This document shows, in pieces, positions 1-64,000 of a DNA stretch of 64,000 nucleotides. The notes beneath the pieces were generated by a model that had not been told where the DNA came from, ran no database searches, and worked only from the letters and a program-made list of their open reading frames with translations. The stretch covers positions 29,252 to 93,251 of the forward strand of contig JAZNYG010000015.1 of NCBI GenBank assembly GCA_045594245.1. Direction: 5' to 3'. Position 1 is the stretch's first letter; each line of letters starts with the position of its first letter. The position numbers were made by a program, and so were the translations under genes. The DNA comes from Bacteroidaceae bacterium. GTDB taxonomy: Bacteria; Bacteroidota; Bacteroidia; Bacteroidales; Bacteroidaceae.

Positions 1-735
1 CCTAAAACACAGTTCCTTAGTATCAAGGTTGGAGGAGGCACAAGTATGGACCTCACTGCCAATGTTACGATAGATTTTACGGAGCCTATCGTACAGATTA
101 ATGATACGGCCATACATCTATTCAAAAAGGTAGATACGCTGTGGGTAGACGAACCGCACCTGTTCCGTCAACGCAAGAACTCCCTCATGGGATATGAGCT
201 GCTAGGCGAATGGAAACCTGAGGTGGAGTATAAGGTAGTGCTTGACTCGATGGCCTTCACTGGGCTATACGGATTGCATACCAAGCAACAGGAGACGACG
301 TTCAAGTTCAAGGCACTGGACCAGTATAGTACGCTTTTCCTCACCATACAGCAAGCTAAGCCAGGCTATACGGTGCAGTTGCTCGAAGGAGACAAAGTAG
401 CTCGTCAGAAGAGGGTAGAGAAGGGACAGGTCGACTTCTACTTCCTGAAACCGGGCACCTATCATATGCGAATATTCAATGACCGCAATGGCAATGGCGT
501 ATGGGATACTGGACTTTACGAATCAAAGGAGCAGGCTGAAGAGGTGTACTACTTCCCCGGATCTATCAAGACACGTGAGAACTGGGACTACACGCAGGAA
601 TGGAACCCCACAGCGCTGCCTCTTGACCAGCAAAAGCCCAACGATATCAAGAAGCAGAAGTCTGATACCAAGGAGCGCAAGTCGAAGAACGCCGAGCGCG
701 AAGCGAAGAAGAAGAAACAACAGCAACAACAGTAA
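1..735 (+). CDS. C-terminal part of a hypothetical beta-rich (possibly Ig-like) protein; 5' end lies outside the window
   Basis: Frame 1 is open from base 1 with no stop before the first ATG at 46, so the gene starts upstream. It ends in a Lys/Gln-rich tail (KKKKQQQQQ). The product guess is weak. Confidence 0.6.
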   Translation, partial: PKTQFLSIKVGGGTSMDLTANVTIDFTEPIVQINDTAIHLFKKVDTLWVDEPHLFRQRKNSLMGYELLGEWKPEVEYKVVLDSMAFTGLYGLHTKQQETTFKFKALDQYSTLFLTIQQAKPGYTVQLLEGDKVARQKRVEKGQVDFYFLKPGTYHMRIFNDRNGNGVWDTGLYESKEQAEEVYYFPGSIKTRENWDYTQEWNPTALPLDQQKPNDIKKQKSDTKERKSKNAEREAKKKKQQQQQ

Positions 736-737
736 AA

Positions 738-1523
738 ATGAAGAAGCATTTGTTTTCAGTATATTTCCTGCTTCTCCTTGCAATCGGCAGTCACGCCCAG
801 TGTCCAGTACGTGAGGGACTCTTGTCTGACGGTGAGGAGATACGCTACGAGCTTTTCTTCAACTGGCGATTCATCTGGATAAAGGCTGGTGAAGCCTGCC
901 TGACCACACGCTTGACCACCTATAATGATGCTCCTGCCTACGAGAGCACTTTGTTGGCAAGCACCAATGCACGTGCCGACCTCATATTCCGTCTGCGCGA
1001 TACCATCAGTACCGTGGTGACTCCCGGTATGGTGCCTCTGTATTTCGTGAAGCGATGCGATGAAGGTAAGGAGATGATTTACGATCGTGCATGGTTTGAC
1101 TACGAGGATGGGGTGGCTACAGCTCGACAGATAAAGATTTATGGCGACGGCCGTGTGCGTGAAACCTCCCATAGCGATAGTCGCTGTATCTATGATATGG
1201 TGAGCCTCTTGCTCTACTCCCGCTCCCTCGATACCGAAAGTCTTAGCGTGGGTGACCGTATGCAGTATCCTATGGTGACAGGCGTGAAGGTGGAGGAGCA
1301 GAACCTGATTTATCTGGGCAAGCAGGATGTGGAGGCTCTCTCGGGTGAGAATTACCGCTGCCAGGTGTTCAGCCTCGTACAAAAGAGGAAGAACAAGGAG
1401 GGTAAGCTGGAAGATCGGGAGATAATCCGTTTTTATACCACTGACGACGAACGTCATCTGCCCATACAGCTTGACCTTATACTGAAATTTGGCGTGGCAA
1501 AGGCGAAGTTGTCAAATAAATGA
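738..1523 (+). CDS. DUF3108-like secreted protein
   Basis: 261-aa ORF with a signal peptide (MKKHLFSVYFLLLLAIGSHA). The GEEIRYELFFNW..IKAGEA pattern recalls the DUF3108 family. It starts 2 nt after the upstream stop. Confidence 0.6.
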   Translation: MKKHLFSVYFLLLLAIGSHAQCPVREGLLSDGEEIRYELFFNWRFIWIKAGEACLTTRLTTYNDAPAYESTLLASTNARADLIFRLRDTISTVVTPGMVPLYFVKRCDEGKEMIYDRAWFDYEDGVATARQIKIYGDGRVRETSHSDSRCIYDMVSLLLYSRSLDTESLSVGDRMQYPMVTGVKVEEQNLIYLGKQDVEALSGENYRCQVFSLVQKRKNKEGKLEDREIIRFYTTDDERHLPIQLDLILKFGVAKAKLSNK

Positions 1524-1652
1524 CATTGCTTTTGGGGTAACTTTATAGGGGGGGAGTGGAGAAGTTCTCAGAAGAATGTCGACTGATTTCTGCTTGTTGT
1601 GGACGTGATACAATATTATCTAGCTTTACGTTGAATATTCCACATTTTTATG

Positions 1653-1660
1653 TAATTTTG
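1653..1660 (+). promoter_or_regulatory. Bacteroidetes -7 promoter box TAATTTTG (gpmI)
   Basis: Exact TAnnTTTG, 67 nt upstream of the ATG. Confidence 0.4.
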
Positions 1661-1726
1661 CATTGAAAAGCGTATTAAGTTTGTGTTATATAGCAATAGA
1701 ATAAACCATATAAACTAATAGATCGT

Positions 1727-3226
1727 ATGTCAAAGAAAGCATTATTGATGATTTTGGACGGTTGGGGCTTCGGCAACCACGGTAAGGGTGACGTTATCTT
1801 CAACACTCCCACTCCCTATTGGGACTATCTGATGAGTACTTATCCTCACTCTCAGCTGCAGGCCAGCGGCGAGAACGTGGGTTTGCCCGACGGACAGATG
1901 GGTAACTCCGAGGTGGGGCACCTCAACATCGGTGCCGGCCGCGTGGTATACCAGGACCTCGTTAAGATCAACCGCGCCTGTGCCGACAATAGCATCCTGC
2001 AGAACAAGGAGATCGTGGCTGCCTACAGCTACGCCAAGGAGAACGGCAAGAACCTCCACCTCATGGGCCTCACCTCTGACGGTGGTGTGCACAGCTCACT
2101 CGACCACCTTTTCAAGCTCATCGACATCGCCGGTGAGTATGGCATCGACAACACTTACGTGCACTGTTTCATGGACGGTCGCGACACCGACCCCAAGAGT
2201 GGTGCAGGATTCATCGGCCAGCTCGTGGAGCACAATGCCAAGATTGCCTCTATCATCGGTCGTTACTACGCTATGGACCGCGACAAGCGCTGGGAGCGCG
2301 TGAAGGTGGCCTATGACCTGCTCGTAAGTGGCGAGGGCAAGAAGGCCAGCGACATGGTGAAGGCCGTAGAGGAGTCGTACGCTGAGGGCGTGACCGACGA
2401 GTTTATCCTCCCCATCGTGAACAGCAACTATGACGGCACCATCAAGGAGGGCGACGTAGTCATCTTCTTCAACTACCGCAACGACCGTGCTAAGGAACTC
2501 ACCGTAGTGCTCACACAGCAGGATATGCCCGAAGCTGGCATGCACACTATCCCTGGCCTGCAATACTACTGCATGACTCCGTACGACGCATCGTTCAAGG
2601 GTGTACACATCCTCTTCGACAAGGAGAACGTAGAGAACACCCTCGGCGAATATGTGGCATCGAAGGGCCTCAAGCAGCTCCACATTGCCGAGACTGAGAA
2701 GTATGCCCACGTGACCTTCTTCCTCAACGGTGGCCGCGAAACTCCGTTCGACGGCGAAGACCGCATCCTGGTGCCCTCACCCAAGGTGGCTACCTATGAC
2801 CTGCAGCCCGAGATGAGTGCCTACGAGGTGCGCACCAAGCTCGTGGAGGCTATCCGCGAAGATAAGTACGACCTCATCGTCGTGAACTTTGCCAATGGCG
2901 ACATGGTGGGCCACACCGGCGTATACAGCGCCATCGAAGCTGCCGTGAAGGCTGTCGATGAGTGCGTGAAGGACGTTATCGAGGCTGCCAAGGAGACCGG
3001 CTACGAGGCTATCATCATCGCCGACCACGGCAATGCCGACAATGCCGTGAATGCCGATGGCTCGCCCAACACAGCCCACTCGCTCAATCCCGTACCCTTC
3101 ATCTACGTCACCGAGAACAAGGACGTACAGCCTGCCGACGGCATCCTCGCCGACGTGGCTCCCTCGGTACTGAAGATCATGGGTCTGCCCGTACCGGCCG
3201 AGATGACGGGCAAGCAGCTGATTTAA
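1727..3226 (+). CDS. gpmI: 2,3-bisphosphoglycerate-independent phosphoglycerate mutase
   Basis: 499 aa. LMILDGWG and MGNSEVGH motifs and overall iPGM layout. Confidence 0.95.
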
Positions 3227-3333
3227 GTGAAAAGTGAAGAGGGAAGAGTGAAGAGTTGCCATCCGGCCTTTTCCCCCTTTCCCTCTTCCCTTTTCCCTCC
3301 TAACTCTTCCCTCTTCTCTTTTCCCTCTTCCCT
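3227..3333 (+). repeat. GA/CT palindromic intergenic element, copy 1
   Basis: A purine arm (gtgaaaagtgaagagggaagagtgaagag), then ttgccatccggc, then a 67-nt pyrimidine tract with only 2 purines. The arms are complementary (gaaaagtgaagagggaagagt / actcttccctcttctcttttc). Confidence 0.85.
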
Positions 3334-3336
3334 ATT

Positions 3337-3780
3337 ATGGACATCGCGTTTCCTAAAAGCAAAGCTTTTGCTGTTCGCATAGTAAACCTCTACTCTTATC
3401 TCACGAAGACAAAGGGCGAGCATGTCATGTCTAAGCAACTGCTGCGGTCAGGAACAAGTATTGGCGCCAATATTGCCGAAGCCCAATATGCAATAAGCAA
3501 GCCAGACTTTATAGCCAAACACCAGATAGCATTGAAAGGATGCGCCGAGAGTCTATATTGGCTGGAAATTTTACACGAAACCGATATTCTGACTAAAGAA
3601 CAGTTTGAGTCAATGTACGCAGATTGTGTGGAGTTGAAGAAATTATTGATAACAATATTAAAAACATCTAAAGAGGGAAAAGTGAAGAGTGAAGAAGGAA
3701 GAGTTGCCATCCGGCCTTTTCCCCCTTTCCCTCTTCCCTTTTCCCTCCTAACTCTTCCCTCTTCCCTCTTAAAATGGTAG
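3337..3780 (+). CDS. Four-helix-bundle protein (23S rRNA intervening-sequence protein / Avd family) with a repeat-encoded C-terminal tail
   Basis: aa 1-110 show the family pattern (LLRSGTSIGANIAEA, KGCAESLYWLEIL). The last ~35 aa (VKSEEGRVAIRPFPPFPLPFSLL...) are a translation of repeat copy 2. Confidence 0.75.
   Translation: MDIAFPKSKAFAVRIVNLYSYLTKTKGEHVMSKQLLRSGTSIGANIAEAQYAISKPDFIAKHQIALKGCAESLYWLEILHETDILTKEQFESMYADCVELKKLLITILKTSKEGKVKSEEGRVAIRPFPPFPLPFSLLTLPSSLLKW
3671..3770 (+). repeat. GA/CT palindromic intergenic element, copy 2
   Basis: 3698-3764 is identical to 3250-3316 (67 nt, checked base by base). Confidence 0.85.
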
Positions 3781-4355
3781 AAGTAAACGGTGTAGTCGTA
3801 TCATTCGACGTATTCAAAGAGAAGTTTCTGTGCGACCTTGAGGGTTGCAACGGTGCCTGCTGTATCGAAGGCGATGCAGGTGCACCCATCACTCCCGATG
3901 AGGTGAAAGAGGTAGAAGCGCTGCTGCCCGAGATATGGGACGAGCTGCTGCCCGAGGCACGCGAAGTGATCAACCGCCAAGGCATCTCGTACTATGACCC
4001 CAGTGGCGAACTCGTCACCTCCATTGTGAATGGCAAGGACTGTGTGTTCACCTGCTACGACGAGCGTGGCTGCTGCTACTGTGCCATCGAGCGGGCCTAC
4101 CGCCAAGGGCGTGTGCCCTTCTACAAACCCGTATCGTGCCACCTCTATCCCATCCGTGTGGGCGAGTATGGCCCCTACCGCGCCCTCAACTACGACCGTT
4201 GGGACGTGTGCAAGGTGGCTGTCCTCAAAGGCCAGAAGGAGAACCTTCCACTTTATAAGTTCCTCAAGGAACCCCTCATCCGTCGCTTCGGTGAGGACTG
4301 GTATGCCGAACTCGAACTCGTTGCCGAGGAACTGGCCAATCAAGGACTGATTTAA
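3774..4355 (+). CDS. DUF3109 family Cys-rich protein
   Basis: 193 aa with Cys clusters CDLEGCNGACCIEGD, CCYCAIE and VSCHLYPIR. The ATG overlaps the upstream ORF by 7 nt. Confidence 0.7.
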   Translation: MVEVNGVVVSFDVFKEKFLCDLEGCNGACCIEGDAGAPITPDEVKEVEALLPEIWDELLPEAREVINRQGISYYDPSGELVTSIVNGKDCVFTCYDERGCCYCAIERAYRQGRVPFYKPVSCHLYPIRVGEYGPYRALNYDRWDVCKVAVLKGQKENLPLYKFLKEPLIRRFGEDWYAELELVAEELANQGLI

Positions 4356-4422
4356 TTGGGTTGGGAATCTACATCATTAACGGTAGAAAAGTTGTGATTG
4401 AATAATAATATGGTATAAAGAT

Positions 4423-4463
4423 AGCGGTGCCCGACCTTAAGAGGTAGGGCACTGCTTGTTGTT
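4423..4463 (+). terminator. Hairpin terminator after the DUF3109 gene
   Basis: 10-bp stem agcggtgccc/gggcactgct (one G-U pair) followed by tgttgtt. Confidence 0.5.
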
Positions 4464-4541
4464 AGGGATGTGGTTGCGCAGGAACGAGTAAAAAGTCGAT
4501 AAAAAGTGTTGGCAGTTTATTGTATCTTCGTTAAAAAACAT

Positions 4542-4549
4542 TATATTTG
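4542..4549 (+). promoter_or_regulatory. -7 box TATATTTG (small ORF pair)
   Basis: Exact TAnnTTTG, 30 nt upstream of the ATG at 4579. Confidence 0.5.
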
Positions 4550-4578
4550 TGCAATATTAGTAAATAACAGCGCAAAAA

Positions 4579-4779
4579 ATGGCAAAATCATTCTGGAATT
4601 CATCTCATAAATTCCGATATGTACTCTTAGCTTTGAGATACTTTTCGACACCAAATCATGTGTATCATCTGGCTCATGCGGATGTTCGCTGTAGGTCAAA
4701 AAAGGATAAGAAGATACTGCATAGGCTGCATCAACTAGGTATTGTTCATCATTCCTCTTCGTATCGTTCTAAAAAGTAG
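4579..4779 (+). CDS. Small basic hypothetical protein (66 aa), paralog 1
   Basis: ATG lies 30 nt downstream of a TATATTTG -7 box. About one third of residues are identical to the next ORF (FW.SSHK..Y..LA.R...P..Y.LAH...IL..L...GI). Confidence 0.45.
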   Translation: MAKSFWNSSHKFRYVLLALRYFSTPNHVYHLAHADVRCRSKKDKKILHRLHQLGIVHHSSSYRSKK

Positions 4780-4841
4780 CTAAAACAATACCTTGCTCAT
4801 TTTCGTTATGCCTAGGTCAATAAGTATAACGATTTCTATAT

Positions 4842-5036
4842 ATGATGAGCAAGAGCAGAAGTTTTTGGAGTTCAAGTCATAAACTGGTATATATTGCATT
4901 GGCCTTCCGGTTTCGTGTTTGGCCAAGCTATATCTATTCATTGGCGCATGGAATGTTGAGAGGAGACTATTCGATACGTGATGAACAGATTCTTGATTCT
5001 CTACTTCGAAAAGGAATAATCTATCGGATAGGATAG
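4842..5036 (+). CDS. Small basic hypothetical protein (64 aa), paralog 2
   Basis: Tandem paralog of 4579-4779, 62 nt downstream on the same strand. The start could also be the second ATG at 4845. Confidence 0.4.
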   Translation: MMSKSRSFWSSSHKLVYIALAFRFRVWPSYIYSLAHGMLRGDYSIRDEQILDSLLRKGIIYRIG

Positions 5037-5055
5037 TATATTGCTATCTCAGCTG

Positions 5056-5880
5056 TTATTTCAGTGCAATGCTTTGTACCTGAATGCTATTGTCAAAAAA
5101 TATGGAAGCATATTCCTTGAATATGTCTACTGACTCTGTAGTGAGGAACTTGCATACTCCCTCTTTAGTGCATAAGGCATCCATTTCGGGATGTCTCTCA
5201 AGATAGTTAATAAGACTTTTTCCTACGTATTCGCCTTGTGTAATCACTTTGATATGTTGGGGGGTGTATTGGCGTATCTTATCGTAGAGGATGGGGTAGT
5301 GGGTACAGCCTAGGATGATGGTGTCAATTAGGCTATCTTTAGCTAGTAGGTTGTCGATATGCCGGCGGACGAAATAGTCGGCTCCTTCACTTTGTGCCTC
5401 ATTGTTCTCGACAAGTGGAACCCAAATGGGACAAGCCTCGCCAGAAACCACAATATCGGGAAAGAGCTTTTTGATTTCCAGTGGGTATGATTGTGACTTG
5501 ATGGTTCCCGAGGTAGCAAGGATACCTACGTGGCGCGACAGGGTAATGTCGTCGAGGTATTCTACCGTAGGACGTATGATGCCTAGTACGCGTTTCCTCG
5601 GGTCAATTTTCGGCAGGTCTATTTGCTGTATGGTACGAAGCGCCTTGGCAGAGGCTGTGTTGCAAGCTAGGATTACAAGCTGGCAACCCATGTCGAAGAG
5701 GGCCTTGACGGCCTGTGAGGTAAACTCATATACTACTTCAAAGGATCGGGTACCGTATGGTGTACGAGCATTGTCGCCTAAATATAAGAAGTCGTATTGA
5801 GGCATACGCTCGCGTATTTGCGAGAGTATAGTGAGACCTCCATATCCGGAGTCGAAGATACCGATGGAACCTGGTGTCAT
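5056..5880 (-). CDS. murI: Glutamate racemase
   Basis: GIFDSGYGGLT, ILACNTASA and LGCTHYP motifs. I prefer the ATG at 5880 (MTPGSIGIFDSG); the longest ORF would start at 5934. Confidence 0.9.
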   Translation of the reverse strand: MTPGSIGIFDSGYGGLTILSQIRERMPQYDFLYLGDNARTPYGTRSFEVVYEFTSQAVKALFDMGCQLVILACNTASAKALRTIQQIDLPKIDPRKRVLGIIRPTVEYLDDITLSRHVGILATSGTIKSQSYPLEIKKLFPDIVVSGEACPIWVPLVENNEAQSEGADYFVRRHIDNLLAKDSLIDTIILGCTHYPILYDKIRQYTPQHIKVITQGEYVGKSLINYLERHPEMDALCTKEGVCKFLTTESVDIFKEYASIFFDNSIQVQSIALK

Positions 5881-6045
5881 GGCTTTTATTGTAATTAGGT
5901 CTGTAAAAGTACGGACTTTATCCGAAGTTTGCAATAGTTTGACTTAAAAGATGGGGATGTGTGGTGCATTTCATGTTTGTGGAATAACTCATAGCTTGGT
6001 CGCATATAAGTCGAATAGGATATTGCTCATATCGGTATAATGTTG

Positions 6046-6053
6046 TATCTTTG
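6046..6053 (+). promoter_or_regulatory. -7 box TATCTTTG (OM barrel gene)
   Basis: Exact TAnnTTTG, 28 nt upstream of the ATG at 6081. Confidence 0.5.
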
Positions 6054-6080
6054 TGTTTTATTTCTAGGAAGATAGATTGT

Positions 6081-6647
6081 ATGAGACGATTCAAAATAAG
6101 CATCTTGTTGCTGCTTTGTATGCTTTGTACGGTAGGTCAGGCAGGGGAGGTATATAATAATGCTATGAAACTGACTTTCCTCTCGTGGCTGACAGGAAGT
6201 ACTAAGTTATCGTATGAGCGTGCCATTGCTAATCATCAAACAGCAGAAATATGTGCTAGTATGATATGTGCTGGTTATGATAAGTTCCAGAATAAGCCAT
6301 TGGGATTTACTGTGCGTTATGGGCACAAGTTTTTCTTAAGTGGTAATCATGATGGTGGATTGCAGGGATTCTATGTGCGCCCTGAAGCAATCTACTCACA
6401 TTATTCTTATAATTCATCAAATGCTCAGGCGCGAGTTCCTGCTAAGATGGGAGCTTTGCTTGCTACCATGGGCTATCAGATAAATATCAACCGTTTACTG
6501 ATAGATACCTGGGTGGGTGGAGGCTATGCTTTAGGGGTTCCAGCTGAGACGGGTTATCATCATGGTTTTGCACTATGGAATATGTGGGGAAAGAATAGGG
6601 AACATTTAGCCCTCAGTTTCAGTGTGAAGCTAGGATTTTGTTTTTAG
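6081..6647 (+). CDS. Putative small outer-membrane beta-barrel protein
   Basis: Signal peptide MRRFKISILLLLCMLCTVGQA, alternating hydrophobic strands and a C-terminal ...KLGFCF. The ATG at 6081 lies 28 nt after a TATCTTTG box; the track start at 6051 is a TTG inside that box. Confidence 0.5.
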   Translation: MRRFKISILLLLCMLCTVGQAGEVYNNAMKLTFLSWLTGSTKLSYERAIANHQTAEICASMICAGYDKFQNKPLGFTVRYGHKFFLSGNHDGGLQGFYVRPEAIYSHYSYNSSNAQARVPAKMGALLATMGYQININRLLIDTWVGGGYALGVPAETGYHHGFALWNMWGKNREHLALSFSVKLGFCF

Positions 6648-6679
6648 AAATTCGACGATCTGTATTTTTTTTGATTGGC

Positions 6680-7789
6680 TCAAGAACCGCGCTTTAGCAG
6701 TTCCTCCACGAAGGGCTTCGGGCGGTATTGGCGGTCGAAGAAGAGCGGGTAGTCGGTGCGTCCGCGGATGGGGAAACCGTTCTTCCATGAACTGCCGTCG
6801 GTGACACCCCAGGTGGTGACGCGAGTGATGTCGTCGGCATGGCGGATGAAGAGCTGCATATACGCCATCATGCGGGCGTTCCACTGGGCAGAGATGGAGT
6901 CGGGCAGACCATCTACGTAGGGATTCATGCGCTGCTCGTAGCTCAGTGTGTCGCTGAGGTTTGCCGACTGCCATGGTGAGGGTAGGGCACTCATGTCGAA
7001 CTCGGTAATCATCACCTTCACCCCTGCATTGGCATAGGCCTCGATGCTGGCCTCAAACTCCTCCAACGAGGGGTGATGCATGTCGATATGTCCTTGCATG
7101 CCTACTGCGTCGATGCGCAGGCCACGCTCCTTGAGCTGGCGTACCAGCTGGCATACGGCCTTTCGCTTGCCGGGATAGTACATGTTGTAGTCGTTATAGT
7201 AAAGCTCAGCCTCTGGGTCGGCCTCATGGGCATACTGGAAAGCAAGGGGGATAAACTCTTCGCCCAAGATCTCATAGAACTTGCTCTTTCGGTACGAGCC
7301 GTCTTCCATGATGGCCTCATTCACCACGTCCCACCCTTTGACGCGCCCTTTGTAGCGGCCCACGACGGTGCTGATGTGGGCTTTCATGCGCTGGCGCAGC
7401 AGCTCGGGGCTTATGTTATTGCCCTGCTCGTCGGTGCAGAACCAGCGTGGCAGCTGCGAGTGCCAGATGAGGCAGTGCCCGGTGATGTGCATGCCGTGGC
7501 GCTCGCCAAAAGCGACGAACTCATCGGCTTGACGGAAGCGGAACTCTCCCTCGCGTGGTTGTAGCGACTCGCTCTTCATGCAATTCTCGGCTACGATGGC
7601 GTTGAAGTGGCGGGTGACGATGTCTGTGGCGTTGGAGTCGCGCTCTGCTACCTGCCAGCTATTGAGGGCGGTGCCTATGTAGAACTTGTCGGCCAATACC
7701 GACTTGAGCGTGGTCTCACTGGCCTTGCGGGTACCGCATGCACCAAGCAGGGCGATGCAGCATAGCATGATGGGGAGTAGCTTCTTCAT
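6680..7789 (-). CDS. GH10 endo-1,4-beta-xylanase (lipoprotein)
   Basis: Lipobox LLGAC. GH10 motifs AENCMK, WDVVNEA (acid/base Glu) and ITEFDM (nucleophile Glu). Confidence 0.9.
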   Translation of the reverse strand: MKKLLPIMLCCIALLGACGTRKASETTLKSVLADKFYIGTALNSWQVAERDSNATDIVTRHFNAIVAENCMKSESLQPREGEFRFRQADEFVAFGERHGMHITGHCLIWHSQLPRWFCTDEQGNNISPELLRQRMKAHISTVVGRYKGRVKGWDVVNEAIMEDGSYRKSKFYEILGEEFIPLAFQYAHEADPEAELYYNDYNMYYPGKRKAVCQLVRQLKERGLRIDAVGMQGHIDMHHPSLEEFEASIEAYANAGVKVMITEFDMSALPSPWQSANLSDTLSYEQRMNPYVDGLPDSISAQWNARMMAYMQLFIRHADDITRVTTWGVTDGSSWKNGFPIRGRTDYPLFFDRQYRPKPFVEELLKRGS

Positions 7790-7795
7790 ATCTTT

Positions 7796-9493
7796 TTATT
7801 TGTTGGTTGCATACAGACCTATCAAGCTGCCGGTGAATCCTCCGGCACGGGCGGTAGAGAGGTGAGCAGCATCGACCTCCTCGGCGAGGGTCTGCCAACG
7901 TCCTTTCTTCGTGGCATAGTGGAAGGCATAGTGCTTGCCGTCGGATACTACCCTCAGTGTGATAGCAGGATTCTGCTCCGTCAGGGTATGCTGGGCAAGG
8001 GTTTCAGTGCCTTGTCGGCCAACTTTCTCCAGAGTGATATATTTATTGGTGCCGTCGTTACCTACGACGAAGAGATACTGGTGGGTCTCGTCCTTGAAGA
8101 GCACCATACCTGCCCGCTCAAGCGTGTCGGCAGGGGCGAAGAGCATCTCTGTGCTGCTCTCGAAGGCATGGTGTTGCATGCGGCGTCCTACGAAGGCGGG
8201 TGTACCCCGCTCGGTGGAGAGCTTGGGAGCACACTTCAAGGCGAGGTAGCCTGGCACAGCCGTGAGCGAGTAGTGTTCGGTGGCAGGGCCGCGCAGGGTG
8301 TGCCAATCCTGTGCAAGCAGCGTATCGGCAAATTCATCGGTGTGGGTAAAGTTGCCTGCAGTAGCATAACCCTCCTGACGCTTCACGCCATCGCGATGCA
8401 CGATGAGGGGCACGATGTCGCTGCCCTGAGTCATGTAGGGGAATCCGTCGTCGCTCCACTGCACGGGCATGATGAAGGTCTCGCGCCCGAGGTTCTCAAA
8501 CTGATTGTCGATGGGGCGGCAAGCCAGGAACACGGCCCACCAGTCGCCCTCCTTGGCCTGTACGAGGTCGGCATGGCCGGCACAGGTGATGGGGTAGGGG
8601 CGCTTGTGGTCGAGATGGCGCTGGGTGAGAATCGGATTCTTCTCCCACGGCTCGAAGGGGCCCATGGGTGAGTCGCTGCGGAAGATAACCTCGGAGTGCC
8701 AACCGCCTGTACCACCCTCGGCTGACATGAGGAAGTACTTGCCATTGATCTTGTACATGTGCGGGCCTTCAATCCATATCGGGTTATCCTCAGGGCGGGC
8801 TCCCTTGTTGACCAGAATCTTGCGCTCACCGACGGTGCGGTTGGTAGCTGGGTCGAACTCTTGGATACGTATCGTGCGGTGTCCGTCGTACTCGGCCTTG
8901 CGGTCGGGTGCATCATCGTTGTTCACGATATAGGCACGTCCGTCGTCATCGAAGAAGAAGGAGGGGTCGATGCCACCTACCGTCGGCAGGCGTATCGGCT
9001 CAGACCATTCTCCAAAGGGATCCTTTGTGGTGACGAAGAAGTTGCCCCATCCCACGTTGGTGGTCACCATATAGTAGGTCTCGTTGTGCGGGTTGTACTC
9101 GATGGCAGGAGCAAAGATGCCGCCGCTCACATGCTGGGGCTGTAGGTTGCGTAGCTGGCTGGGGTGGTCGAGCACATGACCCACCTGCTCCCAGTGCATC
9201 AGGTCGCGGCTGTGGAAGATGGGTACCCCCGGATAGTAACTGAAGGTGGAGGTCACCAGGAAATAGTCGCCCTTGCCATTGGTGCATACGCTGGGGTCGG
9301 AGTACCAGCCGGGCAGGATGGGGTTGTAGAAGGCGTCCTCCTCGGTGAGTGGGTGATGGGTGTAGCAGGTATCGGCTCCTGAGTAGGAGAAACTGTCGAA
9401 TAGGGCTGTGCCGGCATCAGGTACAGGCGTTTGTACACAGGATTGCATACAGGCTAAAGCAGTAGCAACGAGTAATGATAGGCGTGTTTTCAT
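7796..9493 (-). CDS. GH43 beta-xylosidase/alpha-L-arabinofuranosidase
   Basis: Signal peptide. NPILPGWYSDPS and GH43 propeller pattern, plus a C-terminal beta-sandwich domain. Lies 6 nt upstream of the GH10 gene. Confidence 0.9.
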   Translation of the reverse strand: MKTRLSLLVATALACMQSCVQTPVPDAGTALFDSFSYSGADTCYTHHPLTEEDAFYNPILPGWYSDPSVCTNGKGDYFLVTSTFSYYPGVPIFHSRDLMHWEQVGHVLDHPSQLRNLQPQHVSGGIFAPAIEYNPHNETYYMVTTNVGWGNFFVTTKDPFGEWSEPIRLPTVGGIDPSFFFDDDGRAYIVNNDDAPDRKAEYDGHRTIRIQEFDPATNRTVGERKILVNKGARPEDNPIWIEGPHMYKINGKYFLMSAEGGTGGWHSEVIFRSDSPMGPFEPWEKNPILTQRHLDHKRPYPITCAGHADLVQAKEGDWWAVFLACRPIDNQFENLGRETFIMPVQWSDDGFPYMTQGSDIVPLIVHRDGVKRQEGYATAGNFTHTDEFADTLLAQDWHTLRGPATEHYSLTAVPGYLALKCAPKLSTERGTPAFVGRRMQHHAFESSTEMLFAPADTLERAGMVLFKDETHQYLFVVGNDGTNKYITLEKVGRQGTETLAQHTLTEQNPAITLRVVSDGKHYAFHYATKKGRWQTLAEEVDAAHLSTARAGGFTGSLIGLYATNK

Positions 9494-9585
9494 GTAGTCT
9501 TTTATATAGCAACTTAAGTGAATTAAGGTATTGTAGGAAAAATAAGATTAATCCTATATAAGTAACAAATTGCCATTAACTTCAA

Positions 9586-10884
9586 TTAGTTATTCTTTGA
9601 TGTGGAGGCCTTCCATCCATACCAAGTAACGATGGAAAAGCAGAGGAGCGGTAGAACGAAGGAAGCATTCACGGCAGGCAGTCCTGCAACAGAACCCAAA
9701 TCAATAATAGTGCCCTGCAATGGAGGCATCACGGCTCCACCTACAATGGCCATCACGAGGAAGGCAGCACCAAGGGTGGTGTCTTCGGCCTGCACATCCT
9801 CTAGAGCTATGCCGTAGATGGTGGGGAACATGAGGCTCATGAAACCGCTGATAGCCACTAGGCAGTAGAGGCCAACCATACCTTGTATGAAGATGGTGCC
9901 AAGAGTTGCAGTGCAGGCTCCAATACCAAAGAGCATCAGCAGACGGCGCGAGTTGATGTATTTCATTAAGAAGGTGCTGATGAAGCGCGAGGTGAGGAAG
10001 AAGGCCATAGCAGCGATGTTGAACTTCTGTGCTGTAGCCTTATCGATACCTAAGTTGTCGGCATATTGAATGATGAAAGTCCACACCATAATCTGAGCAG
10101 CTACATAGAACATTTGTGCTATCACGCCACTTCGGTACAGCTTGTTCTGCCAAAGGCGGCGCAAGGTATCGCTCATCTTGACTTTTACACCCTCGCCTCG
10201 AGTCTGAGGGATTTTGGTGAACACAAAGATAAGGAATACGACGAGCACCAGTAATCCGAGCATTACATAAGGGTCGCGTATCACGGCAAGGTCATGTAGG
10301 CGGATATTGGCCTTTTCGGCTTCGCTGAGCGAATGGAAGATGACCTCCCCGGCTGCATCACGTTTGTCGGAGATGAGACTGGGAAGCACAATCAGTGCGG
10401 CAACAGCCATGCCCGAGAGCGACCCCATGGGGTTGAAGGCCTGTGCGAGGTTGAGACGACGGGTAGCGGTTTTCGGATCTCCCAATGATAGGATAAGGGG
10501 ATTGGCAGTGGTTTCCAAAAAAGCCAGGCCAAAGGTGAGTACGTAGAGCGATATGCAGAAGAAGGTAAACTCCTGATAAGCTGCAGCGGGAATGAACATG
10601 AAGGCGCCAATGGCGTACAGAGCTAATCCTAGCAGGATACCACTCTTGTAACTATATTTACGAATAAACAGGGCTGCTGGTACGGCCATAGTGGCATAAC
10701 CGCCATAGAAGGCGAACTGCACGAGCGAGGCCTTGGCGGCCGATAACTCCATCAACGTCTGGAAAGCTGCTACCATGGGGTTGGTGATGTCGTTGGCAAA
10801 TCCCCATAGGGCAAACAGGGAAGTAACGAGGATAAAAGGTATAAGAAACTTCTTTTCTACGAGTTTAGATGTAGATTTACTCAT
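9586..10884 (-). CDS. MFS sugar:H+ symporter (FucP/GluP-like)
   Basis: Multi-TM profile typical of FucP-type MFS transporters. I moved the start to the ATG at 10884 (MSKSTSKL) because the TTG at 10917 lies inside the -7 box. Confidence 0.85.
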   Translation of the reverse strand: MSKSTSKLVEKKFLIPFILVTSLFALWGFANDITNPMVAAFQTLMELSAAKASLVQFAFYGGYATMAVPAALFIRKYSYKSGILLGLALYAIGAFMFIPAAAYQEFTFFCISLYVLTFGLAFLETTANPLILSLGDPKTATRRLNLAQAFNPMGSLSGMAVAALIVLPSLISDKRDAAGEVIFHSLSEAEKANIRLHDLAVIRDPYVMLGLLVLVVFLIFVFTKIPQTRGEGVKVKMSDTLRRLWQNKLYRSGVIAQMFYVAAQIMVWTFIIQYADNLGIDKATAQKFNIAAMAFFLTSRFISTFLMKYINSRRLLMLFGIGACTATLGTIFIQGMVGLYCLVAISGFMSLMFPTIYGIALEDVQAEDTTLGAAFLVMAIVGGAVMPPLQGTIIDLGSVAGLPAVNASFVLPLLCFSIVTWYGWKASTSKNN

Positions 10885-10914
10885 GGTTGTATTGTGCTTT
10901 TGGGTTATGTTTTG

Positions 10915-10922
10915 CAAATGTA
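10915..10922 (-). promoter_or_regulatory. -7 box TACATTTG (MFS-GH43-GH10 operon)
   Basis: Reverse complement of caaatgta, 31 nt upstream of the ATG at 10884. Confidence 0.5.
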
Positions 10923-11043
10923 GTATAAAAGTGACATATAGCCAAAATATGTTGTGTTTTTGTTATGTTCCCCCACTTTTACTCTATTTCTTAGATTGTT
11001 TTTATAATCAGCGATATAGTGATTTCTAAAAGTTATCCACAGG

Positions 11044-11104
11044 CGGTGGAAAACTTGTGGAAAAATAATTTGTGGTTTATAGTGGGGAATTGTGGGGAAT
11101 TGTG
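11044..11104 (+). promoter_or_regulatory. MraZ-box array (direct GTGG repeats with ~10-bp phasing) upstream of the mraZ promoter
   Basis: GTGG occurs at 11046, 11057, 11072, 11082, 11092 and GTGT at 11102. The last three units are the tandem 10-mer gtggggaatt. The array ends at the TAACTTTG -7 box. Confidence 0.6.
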
Positions 11105-11112
11105 TAACTTTG
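11105..11112 (+). promoter_or_regulatory. -7 box TAACTTTG (Pmra, dcw operon)
   Basis: Exact motif, 29 nt upstream of the mraZ ATG. Confidence 0.55.
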
Positions 11113-11140
11113 AGGCAAAATTGTAAAATGGGATAAAAAG

Positions 11141-11593
11141 ATGGTACGCTTTATCGGTAACATAGAGGCAAAGACTGACGAGAAGGGACGCGTATTCCTT
11201 CCGGCAACTTTCCGTCGTGTGTTGCAGAAGGCTGGCGACGAGAAGCTGATGCTCCGTAAGGATATTCATCAGCGTTGCCTGGTGCTGTATCCCGAGAGCA
11301 CGTGGAACGAGCAGCTTGATGCGCTGCGTGCACGGCTTAACCGCTGGAACCGTCAGGAGCAGATGTGGTTTCGTCAGTTTGTGGCTGGCGTGGATGAACT
11401 GACCATCGACGGCAACGGGCGTATTTTGATTCCGAAACGCTACCACGAAGCCATCGACCTGAAGGCAGAGGTGCGTTTTATCGGTATGGACGATACCATA
11501 GAACTATGGGCTAAAGAGGTGGCAGACAGCGCGTTTGCTGATGAGTCGACATTCGGTGCGGAACTTGAAGCGCTGATGAATGATAGAAACTGA
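11141..11593 (+). CDS. mraZ: Transcriptional regulator MraZ
   Basis: 150 aa with two SpoVT/AbrB-type halves (GRVFLPATFRR, GRILIPKRYHE). First gene of the dcw cluster. Confidence 0.95.
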   Translation: MVRFIGNIEAKTDEKGRVFLPATFRRVLQKAGDEKLMLRKDIHQRCLVLYPESTWNEQLDALRARLNRWNRQEQMWFRQFVAGVDELTIDGNGRILIPKRYHEAIDLKAEVRFIGMDDTIELWAKEVADSAFADESTFGAELEALMNDRN

Positions 11594-11686
11594 GTCAGAG
11601 AAGCCTCTATAATGGAGTAGACGGTATCGTCCACGGAAATGCTGAACAACTCCAACGGCTGAAGGAACCCGTAAAATTAGATTAAG

Positions 11687-12589
11687 ATGAATATTCCCTA
11701 TCACATTCCCGTCATGCTGAATGAGACGGTAGATGGCATGAATATCGCTCCTGGAGGCATATATGCCGATATGACCTTTGGTGGTGGTGGACATTCACGC
11801 GAGATGCTGCGCAGGATGGATGATGTGGCACATCTGTATAGCTTCGACCAAGATGCCGATGCGGAACGCAACATTGTGGATGATGCACGCTTCACCTTCG
11901 TGCGGAGCAACTTCCGCTACCTGTGGAACTGGATGCGCTATCACGGAGTGGAGCAGCTCGATGGCGTGTTGGCCGACCTCGGCGTATCGAGTCATCAGTT
12001 CGATGAGGGTGAGCTGGGCTTCTCGTTCCGCTTCGATGCCAAGCTGGATATGCGCATGAACCGTCGCGAGGGGCGCACGGCCGCCGATATTGTCAACACC
12101 TACGACGAGGAGCGTCTGGCCGAGATATTCTACCTCTATGGCGAGTTGCTCAATAGCCGTAAGCTGGCGTCGGTAATCGTGAAGGCTCGTGCGCTGGCAC
12201 CTATTGAGACAACGGGGCAGCTCTACGAAACGGTGAAACGCCTCTTTGGGCGCGACCGCGAGAAGAAGGAGATGGCCAAGCTGTTCCAAGCCCTGCGCAT
12301 CGAGGTCAATGAGGAGATGGAGGCCTTGAAGGAGATGTTGCAGTCGGCCACCGAGCTGCTTCGCCCCGGAGGGCGTCTGGTGGTACTCACCTATCACTCG
12401 CTCGAAGACCGTCTGGTGAAGAACCTGATGAAGACAGGAAGCGTGGAGGGAAAAGTGGAGCAGGATATCTATGGCACAAAGCCGTCGCCCTACCGCCTGG
12501 TGGGTAAGGTGGCTGTAGCAAGCCAGGAGGAGCAAGAGGCTAATCCGCGTTCAAGAAGTGCAAAGTTGAGAATAGGAGAAAAAAGATAA
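11687..12589 (+). CDS. rsmH: 16S rRNA (cytosine1402-N4)-methyltransferase
   Basis: HIPVMLNE and GGGGHS SAM motif. Position after mraZ. Confidence 0.95.
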   Translation: MNIPYHIPVMLNETVDGMNIAPGGIYADMTFGGGGHSREMLRRMDDVAHLYSFDQDADAERNIVDDARFTFVRSNFRYLWNWMRYHGVEQLDGVLADLGVSSHQFDEGELGFSFRFDAKLDMRMNRREGRTAADIVNTYDEERLAEIFYLYGELLNSRKLASVIVKARALAPIETTGQLYETVKRLFGRDREKKEMAKLFQALRIEVNEEMEALKEMLQSATELLRPGGRLVVLTYHSLEDRLVKNLMKTGSVEGKVEQDIYGTKPSPYRLVGKVAVASQEEQEANPRSRSAKLRIGEKR

Positions 12590-12593
12590 CAAG

Positions 12594-12929
12594 ATGACTG
12601 CCGAACAGAAGAAGAAAAAAAAGAAGTCGCTGAAGTCATGGATCGATGGCGATATGTTGACAAGCCCCTTCCTGTCGCGCCAGATAGGGCTCATGGCCCT
12701 TGTGGCTGCACTGGTAATCGTGTATGTGAGCAACCGCTATGCCTTCCAGCATGAGCAGGTGGAGATACAGGAGCTGCGCTCAAAACTTAACGATGTGAAG
12801 TACGAAGCACTGGCACGCTCTAGCGAACTGATGGAGAAGAGCCGCGAGTCGAACATACAGAAGTATATCGTGGAGCAGGGGAGCGAGCTGAAGGCTTCGA
12901 CCAAACCGCCTGTAGTGATAAAGAGATAA
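12594..12929 (+). CDS. ftsL: FtsL-like cell division protein
   Basis: 111 aa with a Lys-rich N-terminus, one TM segment and then a coiled coil. Lies between rsmH and ftsI. Confidence 0.7.
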   Translation: MTAEQKKKKKKSLKSWIDGDMLTSPFLSRQIGLMALVAALVIVYVSNRYAFQHEQVEIQELRSKLNDVKYEALARSSELMEKSRESNIQKYIVEQGSELKASTKPPVVIKR

Positions 12930-12964
12930 AAGGATCTACAAATTGTAAATGAGCAAGAATAGAG

Positions 12965-15151
12965 ATGCAGAACCCTAAAGATAAGAAAATCGTTTCACGC
13001 TACTTCACCATCATCATATTGATGGCGGTGGTGGGCATTATTATATTGCTCAAGGCTATGTCGGTGATGATTTTCGAGCGTAACTACTGGAAGGAGGTGA
13101 CCGAGCGTAGTGTGGTCGACAGTGTGGCCATAGCTCCCAAGCGCGGCAACATACTCAGCGACGATGGACAGCTGATGGCCAGTAGTGTGCCGCAGTATAC
13201 GCTCTTCATGGACTTCAGGGTGTCGGACAGCGATGAGAGTCGCCGCATCAAGGCGCAGCATCGTCGCGACTCTCTTCTCGAAGCGCATGAGACAGAGATC
13301 TGTGAGGGATTGCACCGTATACTCCCCGACAAGAGCGTGGAGGAATTCCGCCAGACCTTCCGCAAGGGACGTGCGCAGAGGAGCCGTTATTGGAAACTCT
13401 ATCCTCGCCGTGTGTCGTATGCCCAATACAAGGAGATAAAGAAACTGCCGGTGCTGTGCGAGAGCTCCAACAGCGGAGGCTTCTTCACCGAGAGCAATAT
13501 TGAGCGCAAGAAGATTTTCGGTTCGCTGGCTCGCCGTACCCTGGGCGATGTATACGCCAAGGTGGATTCGGCCAAGAACGGTATCGAGCTGGCTTACGAT
13601 GACTATCTGCGTGGCAAACCCGGATGGGGACACAAGAAGAGAGCCGGTAAGCAGGATGTCACCATTGTGGACAAGCCTGCTGTCGATGGCTACGATGTGA
13701 AGACTACCCTTAACGTGGAGATTCAGGATATTGCCGAAAAGGCATTGCTCGATGTGCTGCATAAGCAGAACGAGCAGTATAAGGGCGATGCGCGAACAGG
13801 CGTGGTAATCGTGATGGAGGTGGCTACGGGCGATATCAAGGCGATGGTCAATATGAACCGCTTGGAGAGTGGTGCCTACTATGAGACCAAGAACAATGCC
13901 CTTACCGATATCTTGGAGCCAGGCTCAACCTTCAAGACAGCTTCGCTGCTGGTGGCACTTGATGACAAGAAAATCAGCATCAATGACTCGGTAGATGCCA
14001 ATCGCGGATTGTATAAGTTTGGTTCGGCTACGATGCGCGACCACAACTGGAACAAGGCAAGTGCCTATGGTGTGCTCAGTGTGCCGCAGGTGCTGATGTA
14101 CTCCTCCAACGTAGGTACAGCCCGCCTTATCGATGAGAATTATAGTAAGGAGCCTGAGAAGTTTGTCGAGGGATTGCACCGTATGGGATTGGCTACCCAC
14201 TTCCCGCTGCTTCCGGGTACAGGCCGTCCAAAAATACGCAAACCGAATAAGGATAAAAGCAACTGGTCGCGTACTGCATTGCCTTGGATGTCTATTGGTT
14301 ACGAGACACAGATTGCTCCTATCAATATCGTCTCCTTCTACAACGCCATTGCCAATAACGGTAAGTTCATGAAGCCACGTCTCGTGACTGCCATCCTTGA
14401 AGATGGTAGAGCAGTGGAGGAGTTTGAGCCCGAGGTGGTCATCGATAAGATTGCCTCACAGCAAGCCCTTGATGACATCACCAAGATGCTTACTATGGTG
14501 GTCAACGAGCCTACTGGACTTGGCCGTCAGGCTAAATCAGAAAATTTCCTCGTGGCGGGTAAGACCGGTACGGCACAGATTGCCTCTGGTGGTCAGCTCA
14601 AGGGTGGAGGCCATCAGCTCAGTTTCTGCGGATTCTTCCCTGCCGATGCTCCCAAGTACACCTGTATCGTATCTATCCAGACGCGTGGCGGCTTGATCTC
14701 GGGTGGCGGCGTGGCCGGTGTGGTATTTGGCGAGATAGCCAAGCGGGTGATGGCACGCGACGACAAGCGTGAGATAGGCGAATTGGTGGACTCAACGGCC
14801 ATCTTCATCCCCAAGGTATCCAAGGGTAATATTGCTGATGCCCGCTACGTGCTTGACGAACTCGACATCCGCCACGAGTGGGATGCCGATGTGCCCTACC
14901 GGGAAGGCAAGCCCGTATGGGGTAATGCCGAGAGCCGTGCTTCCGACGTGTTGCTCAGCGACATACCGTTTAATCCGTCAGAAGGCAAGGTCCCCAATGT
15001 AAAGGGGCTCGGAGCCAAAGACGCCCTGTATCTGCTTGAGGCATGTGGACTCAAGGTGAATATCTCGGGAAAGGGCAAGGTGTATTCGCAGAGCATACCT
15101 CATGGCAATGCGGTCCGGAAAGGACAGACAATATATTTGAAGTTGAAGTAA
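12965..15151 (+). CDS. ftsI: Penicillin-binding protein 3-type transpeptidase with a C-terminal PASTA domain
   Basis: N-terminal TM anchor. Transpeptidase motifs STFK, SSN and KTGT. C-terminal VPNVKGLGAKDALYLLEACGLKV...KGQTIYLKL fits PASTA. Confidence 0.9.
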   Translation: MQNPKDKKIVSRYFTIIILMAVVGIIILLKAMSVMIFERNYWKEVTERSVVDSVAIAPKRGNILSDDGQLMASSVPQYTLFMDFRVSDSDESRRIKAQHRRDSLLEAHETEICEGLHRILPDKSVEEFRQTFRKGRAQRSRYWKLYPRRVSYAQYKEIKKLPVLCESSNSGGFFTESNIERKKIFGSLARRTLGDVYAKVDSAKNGIELAYDDYLRGKPGWGHKKRAGKQDVTIVDKPAVDGYDVKTTLNVEIQDIAEKALLDVLHKQNEQYKGDARTGVVIVMEVATGDIKAMVNMNRLESGAYYETKNNALTDILEPGSTFKTASLLVALDDKKISINDSVDANRGLYKFGSATMRDHNWNKASAYGVLSVPQVLMYSSNVGTARLIDENYSKEPEKFVEGLHRMGLATHFPLLPGTGRPKIRKPNKDKSNWSRTALPWMSIGYETQIAPINIVSFYNAIANNGKFMKPRLVTAILEDGRAVEEFEPEVVIDKIASQQALDDITKMLTMVVNEPTGLGRQAKSENFLVAGKTGTAQIASGGQLKGGGHQLSFCGFFPADAPKYTCIVSIQTRGGLISGGGVAGVVFGEIAKRVMARDDKREIGELVDSTAIFIPKVSKGNIADARYVLDELDIRHEWDADVPYREGKPVWGNAESRASDVLLSDIPFNPSEGKVPNVKGLGAKDALYLLEACGLKVNISGKGKVYSQSIPHGNAVRKGQTIYLKLK

Positions 15152-15163
15152 AAAGGAAATAAT

Positions 15164-16615
15164 ATGTTACTCTCAGACATCATCAAAGGATTACGTGTAG
15201 AAGAGGTCATTGGCAATGTGCAGTGCGACATTGCCGATGTGCATATCGATTCGCGCCGTATAGCGCCTGGTCATCTTTTTGTGGCTATGCGTGGTACACA
15301 GGTCGACGGACATAAATATATACAAGGTGCCATTGACAAGGGTGCTGTAGCCATCGTGTGTGAACAGTTGCCCGAGTCGTTGACCGAAGGCATCACCTAC
15401 ATCCGTGTCGCCGATAGCGAAGAAGTCGTAGGTCCTATCGCTACGGCCTTCCATGATCATCCTACAGAGAAGGTGCGGCTGATAGGTGTCACGGGCACCA
15501 ATGGCAAGACCACCATTGCGACACTCCTATATAATATGTTTCGCGCGATGGGCTATAAGGTCGGACTCATCTCTACCGTATGCAACTATATTGATGATGA
15601 GGCCATCCCCACCGAGCATACCACGCCCGATGCCATCACCCTCAACGCTCTGTTGGGACGTATGGCTGATGAGGGCTGCAAGTATGTGTTCATGGAGGTG
15701 AGCTCACACTCTGTGGCACAGCGCCGCATCGGTGGGCTTAAGTTCGCTGGTGGTATCTTCACCAACCTCACGCGCGACCACATGGACTATCACAAGACCG
15801 TGGACAATTACTTGCGTGCCAAGAAGGCCTTCTTCGATGCCCTGCCTAAGGATGCTTTTGTGGTGACCAACCTCGACGACAAGAACGGATTGGTGATGAC
15901 GCAGAACACGCGTGCCAAGGTGTATACCTACTCGCTCCGTAGCTTGGCCGACTTCAAGGGCCGTATCCTTGAGCACTACTTTGACGGCATGATGCTCGAC
16001 ATCAACGGCGTGGAGGTGTTCGTGCAGTTCATCGGTAAGTTCAATGCCAGCAACCTTCTTGCCGTATATGGCACCGCCTGCCTCTTGGGCAAGCGCCCCG
16101 AGGAGGTGCTCACCGTGCTCAGCACGTTGCGCCCCGTGAGCGGACGCTTCGACGCAGTACACTCACCGCAGGGCTTCACCGCCATTGTCGACTATGCCCA
16201 CACTCCCGATGCCATAGCCAATGTGCTGAGTGCCATTCACGAGGTGCAGGGTGGCAAGGGCAAGGTTATCACCGTGGTAGGTGCCGGTGGCAACCGCGAC
16301 AAGGGCAAGCGCCCCATCATGGCACAGGAGGCCGTGAAGGGCAGCGACAAGATCATCATCACCAGCGATAACCCCCGTTTCGAGGAGCCGCAAGACATCA
16401 TCAATGACATGCTTGCCGGGCTCACCCCTGCGCAGAAGTCCTGCGTTATCTCCATCGTTGACCGTCGTGAGGCCATACGCACGGCCTGCATGCTTGCCGA
16501 GAAGGGCGATGTCATCCTTGTTGCCGGCAAGGGTCACGAGAACTATCAGGACATAAAGGGTGTGAAGCACCACTTCGACGACAAGGAGATATTGAATGAA
16601 GTGTTTGGAAACTAA
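15164..16615 (+). CDS. murE: UDP-N-acetylmuramoyl-L-alanyl-D-glutamate--2,6-diaminopimelate ligase
   Basis: [11 protein letters not shown]-loop and a DNPR motif (TSDNPRFE). Confidence 0.95.
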
Positions 16616-16632
16616 AATAAAGATTCTCAGCT

Positions 16633-17913
16633 ATGTTATACTACCTCTTTAACTACCTGAACGAGCTGAACGTACCTGGTGCGGGTATGTTTACCTATAT
16701 CTCGTTCCGTTCACTGCTGGCCATCATCATTGCTCTGCTGGTGTCTACTATCTATGGTAAGCACTTTATCAATATGCTCAAGCGCCAGCAGATTACCGAG
16801 ACGCAGCGCGATGCGAGCATCGACCCCTTCGGTGTGCAGAAGATAGGCACTCCCACGATGGGTGGTGTCATCATCCTGGCAGCGATTCTTATCCCGTGCT
16901 TGCTGCTCGGCCGTCTCGACAATGTGTATATGATTCTCATGCTTGTCACCACGGTGTGGCTGGGCGCCTTGGGCTTTGCCGACGACTATATCAAGGTGTT
17001 CAAGCGCGATAAGGAGGGCCTGCACGGCAAGTTCAAGATCATCGGTCAGGTAGGTCTCGGCATCATCGTTGGCCTCACGCTCTACCTGAGCGATGATGCG
17101 GTTATTCGCGAAAATATCGAGGTGCAGCGTGGAGCCAATGCGGCTACCGAGATTGTTCACAAGAGTGAAGCTACAAAGTCTACCAAGACCACCATCCCCT
17201 TCTTCAAGAACAACAACCTCGACTATGCCAATGCCTTCAACTGGTTGGGCGAGTACAAGCAGGTGGGCGGCTGGCTCTTGTTTGTCTTCATGACCATCCT
17301 CGTGGTGACAGCAGTGTCCAACAGTGCCAACCTCAACGACGGCATGGACGGCATGGCAGCGGGTAACTCGGCCATCATTGGTGTGGTGCTGGGCATACTG
17401 GCCTACGTGTCCAGTCACATCTCCATGGCAGGCTATCTGAATATCATGTATATCCCTGGTTCCGAGGAGCTGGTAGTATATCTGTGTGCATTCGTAGGTG
17501 CACTCATTGGCTTCCTTTGGTACAATGCTTTCCCTGCTCAGGTGTTCATGGGCGATACCGGCAGCCTCACCATCGGTGGCATCATTGCTGTGAGTGCCAT
17601 CATCATCCGCAAGGAGCTGCTCATCCCCATCCTTTGTGGTGTGTTCTTCGTGGAGAGCCTCTCGGTTATCATCCAACGTTTCTATTATAAGGCAGGCAAG
17701 AAGAAAGGGGTCAAGCAACGCTTCTTCAAGCGTACCCCCATCCATGACCATTTCCGCACCTCAGTGGCACAGGTGCAGAAGATGGATCCGGGCTGTAGCA
17801 TCAAGGTGACCCACCCCGACACCCTTTTCCACGAAGCGAAGATCACCGTGCGCTTCTGGATCGTGACTATCATACTGGCTGCGGTGACCATTATTACATT
17901 GAAGATAAGATAA
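16633..17913 (+). CDS. mraY: Phospho-N-acetylmuramoyl-pentapeptide transferase
   Basis: Polytopic membrane protein with ADDYIKV and NLNDGMDGMAAG motifs. Confidence 0.95.
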   Translation: MLYYLFNYLNELNVPGAGMFTYISFRSLLAIIIALLVSTIYGKHFINMLKRQQITETQRDASIDPFGVQKIGTPTMGGVIILAAILIPCLLLGRLDNVYMILMLVTTVWLGALGFADDYIKVFKRDKEGLHGKFKIIGQVGLGIIVGLTLYLSDDAVIRENIEVQRGANAATEIVHKSEATKSTKTTIPFFKNNNLDYANAFNWLGEYKQVGGWLLFVFMTILVVTAVSNSANLNDGMDGMAAGNSAIIGVVLGILAYVSSHISMAGYLNIMYIPGSEELVVYLCAFVGALIGFLWYNAFPAQVFMGDTGSLTIGGIIAVSAIIIRKELLIPILCGVFFVESLSVIIQRFYYKAGKKKGVKQRFFKRTPIHDHFRTSVAQVQKMDPGCSIKVTHPDTLFHEAKITVRFWIVTIILAAVTIITLKIR

Positions 17914-17915
17914 CA

Positions 17916-19247
17916 ATGAAGCGAATCGTAATATTAGGCGGTGGAGAGAGTGGCGTAGGTGCCGCTGTCCTGGCACAGAAGATGGGTTTCGATGTATTCC
18001 TCTCCGATATGTCGAAGATCAAGGAGCATTACAAGCAGATGCTCGACGAGTATCATATCGCATGGGAGGACGGGCAGCATACCGAGGCGCTCATCCTGAA
18101 TGCCGACGAGGTGATCAAGAGCCCCGGCATACCGGGCGACGCACCCATGATGCTCAAGATACAGGAGCGGGGCATACCGGTCATCTCGGAGATTGAGTTT
18201 GCCGGACGCTACACCGATGCCAAGATGGTGTGTATCACGGGTAGTAACGGTAAGACAACCACTACATCGCTCATCTACCATATATTCAAGAGCGCAGGCT
18301 ACAATGTGGGGCTTGCGGGAAATATCGGGCAGAGCCTGGCTTATCAGGTGGCTACATGTGACTATGACTGGTATATCATCGAGCTGAGCAGCTTCCAACT
18401 CGACAATATGTATGAGTTCCGTGCCAACATCGCCATCCTGCTCAACATCACCCCCGACCATCTCGACCGCTACAACCACAATATGCAGGAGTATGTGGAT
18501 GCCAAGTTCCGCATCGTGCAGAACCAGACCGATGATGATGCCTTCATCTTCTGGAACGACGACCCCATCATCCAGCGCGAGCTCTCCAAGCATGGCATAC
18601 ATGCCAGACTGTACCCCTTTGCTGAGGACAAGCGCGAGGGTGTCACGGCCTACACCGATGCCGACGAGCTGTACTTCACCGCTCCCTATGCCTTCAATAT
18701 GGAGCAGGAGGAGCTGGCCCTCACCGGCAAGCACAACCTGTACAACTCGATGGCAGCGGGTATCTCGGCGGGTATCTCGGGTATCCGCAAGGAGGTGATA
18801 CGCGAGGCACTGGCGACCTTCAAGGGTGTGGAGCATCGCTTGGAATATGTGACGCGGGTGCGTGGGGTGGACTATATCAACGACTCCAAGGCCACAAATG
18901 TGAACAGTTGCTGGTATGCCCTGCAGAGCATGACGCAGAAGACCATCCTTATCCTTGGCGGCAAGGACAAGGGCAACGACTATAGTGAGATTGCCGACGT
19001 CGTGCGTGAGAAGTGTGTGGGACTCATCTATATGGGTTTGCACAATGAGAAGCTGCACGAGTTCTTCGACCCCTTCGGTTTGCCTGTGGCCGATGTGCAG
19101 AGCATGAAGGATGCCGTCGATGCGGCCTATCGTATGGCGCAGAAGGGCGAAGTCGTGCTGCTCAGCCCCTGTTGCGCCAGCTTCGACCTCTTCAAGAGCT
19201 ACGAAGACCGCGGTGAACAGTTTAAGGAGTGGGTGAGAAAATTGTAG
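17916..19247 (+). CDS. murD: UDP-N-acetylmuramoylalanine--D-glutamate ligase
   Basis: ITGSNGKTTT P-loop, Mur ligase layout and dcw position. Confidence 0.95.
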   Translation: MKRIVILGGGESGVGAAVLAQKMGFDVFLSDMSKIKEHYKQMLDEYHIAWEDGQHTEALILNADEVIKSPGIPGDAPMMLKIQERGIPVISEIEFAGRYTDAKMVCITGSNGKTTTTSLIYHIFKSAGYNVGLAGNIGQSLAYQVATCDYDWYIIELSSFQLDNMYEFRANIAILLNITPDHLDRYNHNMQEYVDAKFRIVQNQTDDDAFIFWNDDPIIQRELSKHGIHARLYPFAEDKREGVTAYTDADELYFTAPYAFNMEQEELALTGKHNLYNSMAAGISAGISGIRKEVIREALATFKGVEHRLEYVTRVRGVDYINDSKATNVNSCWYALQSMTQKTILILGGKDKGNDYSEIADVVREKCVGLIYMGLHNEKLHEFFDPFGLPVADVQSMKDAVDAAYRMAQKGEVVLLSPCCASFDLFKSYEDRGEQFKEWVRKL

Positions 19248-19254
19248 TTATTTA

Positions 19255-19362
19255 GGAGTTCAGGAGTCAGGAGTTCAGACAATACCGCAGTTACGCGAGA
19301 GCCAAGTGTTTCGCTATTGTCTGCACTCCTAAGCGAAGCGTCACTCCTGACTCCTGAACTCC
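19255..19362 (+). repeat. 108-nt extended hairpin element in the murD-ftsW spacer
   Basis: Perfect 20-bp inverted arms: ggagttcaggagtcaggagt (19255-19274) and actcctgactcctgaactcc (19343-19362). An inner 9-bp stem pairs cagacaata with tattgtctg. Confidence 0.85.
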
Positions 19363-19370
19363 ATAAAAAA

Positions 19371-19378
19371 TAAATTTG
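19371..19378 (+). promoter_or_regulatory. -7 box TAAATTTG (internal, upstream of ftsW)
   Basis: Exact motif, 20 nt upstream of the ftsW ATG and directly after the 108-nt hairpin. Confidence 0.35.
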
Positions 19379-19397
19379 TAAATTGTAAATCAAATCG

Positions 19398-20633
19398 ATG
19401 GATTTCCTGAATAGAGTATTTCGTGGCGACAAGGTCGTATGGGTAGTGTTTATGCTGCTCCTGCTCATCTCGGTAGTTGAGGTGTTCAGTGCGGCCAGTA
19501 TGCTTACTTATAAGAGTGGTGGTAACTACTGGTGGCCTATCCGTGAGCATAGTACCAACCTGCTGCTGGGATGTGTGGTGGTGTATGCCGCGCACCTCAT
19601 CCCTTATCGCTTTTATAAAGCCATACCGCTGGTGTTGGTGCCGGTGTCGGTATGTCTGCTAGTGTATGTATTGTTTAAGGGTTCCGATGTCAATGATGCT
19701 GCCCGCTGGATGAGGATTGCAGGCTTTTCCATCCAACCCTCTGAGTTTGCTAAGGTGGGGGTGATCATGGGTACGGCGCTCATCCTCTCGCGCATGCAGA
19801 CGGAGGACGGAGCCACACCCAATGCCATGAAGTGGATATTGTGGATGACGGGTATCGTGTGCGGACTCATTGCGCCGGAGAATCTCTCAACTGCGGTATT
19901 GCTCTTTGGCGTGGTATTCTTGATGATGTATGTGGGTCGCATACCGCTGCGGCAGCTGGGCAAGCTGGTGTTGGTGCTAGGTGCTGCTGTTGCGCTCTTT
20001 CTTTCCGTGTTGCTCTTCGTGCCCAGCAAGACATTGAGCAATATTCCCGGACTCAATCGTCTGACCACTTGGCAGGCCCGTATACAACGTTTTGGTGATT
20101 CTGAGGCGGTGCCTGCCGCGCAGTTCAAGATTACCGATGAGAACTTCCAGGAGACTCATGCCACGATAGCCATTGCATCGAGCAATATCATAGGTCGTGG
20201 ACCGGGCAACTCCGTGGAGCGTGACTATCTGCCTCAGGCGTATTCCGACTTCATCTTTGCTATCATCATCGAGGAGCTGGGACTTGTGGGTGGTGCCTTT
20301 GTGGTACTTCTCTATATCATCTTGCTCATACGAGCGGCCAAGATAGCGCAGAAGTGCCGGAGCTACTTCCCTGCCTTCCTGGTGATGGGCTGTGCGCTGA
20401 TGCTGGTAGCGCAGGCCACCATCAATATGATGGTAGCCGTAGGCCTCTTCCCCGTGACAGGACAGCCTCTGCCCCTGATAAGTCGTGGTGGTACCTCTAC
20501 CATTATCAACTGCGGCTACATTGGAATGATACTCAGCGTGAGCTACTATACGGAGAAGATGAACCGGAATGCGCAGACTGCTGAGGCCGTGCATACCGAA
20601 GAGGATATACCAAAGATATTAAGAGAAGAATGA
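19398..20633 (+). CDS. ftsW: SEDS-family peptidoglycan polymerase FtsW
   Basis: Multi-TM protein with PSEFAKV and SRGGTS motifs. Confidence 0.9.
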   Translation: MDFLNRVFRGDKVVWVVFMLLLLISVVEVFSAASMLTYKSGGNYWWPIREHSTNLLLGCVVVYAAHLIPYRFYKAIPLVLVPVSVCLLVYVLFKGSDVNDAARWMRIAGFSIQPSEFAKVGVIMGTALILSRMQTEDGATPNAMKWILWMTGIVCGLIAPENLSTAVLLFGVVFLMMYVGRIPLRQLGKLVLVLGAAVALFLSVLLFVPSKTLSNIPGLNRLTTWQARIQRFGDSEAVPAAQFKITDENFQETHATIAIASSNIIGRGPGNSVERDYLPQAYSDFIFAIIIEELGLVGGAFVVLLYIILLIRAAKIAQKCRSYFPAFLVMGCALMLVAQATINMMVAVGLFPVTGQPLPLISRGGTSTIINCGYIGMILSVSYYTEKMNRNAQTAEAVHTEEDIPKILREE

Positions 20634-21766
20634 ATATGAACAATATCCGACTTATTGTCAGTGGTGGCGGTACAGGCGGGCATATCTTTCCCGCCTTGTC
20701 GATTGCCAATGCCGTGAAGGCTAAGTGTCCCGATTCCGAGATACTCTTCGTGGGTGCCGAGAATCGTATGGAGATGCAGCGCGTGCCTGCTGCGGGGTAC
20801 CGTATTATCGGTTTGCCGGTGAGCGGCTTCGACCGCAAGCACCTGCTCAAGAATATTGCTGTGCTGTGGCGCCTGATGAAGAGTCGCCGCAAGGCACGCC
20901 GTATCATCCGTGACTTCCGTCCTCATGTGGCTGTGGGCGTGGGTGGTTATGCCAGTGGTCCTACCTTGAAGGAGGCCGGTGCGATGGGCATCCCCACGCT
21001 GCTGCAGGAGCAAAACTCCTATGCCGGCGTCACCAACAAGCTGTTGGCCAAGCAGGCCGACTGCATCTGCGTGGCCTACGAGGGCATGGAGCGTTTCTTC
21101 CCGAAGGACAAGATCAAGCTTACGGGTAATCCCGTGCGGCAGAACCTCTTGGAGGCCTCCATCACGCACGATGAGGCTGTGCGCACCTTCGGCCTCGACC
21201 CCGCGAAGAAGACCATCCTCATCGTTGGTGGCAGTCTCGGTGCCCGTACGCTGAATGAGAGTATGCTGCAGGCGTGGGACACCCTTGGGAAGTCCGACGT
21301 ACAGTTTATCTGGCAGACGGGCAAGTACTACCACGAGCAGATTACCGCTCAGCTGCGTGGTCGCGAGTTGCCGAATGTGCATGTGTGCGACTTCATCAGC
21401 AGCATGGATGCTGCTTACGCTGCTGCCGACCTGGTCATCTCCCGTGCCGGGGCAGGCTCCATCTCTGAGTTCTGCCTGCTGGGCAAGGCGGTGATACTGG
21501 TGCCCTCGCCCAATGTCGCCGAGGACCATCAGACCAAGAACGCCCTTGCCCTGGTGGATAAGGCAGCGGCTCTCTACGTCAAGGATGCCGATGCCACAGC
21601 CAAGCTGGTAGCTCTCGCTCTCGCCACGGTAGAGGACGAAGGCAAGTTGGCACAGCTGCGCACAAACATACTCACCTTAGCTTTCCATCATTCAGCCGAG
21701 GTCATTGCCGACGAGGTGATAGCATTGGCAATGAAATATAGGAAGATGCGTGACATAATAGGATAA
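20630..21766 (+). CDS. murG: Undecaprenyldiphospho-muramoylpentapeptide beta-N-acetylglucosaminyltransferase
   Basis: GGGTGGHIFPA G-loop. ATGA overlap with the ftsW stop. Confidence 0.95.
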   Translation: MNMNNIRLIVSGGGTGGHIFPALSIANAVKAKCPDSEILFVGAENRMEMQRVPAAGYRIIGLPVSGFDRKHLLKNIAVLWRLMKSRRKARRIIRDFRPHVAVGVGGYASGPTLKEAGAMGIPTLLQEQNSYAGVTNKLLAKQADCICVAYEGMERFFPKDKIKLTGNPVRQNLLEASITHDEAVRTFGLDPAKKTILIVGGSLGARTLNESMLQAWDTLGKSDVQFIWQTGKYYHEQITAQLRGRELPNVHVCDFISSMDAAYAAADLVISRAGAGSISEFCLLGKAVILVPSPNVAEDHQTKNALALVDKAAALYVKDADATAKLVALALATVEDEGKLAQLRTNILTLAFHHSAEVIADEVIALAMKYRKMRDIIG

Positions 21767-21842
21767 TGCTATCAATGTTTGGGATATTTTATGAGAATCT
21801 CATACTTTCGTTAGGTAATTTGGTATAGTCAGTAGAAATAAT

Positions 21843-21850
21843 TACTTTTG
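21843..21850 (+). promoter_or_regulatory. -7 box TACTTTTG (S9 peptidase)
   Basis: Exact motif, 29 nt upstream of the ATG. Confidence 0.5.
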
Positions 21851-21878
21851 TATCAATAAATATGTTGACATAGTTAAA

Positions 21879-24413
21879 ATGAGGAAAACAATACTATTGG
21901 CTGCAATTTTAGCAACATGTACTTTGAGGACACAAGCTCAAGTAATTCAAAGTTACCAGGTGCGCGATGCAGTGACCCTGCGCGGTCCCATCGAGACCGA
22001 CAGCATCAACGGTGAAGGCCGTAAGTTTGAAACCAAGAACCTGCTGGGCACAGCCATCGGCCTCAATCAGGACAACTACACCACCCAGGCTATGGAGGTC
22101 GACACGGCTGGCTTCATCACCTTGGCCAAGGCCGACGGCGAGCACCTCATCTATGTGGTGAGCACACAGATCCGTGCCGACCGCTTCATGAAGGGCAAAC
22201 TGAAGGTGACCTCTCCCGTCCGCTGGGAGGCCTATATCGATGGCGCTTCGAAATCCAAGAAGGAGAATGCCGACGACAGCCTCAACGTGAAGACTGCTCA
22301 GGACATCGCCTTGCGACTGGAGCCCGAACGCAACTACGAGATTACCCTCAAACTGCTCGCCCACAAGGACGACAAGGTGGCTCCTGCCTTCAAGTGCGAG
22401 GTGGTGGCCGACAAGGACTACGAGGGTACCACCCTGCTCTCTGGGCACGACCTCAAGAAACGCTTCACCCTTGACAATACCGTATATGGCAACCGCGTGA
22501 TCGACGTGGCTGTATCGCCCAGCGGCAAGTACCTCCTTACTCGTTATTGGTACAACTACAGCAAGGACCGTCAACACGTATATGCCCAGCTATCAGAGAC
22601 CAAGACAGGCAAGGTGCTCCTCGCCAATGCCAAGGATGGCATGCGCTGGATGCCCAAGAGCGACAAGCTCTACTACACCGCCACGGCAGCCACAGGCAAC
22701 AATGTCATCACCCTCGACCCCGCCACACTCACCGAGGAGGTACTGCTCACCGAGATTCCCGCCGAGAGCTTCACCTGGGCGCCCACCGAGGACTACCTCA
22801 TCTACTACCCCAGAGAGAACGGACAGGCCGAGCAGGGTCCGCTGAAGCGCGTGGTAACCCCGCGCGACCGCATCCCCGGCAGCCGTGGGCGTAGCTTCCT
22901 GGCCAAGTACGACATCAAGAAGGGCACCACCGAACGCCTTACCTACGGTAAGCGCTCGAGCTACCTCAACGACATCAGCCAGGATGGCACGAGGATACTC
23001 TTCAGCACCAGCGCCGAGGCTCCCACCGAGCGCCCCTTCGGCAAGACATCGATATACCAGCTCGACCTCAATACCTACACGATAGACACCCTCGTCTATG
23101 AAAATGCCTTCGTAGATGGTGCCGACTATTCACCCGACGGCACCCAGGTGCTCTTCACCGGAAGTGCAGAATCCTTCGATGGAATCGGCAAAAATTGCGG
23201 TTCACACCCCATCGCCAACGACTACGACAAGCAAGCCTTCATCATGGATCTTGCCACACGCGAGGTGACACCCATCACCAAGGATTTTGACCCTTCGGTG
23301 AGCGTGCTCCAATGGAACGTGGCCGACCACCACATCTACTTCACCACCGAAGACAAGGATGAGCAGAACATCTACCGCTACAACACCACGAAGAAGAGCT
23401 TTGAGCAGCTGCCGCTTGAGATCTCCGTGACCCAGCGCTTCGCACTGCCCTCGCAGAGTGCCACCGTCGCCGCCTACTATGGTCAGGACGACCACACCGC
23501 TGGCGTGGGCTACCTCTTTGACCTGAAGAAAAATCGCTCGCGCCTCATCGCCGACCCCATGAAGCCTATCCTCGACGAGATAGAGCTGGGCGAGACACAC
23601 GAGTGGAACTTCACCGCCTCGGACGGTACCCTCATCCACGGCAAGTACTGCCTGCCTCCCTCGTTCGACCCCGAGAAGAAATACCCTCTCATTGTCTACT
23701 ACTATGGCGGCACCTCACCCACGGTCAAGGGCATCAGCAACCCCTACTGCGCACAGCTCTTCGCCTCACGTGACTACGTGGTCTATGTCATCCAGCCCAG
23801 CGGCACCACAGGCTTCGGTCAGGAGTTTGCCGCCCGCCACGTCAATGCGTGGGGTAAGCGCACAGCCGACGACATCATCGAGGGCACCAAGCAGTTCTGC
23901 AAGGAGCACCACTACGTGGATGCCGACAAGATAGGTTGCCTCGGAGCATCGTACGGAGGCTTCATGACACAGTACCTGCAGACCCAGACCGACATCTTCG
24001 CTGCCGCCGTATCACATGCCGGTATCAGCAACGTCACCAGCTACTGGGGCGAGGGCTACTGGGGCTACAGCTACAATGCCATTGCCGCTGCCGACAGCTA
24101 CCCTTGGCAGAACCCCGACCTCTTCACCAAGCAGGGCTCGCTCTTCAATGCCGACAAGATCAATACCCCGCTGTTGCTCCTCCACGGCACCGTAGACGCC
24201 AACGTGCCCATCGGCGAGAGCATCCAGCTCTTCAACGCCCTGAAGATTCTGGGCAAGCCTGTAGAGTTCATCCAGGTAGAGGGCGAGAACCACTTCGTAG
24301 CTGACTATGCAAAACGCGTGCTCTGGCACAACACCATCATGGCATGGTTTGCCCGCTACCTGCAAGGCACCGATAAGTGGTGGAACGACCTCTATCCTGC
24401 GCGTCATCTGTAA
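21879..24413 (+). CDS. S9 family serine peptidase (prolyl oligopeptidase/dipeptidyl peptidase type)
   Basis: Signal peptide and a long propeller-like N-terminal region. C-terminal alpha/beta hydrolase with the GASYGGF nucleophile elbow. Confidence 0.85.
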   Translation: MRKTILLAAILATCTLRTQAQVIQSYQVRDAVTLRGPIETDSINGEGRKFETKNLLGTAIGLNQDNYTTQAMEVDTAGFITLAKADGEHLIYVVSTQIRADRFMKGKLKVTSPVRWEAYIDGASKSKKENADDSLNVKTAQDIALRLEPERNYEITLKLLAHKDDKVAPAFKCEVVADKDYEGTTLLSGHDLKKRFTLDNTVYGNRVIDVAVSPSGKYLLTRYWYNYSKDRQHVYAQLSETKTGKVLLANAKDGMRWMPKSDKLYYTATAATGNNVITLDPATLTEEVLLTEIPAESFTWAPTEDYLIYYPRENGQAEQGPLKRVVTPRDRIPGSRGRSFLAKYDIKKGTTERLTYGKRSSYLNDISQDGTRILFSTSAEAPTERPFGKTSIYQLDLNTYTIDTLVYENAFVDGADYSPDGTQVLFTGSAESFDGIGKNCGSHPIANDYDKQAFIMDLATREVTPITKDFDPSVSVLQWNVADHHIYFTTEDKDEQNIYRYNTTKKSFEQLPLEISVTQRFALPSQSATVAAYYGQDDHTAGVGYLFDLKKNRSRLIADPMKPILDEIELGETHEWNFTASDGTLIHGKYCLPPSFDPEKKYPLIVYYYGGTSPTVKGISNPYCAQLFASRDYVVYVIQPSGTTGFGQEFAARHVNAWGKRTADDIIEGTKQFCKEHHYVDADKIGCLGASYGGFMTQYLQTQTDIFAAAVSHAGISNVTSYWGEGYWGYSYNAIAAADSYPWQNPDLFTKQGSLFNADKINTPLLLLHGTVDANVPIGESIQLFNALKILGKPVEFIQVEGENHFVADYAKRVLWHNTIMAWFARYLQGTDKWWNDLYPARHL

Positions 24414-24424
24414 ATTCGTTGGTT

Positions 24425-24450
24425 TTAATGCTTATTTTCACAAGCATTAA
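24425..24450 (+). terminator. Weak hairpin after the S9 peptidase gene
   Basis: 9-bp A/T-rich stem ttaatgctt/aagcattaa with no T-run directly after it. Confidence 0.3.
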
Positions 24451-24493
24451 GCAAAAAAATGGTTTTTCGCAATGAAAGTCGGCAAATGTTAAC

Positions 24494-24501
24494 TATCTTT
24501 G
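24494..24501 (+). promoter_or_regulatory. -7 box TATCTTTG (TPR lipoprotein)
   Basis: Exact motif, 55 nt upstream of the ATG at 24556. Confidence 0.45.
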
Positions 24502-24555
24502 CACCTTGAAATGGAAATTGGATCTAATAAAAATAAAAAATTAACAACATTCACA

Positions 24556-26244
24556 ATGAAAAAAATTCATGTATCTCTTTTTGCTGCAGCTCTGTTGATG
24601 CTTTGCTCATGCAGTAATAAATTAGGTGAGCTTTCGTCAAACTATTTTGCTGTAACTCCTCAACTTCTTGAAGCCGTAAATGGCGAAGTGCCTGTAACCA
24701 TTTCTGGAACCTTCCCCGGAAAGTTTTTCCCTAAGAAGGCTGTAATTACAGTAACTCCTGTATTGAGATATGAAGGTGGTTCTGTAAGTGGTGATTCATA
24801 CACCTTTATCGGCGAAAAGGTAGAAGGCAACAGTCAAGTTATTCCATATAAGACTGGTGGTAACTTCACAATGAAGAGTTCTTTTGACTATATCCCTGAG
24901 ATGGCTAAATCAGAATTGTATCTTGAGTTTACTGCAAAGGTGAAAAACAAGGCAAAGGCACTTCCTGCTGTTAAAGTGGCTGATGGCGTATTGGCAACTG
25001 CTGAATTGTATAGCCAAACTACCACATCTACCAAACCTGCATATGCTGAAGATGCATTTCAGCGTGTTATCAAACAAGCTAAGCAGGCCAACATCATGTT
25101 CCTTATTCAGCAGACCAACCTTCGTTGGAGTGAACTCAATTCAGCAGAGATGAATGAGTTTACAGAGACCCTCAAGGATATTAAGGCAGATACAGAGAAT
25201 AAGGTACTTGACAATGTAGAGGTTTCTGCTTATGCCTCGCCTGATGGTGGTCTTGATCTTAACGATCGTTTGGCTGCTCAACGCCAGAGTAATGCCGAGT
25301 CACATGTACACAAACTCCTGAAAAAGAATAAGGTGGATGCTTCTGTTGATACAGAATATACAGCAGAGGATTGGGAGGGTTTTCAAGAACTTGTTGCAGG
25401 ATCAAATATTCCTGATAAGGACCTCATCTTGCGTGTGCTTTCTATGTACAATGAGCCGGAGGTAAGAGAGCGTGAGATTAAGAATATTTCTGCCGTATAT
25501 GGAGAACTGGCCGAGGAAATCCTTCCTCAATTGCGCCGTGCACGCCTTACCCTCAACTACCAGCTAATTGGTCGTTCTGATGAGCAGATTCTTACAGCAA
25601 TAAAGGAAGATGCTTCTGTCTTGAGTGTTGAGGAACTCCTCTATGCTGCTACTCTCGTTGAGAGCGCTAATGAGAAGACGAACATCTACAATAAGACAGT
25701 AAAACTCTATCCTAATGACTATCGTGCATACAACAACCTGGCTGAACTTGCAATGAATGTAGGTGACTATGCTGCTGCAAAGAATTATCTTAAGAAAGCT
25801 ATTAAGCTTAATGCTTCAGCCGCAGAGGTTAATACTAACTTGGGTATGCTAGCGCTTATTGATGGAAACGTAGCTGATGCAGAAGGCTATCTTGTAAAGG
25901 GTACTGATGCTAAGGCTAACGAAGCTGCTTTAGGTAACTTGTATATTGCACAAGGTCAATATGAGCGTGCAGTAAGTGCTTTTGGTGATACTAAGAGCAA
26001 TGCTGCTGCTTTGGCTCAGATTATGTCGGAGAACTATACTGCAGCCAAGAATACACTCAAGAATGTTGAGACTCCCGATGCCTACACTTACTACCTTAAT
26101 GCAATCGTAGGTGCCCGTACTAATAATGCTGCTATGGTAGCTGAAAACTTGGTAAAGGCTGTTCGTCTTGATTCAAGTCTCCGCAAGAAGGCTGTCAATG
26201 ACGTGGAGTTCAAGAAGTTCGCTTCAGCACTTCTTAATCTCTAA
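24556..26244 (+). CDS. TPR-repeat lipoprotein
   Basis: The ATG at 24556 gives MKKIHVSLFAAALLMLCSC (lipobox). The C-terminal third has TPR-like repeats (YRAYNNLAELAMNVGDYAAAKNYLKKAIKLN). The track start at 24499 is a TTG inside the -7 box. Confidence 0.6.
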   Translation: MKKIHVSLFAAALLMLCSCSNKLGELSSNYFAVTPQLLEAVNGEVPVTISGTFPGKFFPKKAVITVTPVLRYEGGSVSGDSYTFIGEKVEGNSQVIPYKTGGNFTMKSSFDYIPEMAKSELYLEFTAKVKNKAKALPAVKVADGVLATAELYSQTTTSTKPAYAEDAFQRVIKQAKQANIMFLIQQTNLRWSELNSAEMNEFTETLKDIKADTENKVLDNVEVSAYASPDGGLDLNDRLAAQRQSNAESHVHKLLKKNKVDASVDTEYTAEDWEGFQELVAGSNIPDKDLILRVLSMYNEPEVREREIKNISAVYGELAEEILPQLRRARLTLNYQLIGRSDEQILTAIKEDASVLSVEELLYAATLVESANEKTNIYNKTVKLYPNDYRAYNNLAELAMNVGDYAAAKNYLKKAIKLNASAAEVNTNLGMLALIDGNVADAEGYLVKGTDAKANEAALGNLYIAQGQYERAVSAFGDTKSNAAALAQIMSENYTAAKNTLKNVETPDAYTYYLNAIVGARTNNAAMVAENLVKAVRLDSSLRKKAVNDVEFKKFASALLNL

Positions 26245-26271
26245 AAATAACTACTAATACGCCCTATAAAG

Positions 26272-26313
26272 AGGAGCGGAATTTTGCTCATGGCAAGTTC
26301 TGCTCCTTTTCTC
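26272..26313 (+). terminator. Hairpin terminator after the TPR lipoprotein gene
   Basis: 9-bp stem aggagcgga/tctgctcct (one G-U pair) followed by tttctct. Confidence 0.55.
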
Positions 26314-26336
26314 TAAGTAGTACTTCACTTATATCT

Positions 26337-26747
26337 ATGAAAGAATGTAGTTATGAACTTTTGATGAAGGTGCGTGATTACGAATGTGACCTTCAAGGTA
26401 TTGTTAATAATGCCAACTATCAGCATTATTTAGAACATACTCGTCATGAATATCTCCTGTCTATTGGTCTTAGTTTCGCAGATATGAGTGCTGCAGGTTA
26501 TGACTTTGTTATATCTAAGGTAACACTTAATTATAAGTCTCCACTTCGCAGCCGCGATGAGTTTCGTTCTCGGCTCTATGTCACTAAAGAAGGTATCAAA
26601 TGGATCTTTCATCAAGAGATTGTTCGCGTATCTGATGGGCAGGTATGCCTCAAAGGTGCCGTAGAGAGCGTATGCATACATGAGGGAAGATTATTACGCA
26701 GTACTCCATACGACCATATCCTCGAGGGGCATCTGTTAAATAAATAG
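26337..26747 (+). CDS. Acyl-CoA thioesterase, hotdog fold (YbgC/4HBT-like)
   Basis: 136 aa. The N-terminal RDYECDLQGIVNNANY pattern is typical of 4HBT thioesterases. Confidence 0.75.
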   Translation: MKECSYELLMKVRDYECDLQGIVNNANYQHYLEHTRHEYLLSIGLSFADMSAAGYDFVISKVTLNYKSPLRSRDEFRSRLYVTKEGIKWIFHQEIVRVSDGQVCLKGAVESVCIHEGRLLRSTPYDHILEGHLLNK

Positions 26748-26758
26748 TATTACTCTAT

Positions 26759-27877
26759 ATGGATCAGAAGGAATTACTTAGTCTCATCGCACTGCAACAT
26801 ATCTCTGGTATCGGTAATATCACAGCTAAACGGTTGGTTGAACATATGGGTAGTGCCACCGCGCTTTTCGAACAGCGCACAGAACTGCCAAATATTATTC
26901 CTGAGGTCCGTCCTGCACTTGTAGATGCTCTCAATAGTCCATCTGCACACCGCCGAGCCGAGCAAGAGTTGGATTTTATTGATAAGCACCACATCTCTTG
27001 CCTAGGCTATCATGATGAAGGGTACCCTTCTAGATTACGCGAGTGTGACGATGCCCCAATATTGCTTTTCTACCGAGGTAATACGAATCTTAATCCACGT
27101 CGTGTGGTTAGTATTGTAGGTACACGTAAGTGTACCGATTATGGGCGTGACCTTTGTGATAGTTTTGTTAGAGATCTTGCACTTCAATGTCCCGATGTAC
27201 TTATCGTCAGCGGACTAGCCTACGGTATTGATGTATGTGCCCATCGTGCAGCTCTTAATCATAGTCTTGCCACAGTAGGTGTACTAGCCCATGGCTTAGA
27301 TCGAATATACCCATCCGTTCATCGTAATATCGCGGCACGGATGACTACATGTGGGGGGTTACTTACAGAATATGTTAGTTTTACTGACCCCGAACGTCAA
27401 AATTTCCTTCAGCGCAATCGTATTGTTGCAGGAATGTCCGATGCTACGCTTGTTGTAGAGTCGGCTACAAAGGGAGGGGCGCTTGTAACAGCAAATATTG
27501 CAAATAGTTATGGGCGTGACTGTTTTGCTTTCCCTGGTCGAACAGTTGACAATGCCTCTGCAGGTTGTCATCGCCTTATTCGTCAGCATCAAGCGGCTCT
27601 CATCACCTCTGCCGATGATTTCATAGAAGCTATGATGTGGGATGCTATGGCAAGTGGACATCCTGAAGCCATACAGCGTACTCTCTTTCCCGAACTGAGC
27701 GATGAGGAAAGTCGTGTCGTAGAGGTACTAAGGCAATATGTTGATGGATTACATATTAATAATCTTGTCGTTGAGGCTGATATTCCTATCAACCGGCTTA
27801 GTGCTATTCTTTTTGAACTTGAATTGCGTGGTATTGTACGCCCATCAGCAGGCAGTATGTATCGATTTATAGGCTAA
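26759..27877 (+). CDS. dprA: DNA-processing protein DprA
   Basis: SGLAYGIDVCAHRAAL and the Rossmann-like DprA core, with a C-terminal winged-helix-like tail. Confidence 0.9.
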   Translation: MDQKELLSLIALQHISGIGNITAKRLVEHMGSATALFEQRTELPNIIPEVRPALVDALNSPSAHRRAEQELDFIDKHHISCLGYHDEGYPSRLRECDDAPILLFYRGNTNLNPRRVVSIVGTRKCTDYGRDLCDSFVRDLALQCPDVLIVSGLAYGIDVCAHRAALNHSLATVGVLAHGLDRIYPSVHRNIAARMTTCGGLLTEYVSFTDPERQNFLQRNRIVAGMSDATLVVESATKGGALVTANIANSYGRDCFAFPGRTVDNASAGCHRLIRQHQAALITSADDFIEAMMWDAMASGHPEAIQRTLFPELSDEESRVVEVLRQYVDGLHINNLVVEADIPINRLSAILFELELRGIVRPSAGSMYRFIG

Positions 27878-27955
27878 TAACAATAGGATACAAGGTTTTT
27901 CTTTCAAAAGTTTGAAGTAGTTTCTCGGTTTCTTGTCGATTTCGGTAAGAAACGA

Positions 27956-27963
27956 TAACTTTG
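27956..27963 (+). promoter_or_regulatory. -7 box TAACTTTG (ahcY)
   Basis: Exact motif, 42 nt upstream of the ATG at 28005. Confidence 0.5.
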
Positions 27964-28004
27964 CAGTAAGAATTACTTCTACTTTAGAAATAATATATAA
28001 TAAT

Positions 28005-29423
<1,419 letters not shown>

Positions 29424-29430
29424 ATAATTA

Positions 29431-29510
29431 GTGAAGAGGGAAGAGGGAAGAGTTGCCATCCGGCTTTTCACCTTTCCCCTTATCCCTCTTAACTCTTAAC
29501 TCTTCCCTCT
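29431..29510 (+). repeat. GA/CT palindromic intergenic element, copy 3 (solo)
   Basis: gtgaagagggaagagggaagagttgccatccggc... followed by a pyrimidine arm. It shares the aagagttgccatccgg core with copies 1 and 2. Confidence 0.8.
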
Positions 29511-29511
29511 A

Positions 29512-30090
29512 ATGACTTCCGTTTGCGTATACTGTGCCTCGAGCACACAGATAGATGAGAAATATTTCCGTGCCGCCGAGGAGCTGGGCCACCTGATTGC
29601 CGGGCATGGCCTGACACTGATTACCGGAGCGGGCAAGCTGGGCTTGATGAACACCATCGAGAATGCGGCCCTCGAGGCTGGCGGCAAGGTGACAGGCGTG
29701 ATACCCACCTTCATGGTGCGCGAAGGATGGCACCACGAGGGGCTGACCGAGCTGATAGAGACACCCTCGATGCATGAGCGCAAGCAGACGATGGCCAACC
29801 TCTCGGACGGCATCATCGCCCTGCCGGGCGGATGCGGCACCCTGGAGGAGTTGCTCGAAATCATCACCTGGAAGCAGCTGGGACTCTATGTGAACCCCAT
29901 CGTGATACTCAACATAGACGGATTCTACGATGCACTGCTGGCCCAGCTGGAGAAGGCCGTGGAGGAAAACTTCATGCGGGCCATCCATGCCGACATATGG
30001 AAGGTGGCCACCACGCCTGCCGAGGCCATGGAGCTGCTGCTCAGCACACCGAAGTGGGACAAGAACATACGCAAGTTTGCAGCCATCTGA
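29512..30090 (+). CDS. LOG family (TIGR00730) nucleotide 5'-monophosphate nucleosidase
   Basis: PGGCGTLEEL motif. 192 aa. Confidence 0.9.
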   Translation: MTSVCVYCASSTQIDEKYFRAAEELGHLIAGHGLTLITGAGKLGLMNTIENAALEAGGKVTGVIPTFMVREGWHHEGLTELIETPSMHERKQTMANLSDGIIALPGGCGTLEELLEIITWKQLGLYVNPIVILNIDGFYDALLAQLEKAVEENFMRAIHADIWKVATTPAEAMELLLSTPKWDKNIRKFAAI

Positions 30091-30124
30091 GCACTGCAGT
30101 GCCCCCAAAAAGCGATAGACTGCC

Positions 30125-30826
30125 ATGCACGAGGAAGTTACACTACAGTGGAGCGAACGCATACAAAGCATACCCGCCGAACAGCCTTTGTATGCCGACA
30201 ACTGCTATGTAGCCATCCTGTTTATAGGCTTCTTTTTCATTATGGCTGCATTTATAGGAAAAGAGAATGCCTTTGCGAAAATATTTAATGAGTTTTTTCT
30301 ACCACGTAAGAATACGGGTGAAGGGGTGAAAACTGCAGGCAGTTTCTATATACAGTTGGGGCTTTTGTGTAATACTTTTATAACGACGGCTCTCTTTTTT
30401 GCCATATATATAATGCGTGGGAGTGGATATGAAACAAAGCAAGGCTATCAATTGTTGGCTCTTTTCTTTGTTGCTGCAGCGGCTGTTTATTGGCTTAAAC
30501 AAGGGATATATGGGGCGTTAAATTGGGTGTTCTTTGATAAATCACAGATGAATATCTGGTTACATTGTTATGCTGATTGGACGATTATTTCTGGTATCTC
30601 AATGTATTTAGTTCTATTATTGTCGGTATTCTTTGATTTGTGCTTAACGACAATGACGATTCTATTGATAATTCATATGTTGTTAACTGAAACATGTTTG
30701 TTTTTCAAGGCATTTCACATCTTTTTGGTAAAAAAATATGGCAGTCTGCAATTAATTGTCTACCTTTGCACCCTCGAAATAATGCCCTTGCTTATGGCAG
30801 GAAAAGCATTGACTCAATATTTGTAA
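30125..30826 (+). CDS. Polytopic membrane protein (DUF4271-like)
   Basis: 233 aa with about 6 hydrophobic segments. It sits directly upstream of hemD, as I recall for DUF4271 genes in Bacteroidetes. Confidence 0.5.
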   Translation: MHEEVTLQWSERIQSIPAEQPLYADNCYVAILFIGFFFIMAAFIGKENAFAKIFNEFFLPRKNTGEGVKTAGSFYIQLGLLCNTFITTALFFAIYIMRGSGYETKQGYQLLALFFVAAAAVYWLKQGIYGALNWVFFDKSQMNIWLHCYADWTIISGISMYLVLLLSVFFDLCLTTMTILLIIHMLLTETCLFFKAFHIFLVKKYGSLQLIVYLCTLEIMPLLMAGKALTQYL

Positions 30827-30847
30827 GGAAGACAAAAACATTAAGCT

Positions 30848-31594
30848 TTGAAAGTAACTAAGATTCTCGTTTCGCAGCCTAAGCCGGCATCGGACAAATC
30901 ACCCTATTTTGACATTGCACGTAAGTATAATGTGACTATTGATTTTAAGCAGTTTATTAAGGTTGAGAGCTTGAGCTCCAAGGAATTTAGGCAACAGAAG
31001 ATCGCAATTCTTGACTATACTGCTATCGTGTTTACTTCGCGACATGCAATAGATCACTTTTTTGGATTATGTGCCGAGTTACGTGTCAATGTACCTGAGA
31101 CAATGAAATATTTTTGTGTCTCAGAGACAATCGCTTTGTACATTCAAAAGTATGTACAATATCGTAAGCGTAAGATATTTTTTGGCGATAATGGTAAGAT
31201 TGATGGTTTGCTCCCTGTGATGGTGAAACATAAGAACGAGAAATATTTTGTTCCGTTGTCGAGTGTGCATACCGATGATATCAAAGATATGCTAGATAAG
31301 AATAACTTGCAGCATGCAGAAGCTGTCATGTACCGTACGGTAAGTAAACTTTTCAATCCGGGGGAACTTGATGGCTACGACATGATGATATTCTTCAGCC
31401 CCTCAGGTATCGTATCGCTCAAGGAAAACCTCCCCAAATTTGATCAGGGTGATATGAGAATCGGATGCTTCGGCCCTGCCACAGCAGCCGCCATTAAGGA
31501 GGCTGGCTTACGACTTGACCTTGAAGCACCAACAGCCGAGGCTCCTTCAATGACTATGGCATTAGAACAGTATCTGACTAAGGTAAACAAGTAA
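30848..31594 (+). CDS. hemD: Uroporphyrinogen-III synthase-like protein
   Basis: The N-terminus KILVSQPKP..KSPYFD..KYNV.IDF is typical of Bacteroidetes HemD-like proteins. Only a TTG start is available. Confidence 0.75.
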   Translation: MKVTKILVSQPKPASDKSPYFDIARKYNVTIDFKQFIKVESLSSKEFRQQKIAILDYTAIVFTSRHAIDHFFGLCAELRVNVPETMKYFCVSETIALYIQKYVQYRKRKIFFGDNGKIDGLLPVMVKHKNEKYFVPLSSVHTDDIKDMLDKNNLQHAEAVMYRTVSKLFNPGELDGYDMMIFFSPSGIVSLKENLPKFDQGDMRIGCFGPATAAAIKEAGLRLDLEAPTAEAPSMTMALEQYLTKVNK

Positions 31595-31615
31595 CAAAAC
31601 ATTCTACGCAACGAG

Positions 31616-31654
31616 CGAGCTGCAGTCATTAGGGCTTGCAGCTCGTTTCTTTTC
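31616..31654 (+). terminator. Hairpin terminator after hemD
   Basis: 9-bp stem cgagctgca/tgcagctcg followed by tttcttttcc. Confidence 0.6.
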
Positions 31655-31667
31655 CTTCCCCGACACC

Positions 31668-32060
31668 ATGACACCTACGCCAAGAAACACCTTCAAGAAA
31701 AGCGAGCGCCTATGCAGCCGCATACTGATGGACTGTCTCTTCCAGGGAGACAACCGCACGGCTACAGCATACCCCCTCAGAGCAGTATTCCTGCCCGTAG
31801 AGGAGGAGCAGCAGAAGGGCATATCCATACTCATCAGCGTGCCGAAGAAGCGTTTCCACGATGCCGTAGACCGCAACCGGGTGAAGAGGCAGATACGCGA
31901 AGCCTACCGCAAGAACAAGCACGCTTTGGCCGAGCAGGTAGCCCAAAGCGGAAAGGGATTATTAGTGGCTCTCATCTACGTGTCGGCCGAGATTGAGACG
32001 ACCGAACAGATTGAGAAACGCATGATACGGCTGTTGGACAAGATAAGCGCTGCACTATGA
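31668..32060 (+). CDS. rnpA: Ribonuclease P protein component
   Basis: 130 aa, basic, with FKKSERL and [18 protein letters not shown] motifs. Followed by yidD. Confidence 0.8.
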
Positions 32061-32278
32061 AGAAGCTGCTGACATACATCCTACTACTCCCAATATACTT
32101 CTATCGGGCATGCATCTCTCCGCTCACTCCGCCCTCGTGCCGCTACACCCCCACCTGCTCACAGTATGCCATCGAGGCACTGAAGAAGCATGGCCCCTTC
32201 AAGGGACTGTACCTTGCCATACGTAGAATCCTCCGCTGCCACCCTTGGGGCGGCTCGGGCTATGACCCCGTACCATGA
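32057..32278 (+). CDS. yidD: Membrane protein insertion efficiency factor
   Basis: [22 protein letters not shown]...HG and CHPW..GYDPVP motifs. 4-nt overlap with rnpA. Confidence 0.9.
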
Positions 32279-32931
32279 TATACGACATACATACCCATTA
32301 CCACCCCGAAGAGGCAGGCACAGCCATCGTGCAGCTCACACCGGATGCCTTTACCCCTCTTCCCGGGCACTACTACTCCGTAGGGCTACACCCGTGGGAC
32401 ATCGCCGACGACTGGAAAACCCAGCTCGCCAAAATGGCCGTAATGGCCCTGCATCCACAGGTGGTAATGATAGGCGAAGCAGGCATCGACAAGAAAAACG
32501 GCTCGGCACCCATCGAACTCCAGCTTGAAGTACTGCGCGAACAGATAAGACTGAGCGAGATAGTGCGCAAGCCCCTCATCATACATTGCGTGAAGGGAGT
32601 AGACGAACTGCTGGCCATACGCAAAGAGACGAAAGCCACCCTACCCTGGGTGCTACACAACTTCCGAGGAGGCATAAAACAATATGAGCAGCTCAAGCGG
32701 GCAGGCATCTACGTCAGCGTGGGAGAACGCTACGACGAAGAGTTCGTACAGGAAGTCCCCCTCACAGACATCCTGATCGAGAGCGACGAATTCTGCGGCG
32801 TATACACCATCTACGAACTGGTCAGCAGCGATATGGATATGGACGAAGCAGACCTCCGCAAACACGTGTGGCTCAATATACGCCACATACTCGGATGGGA
32901 ACTCGACTGGGACCCCAACCCACCCTTTTGA
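32275..32931 (+). CDS. TatD-family metal-dependent hydrolase
   Basis: DIHTH, GEAGID, IIHCV and ESD motifs. 4-nt overlap with yidD. Confidence 0.75.
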
Positions 32932-32972
32932 TATTCTCTGCCGTTTCGTTTGTGTGTTCGGCCAAAGAGTTG

Positions 32973-32980
32973 TAACTTTG
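32973..32980 (+). promoter_or_regulatory. -7 box TAACTTTG (tyrS)
   Basis: Exact motif, 41 nt upstream of the ATG. Confidence 0.5.
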
Positions 32981-33020
32981 CACCTCTAAAGCATAAAAAA
33001 CATAATACCTATATAACTAT

Positions 33021-34313
33021 ATGAACTTTGTAGAAGAACTCCAATGGCGCGGCATGGTACACACCATGATGCCCGGAACAGAAGAATTGTTGAGTAAAGA
33101 AATGGTAACGGCTTACTTGGGTATTGACCCCACAGCCGACTCACTGCACATCGGGCACCTCTGCGGTGTAATGATGCTGCGTCACCTGCAGCGTTGCGGC
33201 CACAAGCCCCTGGCGCTCGTAGGCGGTGCTACCGGTATGATTGGCGACCCCTCGGGCAAGTCGCAGGAGCGCAACCTGCTCAATGAGGAGACCCTGCGCC
33301 ACAACCAGGAGTGCATCAAGAAGCAGTTGGCCAAGTTCCTCGACTTTGAGAGCGATGCGCCCAACTGCGCCGAACTCGTGAACAACTACGACTGGATGAA
33401 GGACTTCACCTTCCTCGACTTTGCACGCGAGGTGGGCAAGCACATCACCGTCAACTACATGATGGCCAAGGACTCTGTGCAGAAGCGTCTCAATGGCGAG
33501 GCCCGCGACGGACTCTCCTTCACCGAGTTTACCTACCAGCTGCTCCAGGGCTACGACTTCCTCTACCTCAACGAACACAAGAACTGTAAGCTCCAGATGG
33601 GCGGTAGCGACCAGTGGGGCAACATCACCACTGGTGCCGAGCTCATCCGCCGCACCAGCGGCAACGAGGTATATGCCCTCACCTGCCCCCTCATCACCAA
33701 GGCCGACGGCGGCAAGTTTGGCAAGACCGAGTCGGGCAACGTATGGCTCGACCCGCGCTACACCTCACCCTACAAGTTCTACCAGTTCTGGCTCAACGTG
33801 AGCGACGACGATGCAGCCAAGTACATCAAGATCTTTACTGCCATCGGCCGCGAAGAGATTGAGAGCCTCATCGCCGAGCATGCCGAGGCTCCGCACATGC
33901 GTATCCTGCAGAAGCGCCTCGCCAAGGAGGTGACCATCATGGTACACTCTGAGGCCGACTACGAGGCTGCTGTGGAGGCATCGGGTATCCTTTTCGGCAA
34001 CAACACCCACGACGCACTGGTGAAGCTCGATGAAGACACCCTACTTGCCGTGTTCGAGGGCGTACCCCAATTTAAAGTATCACGCGCGAAGATTGAGGCT
34101 GGCATCAAGGCCGTAGACCTCTTTGCCGAAGAGTCGGCCGTATTCCCCTCGAAGGGCGAGATGCGCAAGATGGCTCAGGGCGGTGGCGTATCGCTCAACA
34201 AGGAGAAGCTCGCAGCCTTCGACCAAGAGATTACCACCAAGGACCTGCTCAACGACAAATACCTGCTCGTGCAGCGCGGCAAGAAGAACTATTTCTTGCT
34301 CATTGCAGAATAA
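33021..34313 (+). CDS. tyrS: Tyrosine--tRNA ligase
   Basis: Class I motifs SLHIGHL (HIGH) and KFGKT (KMSKS). C-terminal S4-like domain. Confidence 0.95.
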
Positions 34314-34337
34314 CAGCAGCAAGAAAGTTTCTATACA

Positions 34338-34377
34338 AGAGAGGGTATCACCACGTGCGATACCCTCTTTCTTTTTC
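34338..34377 (+). terminator. Rho-independent terminator after tyrS
   Basis: Stem gagggtatc/gataccctc with extension, 9-nt loop, then a T-rich tail. Confidence 0.7.
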
Positions 34378-34531
34378 TATAAAGAGAGTCCTTTCGCACC
34401 GCTAAAATATGTTATGCAACATGTTTCGGACAAAAATAAGAACAAAAAGTTTTACAAGACGTGTTTTTGTCTTAAATTCGCCCCATTAAACAAAATCACA
34501 TAAAACTTTATTAACTTTAATACAAAAAGCT

Positions 34532-37321
34532 ATGATGAAAAAATTACTCTCAGCTTCACTCTTTGCTTTTGTTGCATTGTCAGCAAGTGCTTACAATGTA
34601 GGTGACTTTGTGTATACAAAGATTGCAAAGTACAAGATTACAGGCGAAAACCTCGTAGTGAACGGCCAGTTCAAGAACGGCACTACCGGTACCGAGGGTT
34701 GGACAGCAACAGACGCTACTCTTCCTCTTGAGACCACATTTACCATGGGCGTAGATGGCCCTAACGGTTCTAACACACAGAAGGTTCTTGCCGGCCAGAC
34801 CGCTCTCACGAACGGTATGTATCAGCAGGTTGCTATCACTCAGGGAGGTACATACGTGGTATCTTTCAAGGTGATGGGTTCTACAGCCGGTTTCACTGAC
34901 CTTGACCTCACAGGTGGCAACACCAACTACATGAATGCCTATTACAACACCGACGGTACACTCGGTACAGTTGACGGCACCAATCTTCTTTATGGTGAGA
35001 ACGGCGTAAATGGCGGTTATCAGTTCAGCTACGGCGCTGATGGTTTCACCGAAATCTCATTTGCTGTTGAGGCTCCTGCAGAAGGTAACATCATGATTGA
35101 CTTCCGCGGTATGGCTGAAGGCCTTGAGATTGCCGACGTAACTTGCCACCTCGCAGAAAACGTATACGACGACCGTATCGCCAAAGATCGTATCGCCTAC
35201 CTCAACAAATACCTCGTTAGCGAAGGTATCGATGAGAGAGAGTTCTACGATGACTTCCTGGGCGCTGTTATCGACGTAGAGAGTGCTCTTGAAGATGGCG
35301 CTTCTCCTGAACAGATGGCTATCGTAATGGAGAGCCTTGAAGGCGTATGGAGCGAGTTTGTTACCGCAAACTTTGAGAACGTATTGGACTTCATTCCTAC
35401 CAAAGACGGTTCTGCTGCTACAGGTAACAACTCTGCCAACTGGATGTATTGGACTGCTAAATGGAACAAGTTGAGCAATGATTATAAGAACCAAGCTCCT
35501 TGGGCATGGTCAACAGACCGTTGGTGCCACAAGACTGCTGCTGCAGATTCTCCTATGGCTATCCAATGGATGCGTGGCGCCGGTGCCAACAGCAACTGGA
35601 ACAACATAGCTACATTGACCGCAACCCTTTCTCCTGGTACCTACTACTGGGGCGTAACAGGCCAAGGCGGTATGATGACACTGAACAAGAACCGTTGGGC
35701 TCGCTCTTGGGCCGACGAGTGTGCCGAGACAAAGCTTTTCTTCAATGGTGACACCATCCTGGTTGACACCTTGAATGCAGCCCGCAACGAGGACTATGTT
35801 GTAGAATTCAAGTTGGAAGAAGCGAAGGAGATTACATTGGGTATCATCTGTAACAATGTATCAACATCTGAAAACGCTGGTTTCGACGTACAGTTCTACT
35901 CTCCCGTACTCTACAAGTTGGTCATTGAAGGTGAGCTCACCGAGCAGCAGAAGGCTTACCTCTCAGCTGTAGAGACACAGCTCGCGGCTCTTAAGGGACG
36001 TATTGACGTAGCTAACGAATACCTTGCTGAGACACAGGTGCTCCTTCCTTGGGGTAAGGAGGCTTTGAAGGAGGGTGTAATTGAAGCACAGGCTCGCTAT
36101 GATGCATGGGCAGCTCTGACACAGGACGACATCCTTGCCATGCTTGACAATTATGAGACTTTGGGCGACACCATCATGAACAACGGTGTACGCTTCCTCA
36201 ACAACAACTACATCAATCCGTTCATTGCCATGAACAAGCCTTTGACCGACATGCCCGATGCCATCGAGGCAGCTACAGCTACCAAGGGCCAGCGTATCTA
36301 CTCAAGCTCAGCCAAGATGGACGACCTCGCTGCCAAGATTGCTGAGTCACAGGCTCTCTACGATGCTAAGTTGGTAGCTCCGTTCTCTTCTGAGGATTCA
36401 TTGGCACTCGTAAACCAGAAGTTGGATTTGGAGGCTATGGTAGAGGCATTCAAGCTTGCTATCGACGCTACCATACTTGTTGACATCGACTTCGGTACAC
36501 AGGACGCTCCTGCTACATTCAACACCATTGAGTATACCGATACCACAGGTGCTCCTAACTACTACTACACTATCGCAGGTGCTAAGGGTCTCATGACCTT
36601 CACCGACATTGAAGGTTCATATCCTTACGCTCTCGGTTGGGGCAGTACCACCGACGAGAATACTGGTGCTCTCATCCTCACCGACTCACTCGGTATGCTC
36701 CGCGTAGGTAATTCTGAGGCAGTAGTAGAGATTGAAGGCGCTCCCGCTAAGGAAACTGATATCGTAAACATCCAGTTCGACTTCTACGCAGGTAAGCTGT
36801 CTGGCAAGAAGGCTGGTTACAAGGTTCTTTCTGCTGAGGGCGACACGATTTGCGGTCTCTTCTTCTCTAGCTACACAGGCGATGATGAGTTGAACACATT
36901 CGGTGTTGACTACAATGGCAAGATTCCTGGTGTAGGTTCATCTTCAGCCAGCAACAGTGCTATTGCCGCTGAGAGCAACAAGACCGCGTTCGACATCGTG
37001 CTCGACTATGGTGCAAAGACCATGTACTGTACCACATCAAGCTCTAAGGGTACTGTAACTACAGAAGTAATTGCACTCCCCGAGGTAGCTCCTAAGCAGT
37101 TTATCCTCTACTCTAACTACAACAATGCAGACCGTCGCTGCTGGTTCGACAACCTGATTATCCAGAACATCGCAGCTGGTCCAGTAGAGCAGGGCATCGA
37201 GAACGTAGAGTCTGTTAAGGTATTTGACAACGCTATGTACAACCTCCAGGGTCAGCGTATCCTCGCTCCTGTAAAGGGTCAGATCTACATCCAGAACGGC
37301 AAGAAGATGCTTGCTAAGTAA
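34532..37321 (+). CDS. Large secreted protein with an N-terminal CBM4/9-like module and a T9SS C-terminal sorting domain; function unknown
   Basis: Signal peptide MMKKLLSASLFAFVALSASA. NLVVNGQFKNGTTGTEGW resembles CBM_4_9. There is a helical central region. The C-terminus ...VFDNAMYNLQGQRILAPVKGQIYIQNGKKMLAK is a typical T9SS type A CTD. Confidence 0.7.
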   Translation: MMKKLLSASLFAFVALSASAYNVGDFVYTKIAKYKITGENLVVNGQFKNGTTGTEGWTATDATLPLETTFTMGVDGPNGSNTQKVLAGQTALTNGMYQQVAITQGGTYVVSFKVMGSTAGFTDLDLTGGNTNYMNAYYNTDGTLGTVDGTNLLYGENGVNGGYQFSYGADGFTEISFAVEAPAEGNIMIDFRGMAEGLEIADVTCHLAENVYDDRIAKDRIAYLNKYLVSEGIDEREFYDDFLGAVIDVESALEDGASPEQMAIVMESLEGVWSEFVTANFENVLDFIPTKDGSAATGNNSANWMYWTAKWNKLSNDYKNQAPWAWSTDRWCHKTAAADSPMAIQWMRGAGANSNWNNIATLTATLSPGTYYWGVTGQGGMMTLNKNRWARSWADECAETKLFFNGDTILVDTLNAARNEDYVVEFKLEEAKEITLGIICNNVSTSENAGFDVQFYSPVLYKLVIEGELTEQQKAYLSAVETQLAALKGRIDVANEYLAETQVLLPWGKEALKEGVIEAQARYDAWAALTQDDILAMLDNYETLGDTIMNNGVRFLNNNYINPFIAMNKPLTDMPDAIEAATATKGQRIYSSSAKMDDLAAKIAESQALYDAKLVAPFSSEDSLALVNQKLDLEAMVEAFKLAIDATILVDIDFGTQDAPATFNTIEYTDTTGAPNYYYTIAGAKGLMTFTDIEGSYPYALGWGSTTDENTGALILTDSLGMLRVGNSEAVVEIEGAPAKETDIVNIQFDFYAGKLSGKKAGYKVLSAEGDTICGLFFSSYTGDDELNTFGVDYNGKIPGVGSSSASNSAIAAESNKTAFDIVLDYGAKTMYCTTSSSKGTVTTEVIALPEVAPKQFILYSNYNNADRRCWFDNLIIQNIAAGPVEQGIENVESVKVFDNAMYNLQGQRILAPVKGQIYIQNGKKMLAK

Positions 37322-37345
37322 TCTTTGAATACATAACCACTACCG

Positions 37346-37380
37346 AGGGGTGGCTCCACACGAGCCACCCCTTATTTATT
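37346..37380 (+). terminator. Rho-independent terminator after the T9SS cargo gene
   Basis: 11-bp stem aggggtggctc/gagccacccct, 5-nt loop, then tatttatt. Confidence 0.7.
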
Positions 37381-37445
37381 GTCGATTATTGGCGGACCTC
37401 CTGTAAAAAATATTATTATGTTTTCCCATTTTAAAAACTTCGTAC

Positions 37446-37453
37446 TACCTTTG
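37446..37453 (+). promoter_or_regulatory. -7 box TACCTTTG (CE12-like esterase)
   Basis: Exact motif, 46 nt upstream of the ATG. Confidence 0.5.
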
Positions 37454-37498
37454 TAGGGAAGTTATTATTAATGTGTAAAGTATATATTTGTCATTATC

Positions 37499-39436
37499 AT
37501 GAAAGCAAGACTTCGTATTTTACCATTGGTATTGGTGGCACTTATGTTGATGAGTGCCGATGGTATTAAGGTGCATACTTGTGGAGATTCCACTATGGCT
37601 CCTTACGATGAATCAGCCACGGTGACACGTGGATGGGGAATGTATCTGCAGCAGTTCCTCGAGGGCGTAACCTCGGTAAACTATGCTCGCGGGGGACGTG
37701 ATACTCGTGGCTTCTACAATGAGGCCGATCGTTGGGGAGCTGTGAAGAACAATATGCAACCAGGCGATTATGTAATCATTCAGTTTGCCCATAATGATGA
37801 GAAGCATGGGGGTATGGATGCAGTGGCTCTGAAGGCATATTATGAAAAGATTGGTGATGCGGCTAGTGCAGCAGCATTGGATAATCGTGGTACTCATCCC
37901 TCTACCACGTATAAAGAGTACCTGCGTAAATATGTGGAGGAGACAAGGGCTTTGGGAGGAAATCCTATCCTCGTGGCTCCCGTATGCCGCAGCTACTTCT
38001 CGGGGTCGAAGATTCGTCGCAATGGAAAGCATGACCTAGGCGATAATTTCTCTAAACTGACAGAGAATGGTCCTATAGCCAATCAGAAGGTAGGCGAGGA
38101 TGATAACAGCATGGACTATGCCTATCAGATGCAGTTGGTAGCTGAGGAAATGGAGGTGCCCTTTATCGACCTCACTACAGCTACAGCAGAATTGTATGAA
38201 AGCTATGGCGATGCCAAGTGTCATGAGCTCCTATTTGATGGCGATGGTAGCACACACTTCAATACTACAGGTGCGCTCCTTGTTGCTCGTAAATGTGCAG
38301 AGTTGATGAAGGCTCAGGGTATCTTGGCCGATAATATTGTACTCCCGAGTGATCTTAGCATAACACCCTCTGAAGCAGATTTGGGTGAAGCCTACAAAGG
38401 ACAAACTTTGCGTAAGGAGTTCACACTAAATGGCTTCAGTCTATCTCCCGATAAGGGCTCTGTTCGTATCGTGGCATCTGAAGGGATAACTCTTTCTATA
38501 GACAAGACCAATTGGGTGAATGAGTTGAATATCCCATATGTAGCGGCAACGCTCATACAAACATTCTATGCGCAGCTTACGTTGGAGGAAAATGGGTTGA
38601 CAGAGGGATGTATCACTATCGAGCAAGGTGCTAATACGATTACCGTACCGGTGAAGGCCACTGCAGTAACGCTTGAGGGAGGTACTGATGTGAAGGCCTA
38701 TTGGCGTCTTGATAGCGACAATACAGGGTGTGTGCTTACAGGTCCGGCCACAGTAATCGAACAGTCATGGTCAAATATGTATGTGCAACGCTACCAGGCA
38801 CCCAAAGGTGGAGTTGACGGCAATGGGGAGTACTATACCAAATACCCGGATGGCATTCCCGAGGGGGATACTCCTGACCGCAAGACACAGCGCAATCTGC
38901 TTACAGGTGATGCTTGGCCTGATGGCGAGATTGATGACAACCCCGATCGCTATATTGACTTTGGCCTGAAAGCGAATGTCGGGACATCGCTGAAGATTAA
39001 CAATATAAGCTTGTATGTTGGTGGTGCTGGAGGCAATGGTATGATGTGCCACGTTTATTACTCCACGGATAATTTCAATACCCGTACCACTATATATGCT
39101 CCAAGTAAGATGGTGTCAAATACGATGAATCTTGTTACCGCCCAGCCAGTAATGACGTTGAAGGAGGGGGAGGAACTCCACGTACGTATATATCCTTGGT
39201 ATAATGGAGCTGCTACAGGAAAGACGCTGTGCTTGAGCGATGTGACGATAAGTGGTATGGCCTTTGATGCTGCAGGCGAGGGTATCAGTTTTGAATCAGC
39301 AGACAATCCTCACGTGGTAGCTGTGACCTATTATGATGTGAGTGGCAGAGAACTCAGTGCTCTCTCGGATGGTGTGAATATTGTCTGCACTGAATATTCA
39401 AATGGGAATATGTCAGTGAGCAAGATACTTCCTTAG
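37499..39436 (+). CDS. SGNH/GDSL hydrolase (CE12-like acetylesterase) with a T9SS C-terminal sorting domain
   Basis: Signal peptide. SGNH blocks CGDSTM, ARGGRD, FAHNDE and DGSTHF. A long beta-rich C-terminal region ends in VTYYDVSGRELSALSDGVNIVC...VSKILP (CTD-like). Confidence 0.75.
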   Translation: MKARLRILPLVLVALMLMSADGIKVHTCGDSTMAPYDESATVTRGWGMYLQQFLEGVTSVNYARGGRDTRGFYNEADRWGAVKNNMQPGDYVIIQFAHNDEKHGGMDAVALKAYYEKIGDAASAAALDNRGTHPSTTYKEYLRKYVEETRALGGNPILVAPVCRSYFSGSKIRRNGKHDLGDNFSKLTENGPIANQKVGEDDNSMDYAYQMQLVAEEMEVPFIDLTTATAELYESYGDAKCHELLFDGDGSTHFNTTGALLVARKCAELMKAQGILADNIVLPSDLSITPSEADLGEAYKGQTLRKEFTLNGFSLSPDKGSVRIVASEGITLSIDKTNWVNELNIPYVAATLIQTFYAQLTLEENGLTEGCITIEQGANTITVPVKATAVTLEGGTDVKAYWRLDSDNTGCVLTGPATVIEQSWSNMYVQRYQAPKGGVDGNGEYYTKYPDGIPEGDTPDRKTQRNLLTGDAWPDGEIDDNPDRYIDFGLKANVGTSLKINNISLYVGGAGGNGMMCHVYYSTDNFNTRTTIYAPSKMVSNTMNLVTAQPVMTLKEGEELHVRIYPWYNGAATGKTLCLSDVTISGMAFDAAGEGISFESADNPHVVAVTYYDVSGRELSALSDGVNIVCTEYSNGNMSVSKILP

Positions 39437-39462
39437 TGGGAATCTATTGAGATACAGTACGC

Positions 39463-40413
39463 CTATTTCTCGGAATTTCTCGATGGAATGGGCGTTCCCT
39501 TTTTGTTGCGTGGATGGTGCTCAATGATTTCGGAGCGTAACCGATTGGCATCAATATGTGTATAGATTTCAGTAGTGCCTATATCTTCATGCCCGAGCAT
39601 GCTCTGTATGACACGCAGGTTGGCACCGCCTTCAAGCAGATGAGTGGCAAAGGAGTGGCGGAAAGTGTGAGGGCTAATGGTTTTCTTCAATCCCGTCTGC
39701 TCGGCCAGCACCTTGATGATGTGAAACATGGTGATGCGCGACATCCGCTTCTTGAAGTGGGCGCTGACGAACAGGTAGTCCTCGTGTCCAGGCTTGATGG
39801 CTATCTCGGCACGGTCGACCATATAGTCCATGATTTCGGCGATGGCCCGTTCTGAAATGGGTACCAATCGCTGCTTGCTTCCTTTACCCTCTACTTTGAT
39901 GAACCCTTCGTTGAGATAGAGGTCAGAGAGTTTGAGATTGCAGGCTTCGGATACACGTAGGCCACAGCTGTAGAGTGTTTCTATGATGGCGCGGTTGCGC
40001 TGTCCTTCACGTTTGCTGAGGTCTATGGCATTGATGAGCATGTCGATTTCTTCCAGACTAAGTACTTCGGGCAGTTTCATGCCAATCTTTGGCGATTCGA
40101 GCAGAATGGTTGGATCAGCCTCGATGTGCCCATCAAGTACGAGGAATTGATAAAATGAGCGTATGCCTGATAGCATGCGTGCTTGTGATCTGGAACCAAT
40201 CTTCTCGTCGTGCAGTTCGGCTAGGAAGTTTTCTAGGTTCTCCAACTTGACATCTAGAGGGTCTATCCCTACTTTCTTTAGGGAAACGAAGAGTTTTTCC
40301 ACGTCATGTACGTATGCCTCAAGTGTATTTCCCGACAGCGCCTTTTCCAACAATAGGTGCTGCTTGAATTTTGTCAGTAGCTTTTCGTTTGATATAGTTT
40401 GGTGTTGAGTCAT
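39463..40413 (-). CDS. xerD: Site-specific tyrosine recombinase XerD
   Basis: HTFRHSFATHLL and LGHEDIGTTEIYTH catalytic motifs. I moved the start to the ATG at 40413 because a TACTTTTG -7 box (minus strand) lies at 40437-40444. Confidence 0.85.
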   Translation of the reverse strand: MTQHQTISNEKLLTKFKQHLLLEKALSGNTLEAYVHDVEKLFVSLKKVGIDPLDVKLENLENFLAELHDEKIGSRSQARMLSGIRSFYQFLVLDGHIEADPTILLESPKIGMKLPEVLSLEEIDMLINAIDLSKREGQRNRAIIETLYSCGLRVSEACNLKLSDLYLNEGFIKVEGKGSKQRLVPISERAIAEIMDYMVDRAEIAIKPGHEDYLFVSAHFKKRMSRITMFHIIKVLAEQTGLKKTISPHTFRHSFATHLLEGGANLRVIQSMLGHEDIGTTEIYTHIDANRLRSEIIEHHPRNKKGTPIPSRNSEK

Positions 40414-40436
40414 CGATGTCGCATTGTGTTTAATTG

Positions 40437-40444
40437 CAAAAGTA
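40437..40444 (-). promoter_or_regulatory. -7 box TACTTTTG (xerD)
   Basis: Reverse complement of caaaagta, 24 nt upstream of the ATG at 40413. Confidence 0.45.
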
Positions 40445-40500
40445 GTCATTTTGTCGATATAATTTATCGTAATGTTTAATATTTCTCGCTCGTTTATTCG

Positions 40501-40508
40501 TATCTTTG
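40501..40508 (+). promoter_or_regulatory. -7 box TATCTTTG (aroQ)
   Basis: Exact motif, 25 nt upstream of the ATG at 40533. Confidence 0.5.
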
Positions 40509-40532
40509 TCCCTTGAATTAAAGGAAAGGGAT

Positions 40533-40967
40533 ATGGACGATAAGAGGAAGCATATATTGGTGCTCAATGGACCCAACCTGAATCTGTTGGGCAAGCGCGA
40601 GCCGGGCATCTATGGCAATGACTCTATGGGGAGCTGTCTTGCAGCTTTGCGGGAGCGCTACCTCGATGTGGAGCTCGAGTATTATCAGTCGAATGTGGAG
40701 GGCGAACTCATCAACAAGCTGCACGAGGTAGGCTTCACTTGCGATGGCATCGTATTTAATGCCGGTGCCTATACGCATACCTCGGTAGCCATACACGATG
40801 CCATCAAGGCCATCAGTGCCCCTGTGGTGGAGGTGCATATCTCCAATGTATACCAGCGCGAGACCTATAGGCACACGTCCCTCATCACGGGAGCCTGCGT
40901 AGGAGTTATCGGTGGGTTTGGCATGGATTCATATCGTTTGGCCATAGAAGCATTGTTGCAGTTATGA
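40533..40967 (+). CDS. aroQ: Type II 3-dehydroquinate dehydratase
   Basis: ILVLNGPNLNLLGKREPGIYG motif. The ATG at 40533 lies 25 nt after a TATCTTTG box. Confidence 0.9.
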   Translation: MDDKRKHILVLNGPNLNLLGKREPGIYGNDSMGSCLAALRERYLDVELEYYQSNVEGELINKLHEVGFTCDGIVFNAGAYTHTSVAIHDAIKAISAPVVEVHISNVYQRETYRHTSLITGACVGVIGGFGMDSYRLAIEALLQL

Positions 40968-41605
40968 TTCATCATCAAGAGGCGATAGACAGCTATATAT
41001 TGGCCCACATGGATGAGGAGAGCGACTACTTGAAGGCGCTCTACCGGCAGACCCATGTGAAGTTGCTCAACCCACGTATGACATCGGGGCACCTGCAAGG
41101 CCGCCTGCTGAAGATGTTGGTGCAGATGATACGTCCGCATCGCATCCTCGAGATAGGTACCTTCACTGGATATTCGGCACTCTGCATGGCCGAGGGTTTG
41201 AGTGAGGAGGGTAGGCTACACACCTACGAGATCGACGATGAATTGGAGGATTTCACCCGTCCCTGGATCGAGGGGGCGCCTCATGGGCATAAGGTGTGCT
41301 TCCACATCGGCAATGCCCTGGAGGAGGTACCTTCGTTGGGCGAGACTTTCGACCTCGTGTTTATGGATGGCGACAAGCGTCAGTACATGGACTACTATGA
41401 AATGGCTTTGGCACATACCTCAAAAAATGCATTTATTTTGGCAGACAACACCCTTTGGGATGGTCATGTGGTAGAAAAAGCGTATCTTTGTGACCGTCAA
41501 ACGGCGGCTATCAATGAGTTCAATGCCTTTGTGGCTGCAGATAAGCGAGTGGAAAAACTTATCCTTCCCTTGCGCGATGGACTGACGATGATTAGGAAAA
41601 AGTAG
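40964..41605 (+). CDS. Class I SAM-dependent O-methyltransferase (caffeoyl-CoA OMT-like)
   Basis: ILEIGTFTGYSALCMA SAM motif and FMDGDK. 4-nt overlap with aroQ. Confidence 0.8.
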   Translation: MIHHQEAIDSYILAHMDEESDYLKALYRQTHVKLLNPRMTSGHLQGRLLKMLVQMIRPHRILEIGTFTGYSALCMAEGLSEEGRLHTYEIDDELEDFTRPWIEGAPHGHKVCFHIGNALEEVPSLGETFDLVFMDGDKRQYMDYYEMALAHTSKNAFILADNTLWDGHVVEKAYLCDRQTAAINEFNAFVAADKRVEKLILPLRDGLTMIRKK

Positions 41606-41610
41606 AAGAG

Positions 41611-41750
41611 GACCCCATCCCTCCCTTAGGGAGGGGGAGTGGTTCTGTTAAAGAGTGAATTAATTATTATAAAAATGCCATGCCCCCGTCCAAGGCAGTC
41701 TCGGAGGCTCTCCCCATAGAGGGGAAGGTGCCCGAAGGGCAGAGGGGGTC
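41611..41750. repeat. GC-hairpin REP/MITE-like element
   Basis: Imperfect terminal inverted repeats (gacccc...ggggtc). Hairpins ccctccc-tta-gggaggg and gccc-gaa-gggc. The 14-mer ggtgcccgaagggc is the reverse complement of 58440-58453. Confidence 0.6.
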
Positions 41751-41758
41751 TTTAATAG

Positions 41759-42091
41759 ATGGAATCAACCAGACAAAGTAAAATCTCTCGTCTCATCCAA
41801 AAGGAGTTGAGCGACATCTTTTTGATGCAGGCCAAGTCGATGAATGGTGTGTTAGTGTCGGTGACCGCCGTGCGCATCAGTCCTGACCTCAGCATTGCCC
41901 GAGTGTATATCAGCGTATTTCCATCGGAGCGTGGCGATGAGATTGTAAAGAACCTCAATAACAACATGCGTGCTATCCGCTTTGAGTTGGGTTCGCGCTT
42001 GCGCCATCAGCTGCGCATCATACCGGAGTTGAAGTTCTTTATCGATGACTCGCTCGATTATCTGGAGCGTATCGATGAATTGCTCAAATAA
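41759..42091 (+). CDS. rbfA: Ribosome-binding factor A
   Basis: 110 aa with R.SKISRLIQKELSDIF and VTAVRISPDLSIARVYIS motifs. Confidence 0.9.
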   Translation: MESTRQSKISRLIQKELSDIFLMQAKSMNGVLVSVTAVRISPDLSIARVYISVFPSERGDEIVKNLNNNMRAIRFELGSRLRHQLRIIPELKFFIDDSLDYLERIDELLK

Positions 42092-42118
42092 TGTCGGTCC
42101 TATCTTTGGTCGCTCCTG

Positions 42119-43360
42119 ATGAACCTTCCGTTCTACATAGCGAAGCGTTACCTCTTCTCCAAGAAGTCGCATAATGCCATCAACATCATCTCGGGCATCT
42201 CGGTCTGCGGTGTGGCACTGGCTACGCTGGCATTGGTGTGTACACTCTCCGTGTTCAACGGCTTTCACGACCTCATAGCCAGCTTCTTCACTCACTTCGA
42301 TCCCGACCTCAAGGTCGAGGCCGTCAAGGGCAAGACCTTCGTTCCCGATTCCGCCATGATTGTCTCTTTGGAAGAGGTTGTAGGGGTAGAGGTGGTGAGC
42401 CAAACCTTAGAAGACAATGCTATGGCCAAATACAAGGAGCGTCAGACGATGGTCACCATCAAGGGTGTCGACGACAATTTCCAGGCACTCACCGACATCG
42501 AGGCGATTCTTTATGGTGATCCCCAGTTCAAACTCTATGATGCCGTGGTCGATTATGGAATCATGGGGCAGCAACTGATGTATATGCTGGGCACCGGCAT
42601 CCAGCCCTACGATCCTATTGAGGTGTATGCTCCGCGCAAGGGAGTACGTGTGAACATGTCGAACCCCCTGGCCAACTTTCACCGTCAGCCCCTCTATTCC
42701 CCGGGCAACGTGTTCAACATCAATGACAGCCGTTATGCCTCCTCCTACATCATTGCCTCGCTCGACTATGCTCGTCGCCTGTTTGGCTACACGTCCGAGG
42801 TGAGTGCCTTAGAGTTGCGCCTGCGGACCGATGCCGATATCCCGTCCGTCAAGCGGGCAGTAGCTTCGGTAGTGGGCGATGACTTCGTCGTCAAGGACCG
42901 CTATGAGCAGCAGGCCGATACCTTCAAGGTTGTGCAGATTGAGAAGTTCATCTCCTACCTCTTCCTCTGTTTCATTCTTATGGTGGCGTGCTTCAATATC
43001 ATCAGTTCCGTATCGATGCTCATCCTTGACAAGCGCGACAATGCCGACACGCTGCGTAGCCTTGGAGCGCCCGATGCATTTGTCTCCCGTATCTTCATCT
43101 ATGAAGGCAACCTCATAGCCCTGATGGGTGCTCTCATCGGCCTTGTGCTGGGAGTGGTGCTATGTCTCCTGCAGCAGCAGTTCGGTATTATCGGTTTGGG
43201 AGGCGATGGGCAGTTTGTTGTCGATGCCTATCCCGTGAGGGTGCAGCTGGGCGATATCGTGCTCGTCTTCCTCTCCGTGCTCGTGGTGAGTGCCCTCTCC
43301 GTATGGCTTCCCATTCGTTTGGTTAACAGGTTCTTCTGCTCTACTAAGAGCAATGATTAG
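42119..43360 (+). CDS. FtsX-like ABC transporter permease (LolC/E-like)
   Basis: N-terminus FYIAKRYLFSKK. Four TM segments with a large periplasmic loop. Follows rbfA, as is common in Bacteroidetes. Confidence 0.8.
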   Translation: MNLPFYIAKRYLFSKKSHNAINIISGISVCGVALATLALVCTLSVFNGFHDLIASFFTHFDPDLKVEAVKGKTFVPDSAMIVSLEEVVGVEVVSQTLEDNAMAKYKERQTMVTIKGVDDNFQALTDIEAILYGDPQFKLYDAVVDYGIMGQQLMYMLGTGIQPYDPIEVYAPRKGVRVNMSNPLANFHRQPLYSPGNVFNINDSRYASSYIIASLDYARRLFGYTSEVSALELRLRTDADIPSVKRAVASVVGDDFVVKDRYEQQADTFKVVQIEKFISYLFLCFILMVACFNIISSVSMLILDKRDNADTLRSLGAPDAFVSRIFIYEGNLIALMGALIGLVLGVVLCLLQQQFGIIGLGGDGQFVVDAYPVRVQLGDIVLVFLSVLVVSALSVWLPIRLVNRFFCSTKSND

Positions 43361-43435
43361 CATTGCTAACGAGTGCCGTGAGAATGCGATTGCTGTGATG
43401 AGGGAAGATGTTTATGTAGTTGTGCAGTTCTTGGA

Positions 43436-44338
43436 TTATGATTTAAGCTTCTGTGTTTTTAATCTGTAGCTATATGTTTTTGATATTCCAACTTCTATCA
43501 CACTTCGCTTTATATTGTATCTTGTAAGTAGTTCACGAACAGATTCCTTAAGATTCTCCACCTCATAGATGGAGGTGTGTGTAGTAGTCAGTGTTACTTC
43601 TGCTACATGAACTTCATTGTCCATACTCCATACGTGGAGCTCGTGCAAGGTATCGATACCTGTGAGTGCAGTTATTTCATTTTTTAATGTAGTATAGTCA
43701 ATAGCTGTGGGTACTCCTTCAAGAACAATGCGGAAAGCGATGATGAGACTTCGCACTACATTATAAAAGATATAAATGGATATGCACACAGAGAGTATTG
43801 GGTCCAATAGGGGTATTTTAACGAATATCATCACGATACTAACCAATAACACTACCACCCAACCGAGGCAGTCGCCTAGCAAATGTAACGATACCATCCG
43901 TTGGTTTACACTTGTTCCTTTCCATGTACGCCACACAGCCAGTCCCTTGAAAACGATGGCCAATATGGCAAACCATAGCATACCCTTTGCATTGACTTCT
44001 TCTGGTGAAGCAATGCGGACAATACTTTCATAGACTACGATTGAAGAACCACAGAGTAAAATGAAGGCATTGATAAAGGCACCTAGAAGGGTGAACCGGC
44101 GGTAGCCAAAAGAGAATTTTGCCGTAGGCTTATGGCTAGCAATACGTTCAAATATCCATGCTAGGGCTATGGAAAGGGTACATCCGAGGTCATGTATAGA
44201 ATCCGAAATAATAGCAATGCTATTGGTAAGCCAACCCCCAATGAGTGAAATTACAGTGAAGGTCAAGTTGATAAAAAAGGCCGATAGTATATTTTTTCCT
44301 GTTGTATCACTATGTAAATGGGTATGATTGTAGTGCAT
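43436..44338 (-). CDS. Cation diffusion facilitator family transporter
   Basis: NSIAIISDSIHDL and HLLGD motifs. Six TM segments plus a cytoplasmic C-terminal domain. Confidence 0.85.
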   Translation of the reverse strand: MHYNHTHLHSDTTGKNILSAFFINLTFTVISLIGGWLTNSIAIISDSIHDLGCTLSIALAWIFERIASHKPTAKFSFGYRRFTLLGAFINAFILLCGSSIVVYESIVRIASPEEVNAKGMLWFAILAIVFKGLAVWRTWKGTSVNQRMVSLHLLGDCLGWVVVLLVSIVMIFVKIPLLDPILSVCISIYIFYNVVRSLIIAFRIVLEGVPTAIDYTTLKNEITALTGIDTLHELHVWSMDNEVHVAEVTLTTTHTSIYEVENLKESVRELLTRYNIKRSVIEVGISKTYSYRLKTQKLKS

Positions 44339-44377
44339 AATAGTTGTTTCCTTTTACTTATAGTTGTTTGGAGCGTG

Positions 44378-44385
44378 CAAATGTA
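44378..44385 (-). promoter_or_regulatory. -7 box TACATTTG (CDF transporter)
   Basis: Reverse complement of caaatgta, 40 nt upstream of the ATG at 44338. Confidence 0.45.
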
Positions 44386-44466
44386 CGGAAAAATGGTATA
44401 CATTCATAGATTTTACTAGGTTGAAGAGCGAAAAAAACAAGATTTATACACCTCTCTTGTATTTGC

Positions 44467-45180
44467 TTAATTACCTATGGGATATATGCCAAATAGTGTG
44501 CTTAATTCACGCATACCATCTGATGCCCCTTTCTGTATCACATGTACTTGGCGATTGTAAGGGATGTTGACCTCTGCGGGGTCGATGAGATAGATCTTTG
44601 CACCGGGCTTGGCATAATAGAGCAGCCCTGCAGCAGGATACACATTGAGCGAGGTACCTATAATAATAAGGATATCGGCCTGTTCGACATATTCGGTTGC
44701 CACCTCGATATTGGGCACCGACTCACCGAACCATACGATGAAAGGGCGTAGTTGGCTACCGTCAGCAGCCGTATCACCCAGCTTAACCTCATAATCTTCG
44801 GGGGCAAGTTCGCGTATCTGGTGAGGATTGTTGGGTTGACGGCTCGAGGTCACCTTAGTAAGTTCGCCATGCAGGTGTATCACCTTTGTACTACCTGCAC
44901 GTTCATGCAGATTGTCAACATTCTGCGTTACTATAGTTACATCATAATGCTCTTCCAGCGCTGCCACCAACCGATGGCCCTCATTGGGTTCTACACTGAG
45001 CAACTGTTGGCGGCGTGCATTATAGAAATCGAGCACCAACTGCGGGTTGGCGGCATAGCCCTCAGGAGTTGCCACCAGCTCTACGGGGTACTGGTCCCAT
45101 AATCCTCCGGCATCACGAAACGTACTGATTCCACTCTCGGCACTCATACCTGCACCTGTCAAAACAACAACTTTTTTCAT
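44467..45180 (-). CDS. cobB: NAD-dependent protein deacylase (Sir2 family)
   Basis: GAGMSAESGISTFR and TQNVDNLHERAG motifs. The start is the ATG at 45180 (MKKVVVLTGAG), 31 nt from a TATTTTTG box. Confidence 0.9.
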   Translation of the reverse strand: MKKVVVLTGAGMSAESGISTFRDAGGLWDQYPVELVATPEGYAANPQLVLDFYNARRQQLLSVEPNEGHRLVAALEEHYDVTIVTQNVDNLHERAGSTKVIHLHGELTKVTSSRQPNNPHQIRELAPEDYEVKLGDTAADGSQLRPFIVWFGESVPNIEVATEYVEQADILIIIGTSLNVYPAAGLLYYAKPGAKIYLIDPAEVNIPYNRQVHVIQKGASDGMRELSTLFGIYPIGN

Positions 45181-45210
45181 ATTGCACCTTTGTTTTTTGC
45201 TTAGCAAATG

Positions 45211-45218
45211 CAAAAATA
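45211..45218 (-). promoter_or_regulatory. -7 box TATTTTTG (cobB)
   Basis: Reverse complement of caaaaata, 31 nt upstream of the ATG at 45180. Confidence 0.45.
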
Positions 45219-45263
45219 ACAAAAAATACAGATAAGAATCCGTTAACATTCAGATAAAAAGCG

Positions 45264-45271
45264 TAAATTTG
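45264..45271 (+). promoter_or_regulatory. -7 box TAAATTTG (FKBP genes)
   Basis: Exact motif, 31 nt upstream of the ATG at 45302. Confidence 0.5.
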
Positions 45272-45301
45272 CCCGTTTTTTGAAATAACGGATATATAAT
45301 T

Positions 45302-45883
45302 ATGGACAAATTCAGTTACGGACTTGGACTTGGAATCGCACAACAGTTGCTCTCTATGGGAGCTGAAGTAAGCGTTGATGACTTTGCACAAGCTATCCGC
45401 GATGTATTGGAAGGAAAAGAGACTGCCCTCAGCTTCAGCGAGGCGCAGCAGATTGTGAATGCACACTTTGCAGAGATGGAGAAGCAGGCTCATGCTGCTG
45501 CTATCGAGCAGGGTGAGATGTTTTTGAAAATGAATAAGGAGCGTCCTGGCGTGGTGACATTGCCTAGCGGTCTGCAATACGAGGTATTAGCTTCGGGCAC
45601 CGGCCGTAAGCCGAAAGCTACCGACAAAGTACGTTGCCATTACGAAGGCCGTTTGGTCGACGGCACCCTTTTCGACAGCTCTATCCAACGTGGTGAGCCT
45701 GCGGTATTCGGCGTCAACCAAGTGATTGCCGGATGGGTAGAGGCCTTACAGCTTATGAGCGAAGGCGACAAGTGGAAGCTATATATCCCCTACGACCTCG
45801 GTTACGGTGAGCAGGGTGCAGGTGGCGCCATACCTCCCTATAGCACATTAGTGTTTGAAGTAGAATTATTGAATGTATTATAA
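45302..45883 (+). CDS. FKBP-type peptidyl-prolyl isomerase
   Basis: FKBP_N-like helical domain followed by the FKBP core (VRCHYEGRLVDGTLFDSS, VIAGW, LVFEVELL). Confidence 0.85.
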   Translation: MDKFSYGLGLGIAQQLLSMGAEVSVDDFAQAIRDVLEGKETALSFSEAQQIVNAHFAEMEKQAHAAAIEQGEMFLKMNKERPGVVTLPSGLQYEVLASGTGRKPKATDKVRCHYEGRLVDGTLFDSSIQRGEPAVFGVNQVIAGWVEALQLMSEGDKWKLYIPYDLGYGEQGAGGAIPPYSTLVFEVELLNVL

Positions 45884-45903
45884 TTAAATAAAAAAGTAAA
45901 GAA

Positions 45904-47169
45904 ATGAAGAAAAGTATTTTTTCTGTAGCAGTGGCCCTTACTGCGGGCCTTATCGCAAGCTGCGGCACTTCGGTTCCTCAGGCAAGCCTTGAGGGTGCCA
46001 GTAAAGTAGACTCACTCTCTTATGCCATCGGTATGGCACAGACACAGGGTCTGAAAGATTATCTTGTAGCTCGTATGGATATGGACACCACCTATATGAG
46101 CCAGTTCGTAGAAGGCGTAATCGAGGCAACTGACGCTGACGAGAAGCAAAACGCTTACTACTCAGGAACTCAGATTGGTCAGCAGGTAGTTAACCAGATT
46201 ATTCCTAGTGTTACCATGCAAGTATTTGCAGGCAAGGATGATGGTAAGCTCAATGAGAAGAATTTCACTGAGGCTTTTGTTGCTGGTGTTACAGAGAAAG
46301 GTATGAAGATGGAGCCTGCACAAGCACAGGAAACAGCCATGACACTTATGAAGGCTATTCAGGAGAACAATGATTCTATTGCTGACCTCACAGCACAGAT
46401 CGACACCTTCTCTTATGCTATGGGTATGGCACAGACACAGGGCCTGAAGGATTTCCTCGTATACCGTATGGGAGTAGACACTCTTTATATGGCCGACTTC
46501 GTAAAGGGTTTGAAAGAGGGTATCAAGGTTGGTGACGACAAGAAGAAAGGCGCCTACTTTACAGGTATCCAGATTGGTCAGCAGGTAGCAACTCAGATCA
46601 TCCCCGGTGTCGCTCGCGACGTATTCGGCGAGGATGGCGAGCTCAACAAGAACAATTTCATGGCGGGCTTCGTAGCTGGTGTTACAGAGAAGGGGCAGCT
46701 TTTGCACCCCATGGAGGCACAGCAAGTTGCTATGCGCCTGATGGAAGAACTCAAGAACGAGCGTTTCGAGCAGGAGTTTGGCGCCAATAAGGCTGAAGGT
46801 GTTGCTTTCCTTGACTCAATCGCTAAGACTGAAGGTGTAGTAAAGACCGAGAGTGGTCTCTGCTACAAGGTAATCACTGAAGGCAAAGGTGCTATCCCTG
46901 CCAACACTGATAGAGTGAAGGTACACTATCGTGGTACCCTTATCGATGGAACTGAGTTCGACAGCTCATACAAGCGCAACGAACCCACTACTTTTGGTGC
47001 AAACCAAGTTATCGCAGGATGGACCGAGGCTCTCACTATGATGCCCGTTGGTTCTAAGTGGATGCTCTACATTCCTCAGGAGCTTGCATATGGTAACCGC
47101 GATATGGGCCAGATTAAACCATTCTCTACCCTTATCTTCGAGGTAGAGTTGCTCGATATAGAAAAGTAA
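45904..47169 (+). CDS. FKBP-type peptidyl-prolyl isomerase lipoprotein with a duplicated N-terminal domain
   Basis: Lipobox LIASC. Two tandem copies of the FKBP_N-like module, then the FKBP core (VKVHYRGTLIDGTEFDSS, VIAGW, LIFEVELL). Confidence 0.85.
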   Translation: MKKSIFSVAVALTAGLIASCGTSVPQASLEGASKVDSLSYAIGMAQTQGLKDYLVARMDMDTTYMSQFVEGVIEATDADEKQNAYYSGTQIGQQVVNQIIPSVTMQVFAGKDDGKLNEKNFTEAFVAGVTEKGMKMEPAQAQETAMTLMKAIQENNDSIADLTAQIDTFSYAMGMAQTQGLKDFLVYRMGVDTLYMADFVKGLKEGIKVGDDKKKGAYFTGIQIGQQVATQIIPGVARDVFGEDGELNKNNFMAGFVAGVTEKGQLLHPMEAQQVAMRLMEELKNERFEQEFGANKAEGVAFLDSIAKTEGVVKTESGLCYKVITEGKGAIPANTDRVKVHYRGTLIDGTEFDSSYKRNEPTTFGANQVIAGWTEALTMMPVGSKWMLYIPQELAYGNRDMGQIKPFSTLIFEVELLDIEK

Positions 47170-47192
47170 AATATTCTTGTAAATAAGTAAGG

Positions 47193-47234
47193 AGACAAAG
47201 CCATTCCTAAGGAAGGGCTTTGTCTGTGTTTTTA
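47193..47234 (+). terminator. Rho-independent terminator after the FKBP genes
   Basis: 10-bp stem agacaaagcc/ggctttgtct followed by gtgttttt. Confidence 0.65.
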
Positions 47235-47313
47235 CTCAGTGTCCAAATTGATTTAGACAAAAATCTTGAAGGGACAATTCCTGGACTTAATGGCAAAGAG
47301 TTAGAAAAGCTTT

Positions 47314-48234
47314 ATGTTTCCCATTCATTTTGCTCCACTGCAAGGACATACCGATGATGTGTATCGCCGCATACACTACCAACTGATTGGCGGCATAGAG
47401 CGCTACTACACTCCATTCGTGCGGGTGGAGGCTGGTGACATACGCTCCAAGGACCGACGCGACATAGATCCGAAAAACAACAAAGGAGTACCGGTGACCC
47501 CACAGGTGATATTCAAGAATGCCAAGGAACTGCTCTTCCTCATCGAGGAGGTGGAGGCACTGGGATATCAGTCGATAGACCTCAACATGGGCTGTCCCTT
47601 TCCCCTGCAAGCAAAGCACGGACGCGGATCGGGATTGCTCGGCCACCCCGACATCGTGGCCGAGGTGGGCAACATCATCAAGGCGCGACCACAGCTGGTC
47701 TTCTCAGTAAAGATGCGTTTGGGCTGGGAGAATGCCGAGGAGTGGATGCCCGTACTGGATATCCTCAACGATACTCCCCTAACCCATATCGTCTTGCATC
47801 CGCGCACGGGTACGCAGCAATATAAGGGTAGCATCGACGAGGGTGCCTTTGCGCAATTCTATGAGAACTGCCGACATCCGTTGTTCTATAATGGTGACCT
47901 GACGACACTGGAGCAACTACATGAGATGGAGGAACGCTATCCTCGTCTGGCAGGACTGATGATAGGGCGCGGACTGCTGGCACGCCCCTCGCTGGCACGG
48001 GAATATACCGAAGGAGGTGAATGGAACCACGAGAAGCACATACGCACCCTGCGGATGCTTCACACAAAGCTGATGGAGGAGTATGCCCGCATCGTTAAGG
48101 GTGATGCTCAGCTGCATAGTAAACTACGCTCTTACTGGGAATATACGGAGCCGCTCATAGGGCGCAAACCGTATAAGAAGATAATGAAGAGTGGGAACCT
48201 GAGAAACTACTTAAATGCAATCGAGGAGCTGTGA
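47314..48234 (+). CDS. tRNA-dihydrouridine synthase family protein
   Basis: 306 aa with a TIM-barrel Dus-like pattern (FAPLQGHTD, DLNMGCP, VKMRLG, LHPRT). Confidence 0.7.
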   Translation: MFPIHFAPLQGHTDDVYRRIHYQLIGGIERYYTPFVRVEAGDIRSKDRRDIDPKNNKGVPVTPQVIFKNAKELLFLIEEVEALGYQSIDLNMGCPFPLQAKHGRGSGLLGHPDIVAEVGNIIKARPQLVFSVKMRLGWENAEEWMPVLDILNDTPLTHIVLHPRTGTQQYKGSIDEGAFAQFYENCRHPLFYNGDLTTLEQLHEMEERYPRLAGLMIGRGLLARPSLAREYTEGGEWNHEKHIRTLRMLHTKLMEEYARIVKGDAQLHSKLRSYWEYTEPLIGRKPYKKIMKSGNLRNYLNAIEEL

Positions 48235-48268
48235 AACAGCTCCTCGATGTTGCATGTGGGTTTATTTC

Positions 48269-48583
48269 TTACGCCTCTCCCTTAAAGTCGCTCAAGCGAG
48301 GGACATAGGTACCTTTCTGCTCGGGCAAGCGGATAGGACCGAAGGTGGCCTCGTATTTCTTGAGGTTGTCCTGCAGGGCGAGCATCAAGCGCATGGCGTG
48401 CTCGGGGGTGAGGATGACACGCGACTTTACCTGTGCCTTGGGGAGTCCTGGGAGCACACGGATGAGGTCCATAATAAACTCTGAAGATGAATGTGAGATG
48501 ACTGCCAGGTTGCAGTAAACGCCCTGAGCTACATCTTCCTTCAGCTCTATCTGAAGTTGGTTTTCGGGTTTCTTGCTTTCCAT
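48269..48583 (-). CDS. DUF3467 family protein
   Basis: LQIEL.EDVAQGVYCNLAVISHSSSEF..D......PKAQVKSRVILTPEHA pattern. Start at the ATG at 48583. Confidence 0.7.
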   Translation of the reverse strand: MESKKPENQLQIELKEDVAQGVYCNLAVISHSSSEFIMDLIRVLPGLPKAQVKSRVILTPEHAMRLMLALQDNLKKYEATFGPIRLPEQKGTYVPRLSDFKGEA

Positions 48584-48646
48584 TATGATGTTGGTTGTTG
48601 TTATTAAAGGCAATTAGGGGTTATTAAGGGCTATTAGGGGAGCTAA

Positions 48647-49096
48647 CTAACCGAGCAATTCTTTTACCTTGGCCGAGACAGAGCGTCCTTCGGCACGGCC
48701 AGCCAACTGCTTGGTGGCGATACCCATCACGCGGCCCATATCCTTGGGGCCTGCAGCACCTGTCTCGGCGATGATGCTCTGAAGGGCAGCTGTGAGCTCC
48801 TCCTCGGTCATCTGCTTAGGCAGGTAAACCTCAATGGCGGCTACCTGTGCCAATTCGGCTTCGGCGAGGTCGGCACGGTCCTGCTCGGTGTAGAGGGTGG
48901 CAGAGTCCTTGCCCTGCTTCACCAGTTTCTGGATAATCTTGAGGGCTGCATCATCGGTAAGCTCATCGGCAGCACCGGGAGCGGTCTTTGCCTCAAGGAA
49001 ATATTTCTTCACATTACGTAATGCTTCGAGGCGCACCTTGTCACGGGCTTTCATCGCCTCCTTTATATCGTTGCTGATTTGGTCGAATAGGTTCAT
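48647..49096 (-). CDS. GatB/YqeY domain protein
   Basis: The ATG at 49096 gives MNLFDQISNDIKEAMKARDKVRLEALRNVKK, typical of YqeY. Lies downstream of ftsZ. Confidence 0.85.
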   Translation of the reverse strand: MNLFDQISNDIKEAMKARDKVRLEALRNVKKYFLEAKTAPGAADELTDDAALKIIQKLVKQGKDSATLYTEQDRADLAEAELAQVAAIEVYLPKQMTEEELTAALQSIIAETGAAGPKDMGRVMGIATKQLAGRAEGRSVSAKVKELLG

Positions 49097-49129
49097 ATTA
49101 GGTCGTTTTTGATTGAATTGTTTTTTTAT

Positions 49130-49245
49130 GGAGTTCAGGAAGATTCGTGCAGACAATCGCATGTAAGCTTGCTTACGATGCTCAGCGAGTGCTGCCGAAG
49201 CTCAACAACGTAGTTGTTAGTACAGGAGTACAGACGATTGTCATT
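49130..49245. repeat. Structured spacer element possibly related to the 19255 hairpin
   Basis: It shares ggagttcagga and, 9-10 nt later, cagacaat with the 19255 element. Internal stems are gacaatcg/cgattgtc, gtaagc/gcttac and aacaac/gttgtt. Confidence 0.4.
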
Positions 49246-49257
49246 ACGCTTCCAAGC

Positions 49258-50529
49258 TCAAGCCTCCTTTCTCCGTGCCGCCAAGTCTGCCAAATCTAGC
49301 TTGGTGCGCAAGTAGGTAGGTAGGGAATCGATGGCATCGATGAGGTCGTCATTGAAGAGGTCATCGCCCTCCATCACGAAGGAGTGGATGGTGCGCTTGG
49401 CAGCGAGGTTGTTGTCGCCATAGTATTTGGATATCATCTCCTTGTCCTTCTCCTCCTGCTGCTGGCGCTCAGCTCTCTCCTCGGGAGTCTCCTCGGGCTT
49501 CTCCTCTGGGGCATTGTTCACCTCGATGGTGGTATTCATGCCGGGAATGTTGCTCACACCGAAGCCGGTGGCAAGGATGGTGATTTTCACCTCCTCGTCG
49601 AGCGACTCATCAGTGGCCATACCCCATATAACCTCGATATCCTTGCTGAGGAACTTATCGGTGAAACGGCCTATCTCCTCCATCTCCTCCACCACCAGCG
49701 GGTGCTTGGGGCTGTCGTAGATGTTGAAGAGTATCTTCTTGGAGTTGTAGATGTCGTTGTCATTGAGCAGCGGTGAGTGCAGAGCATTCTCGATGGCTTC
49801 GGCCAGGCGTTTCTCGCCCTTACCGGTACCGTAGCTCATGATGGCCACACCACCATTGCGCAGCACCTTGCTCACATCGCGGAAGTCGAGATTGATGGTT
49901 CCCTCCGTAGTGATGATTTCAGAGATACTCTTCACAGCAATGGTCAGCGTGTCATCGACACGGCGGAAGCCCTCGCTCACCTTCAGGTTGGGGTATATCT
50001 CGAAGAGGCGCTCGTTGTTGATGACAAGCAGTGCATCGACATGCTTGGAGATGGCATCGACACCCTTGAGCGCCTGCACAATCTTGGGGCGCAACTCAAA
50101 CTTGAAGGGAATGGTGACCACGCCCACGGTGAGCACACCCGATTCCTTGGCTACACGCGCCACGACGGGAGCGGCACCGGTACCCGTACCACCACCCATA
50201 CCGGCAGTGATGAATACCATCTCGGTACCATCCTGGAACTGCTTGCGTATGTCCTCGATGTTCTCCTCAGCAGCCTGACGGGCCACATTGGGGTCGTTGC
50301 CGGCACCGAGACCCTTGGTCGTGTTGCGACCAATCTGCAGTTTGACGGGAATCTCCGACTTGGCCAATGCCTGATTGTCGGTATTGCACAAGACGAATGA
50401 CACATCCTGAATGCCTGTGCGGTACATGTTTTTCACGGCATTACCGCCACCACCTCCGACACCTATCACCTTGATGATCTTCGGAGCCTCGGTAGGCAGG
50501 TCAAATGGCATAATATCGTTATCGTTCAT
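49258..50529 (-). CDS. ftsZ: Cell division protein FtsZ
   Basis: Tubulin signature GMGGGTGTGAAPV and IKVIGVGGGGGNAV. Confidence 0.97.
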   Translation of the reverse strand: MNDNDIMPFDLPTEAPKIIKVIGVGGGGGNAVKNMYRTGIQDVSFVLCNTDNQALAKSEIPVKLQIGRNTTKGLGAGNDPNVARQAAEENIEDIRKQFQDGTEMVFITAGMGGGTGTGAAPVVARVAKESGVLTVGVVTIPFKFELRPKIVQALKGVDAISKHVDALLVINNERLFEIYPNLKVSEGFRRVDDTLTIAVKSISEIITTEGTINLDFRDVSKVLRNGGVAIMSYGTGKGEKRLAEAIENALHSPLLNDNDIYNSKKILFNIYDSPKHPLVVEEMEEIGRFTDKFLSKDIEVIWGMATDESLDEEVKITILATGFGVSNIPGMNTTIEVNNAPEEKPEETPEERAERQQQEEKDKEMISKYYGDNNLAAKRTIHSFVMEGDDLFNDDLIDAIDSLPTYLRTKLDLADLAARRKEA

Positions 50530-50540
50530 AGTGCTATCGT

Positions 50541-51962
50541 TTATTTATTATTATCGTCTTTATCTTCATCGGAGAGAAAATCACCGATACCCTCCTCGAA
50601 CTTTTCTCCCAATGATTTCAGTTTCGTCACCATTCCTGAAAGGAATCCATTCTGACGCGCCTTCTTTTCTGCCTTCTTCTTCTCAGCCTCCTCACGCTTG
50701 CGCTGACGTTCTTCCTCGCGCTTTTTGTCGCGTGCGTCTTGAGCACTCTCGCCGTTATCGTCGAAAAGTTTGCCAGTTACAGCGACCTTATAATCTTCGG
50801 GCTGAATCTCCATCTGCACCTCTTGGGAACAGCACTCCTCGCCTGCCATCAGCAGACCTACGAGTACACCCTGCGTACCATTCTCGGGATGTGTAGCGGT
50901 ATCCCAGTCGACCTGCACTGCTGTGTCATGTGCCAGACGGATCTTGGTAGACTGGAACTTCTGCGTCAGTACACCCTCGATGCCCTTGAGGTTGATACCA
51001 CCGCCACAGAAGACAACGCCGGCAAGGAGGTTCTTGAGCTCATAGCCCGATGCCTCTATCTGATGGCACACGTTGAGCATAATCTCCTCGAAGCGGGCCT
51101 CGATGACATCGTGTACTTTGCGCACCTCAATGGAGCGGCTGGCATCGACCTGCACGGTCTCATCGGCCGATGCGGGGAACACCAAACCATAGTTGCGCTT
51201 GATGCGCTCGGCCTCCTGCTCATCGAGCTGCAAGGAGCACAGGTCGCGGGTAATGTTCTGTCCGCCCATAGGGATGACGGTAAGGAAGCGCAGGTAGCCC
51301 CCCTTATACACCGACACGGTAGTGGTGTCGGCACCGAAGTCCACCAGCACACATCCTTGGCGACGCTCATTGTCGGTAAGCAGCACATCGGCAGCCACCA
51401 ATGGAGCGATAGAGTCATTGGCGATATTCACCTTGGCCAGCTCGAAGCTCTTGCCCGTATTGTCCATCACCGATGTGCGGGCCAAGATATTGAGGTAGTT
51501 GCCCTCGATACGTGTGCAGTTTACACCTACAGGGTCGTTCAATGAGTTATTACCAATCTTGTATTCCTGTGACACCATTACCAGGATGTTATGTCCAGGA
51601 TATTCCTTGGCCGCATTTTCTTCTTCCATGCTGGTAACAATGGCATCTGACACGCGAGTTTCCTCTTCGAAGGTACGCGCTACGGTATTTAATTCAGAAT
51701 GTAAGGTATATCCACCCACACCCACGTATGCCTGTTCGATGGTAGCATTGTTCAATTCTGGTTCCAACCGATTGATAAGATCGGTCAGACATTGGGCTGT
51801 CTTATCAATATTGTATACCACGCCACGGCGTACGAATCCCGAAGCGGGTTCGCTGGCGTATGCCACCACTTGCAAGCTACCATCGGAACGCTTACGCCCT
51901 ACCGCACCAGCTATCTTTGATGAGCCGAGCTCGATTGCTACGATTAGGTCATTTGTTGCCAT
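50541..51962 (-). CDS. ftsA: Cell division protein FtsA
   Basis: Actin-like ATPase pattern (VAIELGSSKI, DFGADTTT, GGG..L.G). Charged C-terminal tail. Lies 11 nt upstream of ftsZ. Confidence 0.95.
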   Translation of the reverse strand: MATNDLIVAIELGSSKIAGAVGRKRSDGSLQVVAYASEPASGFVRRGVVYNIDKTAQCLTDLINRLEPELNNATIEQAYVGVGGYTLHSELNTVARTFEEETRVSDAIVTSMEEENAAKEYPGHNILVMVSQEYKIGNNSLNDPVGVNCTRIEGNYLNILARTSVMDNTGKSFELAKVNIANDSIAPLVAADVLLTDNERRQGCVLVDFGADTTTVSVYKGGYLRFLTVIPMGGQNITRDLCSLQLDEQEAERIKRNYGLVFPASADETVQVDASRSIEVRKVHDVIEARFEEIMLNVCHQIEASGYELKNLLAGVVFCGGGINLKGIEGVLTQKFQSTKIRLAHDTAVQVDWDTATHPENGTQGVLVGLLMAGEECCSQEVQMEIQPEDYKVAVTGKLFDDNGESAQDARDKKREEERQRKREEAEKKKAEKKARQNGFLSGMVTKLKSLGEKFEEGIGDFLSDEDKDDNNK

Positions 51963-52008
51963 ATAGATATGTGTTCTTTACCATTGTGAATACTTCGCAA
52001 TTAAGATG

Positions 52009-52016
52009 CAAATATA
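52009..52016 (-). promoter_or_regulatory. -7 box TATATTTG (ftsA-ftsZ)
   Basis: Reverse complement of caaatata, 47 nt upstream of the ftsA ATG. Confidence 0.45.
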
Positions 52017-52110
52017 GTGAAAGGTGCGTGAATATGCAAGTTTGTGAAGATTGAGAATTGTGATTGATTGTATAAAATGAGAATAATTATATAGCTTCAT
52101 CAACTTGTCT

Positions 52111-52146
52111 ATTCAAAAAAAGCGGTATATACCGCTTTTTTTGAAT
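52111..52146. terminator. Bidirectional terminator, 36-bp perfect palindrome
   Basis: attcaaaaaaagcggtatataccgctttttttgaat equals its own reverse complement. It has a GC stem with an A-run and a T-run, and lies 34 nt downstream of the GH105 stop. Confidence 0.7.
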
Positions 52147-52179
52147 ATGTAAAATACGATTAATATTCTATTTCCTATA

Positions 52180-53322
52180 CTATGGATAGAGGATTTGTGC
52201 TTGTAATTTGTACAGTTCGGCACCAGCGAGGAGTACACATCCGAGACCATAATCCTCAAAGTCGGGCACGCTGTCATAGGTTACGGGCTGGCCAGCCGAG
52301 GGATCCTTACCTGTTCCCTGCATGTAACCGAGGAAACCGTTAGGATGAACAGCTTTCTCCACGATAGCGTTCCATGCGCGTATCATGGGTTCAGCATAGG
52401 TCTTGGCATCGAGGATGCCATTGCGTATGCCCCATGCCATACCGTATACGAAGAGGGCTGTGCCTGAGGTTTCAGGTCCACCGTAGTTGGTGGGATCGTG
52501 TAGGCTCACATTCCAGAAGCCATCTTCACGTTGACACTTAATGAGGGCCTTACTCATTGCCTTGAAGTCGCGTAAGTAGTCCTTATAGTGTTTCTCGTTC
52601 TTGGGAATCTCGTTCATTACGCGTAATAGAGCAGCATATACCCAACCATTGCCGCGGCTCCAGTAGCAGTCTTCGCCGTTAGGCTCTGTATAGGGAGGGT
52701 CGTAGTCGGCATCACGCCACCAAAGGGCATCCTTAGGATTGTACATTCCGTTCTCGCCTAACTGATTGCGTGTATACTCGTAGAGGTCCCACATTTTGTC
52801 GTAATAGCGTTGTTCGTCGTATAGGTTGCCAAACTTTGCAAATACTGGCATAGCCATCTGTATGGCATCGATCCACCACCAGTCGTCGACCTGAGGAGTG
52901 TTGACCATAGCGTCGATAGACACTTTTACATTCTTTAGCATTGCGGGGTCAGGGCAGATACGGTAAAGGTCTATATAGGTTTGACCACAGCAGTGGTTGT
53001 CGGCATGGCGTGTCGTGTTGCCGTTGCGCATGCCCCATTTGTGGGCACTTCCCCAATCGTAGGCGTATTTATAGAAATCTTCGCGCGGATATATTTCATG
53101 CAGTGCCATGAGACCTTCGTAATAAACGGCACGTGTCCACAGATTGCTTGGGCGTATGCGCTTCACGTTGGTGGGCACTGCGGGGTCGGGCCACTTCTTC
53201 ATGAAATAGTCGTTTACCAACAGCATGGTGTTGAGAATTTCTTTCTGTGTAGGCATTTCTTGTGCCTTGGGCGAGCCTACGTATATCAGCAGGGCAAGCA
53301 AAGTCCATAAGGTGCGTTTCAT
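52180..53322 (-). CDS. GH105/GH88-type unsaturated rhamnogalacturonyl/glucuronyl hydrolase
   Basis: Signal peptide. (alpha/alpha)6 pattern with WWWIDA and YWSRGNGWVYAAL motifs. Confidence 0.8.
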   Translation of the reverse strand: MKRTLWTLLALLIYVGSPKAQEMPTQKEILNTMLLVNDYFMKKWPDPAVPTNVKRIRPSNLWTRAVYYEGLMALHEIYPREDFYKYAYDWGSAHKWGMRNGNTTRHADNHCCGQTYIDLYRICPDPAMLKNVKVSIDAMVNTPQVDDWWWIDAIQMAMPVFAKFGNLYDEQRYYDKMWDLYEYTRNQLGENGMYNPKDALWWRDADYDPPYTEPNGEDCYWSRGNGWVYAALLRVMNEIPKNEKHYKDYLRDFKAMSKALIKCQREDGFWNVSLHDPTNYGGPETSGTALFVYGMAWGIRNGILDAKTYAEPMIRAWNAIVEKAVHPNGFLGYMQGTGKDPSAGQPVTYDSVPDFEDYGLGCVLLAGAELYKLQAQILYP

Positions 53323-53531
53323 AGATGTTATGACATGTTTTTGTTATTGCGACCGTAAAGATAAACATAAATTCTGTAAAGAATGGAAGGAATACGAAAA
53401 AAGATGGTTTAAGAATCTGTTTTTTTATTTTTTTTCGTGATTGTTGAATACACCTTTTAAGATTTTAAAATGATTATCTAATTTTCCCGATAAAGTTACA
53501 ATATTATATCCAATTTGTTAAATTCTTTCCT

Positions 53532-53539
53532 TACCTTTG
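53532..53539 (+). promoter_or_regulatory. -7 box TACCTTTG (nadB)
   Basis: Exact motif, 26 nt upstream of the ATG at 53565. Confidence 0.5.
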
Positions 53540-53564
53540 CGGTGTGAACCCTAATAAAACAACC

Positions 53565-55130
53565 ATGGTACACAAATATGACTTTCTCGTTATCGGCTCA
53601 GGTTTGGCTGGAATGAGTTTCGCGCTAAAGGTAGCGCACAAAGGTAAGGTGGCACTCATCTGCAAGGCTGGATTGGAAGAGGCCAACACCTATTATGCAC
53701 AAGGAGGCATTGCTTCGGTCACTGACCTCACGGTGGACAACTTTGACAAGCACATCGAAGATACGATGATAGCAGGCGATCACATCAGCGACCCTGCAGC
53801 AGTGGAGAAGGTAGTGAAGGGCGCTCCTGCTCAGATAGAAGAGCTGATACGCTGGGGAGTAAACTTCGACAAGAAGGACAATGGCGAATTTGACCTTCAC
53901 AAAGAGGGAGGCCACTCGGAGTTCCGCATCCTCCACCATAAGGACAATACGGGTGCCGAGATACAGACCTCACTTATCGAAGCTGTGAAGGCGCATCCCA
54001 ATATCACGGTACTTACCAATCACTTTGCCGTAGAGATTATCACCCAACACCATATGGGTATCATCGTCACTCGCCACACCTCTGGCATTCGTTGCTACGG
54101 TGCCTATGTGCTCAACGAAGAGACGGGTGTGGTAGACACATATCTCTCCAAGGTAACCGTGATGGCTACTGGAGGTTGTGAGGCGGTATATCGCCAAACG
54201 ACTAATCCGCTAGTAGCTACAGGTGATGGCATCGCTATGGTGTACCGTGCCAAGGGAGTTGTGAAAGATATGGAGTTCATACAATTCCATCCCACGGCGC
54301 TATTCCATCCAGGCGATCGCCCCTCATATCTCATCACCGAGGCTATGCGCGGCTACGGTGGCGTGCTCCGCACCAAAGATGGCAAGGAGTTTATGCAGAA
54401 GTACGACCCACGTCTTTCGCTTGCCCCACGCGATATCGTGGCACGTGCCATAGACAATGAAATGAAAGTGCGCGGTGACGAACACGTATACCTTGATGTC
54501 ACCCATAAAGATCCCGAAGAAACCAAGGTACACTTCCCCAACATTTACAAAAAGTGCCTTTCCATCGGCATTGACATCACTAAGGACTTTATTCCTGTGG
54601 CCCCTGCTGCTCACTATTTGTGTGGTGGTATCAGGGTCGACTTGGATGGTCAAAGCAGCATTCGCCGCCTCTACGCTATCGGTGAGTGTTCTTGTACAGG
54701 CCTGCATGGCGGTAATCGTCTTGCATCAAACTCGCTCATCGAGGCCATCGTATATGCCGACGCGGCAGCTAAACATGCTTTGAGCGTGCTTGAGCGTTAC
54801 GACTATAACGAGGATATTCCCGAATGGAACGACGAGGGTACCATCAGCAATGAAGAGCGCGTGCTGATTACCCAAAGCATGAAGGAGGTGAACCAAATCA
54901 TGGAAGCCTATGTGGGTATCGTACGCAGCAACGCTCGTCTCACCAGAGCATGGAACCGTCTCGACATTCTCTATGAAGAGACTGAGGCCCTCTTCAAGCG
55001 CAGTAAAGCTACACGCGAATTGTGTGAACTTCGCAATATGATCAACGTGGGTTACCTCATCACACGGCAAGCTATGGAGCGCAAAGAAAGCCGTGGATTG
55101 CACTACACAATTGATTATCCGAGGCGATAA
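53565..55130 (+). CDS. nadB: L-aspartate oxidase
   Basis: FAD motif DFLVIGSGLAG, RLASNSL and the succinate dehydrogenase/fumarate reductase flavoprotein pattern. The ATG at 53565 lies 26 nt after a TACCTTTG box; the track start at 53544 is a GTG. Confidence 0.93.
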   Translation: MVHKYDFLVIGSGLAGMSFALKVAHKGKVALICKAGLEEANTYYAQGGIASVTDLTVDNFDKHIEDTMIAGDHISDPAAVEKVVKGAPAQIEELIRWGVNFDKKDNGEFDLHKEGGHSEFRILHHKDNTGAEIQTSLIEAVKAHPNITVLTNHFAVEIITQHHMGIIVTRHTSGIRCYGAYVLNEETGVVDTYLSKVTVMATGGCEAVYRQTTNPLVATGDGIAMVYRAKGVVKDMEFIQFHPTALFHPGDRPSYLITEAMRGYGGVLRTKDGKEFMQKYDPRLSLAPRDIVARAIDNEMKVRGDEHVYLDVTHKDPEETKVHFPNIYKKCLSIGIDITKDFIPVAPAAHYLCGGIRVDLDGQSSIRRLYAIGECSCTGLHGGNRLASNSLIEAIVYADAAAKHALSVLERYDYNEDIPEWNDEGTISNEERVLITQSMKEVNQIMEAYVGIVRSNARLTRAWNRLDILYEETEALFKRSKATRELCELRNMINVGYLITRQAMERKESRGLHYTIDYPRR

Positions 55131-55278
55131 TATGTGAAAGTGTTAACTGCTTGAACTTATGTGGAGCTCTAGGTCTGTAGTTTAGTTAATTCTCGTTAGT
55201 ACACACATAAAGGAAAACCTTTCCCCACTTCGGGGTGTTCTCATCGGGTAGAATATCAACCTAAAAAGAGACACCCGT

Positions 55279-55854
55279 ATGAAAAGTGTAAAAGGTACAT
55301 TGACCGAAAAGAACCTGCTGACCTCGTTTGCCGGTGAGTCGCAGGCGCGTATGCGCTATACCTATTTTGCTGAGGAGGCCCGACGCGAAGGCTTTGAGCA
55401 GATAGCAGCCATTTTTCTTGAGACGGCCGAGCAGGAGAAGATGCACGCCGAGCGTATGTTCCGCTTCCTCGAGGGAGGCATGGTAGAGATACGTGCCGAC
55501 TACCCGGCTGGAACGATACAAACCACGATGGACAACCTGCGGGCAGCAGCTGCAGGCGAGCACGAAGAGTGGTATGAGATGTATCCCATGTTTGCCGACG
55601 TGGCCGAGGAGGAGGGCTTCAAGGAGATTGCCATCATGTATCGTGCCATCTGTGTGGCCGAGCAGCAGCACGAGGAGCGCTACTTGAGGTTGCTGGGGAA
55701 TATGGAGCGCGAACACGTGTTCCACCGCCCCGAGCCCGTAACGTGGCAGTGCCGTAAATGTGGATACACATTCACCGGTAAGAAGGCGCCCGACCGTTGC
55801 CCTGCTTGTCTGAATCCGAAAGGATATTTTGAACTGAAAGCCGACAACTATTGA
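55279..55854 (+). CDS. rbr: Rubrerythrin
   Basis: Ferritin-like diiron motifs (E..A...Y; EKMHAE; GEHEE) plus a C-terminal rubredoxin-like CRKCGY...CPAC. Confidence 0.93.
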   Translation: MKSVKGTLTEKNLLTSFAGESQARMRYTYFAEEARREGFEQIAAIFLETAEQEKMHAERMFRFLEGGMVEIRADYPAGTIQTTMDNLRAAAAGEHEEWYEMYPMFADVAEEEGFKEIAIMYRAICVAEQQHEERYLRLLGNMEREHVFHRPEPVTWQCRKCGYTFTGKKAPDRCPACLNPKGYFELKADNY

Positions 55855-55877
55855 GACGCTGTAGCGACTTTTCAGAC

Positions 55878-55915
55878 CAGGTGGTGGAACTTTTCCGCCA
55901 CCTGATTTTGTGTTT
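55878..55915 (+). terminator. Rho-independent terminator after rubrerythrin
   Basis: 10-bp stem caggtggtgg/ccgccacctg (one G-U pair) followed by attttgtgttt. Confidence 0.65.
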
Positions 55916-56095
55916 ATATCTATGTTTTGCTATCTAAAAAGCTACAAAAAAGCGCCATTTCTGATATCTTTTTGCTCAATAACTATTTTTCAGTGCACTT
56001 TTTTTCGAAATCCGAAAGAAATATTTGGAGCGAAAGAGAAAGTTTCTTTTCTTTGTACCGCTTTAAGTTATTTATTCATTAAAAACATTACTATT

Positions 56096-56332
56096 ATGGC
56101 AGAAATTGAAGCAAGAGTAAAGGCTATTATCGTAGATAAGCTTGGTGTAGACGAGTCAGAAGTAACTCCCAATGCAAGCTTCACCAATGATCTCGGTGCA
56201 GATTCTTTGGATACAGTAGAGTTGATCATGGAGTTGGAGAAGGAATTCGGTATGTCAATTCCCGATGATCAGGCTGAGAAGATCTCTACCGTACAGGACG
56301 CTATCGACTACATCGCTAACAACGCGAAGTAA
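56096..56332 (+). CDS. acpP: Acyl carrier protein
   Basis: 78 aa starting at the ATG at 56096. Phosphopantetheine site [12 protein letters not shown]. Confidence 0.93.
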
Positions 56333-56354
56333 TCAGAGTACAGCGATAGTACTA

Positions 56355-56402
56355 TAAAAAGTCGTATTAATTGGTCAAAACCCGATTATACGACTTTTTT
56401 TA
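56355..56402 (+). terminator. Hairpin with T-run between acpP and rnc
   Basis: Stem gtcgtat/atacgac extended by A/T pairs, a large loop, then T8. Confidence 0.5.
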
Positions 56403-56423
56403 TTATCAAATCCCCATCTCTCT

Positions 56424-57215
56424 ATGCAGCGCCTGGCCGATTACATACACTACCTCTTCAGCAGCGACAAGGAGTTTCGTCGCAAGCTGCGCCGTATCCT
56501 GGGATTCTATCCTCGCGAGATCTCCGTCTACCGCGAAGCGCTCATGCACCGTTCGCTCAACCACTACCGCCAGGGCGAGCAGAAGAAAGACAATGAGCGA
56601 CTCGAATATCTGGGCGATGCCATCATCGAGGCCGTGGTGAGCGACATTCTCTACCACCAGTTTCCCGGTAAGAAGGAGGGTTTCCTCACTTCTGTGCGCA
56701 GCAAGATAGTGCAGCGCAGCAGCCTCAACCGCATTGCCAAGGAGACGGGGTTGGTCGACCTCATACAATCGACCCATATCAACCGCACCCACAACAGCTT
56801 CATCCCCGGCAACGCCTTCGAGGCATTGGTGGGCGCCATCTACCTCGACCGTGGCTATGCCTGGTGCTACCGATTCTTCAAACATCGCCTCATAGGCAAA
56901 CACATCGACCTCAAGCAGGTGGCCAAGGAGGACGACAACTTCAAGAGCAAGCTTATCGAGTGGAGCCAGAAGACACAGTTTGCCGTTGTGTTTGAACTTG
57001 TAGACGAGAATACCGTAGGGACCAACAGCCCCACCTTCCGCAGCCGCGTATGCATCGAGGGCATGGAGTTTGGCACCGGCTTCGGCTACTCCAAAAAGGA
57101 GAGCCAGCAGCTTGCCGCCAAGGAGGCCATGCGCCATATCCGCAAGAAAGACGAGCTGTACAAGAGTGCTGCAGAACGCTTCGATGCGCGTACGACAGCA
57201 CACAGTGAATCGTGA
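56424..57215 (+). CDS. rnc: Ribonuclease III
   Basis: RNase III signature ERLEYLGDA and a C-terminal dsRBD (GYSKKESQQLAAKEA). Confidence 0.93.
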   Translation: MQRLADYIHYLFSSDKEFRRKLRRILGFYPREISVYREALMHRSLNHYRQGEQKKDNERLEYLGDAIIEAVVSDILYHQFPGKKEGFLTSVRSKIVQRSSLNRIAKETGLVDLIQSTHINRTHNSFIPGNAFEALVGAIYLDRGYAWCYRFFKHRLIGKHIDLKQVAKEDDNFKSKLIEWSQKTQFAVVFELVDENTVGTNSPTFRSRVCIEGMEFGTGFGYSKKESQQLAAKEAMRHIRKKDELYKSAAERFDARTTAHSES

Positions 57216-57252
57216 CTGCTACTAAGAATGCAGCTCCACTACACTTCAGCAT

Positions 57253-57630
57253 TCATAATTTAGAATTCAGCATTCCCATAATCTCCCGCTCATAATACTC
57301 GTCCATCACATCGCGGCTCTGCACCACGATGAGCACGATGGCGCCTATGCACAGGGCAAAGGTCGTGAAGGTCTCCACGGAGGGGAGCGTATGATCGAGC
57401 AGCGATGACGCCACGGCAAGCAGCGAGGCCGCTATCGGCTGCCAGTAGCAGACGAGCAGGGCTATGCCGCCTCCCCATAGCAGGGCAAAGATGATGACAA
57501 GGTATATGCGGCGCAGGTTGCGCTCGGGCAGCTGGCGCATGATGCGTGCGTGCAGCGAGGCTTCGTGCTCGCGGCTTGTGGTGTCTGCTTTCTGTAGCAG
57601 CGCTCTTATCTGTCGGTCTTCCTTGTTCAT
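57253..57630 (-). CDS. Small membrane protein, putative anti-sigma factor
   Basis: 125 aa with a charged N-terminus and then 2-3 TM segments. Lies 43 nt downstream of the ECF sigma gene. Confidence 0.45.
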   Translation of the reverse strand: MNKEDRQIRALLQKADTTSREHEASLHARIMRQLPERNLRRIYLVIIFALLWGGGIALLVCYWQPIAASLLAVASSLLDHTLPSVETFTTFALCIGAIVLIVVQSRDVMDEYYEREIMGMLNSKL

Positions 57631-57673
57631 ATTCTCTTCCTTTTTTTATTCTCCTCTGAGGGGAGGTTGTACA

Positions 57674-58219
57674 TTATTTTTCTTCAGTCAGCAAGGTTCG
57701 TAAATGGTTTCGTCCGCGGCTCAGCGATGTCTTGATGGCGCCGGTACTCATCTCCGTCACGGCCGCTATCTCCTTGATGCTCATCTCCTCCAAGTAGAAG
57801 AGCGTGATGCAGGTCTTCTCGCCCTCGCCCAGCATTCCGATGGCGCGGTGCAGAGCCGCTATCTCCTCGGCATCATAGTCGGGCTCCACGGCCAGGTGCT
57901 GCAGAGCGAGTGCCACGTGCTCATCGTCGAGACTCAGGTGATGCTTCACTCCCTTGAGATGGTTCTGATAGGTGGTGAAGGCAATGCGGTACACCCACGT
58001 GCCGAACGCCGAGAGCCGCTTGTAGCTGTCCAGTCCGCGCCACACACGGATGAAGGTCTCCTGCGTGAGGTCATCGCTCAGCGCCTCATCGCCACCCGTC
58101 TGTATGAGGAAGTAGCGGCGCACCGGGCGCAGATACCGCTTCATCAGTCGGCCGAATGCACGCCCATCGTTCAGGAGCAGCACACGGGAGATAAGGAGTA
58201 TTTCTTCGGGACTCGACAC
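57674..58219 (-). CDS. ECF-type RNA polymerase sigma-70 factor
   Basis: Region 2 (DDLTQETFIRVWRGL) and region 4 HTH (MSIKEIAAVTEMSTGAIKTSLSRGR). Confidence 0.85.
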   Translation of the reverse strand: MSSPEEILLISRVLLLNDGRAFGRLMKRYLRPVRRYFLIQTGGDEALSDDLTQETFIRVWRGLDSYKRLSAFGTWVYRIAFTTYQNHLKGVKHHLSLDDEHVALALQHLAVEPDYDAEEIAALHRAIGMLGEGEKTCITLFYLEEMSIKEIAAVTEMSTGAIKTSLSRGRNHLRTLLTEEK

Positions 58220-58295
58220 GGGGAGATAATTATGAATTAGGAATTATTACTGGCTGAATTAAGGGCCATGCGTGGAGTTGAATTGAATAGTTGAA

Positions 58296-58485
58296 ATTGC
58301 ACTCGGCTTGCCGCCTAACTGTCCCTCTGTTTATAGAGGGACGAGCGTAATGAAATGGAGCGGAGGGAGTTACAAGCGTAGCGCGTAGAAACAGTATCTT
58401 GAAACTAAGAACACTCCGCGCTTCGCTTGGAACGCCCCCGCCCTTCGGGCACCCCCTCTATAAACAGAGGGGGAGTTTGTGCAAT
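58296..58485. repeat. MITE-like element with paired hairpin ends
   Basis: attgcac (58296) pairs with gtgcaat (58479). ccctctgtttatagaggg (58323-58340) is the exact reverse complement of ccctctataaacagaggg (58454-58471). Confidence 0.65.
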
Positions 58486-58496
58486 GACACGCATGA

Positions 58497-59186
58497 TTAC
58501 TTCTCCTCAATCACTTCAGCCTCTTCTATAGGATTGACCTTAGGTTCACGCTTTACATTTCTACGTCTCCCTTGAAAAAGATAAGGCCCTGTTACTGTAG
58601 CTACAGTACGGATGAAGAGGCGGAGCAAACCTAAACCAGCAAGAGTCATTCCTGCAAAACTTAGGAGATCATCTGGTCCACCGCGTAATGCTCTAGCCCC
58701 GACAAACAGACCTATACCAAGTCCCAGCAATGTAGCATCGCCTATGAACCGTTCCTTCTCTGTCTTCTTCGGCCTCATCAGTGCCTCGATAGCCTCCTTA
58801 CTGATAGGTTCGGTAGAGTTCAGCAGGTTGTTGTCGATGAGTTTGTTGATAAGTTCCTTGTGGTCTTCAGCCTTGCGGCGTGAATTCTTCATTGCTATAT
58901 ATACGATACCAAGGATAGCGCAGGATACAATTAGCAATATAATGATATTGGGCAGATTGCCACGCATAGTACTAAACTTCTTGTCCGCAATACGCGCCAT
59001 CTCTTCTTGATGGGCATACAACTGCGTCAGTCGTGCTCTTTCTACCGAGTCCGTGTATTGTCGAAGTTGCATTTCGCGTTCAAACTTTTGTTCTACATCC
59101 TTTTCATATGGTTTCTCTTGCGCCATTCCCATCACCGGCATCAATGCCACCGCTGCCAATAGCAGCACTTTGAAAAACTTTTTCAT
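58497..59186 (-). CDS. Hypothetical envelope protein (signal peptide, coiled coil, TM segments)
   Basis: The ATG at 59186 gives MKKFFKVLLLAAVALMPVMGMAQ. The longer track ORF (59246) starts at a TTG inside the conserved 46-bp motif. Confidence 0.5.
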   Translation of the reverse strand: MKKFFKVLLLAAVALMPVMGMAQEKPYEKDVEQKFEREMQLRQYTDSVERARLTQLYAHQEEMARIADKKFSTMRGNLPNIIILLIVSCAILGIVYIAMKNSRRKAEDHKELINKLIDNNLLNSTEPISKEAIEALMRPKKTEKERFIGDATLLGLGIGLFVGARALRGGPDDLLSFAGMTLAGLGLLRLFIRTVATVTGPYLFQGRRRNVKREPKVNPIEEAEVIEEK

Positions 59187-59230
59187 ATCGTTCGTTGTTT
59201 TAGTTTGTTTATTCATTTTGTTCGCCTTTG

Positions 59231-59276
59231 TTGGTGTCACCGTCAATTAGACAACACGACTTGCCAAAAGGTTACA
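59231..59276 (-). promoter_or_regulatory. Conserved 46-bp promoter/leader motif, copy A (upstream of the envelope protein-ECF sigma unit)
   Basis: 43 of 46 nt are identical to 62552-62597. On the coding strand it reads TGTAAC-N17-TGTCTAAT-TGACGGTGACACCAA. Confidence 0.6.
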
Positions 59277-59396
59277 GCAAAGGTGAAAAAAATGAGCGAG
59301 AAATATAGATTTTTTTTCAATATTTTTCACAGCGAATGCTGAACATCTTCGCGATTTATCGCAACGGTAAACTTTTTCCCTTGTTTTTTATACAGT

Positions 59397-59456
59397 AAAG
59401 CCTATAAAACCTTCGGAGTATGTCTACACCTATTCTCCGAATATTTTATAGGCTTT
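59397..59456 (-). terminator. Long hairpin downstream of the GHKL/STAS cassette
   Basis: 13-bp arms aaagcctataaaa/ttttataggcttt plus an inner 7-bp stem ttcggag/ctccgaa. No clear U-tail. Confidence 0.4.
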
Positions 59457-59479
59457 CTGATTGTATGGGGCTATTGAGA

Positions 59480-59833
59480 TTATAGCATTAACGAGCCAAG
59501 AACTCGTTGAACATCTGCAAAAGTCTTGCATTTTACAACTGTCGCATCTAATTGTATATCTTTTTCTTTATGCTGAGTGCGTTGGACAGCTTCAAAGATA
59601 TATTGAATATCTTCAGGGATGTTTATGGTTTCAATCTTGATTCCGTTTTGGCTTTTCATGATTGCATTGTAGTACTCATCGATAAAGCTTCTCGTCGCAA
59701 ACTTGACGTTGGCGAAGTCAACAACAGCTGATTCACATCCCATATTCTTGATATAAAGAAGTAAATCGCTGACTGCATATCTCGATTTTAGGTCTTGACT
59801 TAATATCGTTGTTATGTCAATGGTTGTTTTCAT
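59480..59833 (-). CDS. STAS-like domain protein (DUF4325 type)
   Basis: 117 aa. The signature AVVDFANVKFATRSFIDEYY is as I recall it for DUF4325. Lies 18 nt downstream of the GHKL ATPase gene. Confidence 0.65.
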   Translation of the reverse strand: MKTTIDITTILSQDLKSRYAVSDLLLYIKNMGCESAVVDFANVKFATRSFIDEYYNAIMKSQNGIKIETINIPEDIQYIFEAVQRTQHKEKDIQLDATVVKCKTFADVQRVLGSLML

Positions 59834-59851
59834 GCTGCAAATTTAGTAATT

Positions 59852-60742
59852 TTACTCGATATAGTGGATATAGTGGAAGTCCTTATTTATGTAAGGTACT
59901 CTAAGTGCGACTACTGTACCATCCCATCTAATATTTGTTGGAGTTTCAATGAACCGCCTATATTCAGAATTGTACAGATGTAGTGCATTGCCTGACAGCA
60001 TAATGAAACTTCCACTCAATCCCTCTACAAGCATCTTCTTCGATGTGATAATACCATAACCTCTATTCTCCGCATTCGGAAGGTTTTTTGTTGATATGCC
60101 TCTGTTGGCTGCTTGAATTGCCTCAAGGTCACTTTCTATTTCATTGTTGGGAAGGGTTTTGTAACTGCCTAATAGGGTGATTCCGTTGTCTGCAATGCAA
60201 ATGTCCAAGAAGCCTTTTTGTGGAAAAGATTGAGCAAATATATAGCCTCGTTCCGACTGTGCATGCTGAATGATGTTGTCAATTGATTCTCCAAGCATGT
60301 ACTTTAGCCCTGTCAATACATTTGAAGTTAATTCCAGCTGTCTCGATATTATAGATTCAATAGTTGATAATATCGCATCCTTTTCATCATCGCTGTCTTT
60401 TGTAGCAGGAAAACTTACTATAGGTATGTATGTCTCTTGTGAATATCTTTCCATAATAGCAAGGAACTCGCTCTTACGCATTCTGTCAGGACGCATTCCG
60501 TCGGCGAATTCGATTTTTTGGAGATATTCTTTCAGATTGACAATGGTAATGTCTTTGTCACAGCTGTTAAGGAATGCTACCAAAGGCAGTACGTAAGATG
60601 GCGTGACAAACTCGATCTCTGAAAAATCAAGCGTAATACTCTTGTCGGCTGCTTCATTAATCAGATTGATAGCGTTCATTGCAGCCACGAGCCCATCTGA
60701 CATAAGGTCATCTCTAATATCTGCCTTTAATTTGATTTCCAT
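59852..60742 (-). CDS. GHKL (HATPase_c) ATPase / RsbW-SpoIIAB-like kinase with an N-terminal STAS-like domain
   Basis: Bergerat-fold boxes LGESIDNIIQHA (N), ICIADNGITLLG (G1), NRGYGI (G2) and GTVVALRVP. The N-terminal ITLDFSEIEFVTPSYVLPL is STAS/DUF4325-like. Confidence 0.7.
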   Translation of the reverse strand: MEIKLKADIRDDLMSDGLVAAMNAINLINEAADKSITLDFSEIEFVTPSYVLPLVAFLNSCDKDITIVNLKEYLQKIEFADGMRPDRMRKSEFLAIMERYSQETYIPIVSFPATKDSDDEKDAILSTIESIISRQLELTSNVLTGLKYMLGESIDNIIQHAQSERGYIFAQSFPQKGFLDICIADNGITLLGSYKTLPNNEIESDLEAIQAANRGISTKNLPNAENRGYGIITSKKMLVEGLSGSFIMLSGNALHLYNSEYRRFIETPTNIRWDGTVVALRVPYINKDFHYIHYIE

Positions 60743-60769
60743 TTTGCATTCTAAACAAACCTATCCTAT

Positions 60770-60777
60770 GCAAAGTT
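60770..60777 (-). promoter_or_regulatory. -7 box TAACTTTG (GHKL/STAS cassette)
   Basis: Reverse complement of caaagtta, 28 nt upstream of the ATG at 60742. Confidence 0.5.
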
Positions 60778-60872
60778 ACGTATTTTCTTATATATAAAAA
60801 ATAAATAATGTTTTTTCTTGCCTAATATATTGTTCCCTATATTTCTTAGTTACCCTCCCATAGCGAAATATC

Positions 60873-62525
60873 CTATTTCCTTCGAGCTAGCTTCAAGGCT
60901 TTCTCCATAGCCATGGCTTGTGGCACTTGGTAGTCGGGGATTGCGCCGTGTATATTCTTCTCATCGGCACCATATTGCCAGAGGCGCTTGTATGAGATGC
61001 TACAAACGAGTCCTGATACAGGCAACTTGTAGGGAAGGATGTCGCCGAAGCAGACGTTCATCCCTCCTGTCTCTTCGCCTACAATTGTACCCATGCCGAA
61101 TGCCTTGAAAGCCCAAGCGAAGGAACCTGCCGAGGAGAACGTCTGGTGCGATGTGAGCAGGTATACATTGCCTGTAAAACGGCCCTCCTCAGGAGTCAAC
61201 GGGAGGGTGAGGTCTTGGGAGTTGTCGTAATGATAGAGGCCGGGGTGTCTATCTTTAATCTTGGCCAAACGACGCGTGGTAGGGGTGATGCGCACGAATG
61301 CCTTGCTCATCTGCTTAAACGGGACGGGTGATATGTACCTAAACAGTTCGTCACCTACGGCAGAGTTGCCTCCTCCATTCTTGCGGATGTCAATGATGAG
61401 ATTGCCGATGCCCTCGTGGCGCATACATGTAAACATAGAATCGGCAAAGGCACGCATCTTGCCAGGATTATTAAATCTACGGAAGTCCATAATTGCCACA
61501 TTCTGCTTTTTGTCTATCGTGAAAGAATAGTCTTCAGTCTTTTGTTTCTGTTGTTTCTGATATGGCAATCGCTTTGAGATTTCCTCATACTTAGCGGGCA
61601 GGAGAGTTACCGTCTTTCGTTTTTTGCTCTCAGATTCCCGATATTCCACCTTGTAACTGTCGGCCGCGTAGAGCAGTTCGAAGAGCGCAGTAAAGCCTTC
61701 GTTCACTCGTGCCAGACGGAAGAAATAACGCTCACCACTGACATACTGCATCATGTGCTCAAGCATCGTGCGGCTATCCACACCATTTATCGATAGTATC
61801 TTTGAGCCGCGTGGTATGATGCTGTCGATACAGGCTTTTGTAGTGATATTGTAGTTGTGCAGGTCGATATCGACAAAAAGCGGCAGACGGAGAAGTTCTT
61901 TAGTAAAGAGGTCATTGAGCGGAAAACCGAGGTTGCTGTGCCCATCGCCCAACATAGCAACAAGAGGGGCGACCTCCTTGTAGAGCTGTACGCGATTGAG
62001 CGAATCGGGCAGATTGTTCTTCACGCGGTTCACGGCTTCCATAAATTCTGCCTGTCCACATTCGTAAAACATGTTTGGATGCACCTCGCTGAATGTGTAT
62101 ACCAAGGCATCAATGTCAAACTCTGCCTGTTTACGGCTGAACATGCCCGATGGACTTCGTCTGCAGAAATCTTCCGCAGGTTCTTCGAGCGGATTGTCGG
62201 TAATCCATTTTATACGCGTGTAGGCCGTGTCACATCCGTTCTGCAAGATGATAAAGTCATACACTCCTCCCCGTTCGATGTTAAAGGCTAGCGTATCACG
62301 CTTCTCGTTCATAAAGAAGAGTTTCTTTGCCGATGTTTCATATATGTCGGGCCGAATCTTGGGGTTTATTATCCACCATCCTGTCGGCTTTCCTGCTCCG
62401 TCTTCAAAGATGGGCAATGCCTTCTCGCTTGTTCTGATTATTGGAAGCGCAGTTCTCTTCTCGTCTTGTTGTGCCACTCCAGCCAAAGGAAGAATTATGG
62501 CAATTGTCAAGAGTATTTTTTTCAT
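60873..62525 (-). CDS. S41 family (tail-specific/C-terminal processing type) peptidase
   Basis: The ATG at 62525 gives the signal peptide MKKILLTIAIILPLAGVAQQ. Motifs IIDIRKNGGGNS and TFSSAGSFAWAFK...IVGEETGG. Confidence 0.8.
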   Translation of the reverse strand: MKKILLTIAIILPLAGVAQQDEKRTALPIIRTSEKALPIFEDGAGKPTGWWIINPKIRPDIYETSAKKLFFMNEKRDTLAFNIERGGVYDFIILQNGCDTAYTRIKWITDNPLEEPAEDFCRRSPSGMFSRKQAEFDIDALVYTFSEVHPNMFYECGQAEFMEAVNRVKNNLPDSLNRVQLYKEVAPLVAMLGDGHSNLGFPLNDLFTKELLRLPLFVDIDLHNYNITTKACIDSIIPRGSKILSINGVDSRTMLEHMMQYVSGERYFFRLARVNEGFTALFELLYAADSYKVEYRESESKKRKTVTLLPAKYEEISKRLPYQKQQKQKTEDYSFTIDKKQNVAIMDFRRFNNPGKMRAFADSMFTCMRHEGIGNLIIDIRKNGGGNSAVGDELFRYISPVPFKQMSKAFVRITPTTRRLAKIKDRHPGLYHYDNSQDLTLPLTPEEGRFTGNVYLLTSHQTFSSAGSFAWAFKAFGMGTIVGEETGGMNVCFGDILPYKLPVSGLVCSISYKRLWQYGADEKNIHGAIPDYQVPQAMAMEKALKLARRK

Positions 62526-62551
62526 ATGTGTCATGTCTATTTGTTTGTACC

Positions 62552-62597
62552 TTGGTGTCACCGTCAATTAGACAACCTAACTTGCCAAAAGGTTACA
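62552..62597 (-). promoter_or_regulatory. Conserved 46-bp promoter/leader motif, copy B (upstream of the S41 peptidase)
   Basis: Same motif as 59231-59276. It ends 27 nt upstream of the S41 ATG. Confidence 0.6.
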
Positions 62598-62625
62598 CGA
62601 AGGTAAACTTTTTTCTTCACACAAG

Positions 62626-64000
62626 CTATTTTTTCTTCGGTTGTTTATTAAATTTATACTGTACGTGCAGCATAGCATATCGTGGAAGTACGTTCCGTTT
62701 TACTTCAGTGCGTCCCTGTGCATTGATAGAGTAGGTTATGTTGCTGAGGCTGCCCAGCAGGTCATAGCCATCGAGCATAAATACCAGATTGCCTTTCATG
62801 ATGCTCTTCGTCAGGCGGGCGTTCCATACGAACTGGTCGGTGTTGAACATCTCGTCGTTGTATCCACGGCGTGTGTAGACAGTAAAGTCTGTGGTGAGCC
62901 CTATCTTATAGGGGAGTGTCATAGTGGACGAGACTCCATAATCTACGTCAAAGATATTGAGCGTAGCGAAGCCGTCTCGTTTGCTGCTTACGTTACTCCA
63001 CTTTCCATTGGCTTTCAGCTTTATGTTATACATCTCGCGTTTGTACTCCAATGATAGCTTTTCCTGCATTGCCATCGTGTGTACAATGCTTTGCTCCAAT
63101 CGGTTCATTGCGGTAGTACCTACAAGGTCGACGCTTTGCCTGAATGTTCCCTGTGTCGTAGAGGTGAATATGGTGCGTCTGTTCTTTCCGAGCATAGCCA
63201 TGAATCCGTAGCCTGCATCGCTGCTCCAGTTCCCGTTGACATTATAGGTCTTGCTGGTGCGCACGCCGGTTTCCCTGTCATACATATTGGATACGGCAAA
63301 TGCGTTGCTTGTTGACTTGTAGTCAAACTGCGCACTGTGTACCATTCCCTTTTCGTGCAACTGTTTCGAACCAACGATTCGTACGGTATGTGTATATGCA
63401 TTCTTCAAATCACTATTTCCTACCTTGATGTTCAAGGGGTCGGTGTCATCATACATGTCTACCATATTTATCAAATCGGGTAATGAAGAATGTATATTAT
63501 ATGAGGCAAATACATTGTATTTCTCATCCAAGCTCTCCCAAGTAAGATAGCTGCCACTGATACCGAACAACGTAGTGCGATGATGGATGAGCGTATCTAT
63601 CTCTCCTCGATTGTAGGCAAGGTTGCGGGCTGACAGGGTTATGGGGAATCGGGCATAAGCGTTCCACTTGCCTCGCTCGTTTTTCTTGAAGTATTGTAGC
63701 ATCGGCGTGATGATGTGGCTGTTGCCCACCAAATGGCTCGTATAGCTATTGCGAGGGTCGAGAGTACTTTCATACTCGCGCATTGAAGGTAGTTCGCCCA
63801 AAGACAAGGCGGCACTGTCTGTCGCATTATACAACTTGTCCAACAGGTAGAGTGAAGAATGACGTACATTATCGGAATGCTCATAGTCGTATCCTAATGT
63901 GAGATTCAACTGTTGGCTTATTCGGGTAACATAATGCACTCCCGCATTGTAAGAGAGATTATAATCGGGATGGTTGTTGAAATAGCGGTCTGAATACTGT
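62626..64000 (-). CDS. Outer-membrane beta-barrel family protein; 5' end lies outside the window
   Basis: The minus-strand frame stays open to base 64000 (I translated 63940-63999 and found no stop). Alternating beta-strand pattern. The C-terminus is ...YAMLHVQYKF plus a short basic tail. Confidence 0.6.
   Translation of the reverse strand, partial: QYSDRYFNNHPDYNLSYNAGVHYVTRISQQLNLTLGYDYEHSDNVRHSSLYLLDKLYNATDSAALSLGELPSMREYESTLDPRNSYTSHLVGNSHIITPMLQYFKKNERGKWNAYARFPITLSARNLAYNRGEIDTLIHHRTTLFGISGSYLTWESLDEKYNVFASYNIHSSLPDLINMVDMYDDTDPLNIKVGNSDLKNAYTHTVRIVGSKQLHEKGMVHSAQFDYKSTSNAFAVSNMYDRETGVRTSKTYNVNGNWSSDAGYGFMAMLGKNRRTIFTSTTQGTFRQSVDLVGTTAMNRLEQSIVHTMAMQEKLSLEYKREMYNIKLKANGKWSNVSSKRDGFATLNIFDVDYGVSSTMTLPYKIGLTTDFTVYTRRGYNDEMFNTDQFVWNARLTKSIMKGNLVFMLDGYDLLGSLSNITYSINAQGRTEVKRNVLPRYAMLHVQYKFNKQPKKK

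Follow-up and report, generated by a model that had tools for sequence, protein, structure and literature searches.

A two-gene GHKL kinase/STAS cassette from a gut Bacteroidaceae genome as a candidate phospho-switch of the CapK/VapK superfamily

Layout of the cassette and its transcription signals

The cassette consists of two minus-strand ORFs in a gut Bacteroidaceae genome, separated by a gap of 18 nt and encoding proteins of 296 aa (K) and 117 aa (S) (Table 1). The G+C content of the cassette was 0.383, compared with a mean of 0.499 (sd 0.048) for the window, i.e. the whole stretch of 64,000 nucleotides that was analysed, and 1.4% of all segments of 1263 nt were as GC-poor as the cassette. 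Both ORFs and all peptide motifs quoted in the original prediction were present, and its hand counts of 22/60, 20/60 and 34/60 G+C were exact. Its claim that the G+C of the window is lowest at the cassette was also borne out, the minimum being found at segment starts 59101-59651. G+C was nearly as low around 30100-31400.

The promoter box and the hairpin that had been predicted for this unit were both found. Of 77 homologous loci, 52 (68%) had a box of the TAnnTTTG type between positions -120 and +30 relative to the kinase start, versus 9% of random 150-nt windows, and the sequence at this site suggests that TAACTTTG may act as the promoter of the cassette. Folding of the hairpin behind S gave -31 kcal/mol (z = -7.3), and none of 200 shuffled sequences was equally stable. 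The hairpin was kept in contigs of the same species, and the loci in which it is conserved are L001, L002, L004, L005, L006, L027 and L125. A simple terminator scan made no intrinsic-terminator call at this position, because the hairpin has no T-run; it probably represents the transcript end or a stabiliser of the cassette transcript.

In the window the cassette is flanked by chromosomal ECF-regulon genes. The 46-bp motif said to be shared by the flanking transcription units proved to be real and is present in two copies. The hairpin is followed by a DUF6249 gene with an ECF-type promoter; the ECF-type promoter motif precedes this gene and the S41 peptidase gene, and is absent before the pair.

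Table 1. Features of the cassette and of its surroundings in the window
Feature	Position	Strand	Basis or remarks
Putative -7 promoter box, Bacteroidetes-type (TAnnTTTG), TAACTTTG	60770..60777	-	Sequence read; 27 nt to kinase ATG
Kinase gene K, 296 aa	59852..60742 (incl. stop)	-	ORF; STAS-like N-domain and SpoIIAB-type GHKL Ser/Thr-kinase domain; VapK-like
STAS-like N-domain of K, about residues 1-112	60407..60742	-	Secondary structure of model, RsbV matches
Linker and GHKL (Bergerat) domain of K	59855..60406	-	Motifs, structure model
N-box E152/D155/N156 of K	60275-60289	-	
G1 motif D185-x-G187 of K	60182-60190	-	
G2 motif R227-G228-x-G230 of K	60053-60064	-	Followed by G275-T276
Partner gene S, 117 aa	59480..59833	-	ORF; STAS-like/DUF4325 core 1-87, flexible linker, C-terminal helix 105-114
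T47-R48-S49 codons of S ([S/T]-R-S-F motif)	59687..59695	-	N-terminus of helix alpha2; candidate phospho-acceptor site
Hairpin, 13+7 bp	59397..59456	-	23 nt 3' of partner stop codon
ECF sigma gene	57674-58219		1.3 kb from pair
Membrane anti-sigma-like gene	57253-57630		ORF; neighbour of ECF sigma gene

Predicted folds and conserved residues of K and S

Pfam matches of both proteins were all below the gathering thresholds, as were those of NCBIfam. The N-domain of K reached 13 bits and S reached 14.9 bits (E 0.022) with DUF4325, for which the gathering threshold is 23 bits, and K matched HATPase_c only with E 0.002; the S homologue ORFC of psiM100 scored 29.4 bits with DUF4325 and thus exceeded the threshold. 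A Pfam search of K for an HTH family gave no match. Searches of PDB sequences with profiles of K and S revealed nothing relevant, and a fold search was therefore needed.

The AF2 model of K (pLDDT 87.3, pTM 0.88) showed a STAS fold beginning at residue 2. In Foldseek, the best matches of the kinase domain were SpoIIAB structures (1til_E and 1l0o_A; probability 1.00, TM 0.72-0.77 on the target), and the N-domain matched the RsbV chains of 6m37 over 86-94 columns with 24-28% identity. The structure model confirmed the GHKL fold of K and supported a STAS-like fold for the N-domain, the two-domain architecture that had been proposed from sequence motifs. The model of S (pLDDT 85.9) likewise showed a STAS-like fold, and its Foldseek matches were mostly STAS domains (RsbS, SpoIIAA, SLC26), with probabilities of up to 0.99 but E values of at least 0.012. 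A protein 79% identical to S has been named 'STAS-like domain-containing protein' by NCBI. The fold predicted for S is supported as STAS-like (DUF4325) by the model. After the STAS core, the model contained only a linker and one helix, and no DNA-binding winged-helix domain was seen in it.

A profile search with K yielded 2565 representative clusters at E <= 0.001 and 261 at E <= 1e-30, nearly all of the latter about 300 aa in length. Homologues of K carry the JGI label 'anti-sigma regulatory factor (Ser/Thr protein kinase)'. The ATP-site residues E152, D155, N156, H160, D185, G187, G228 and G230 were identical in all 86 unique K homologues. In the N-domain, P48 was found in 84 and F45 in 70 of these proteins. 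In the 79 unique S partners, position 47 was T (47 proteins) or S (32 proteins), and R48, S49 and F50 were each invariant (79/79). The dN/dS of S was 0.06, indicating purifying selection.

Both proteins had been predicted to place Thr or Ser where SpoIIAA-type antagonists carry the phospho-Ser, which was correct for the flanks of this column and incorrect for the column itself. The canonical column is occupied by Pro48 in K and by the invariant Arg48 in S, at which helix alpha2 begins in the model. The Thr/Ser position beside this column in the STAS domain of K was T in 39, H in 20, S in 17 and N in 4 of the 86 homologues, and a hydroxyl is thus not conserved there.

Coupling, distribution and genomic context of the pair

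S was located directly downstream of K in all 75 species-level loci. The same order was found in the Bacteroides phage BF1-TP2 (gp43/gp42), in six IMG/VR contigs, in the Methanothermobacter prophage psiM100 (ORFB/ORFC), in a Clostridioides phage and on plasmids of Halobaculum and Alicyclobacillus, and in Nostoc K and S are fused into one protein of 414 aa. The six IMG/VR contigs were the ones carrying close relatives of the pair among 2.9 million searched. In 65 of 71 loci the A+T content of the pair exceeded that of its flanks, with a mean difference of 8.5 points (p = 3.5e-12). The K-S cassette is a strict unit that is horizontally mobile. More than 70 other species carry it, in surroundings unrelated to one another; it is frequent among Bacteroidales of the gut and rumen, and phages, plasmids and an archaeal prophage have members as well.

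Among the contexts of the pair were an integrase-bounded island, a prophage lysis module and capsule loci; in Butyricimonas it adjoins a prophage lysis cassette and in Alistipes it immediately follows an integrase. Integrases accounted for 4 of 233 immediate neighbours, and in most of the 77 loci the two nearest genes on each side of the pair included none from phages. Some pairs were found near the defence genes GajA, AbiE, DRT, PDC-S01 and Vsr, an association that was modest, at roughly 10 of about 75 loci as a raw count without a baseline. An ECF sigma gene was near the pair in two contexts besides the window. The literature on DUF4325 consisted of incidental mentions, of which two were useful: the coupling of PIN.4 VapC to DUF4325 proteins, and the KIRK pair of a Francisella prophage, in which a CI repressor and an integrase flank genes for a 293-aa protein and for a DUF4325 protein of 112 aa.

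A third gene conserved beside the pair, be it for a sigma factor, a phosphatase or a PIN toxin, was not found across the 75 loci, and the predicted absence of a sigma factor, a PP2C phosphatase and an output domain from the operon holds across these loci. The 1051 genes neighbouring the pair contained no cluster common to more than 5 of 77 loci, and no Sigma70, SpoIIE/PP2C or further STAS family recurred among the 233 immediate neighbours. BLASTP with the Deinococcus VapC gave no match to a PIN homologue in 80 loci. A variable third gene serving as effector, as in CapKS, was considered and rejected: in only 7 of 67 loci was S followed within 60 nt by a gene in the same orientation, and these genes (Tex-like, MatE, peptidase C69 and HigA-like among them) were unrelated housekeeping genes. 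A gene for a 947-aa protein, located after the pair in some contigs of the same species, was likewise rejected as a partner, because it encodes an outer-membrane beta-barrel protein and has its own ECF-type promoter.

In one variant of the locus (L125/L126) the promoter and some 260 codons of K are gone and S is intact, and truncated kinases were observed at two other loci (L073 and L101). Relatives carrying a 69%-identical S41 peptidase (L107-L110) were considered as 'empty sites' without the pair and were dropped, because all five contigs end 22 nt past the S41 stop and are too short to show its absence. A 57%-identical locus (L111) was not syntenic and was discarded as a comparison site.

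Relation to known systems and possible function

Pairs of a GHKL kinase and a STAS protein were recognised as DNA-damage sensors only in 2026, with CapKS switching on anti-phage operons and VapKSC releasing a toxin (Chambers et al., EMBO J 2026; PMC13373217). The statement in the original prediction that pairs of this ATPase and DUF4325 have no assigned function is thus outdated. In the VapKSC toxin-antitoxin anti-phage system, VapK is the kinase that ssDNA activates, and it is related to CapK/CapS; the STAS antitoxin VapS restrains VapC, a PIN RNase toxin, and VapK is the trigger and not the toxin. CapK and CapS control CBASS, Bub and Thoeris operons in response to DNA damage, with CapS acting as a repressor. 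VapKSC is broadly distributed, including Bacteroidota and methanogens, and often lies near defence genes, for which its score was 36%.

Searching plasmids with VapK by tblastn gave two matches only, one of them a bona fide Deinococcus vapKSC operon (ATP-binding protein, STAS-like protein and PIN, in that order), which was used in the VapK profile. Alignment of K with this profile of E. coli and Deinococcus VapK (hhalign) was colinear over 244 columns, with a probability of 93.3% and E 2.8e-7, and HMMER gave full-length matches of 12.5 and 19.5 bits. By these sequence comparisons, K is a remote homologue of VapK, with about 20% identity to the E. coli protein. VapK (302 aa) also combines STAS and GHKL domains, and its proposed ssDNA-contact residue Phe54 aligns with Phe45 of K. 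VapS is of similar length to S (about 116 aa), directly follows the kinase and has a short C-terminal helix, and both systems are broadly distributed and often found near defence genes. However, the VapC/PIN gene is missing at more than 75 K-S loci, the window included, and S is only marginally similar to VapS (hhalign E 0.0034, 31 columns). S carries [S/T]-R-S-F where VapS has x-S-x-F, and the C-terminal tail is hydrophobic in S and acidic in VapS. The VapS phospho-Ser S48 paired with T47 of S in HMMER, but with R48 in MAFFT, hhalign and ungapped alignments. In the ungapped alignments an invariant Arg occupies the phospho-Ser column of VapS, so S may be something other than a canonical substrate.

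CapK/CapS follow the same kinase-substrate logic as the pair: a STAS domain lies within the GHKL kinase, and the substrate encoded next has a STAS domain too. K also resembles CapK in the catalytic Asn and in the DHSES-like context of the N-box. In contrast to K, CapK has an N-terminal HTH; CapS has a C-terminal winged helix that S lacks; and CapKS sits upstream of an immune operon, whereas no such operon accompanies K-S. The K-S pairs are an effector-less sister clade within the CapK/VapK superfamily, without a toxin or a DNA-binding output.

The best structural matches of K and S were SpoIIAB/SpoIIAA and RsbW/RsbV structures (1til, 1l0o, 1tid, 6m37 and 6jhk). K shares the Bergerat ATP-site motifs of SpoIIAB/RsbW with an intact ATP site, and in S, as in SpoIIAA/RsbV, hydroxyl residues are found where helix alpha2 begins. 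The pair differs from these systems in having neither a sigma-factor target nor a PP2C phosphatase, in the fusion of a STAS domain to the kinase, in its occurrence in archaea and on phages, and in the Arg or Pro of the phospho-Ser column. Residues 105-254 of K matched positions 103-244 of the 1750-position PADLOC DrmA-variant model PDLC02567 with E 2.5e-10, far better than HATPase_c of Pfam, and a 1266-aa relative resembling the 'alt-Cas3' C3a193/DpdF-like proteins consists of a Cas3/DpdF-like helicase fused to a full STAS-GHKL module. These similarities to DISARM and defence helicases are at the domain level only; K has no helicase or nuclease, and DISARM genes are absent nearby. LvrC of Leptospira (PDB 9qih; Foldseek E 3.4e-4) is of similar length and has an alpha/beta regulatory domain before an RsbW-like Bergerat domain. 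Its N-domain is, however, a phospho-accepting receiver and not a STAS domain, it is part of a two-component relay, and it superposed poorly with K (TM 0.33, rmsd 17 A).

The two genes of the cassette probably form a phospho-switch of the CapK/VapK superfamily that is mobile, is transcribed on its own and senses stress or phage, with its output elsewhere or in the kinase itself. The homology of K to VapK/CapK fits the self-contained stress or phage sensing switch suggested in the original prediction, and a stress or anti-phage role of the pair would follow from this relationship. The built-in STAS domain and the kinase domain of K would form the sensing module. By homology with VapK and CapK, at about 20% identity, the likely ligand would be ssDNA from DNA damage or phage infection. 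Activated K would bind S, its dedicated STAS-like partner, and most likely transfer phosphate to Thr47 or Ser49, at the N-terminal end of helix alpha2; phosphorylation would change what S binds. The output would have to be a protein encoded elsewhere, by host or phage, or K acting on other substrates, because no effector adjoins the pair. A bolder version, put forward tentatively, is that the pairs represent a new class of effector-less immune or stress modules, in which S would be a pseudo-substrate or an arginine-finger regulator, through the invariant Arg48 in the phospho-serine place. The output would then be K phosphorylating host or phage proteins, or a target elsewhere, and phages and islands would have carried the modules into gut Bacteroidales, Firmicutes, cyanobacteria and archaea.

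Several other explanations were weighed. An ordinary anti-sigma/anti-anti-sigma pair of the Rsb/SpoIIA type, feeding the nearby ECF sigma factor or another sigma factor, would be in keeping with the folds (K closest to SpoIIAB, S to SpoIIAA/RsbV/RsbS), with the JGI label of the homologues and with the ECF sigma genes near the pair here and in two other contexts. Yet no sigma factor, phosphatase or further STAS gene recurred beside the pair, its neighbours differed from locus to locus, and homologous pairs are present in the archaea Methanothermobacter and Halobaculum. To our knowledge, archaea have no sigma factors. In the window, moreover, the pair lacks the ECF-type promoter, and the ECF sigma gene has its own membrane anti-sigma-like neighbour. 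This explanation was considered highly improbable, and a link to the neighbouring ECF sigma system, which had been suggested as a possible accessory input, was rejected. Little more probable is the reading of the pair as the functionless remains of a vapKSC-type operon, in decay after loss of the toxin. The missing effector, the partly deleted copy L125/L126 and the truncated kinases would agree with decay, but the two-gene form is the rule, the close homologues are nearly all of full length and spread over bacteria, archaea and phages, neither the catalytic residues nor the [S/T]RSF motif vary, the dN/dS of S is that of a gene under purifying selection, and the promoter box is retained in most loci.

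Cargo that serves the mobile element, either as a DNA-damage sensor for prophage induction or superinfection exclusion, or as a counter-defence titrating host immunity of the VapK/CapK type, is improbable, although accessory positions in temperate phages and prophages (gp43/gp42 of BF1-TP2 and the 'inserted fragment IFa' of psiM100), the Francisella KIRK pair and the Butyricimonas and Alistipes loci point in this direction. Phage genes were absent near the pair in most species-level loci, only six IMG/VR contigs matched, the cassette in the window lies between chromosomal genes, and a decoy needs no intact kinase, yet the active site of K is invariant. A somewhat better, though still unlikely, alternative is a two-gene toxin-antitoxin or abortive-infection module in which K is a toxin acting on essential host or phage proteins and S an antitoxin, as decoy substrate or inhibitor. 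The pair is self-contained without another effector, its low GC and its distribution resemble those of mobile elements or morons, and DUF4325 proteins are antitoxins to PIN toxins in VapKSC. The loss of the promoter and most of K with S left intact in L125/L126 is the order of decay expected if K is harmful, but the mere erosion of a system that can be dispensed with would account for it just as well. K and S both lack a DNA-binding domain that could serve autoregulation, the second gene would be the antitoxin, toxicity of K is conjectural, and the homologous VapK is a trigger and not a toxin. This alternative overlaps with the phospho-switch explanation and differs in fixing the output as the kinase.

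If the cassette is a phospho-switch, the K-S pairs are a large sister clade with a sensor and a switch but no visible output. The binding target of S would lead either to a new effector logic, with the kinase as effector or a target elsewhere, or to new outputs for a known module. It would also provide a function for the ORFB/ORFC insertion of psiM100, which has long lacked an explanation, and for many 'anti-sigma regulatory factor' proteins in organisms without a sigma partner. The [S/T]-R-S-F motif of S offers a simple, testable handle.

Layout and predicted folds of the two genes

The pair formed by the kinase gene K and its partner gene S is a real, well-delimited and mobile cassette. Both open reading frames lie on the minus strand, 18 nt apart, and contain all the peptides quoted in the original prediction. 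The hand counts of G+C made there were exact on recount, and the pair indeed occupies the lowest G+C of the window, as the lowest gene-sized windows in the 64 kb begin at 59101-59651 (cassette 0.383; window mean 0.499, sd 0.048). A second stretch at 30125-31594, encoding a multi-pass membrane protein and a HemD-like protein and adjoining rnpA, was nearly as low; since these are apparently core genes, low G+C alone is no proof of foreign origin here. The promoter-like box claimed for the pair, TAACTTTG, was located on the coding strand at 60777-60770, 27 nt ahead of the ATG, and the 13+7 bp hairpin 3' of S folded with -31 kcal/mol (z = -7.3). The flanking 46-bp repeat was likewise found, in two copies.

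Positions of the cassette and of neighbouring features in the window
Feature	Position	Strand	Remarks
Kinase gene K	59852-60742	-	ORF, 296 aa
Partner gene S	59480-59833	-	ORF, 117 aa
46-bp repeat copies	59231-59276 and 62552-62597	-	also in the fetched loci L027, L001, L002 and L004
S41 peptidase gene	60873-62534
DUF6249 gene	58497-59246
ECF sigma gene	57674-58219
Membrane anti-sigma-like gene	57253-57630		neighbour of the ECF sigma gene

Sequence profiles gave weak matches, all of them sub-threshold (HATPase_c, E 0.002; DUF4325, E 0.02-0.09). The AlphaFold2 model of K, based on a 27-sequence alignment, was confident (pLDDT 87, pTM 0.88); its C-terminal two-thirds matched SpoIIAB best (1til, 1l0o; probability 1.0, TM 0.72-0.77 on target), and in the fold search residues 1 to ~110 matched the RsbV chains of an RsbV/RsbW complex. 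The Bergerat residues E152, D155, N156, H160, D185, G187, G228 and G230 were unvarying in 86 unique K homologues, a conservation that makes K almost certainly an active enzyme. In the model of S (pLDDT 86), a STAS-like core of beta-alpha-beta-alpha-beta-alpha order precedes a flexible linker and, at the C-terminus, a helix; the fold matches of S were mostly STAS domains with weak E-values. The N-terminus of helix alpha2 of S was [S/T]-R-S-F in 79 of 79 unique sequences, with Thr47 immediately preceding this helix in the model. A DrmA-variant model fitted the GHKL domain of K better than Pfam HATPase_c.

Coupling, distribution and mobility of the pair

A profile search for K among 1.84 billion representatives gave 2565 matches at E <= 0.001, of which 261 were at E <= 1e-30; nearly all were of ~300 aa. 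Of the eighty species-level genome loci fetched, most came from Bacteroidales of the gut and rumen. The window had a 100% match in a Bacteroidaceae MAG from roe-deer colon. S was located directly 3' of K in all 75 loci with enough sequence. When the 1051 genes called in the flanks (<=10 kb per side) were clustered, only the two cassette genes recurred, the next largest cluster being present in <=5 loci. Among the 233 immediate neighbours, neither sigma factors, PP2C phosphatases nor STAS or PIN families recurred; phage integrase was the commonest family (4/233), and capsule, IS and defence genes came next in scattered instances. Co-oriented genes <=60 nt downstream occurred in only 7 of 67 loci and were unrelated housekeeping genes. 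On the Nostoc cf. commune plasmid pANSO36B (locus L113, 1914-3158), K and an S-like STAS domain form one 414-aa protein (kinase, residues 26-265; STAS domain, 339-396), which is Rosetta-stone evidence for K and S working together.

The contexts of the pair were wholly different between taxa. In Alistipes it sits on an integrase-bounded island together with WYL and restriction-modification genes, and in Butyricimonas its setting is a prophage lysis module; capsule loci and a site adjoining a SNF2/ZorD-like helicase were among the others. The pair was also present in Bacteroides phage BF1-TP2 (gp43/gp42), on six IMG/VR contigs, on a faecal phage scaffold, in a Clostridioides phage and on Halobaculum and Alicyclobacillus plasmids. 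A 293-aa and 112-aa DUF4325 pair lies between repressor and integrase of the Francisella prophage KIRK in a published list. The 'inserted fragment IFa' of the Methanothermobacter prophage psiM100 (L017) carries a K/DUF4325 pair as ORFB (4935-5693) and ORFC (5743-6066), which the record also lists under MTH315/MTH316; this long unexplained fragment holds, in addition, a 492-aa ORFD without family match. In 65 of 71 loci the A+T content of the pair exceeded that of its flanks (mean 8.5 points, Wilcoxon p = 3.5e-12). A TAnnTTTG box preceded K in 52 of 77 loci, compared with 9% of random windows, indicating that the cassette travels together with its own putative promoter.

A kinase-deleted cassette was observed at the same chromosomal site in L125 and L126 (Logan SRR28221532 and SRR28221522), from a lineage whose S41 is 85% identical. 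The deletion of ~887 nt removed the promoter and ~260 codons of K, leaving the last 35 K codons, an intact S and the conserved hairpin. Nucleotide identity to the window was 92.6% for this remnant and 80.4% for the adjacent S41 gene, and synonymous divergence was 0.25 for S and 0.58 for S41. The lower divergence of S, together with its dN/dS of 0.06, suggests recent exchange and purifying selection.

Five independent sister-lineage assemblies (L107-L110 and L127) each ended 22 nt past the S41 stop codon, a hint that the DNA at precisely the position of the cassette in the window varies between strains or is repeated. In one lineage (L018-L020, 9426-12342), a SNF2 helicase with strong ZorD/DpdE-like PADLOC matches and a UPF0158 protein are encoded on the same strand 163 nt past the pair, and genes for an HTH_3 protein and a 153-aa protein precede it; the surroundings resemble a defence island. 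Kinase copies of 49-80% identity occur on short contigs that had been assigned to Oscillospiraceae, Clostridia, Paceibacterota and Anaerolineaceae by binning (L028, L035, L061, L066); these are either mis-binned Bacteroidales DNA or a true inter-phylum transfer.

The neighbouring ECF regulon

An ECF-type promoter (TGTAACC-N17-GTCTAA) lies within the 46-bp repeat, which heads the S41 and DUF6249 genes on either side of the cassette; genes with this repeat are probably the regulon of the neighbouring ECF sigma factor. The cassette had been proposed as a possible accessory input into this system, a reading that was not upheld: the ECF-type promoter never preceded the pair in the window and same-species contigs, and archaeal copies of the pair rule out a sigma factor as conserved target. 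In the sister lineage, the ECF sigma, anti-sigma, DUF6249 and S41 genes are kept together. With the promoter on the flanking genes and not on the pair, and with this intact set, the cassette is lodged in the regulon without being a member, and its ECF neighbourhood is a coincidence.

A similar motif was seen ahead of DUF6249 in the sister-lineage locus L107. Four same-species loci (L027, L001, L002, L005) carry, between cassette and DUF6249, an extra gene for a 947-aa outer-membrane beta-barrel (OMP_b-brl_3, CarbopepD_reg_2), and a further copy of the repeat with the ECF promoter precedes this gene. This gene is absent from the window (59247-59480) and from L004, indicating a presence/absence polymorphism between repeated promoters.

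Relation to VapKSC and CapKS

As described by Chambers et al. (EMBO J 2026, PMC13373217), CapK is an ssDNA-activated HTH-STAS-GHKL kinase whose substrate is the STAS-wHTH repressor CapS. In VapKSC, which confers protection against a phage, the PIN toxin VapC is combined with VapK (STAS-GHKL, 302 aa) and VapS (116 aa; STAS and a short C-terminal helix, phospho-Ser48). VapK and VapS sequences were taken from the supplementary model file of that paper; to these was added a bona fide Deinococcus vapKSC operon from a tblastn search, whose genes carry the annotations ATP-binding protein, STAS-like protein and PIN. K aligned to the VapK profile over 244 colinear columns with all motifs in register (probability 93%, E 2.8e-7), and the ssDNA-contact residue F54 of VapK corresponded to F45 of K. 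Similarity between S and VapS was far lower (E 0.0034 over 31 columns). Ungapped alignments placed the invariant Arg of [S/T]-R-S-F in the column of the VapS phospho-Ser, whereas the HMMER alignment, displaced by one residue, paired Thr47 with it. The cassette lacks the VapC that defines VapKSC and both HTH features of CapKS, and has the sensor-switch core in common with both systems; it is an effector-less relative of a kind first described in 2026.

Folds, conservation of the catalytic site, coupling, mobility and homology follow from the results above; for signal, phosphotransfer and biological role we infer the following scheme. K would be an autonomous sensor kinase whose ligand, by homology, would be ssDNA that binds between its STAS and GHKL domains. 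Activated K would bind S and probably phosphorylate Thr47 or Ser49, a modification that would alter what S binds. The effector, not being encoded in cis, could be the product of a gene at another site, or K itself could act as effector. A complete STAS-GHKL module of the K family was also observed at the C-terminus of P0309, a 1266-aa protein from the representative search with a Cas3-like/DpdF-like DEAD-box helicase (PADLOC C3a193, E 2e-163).
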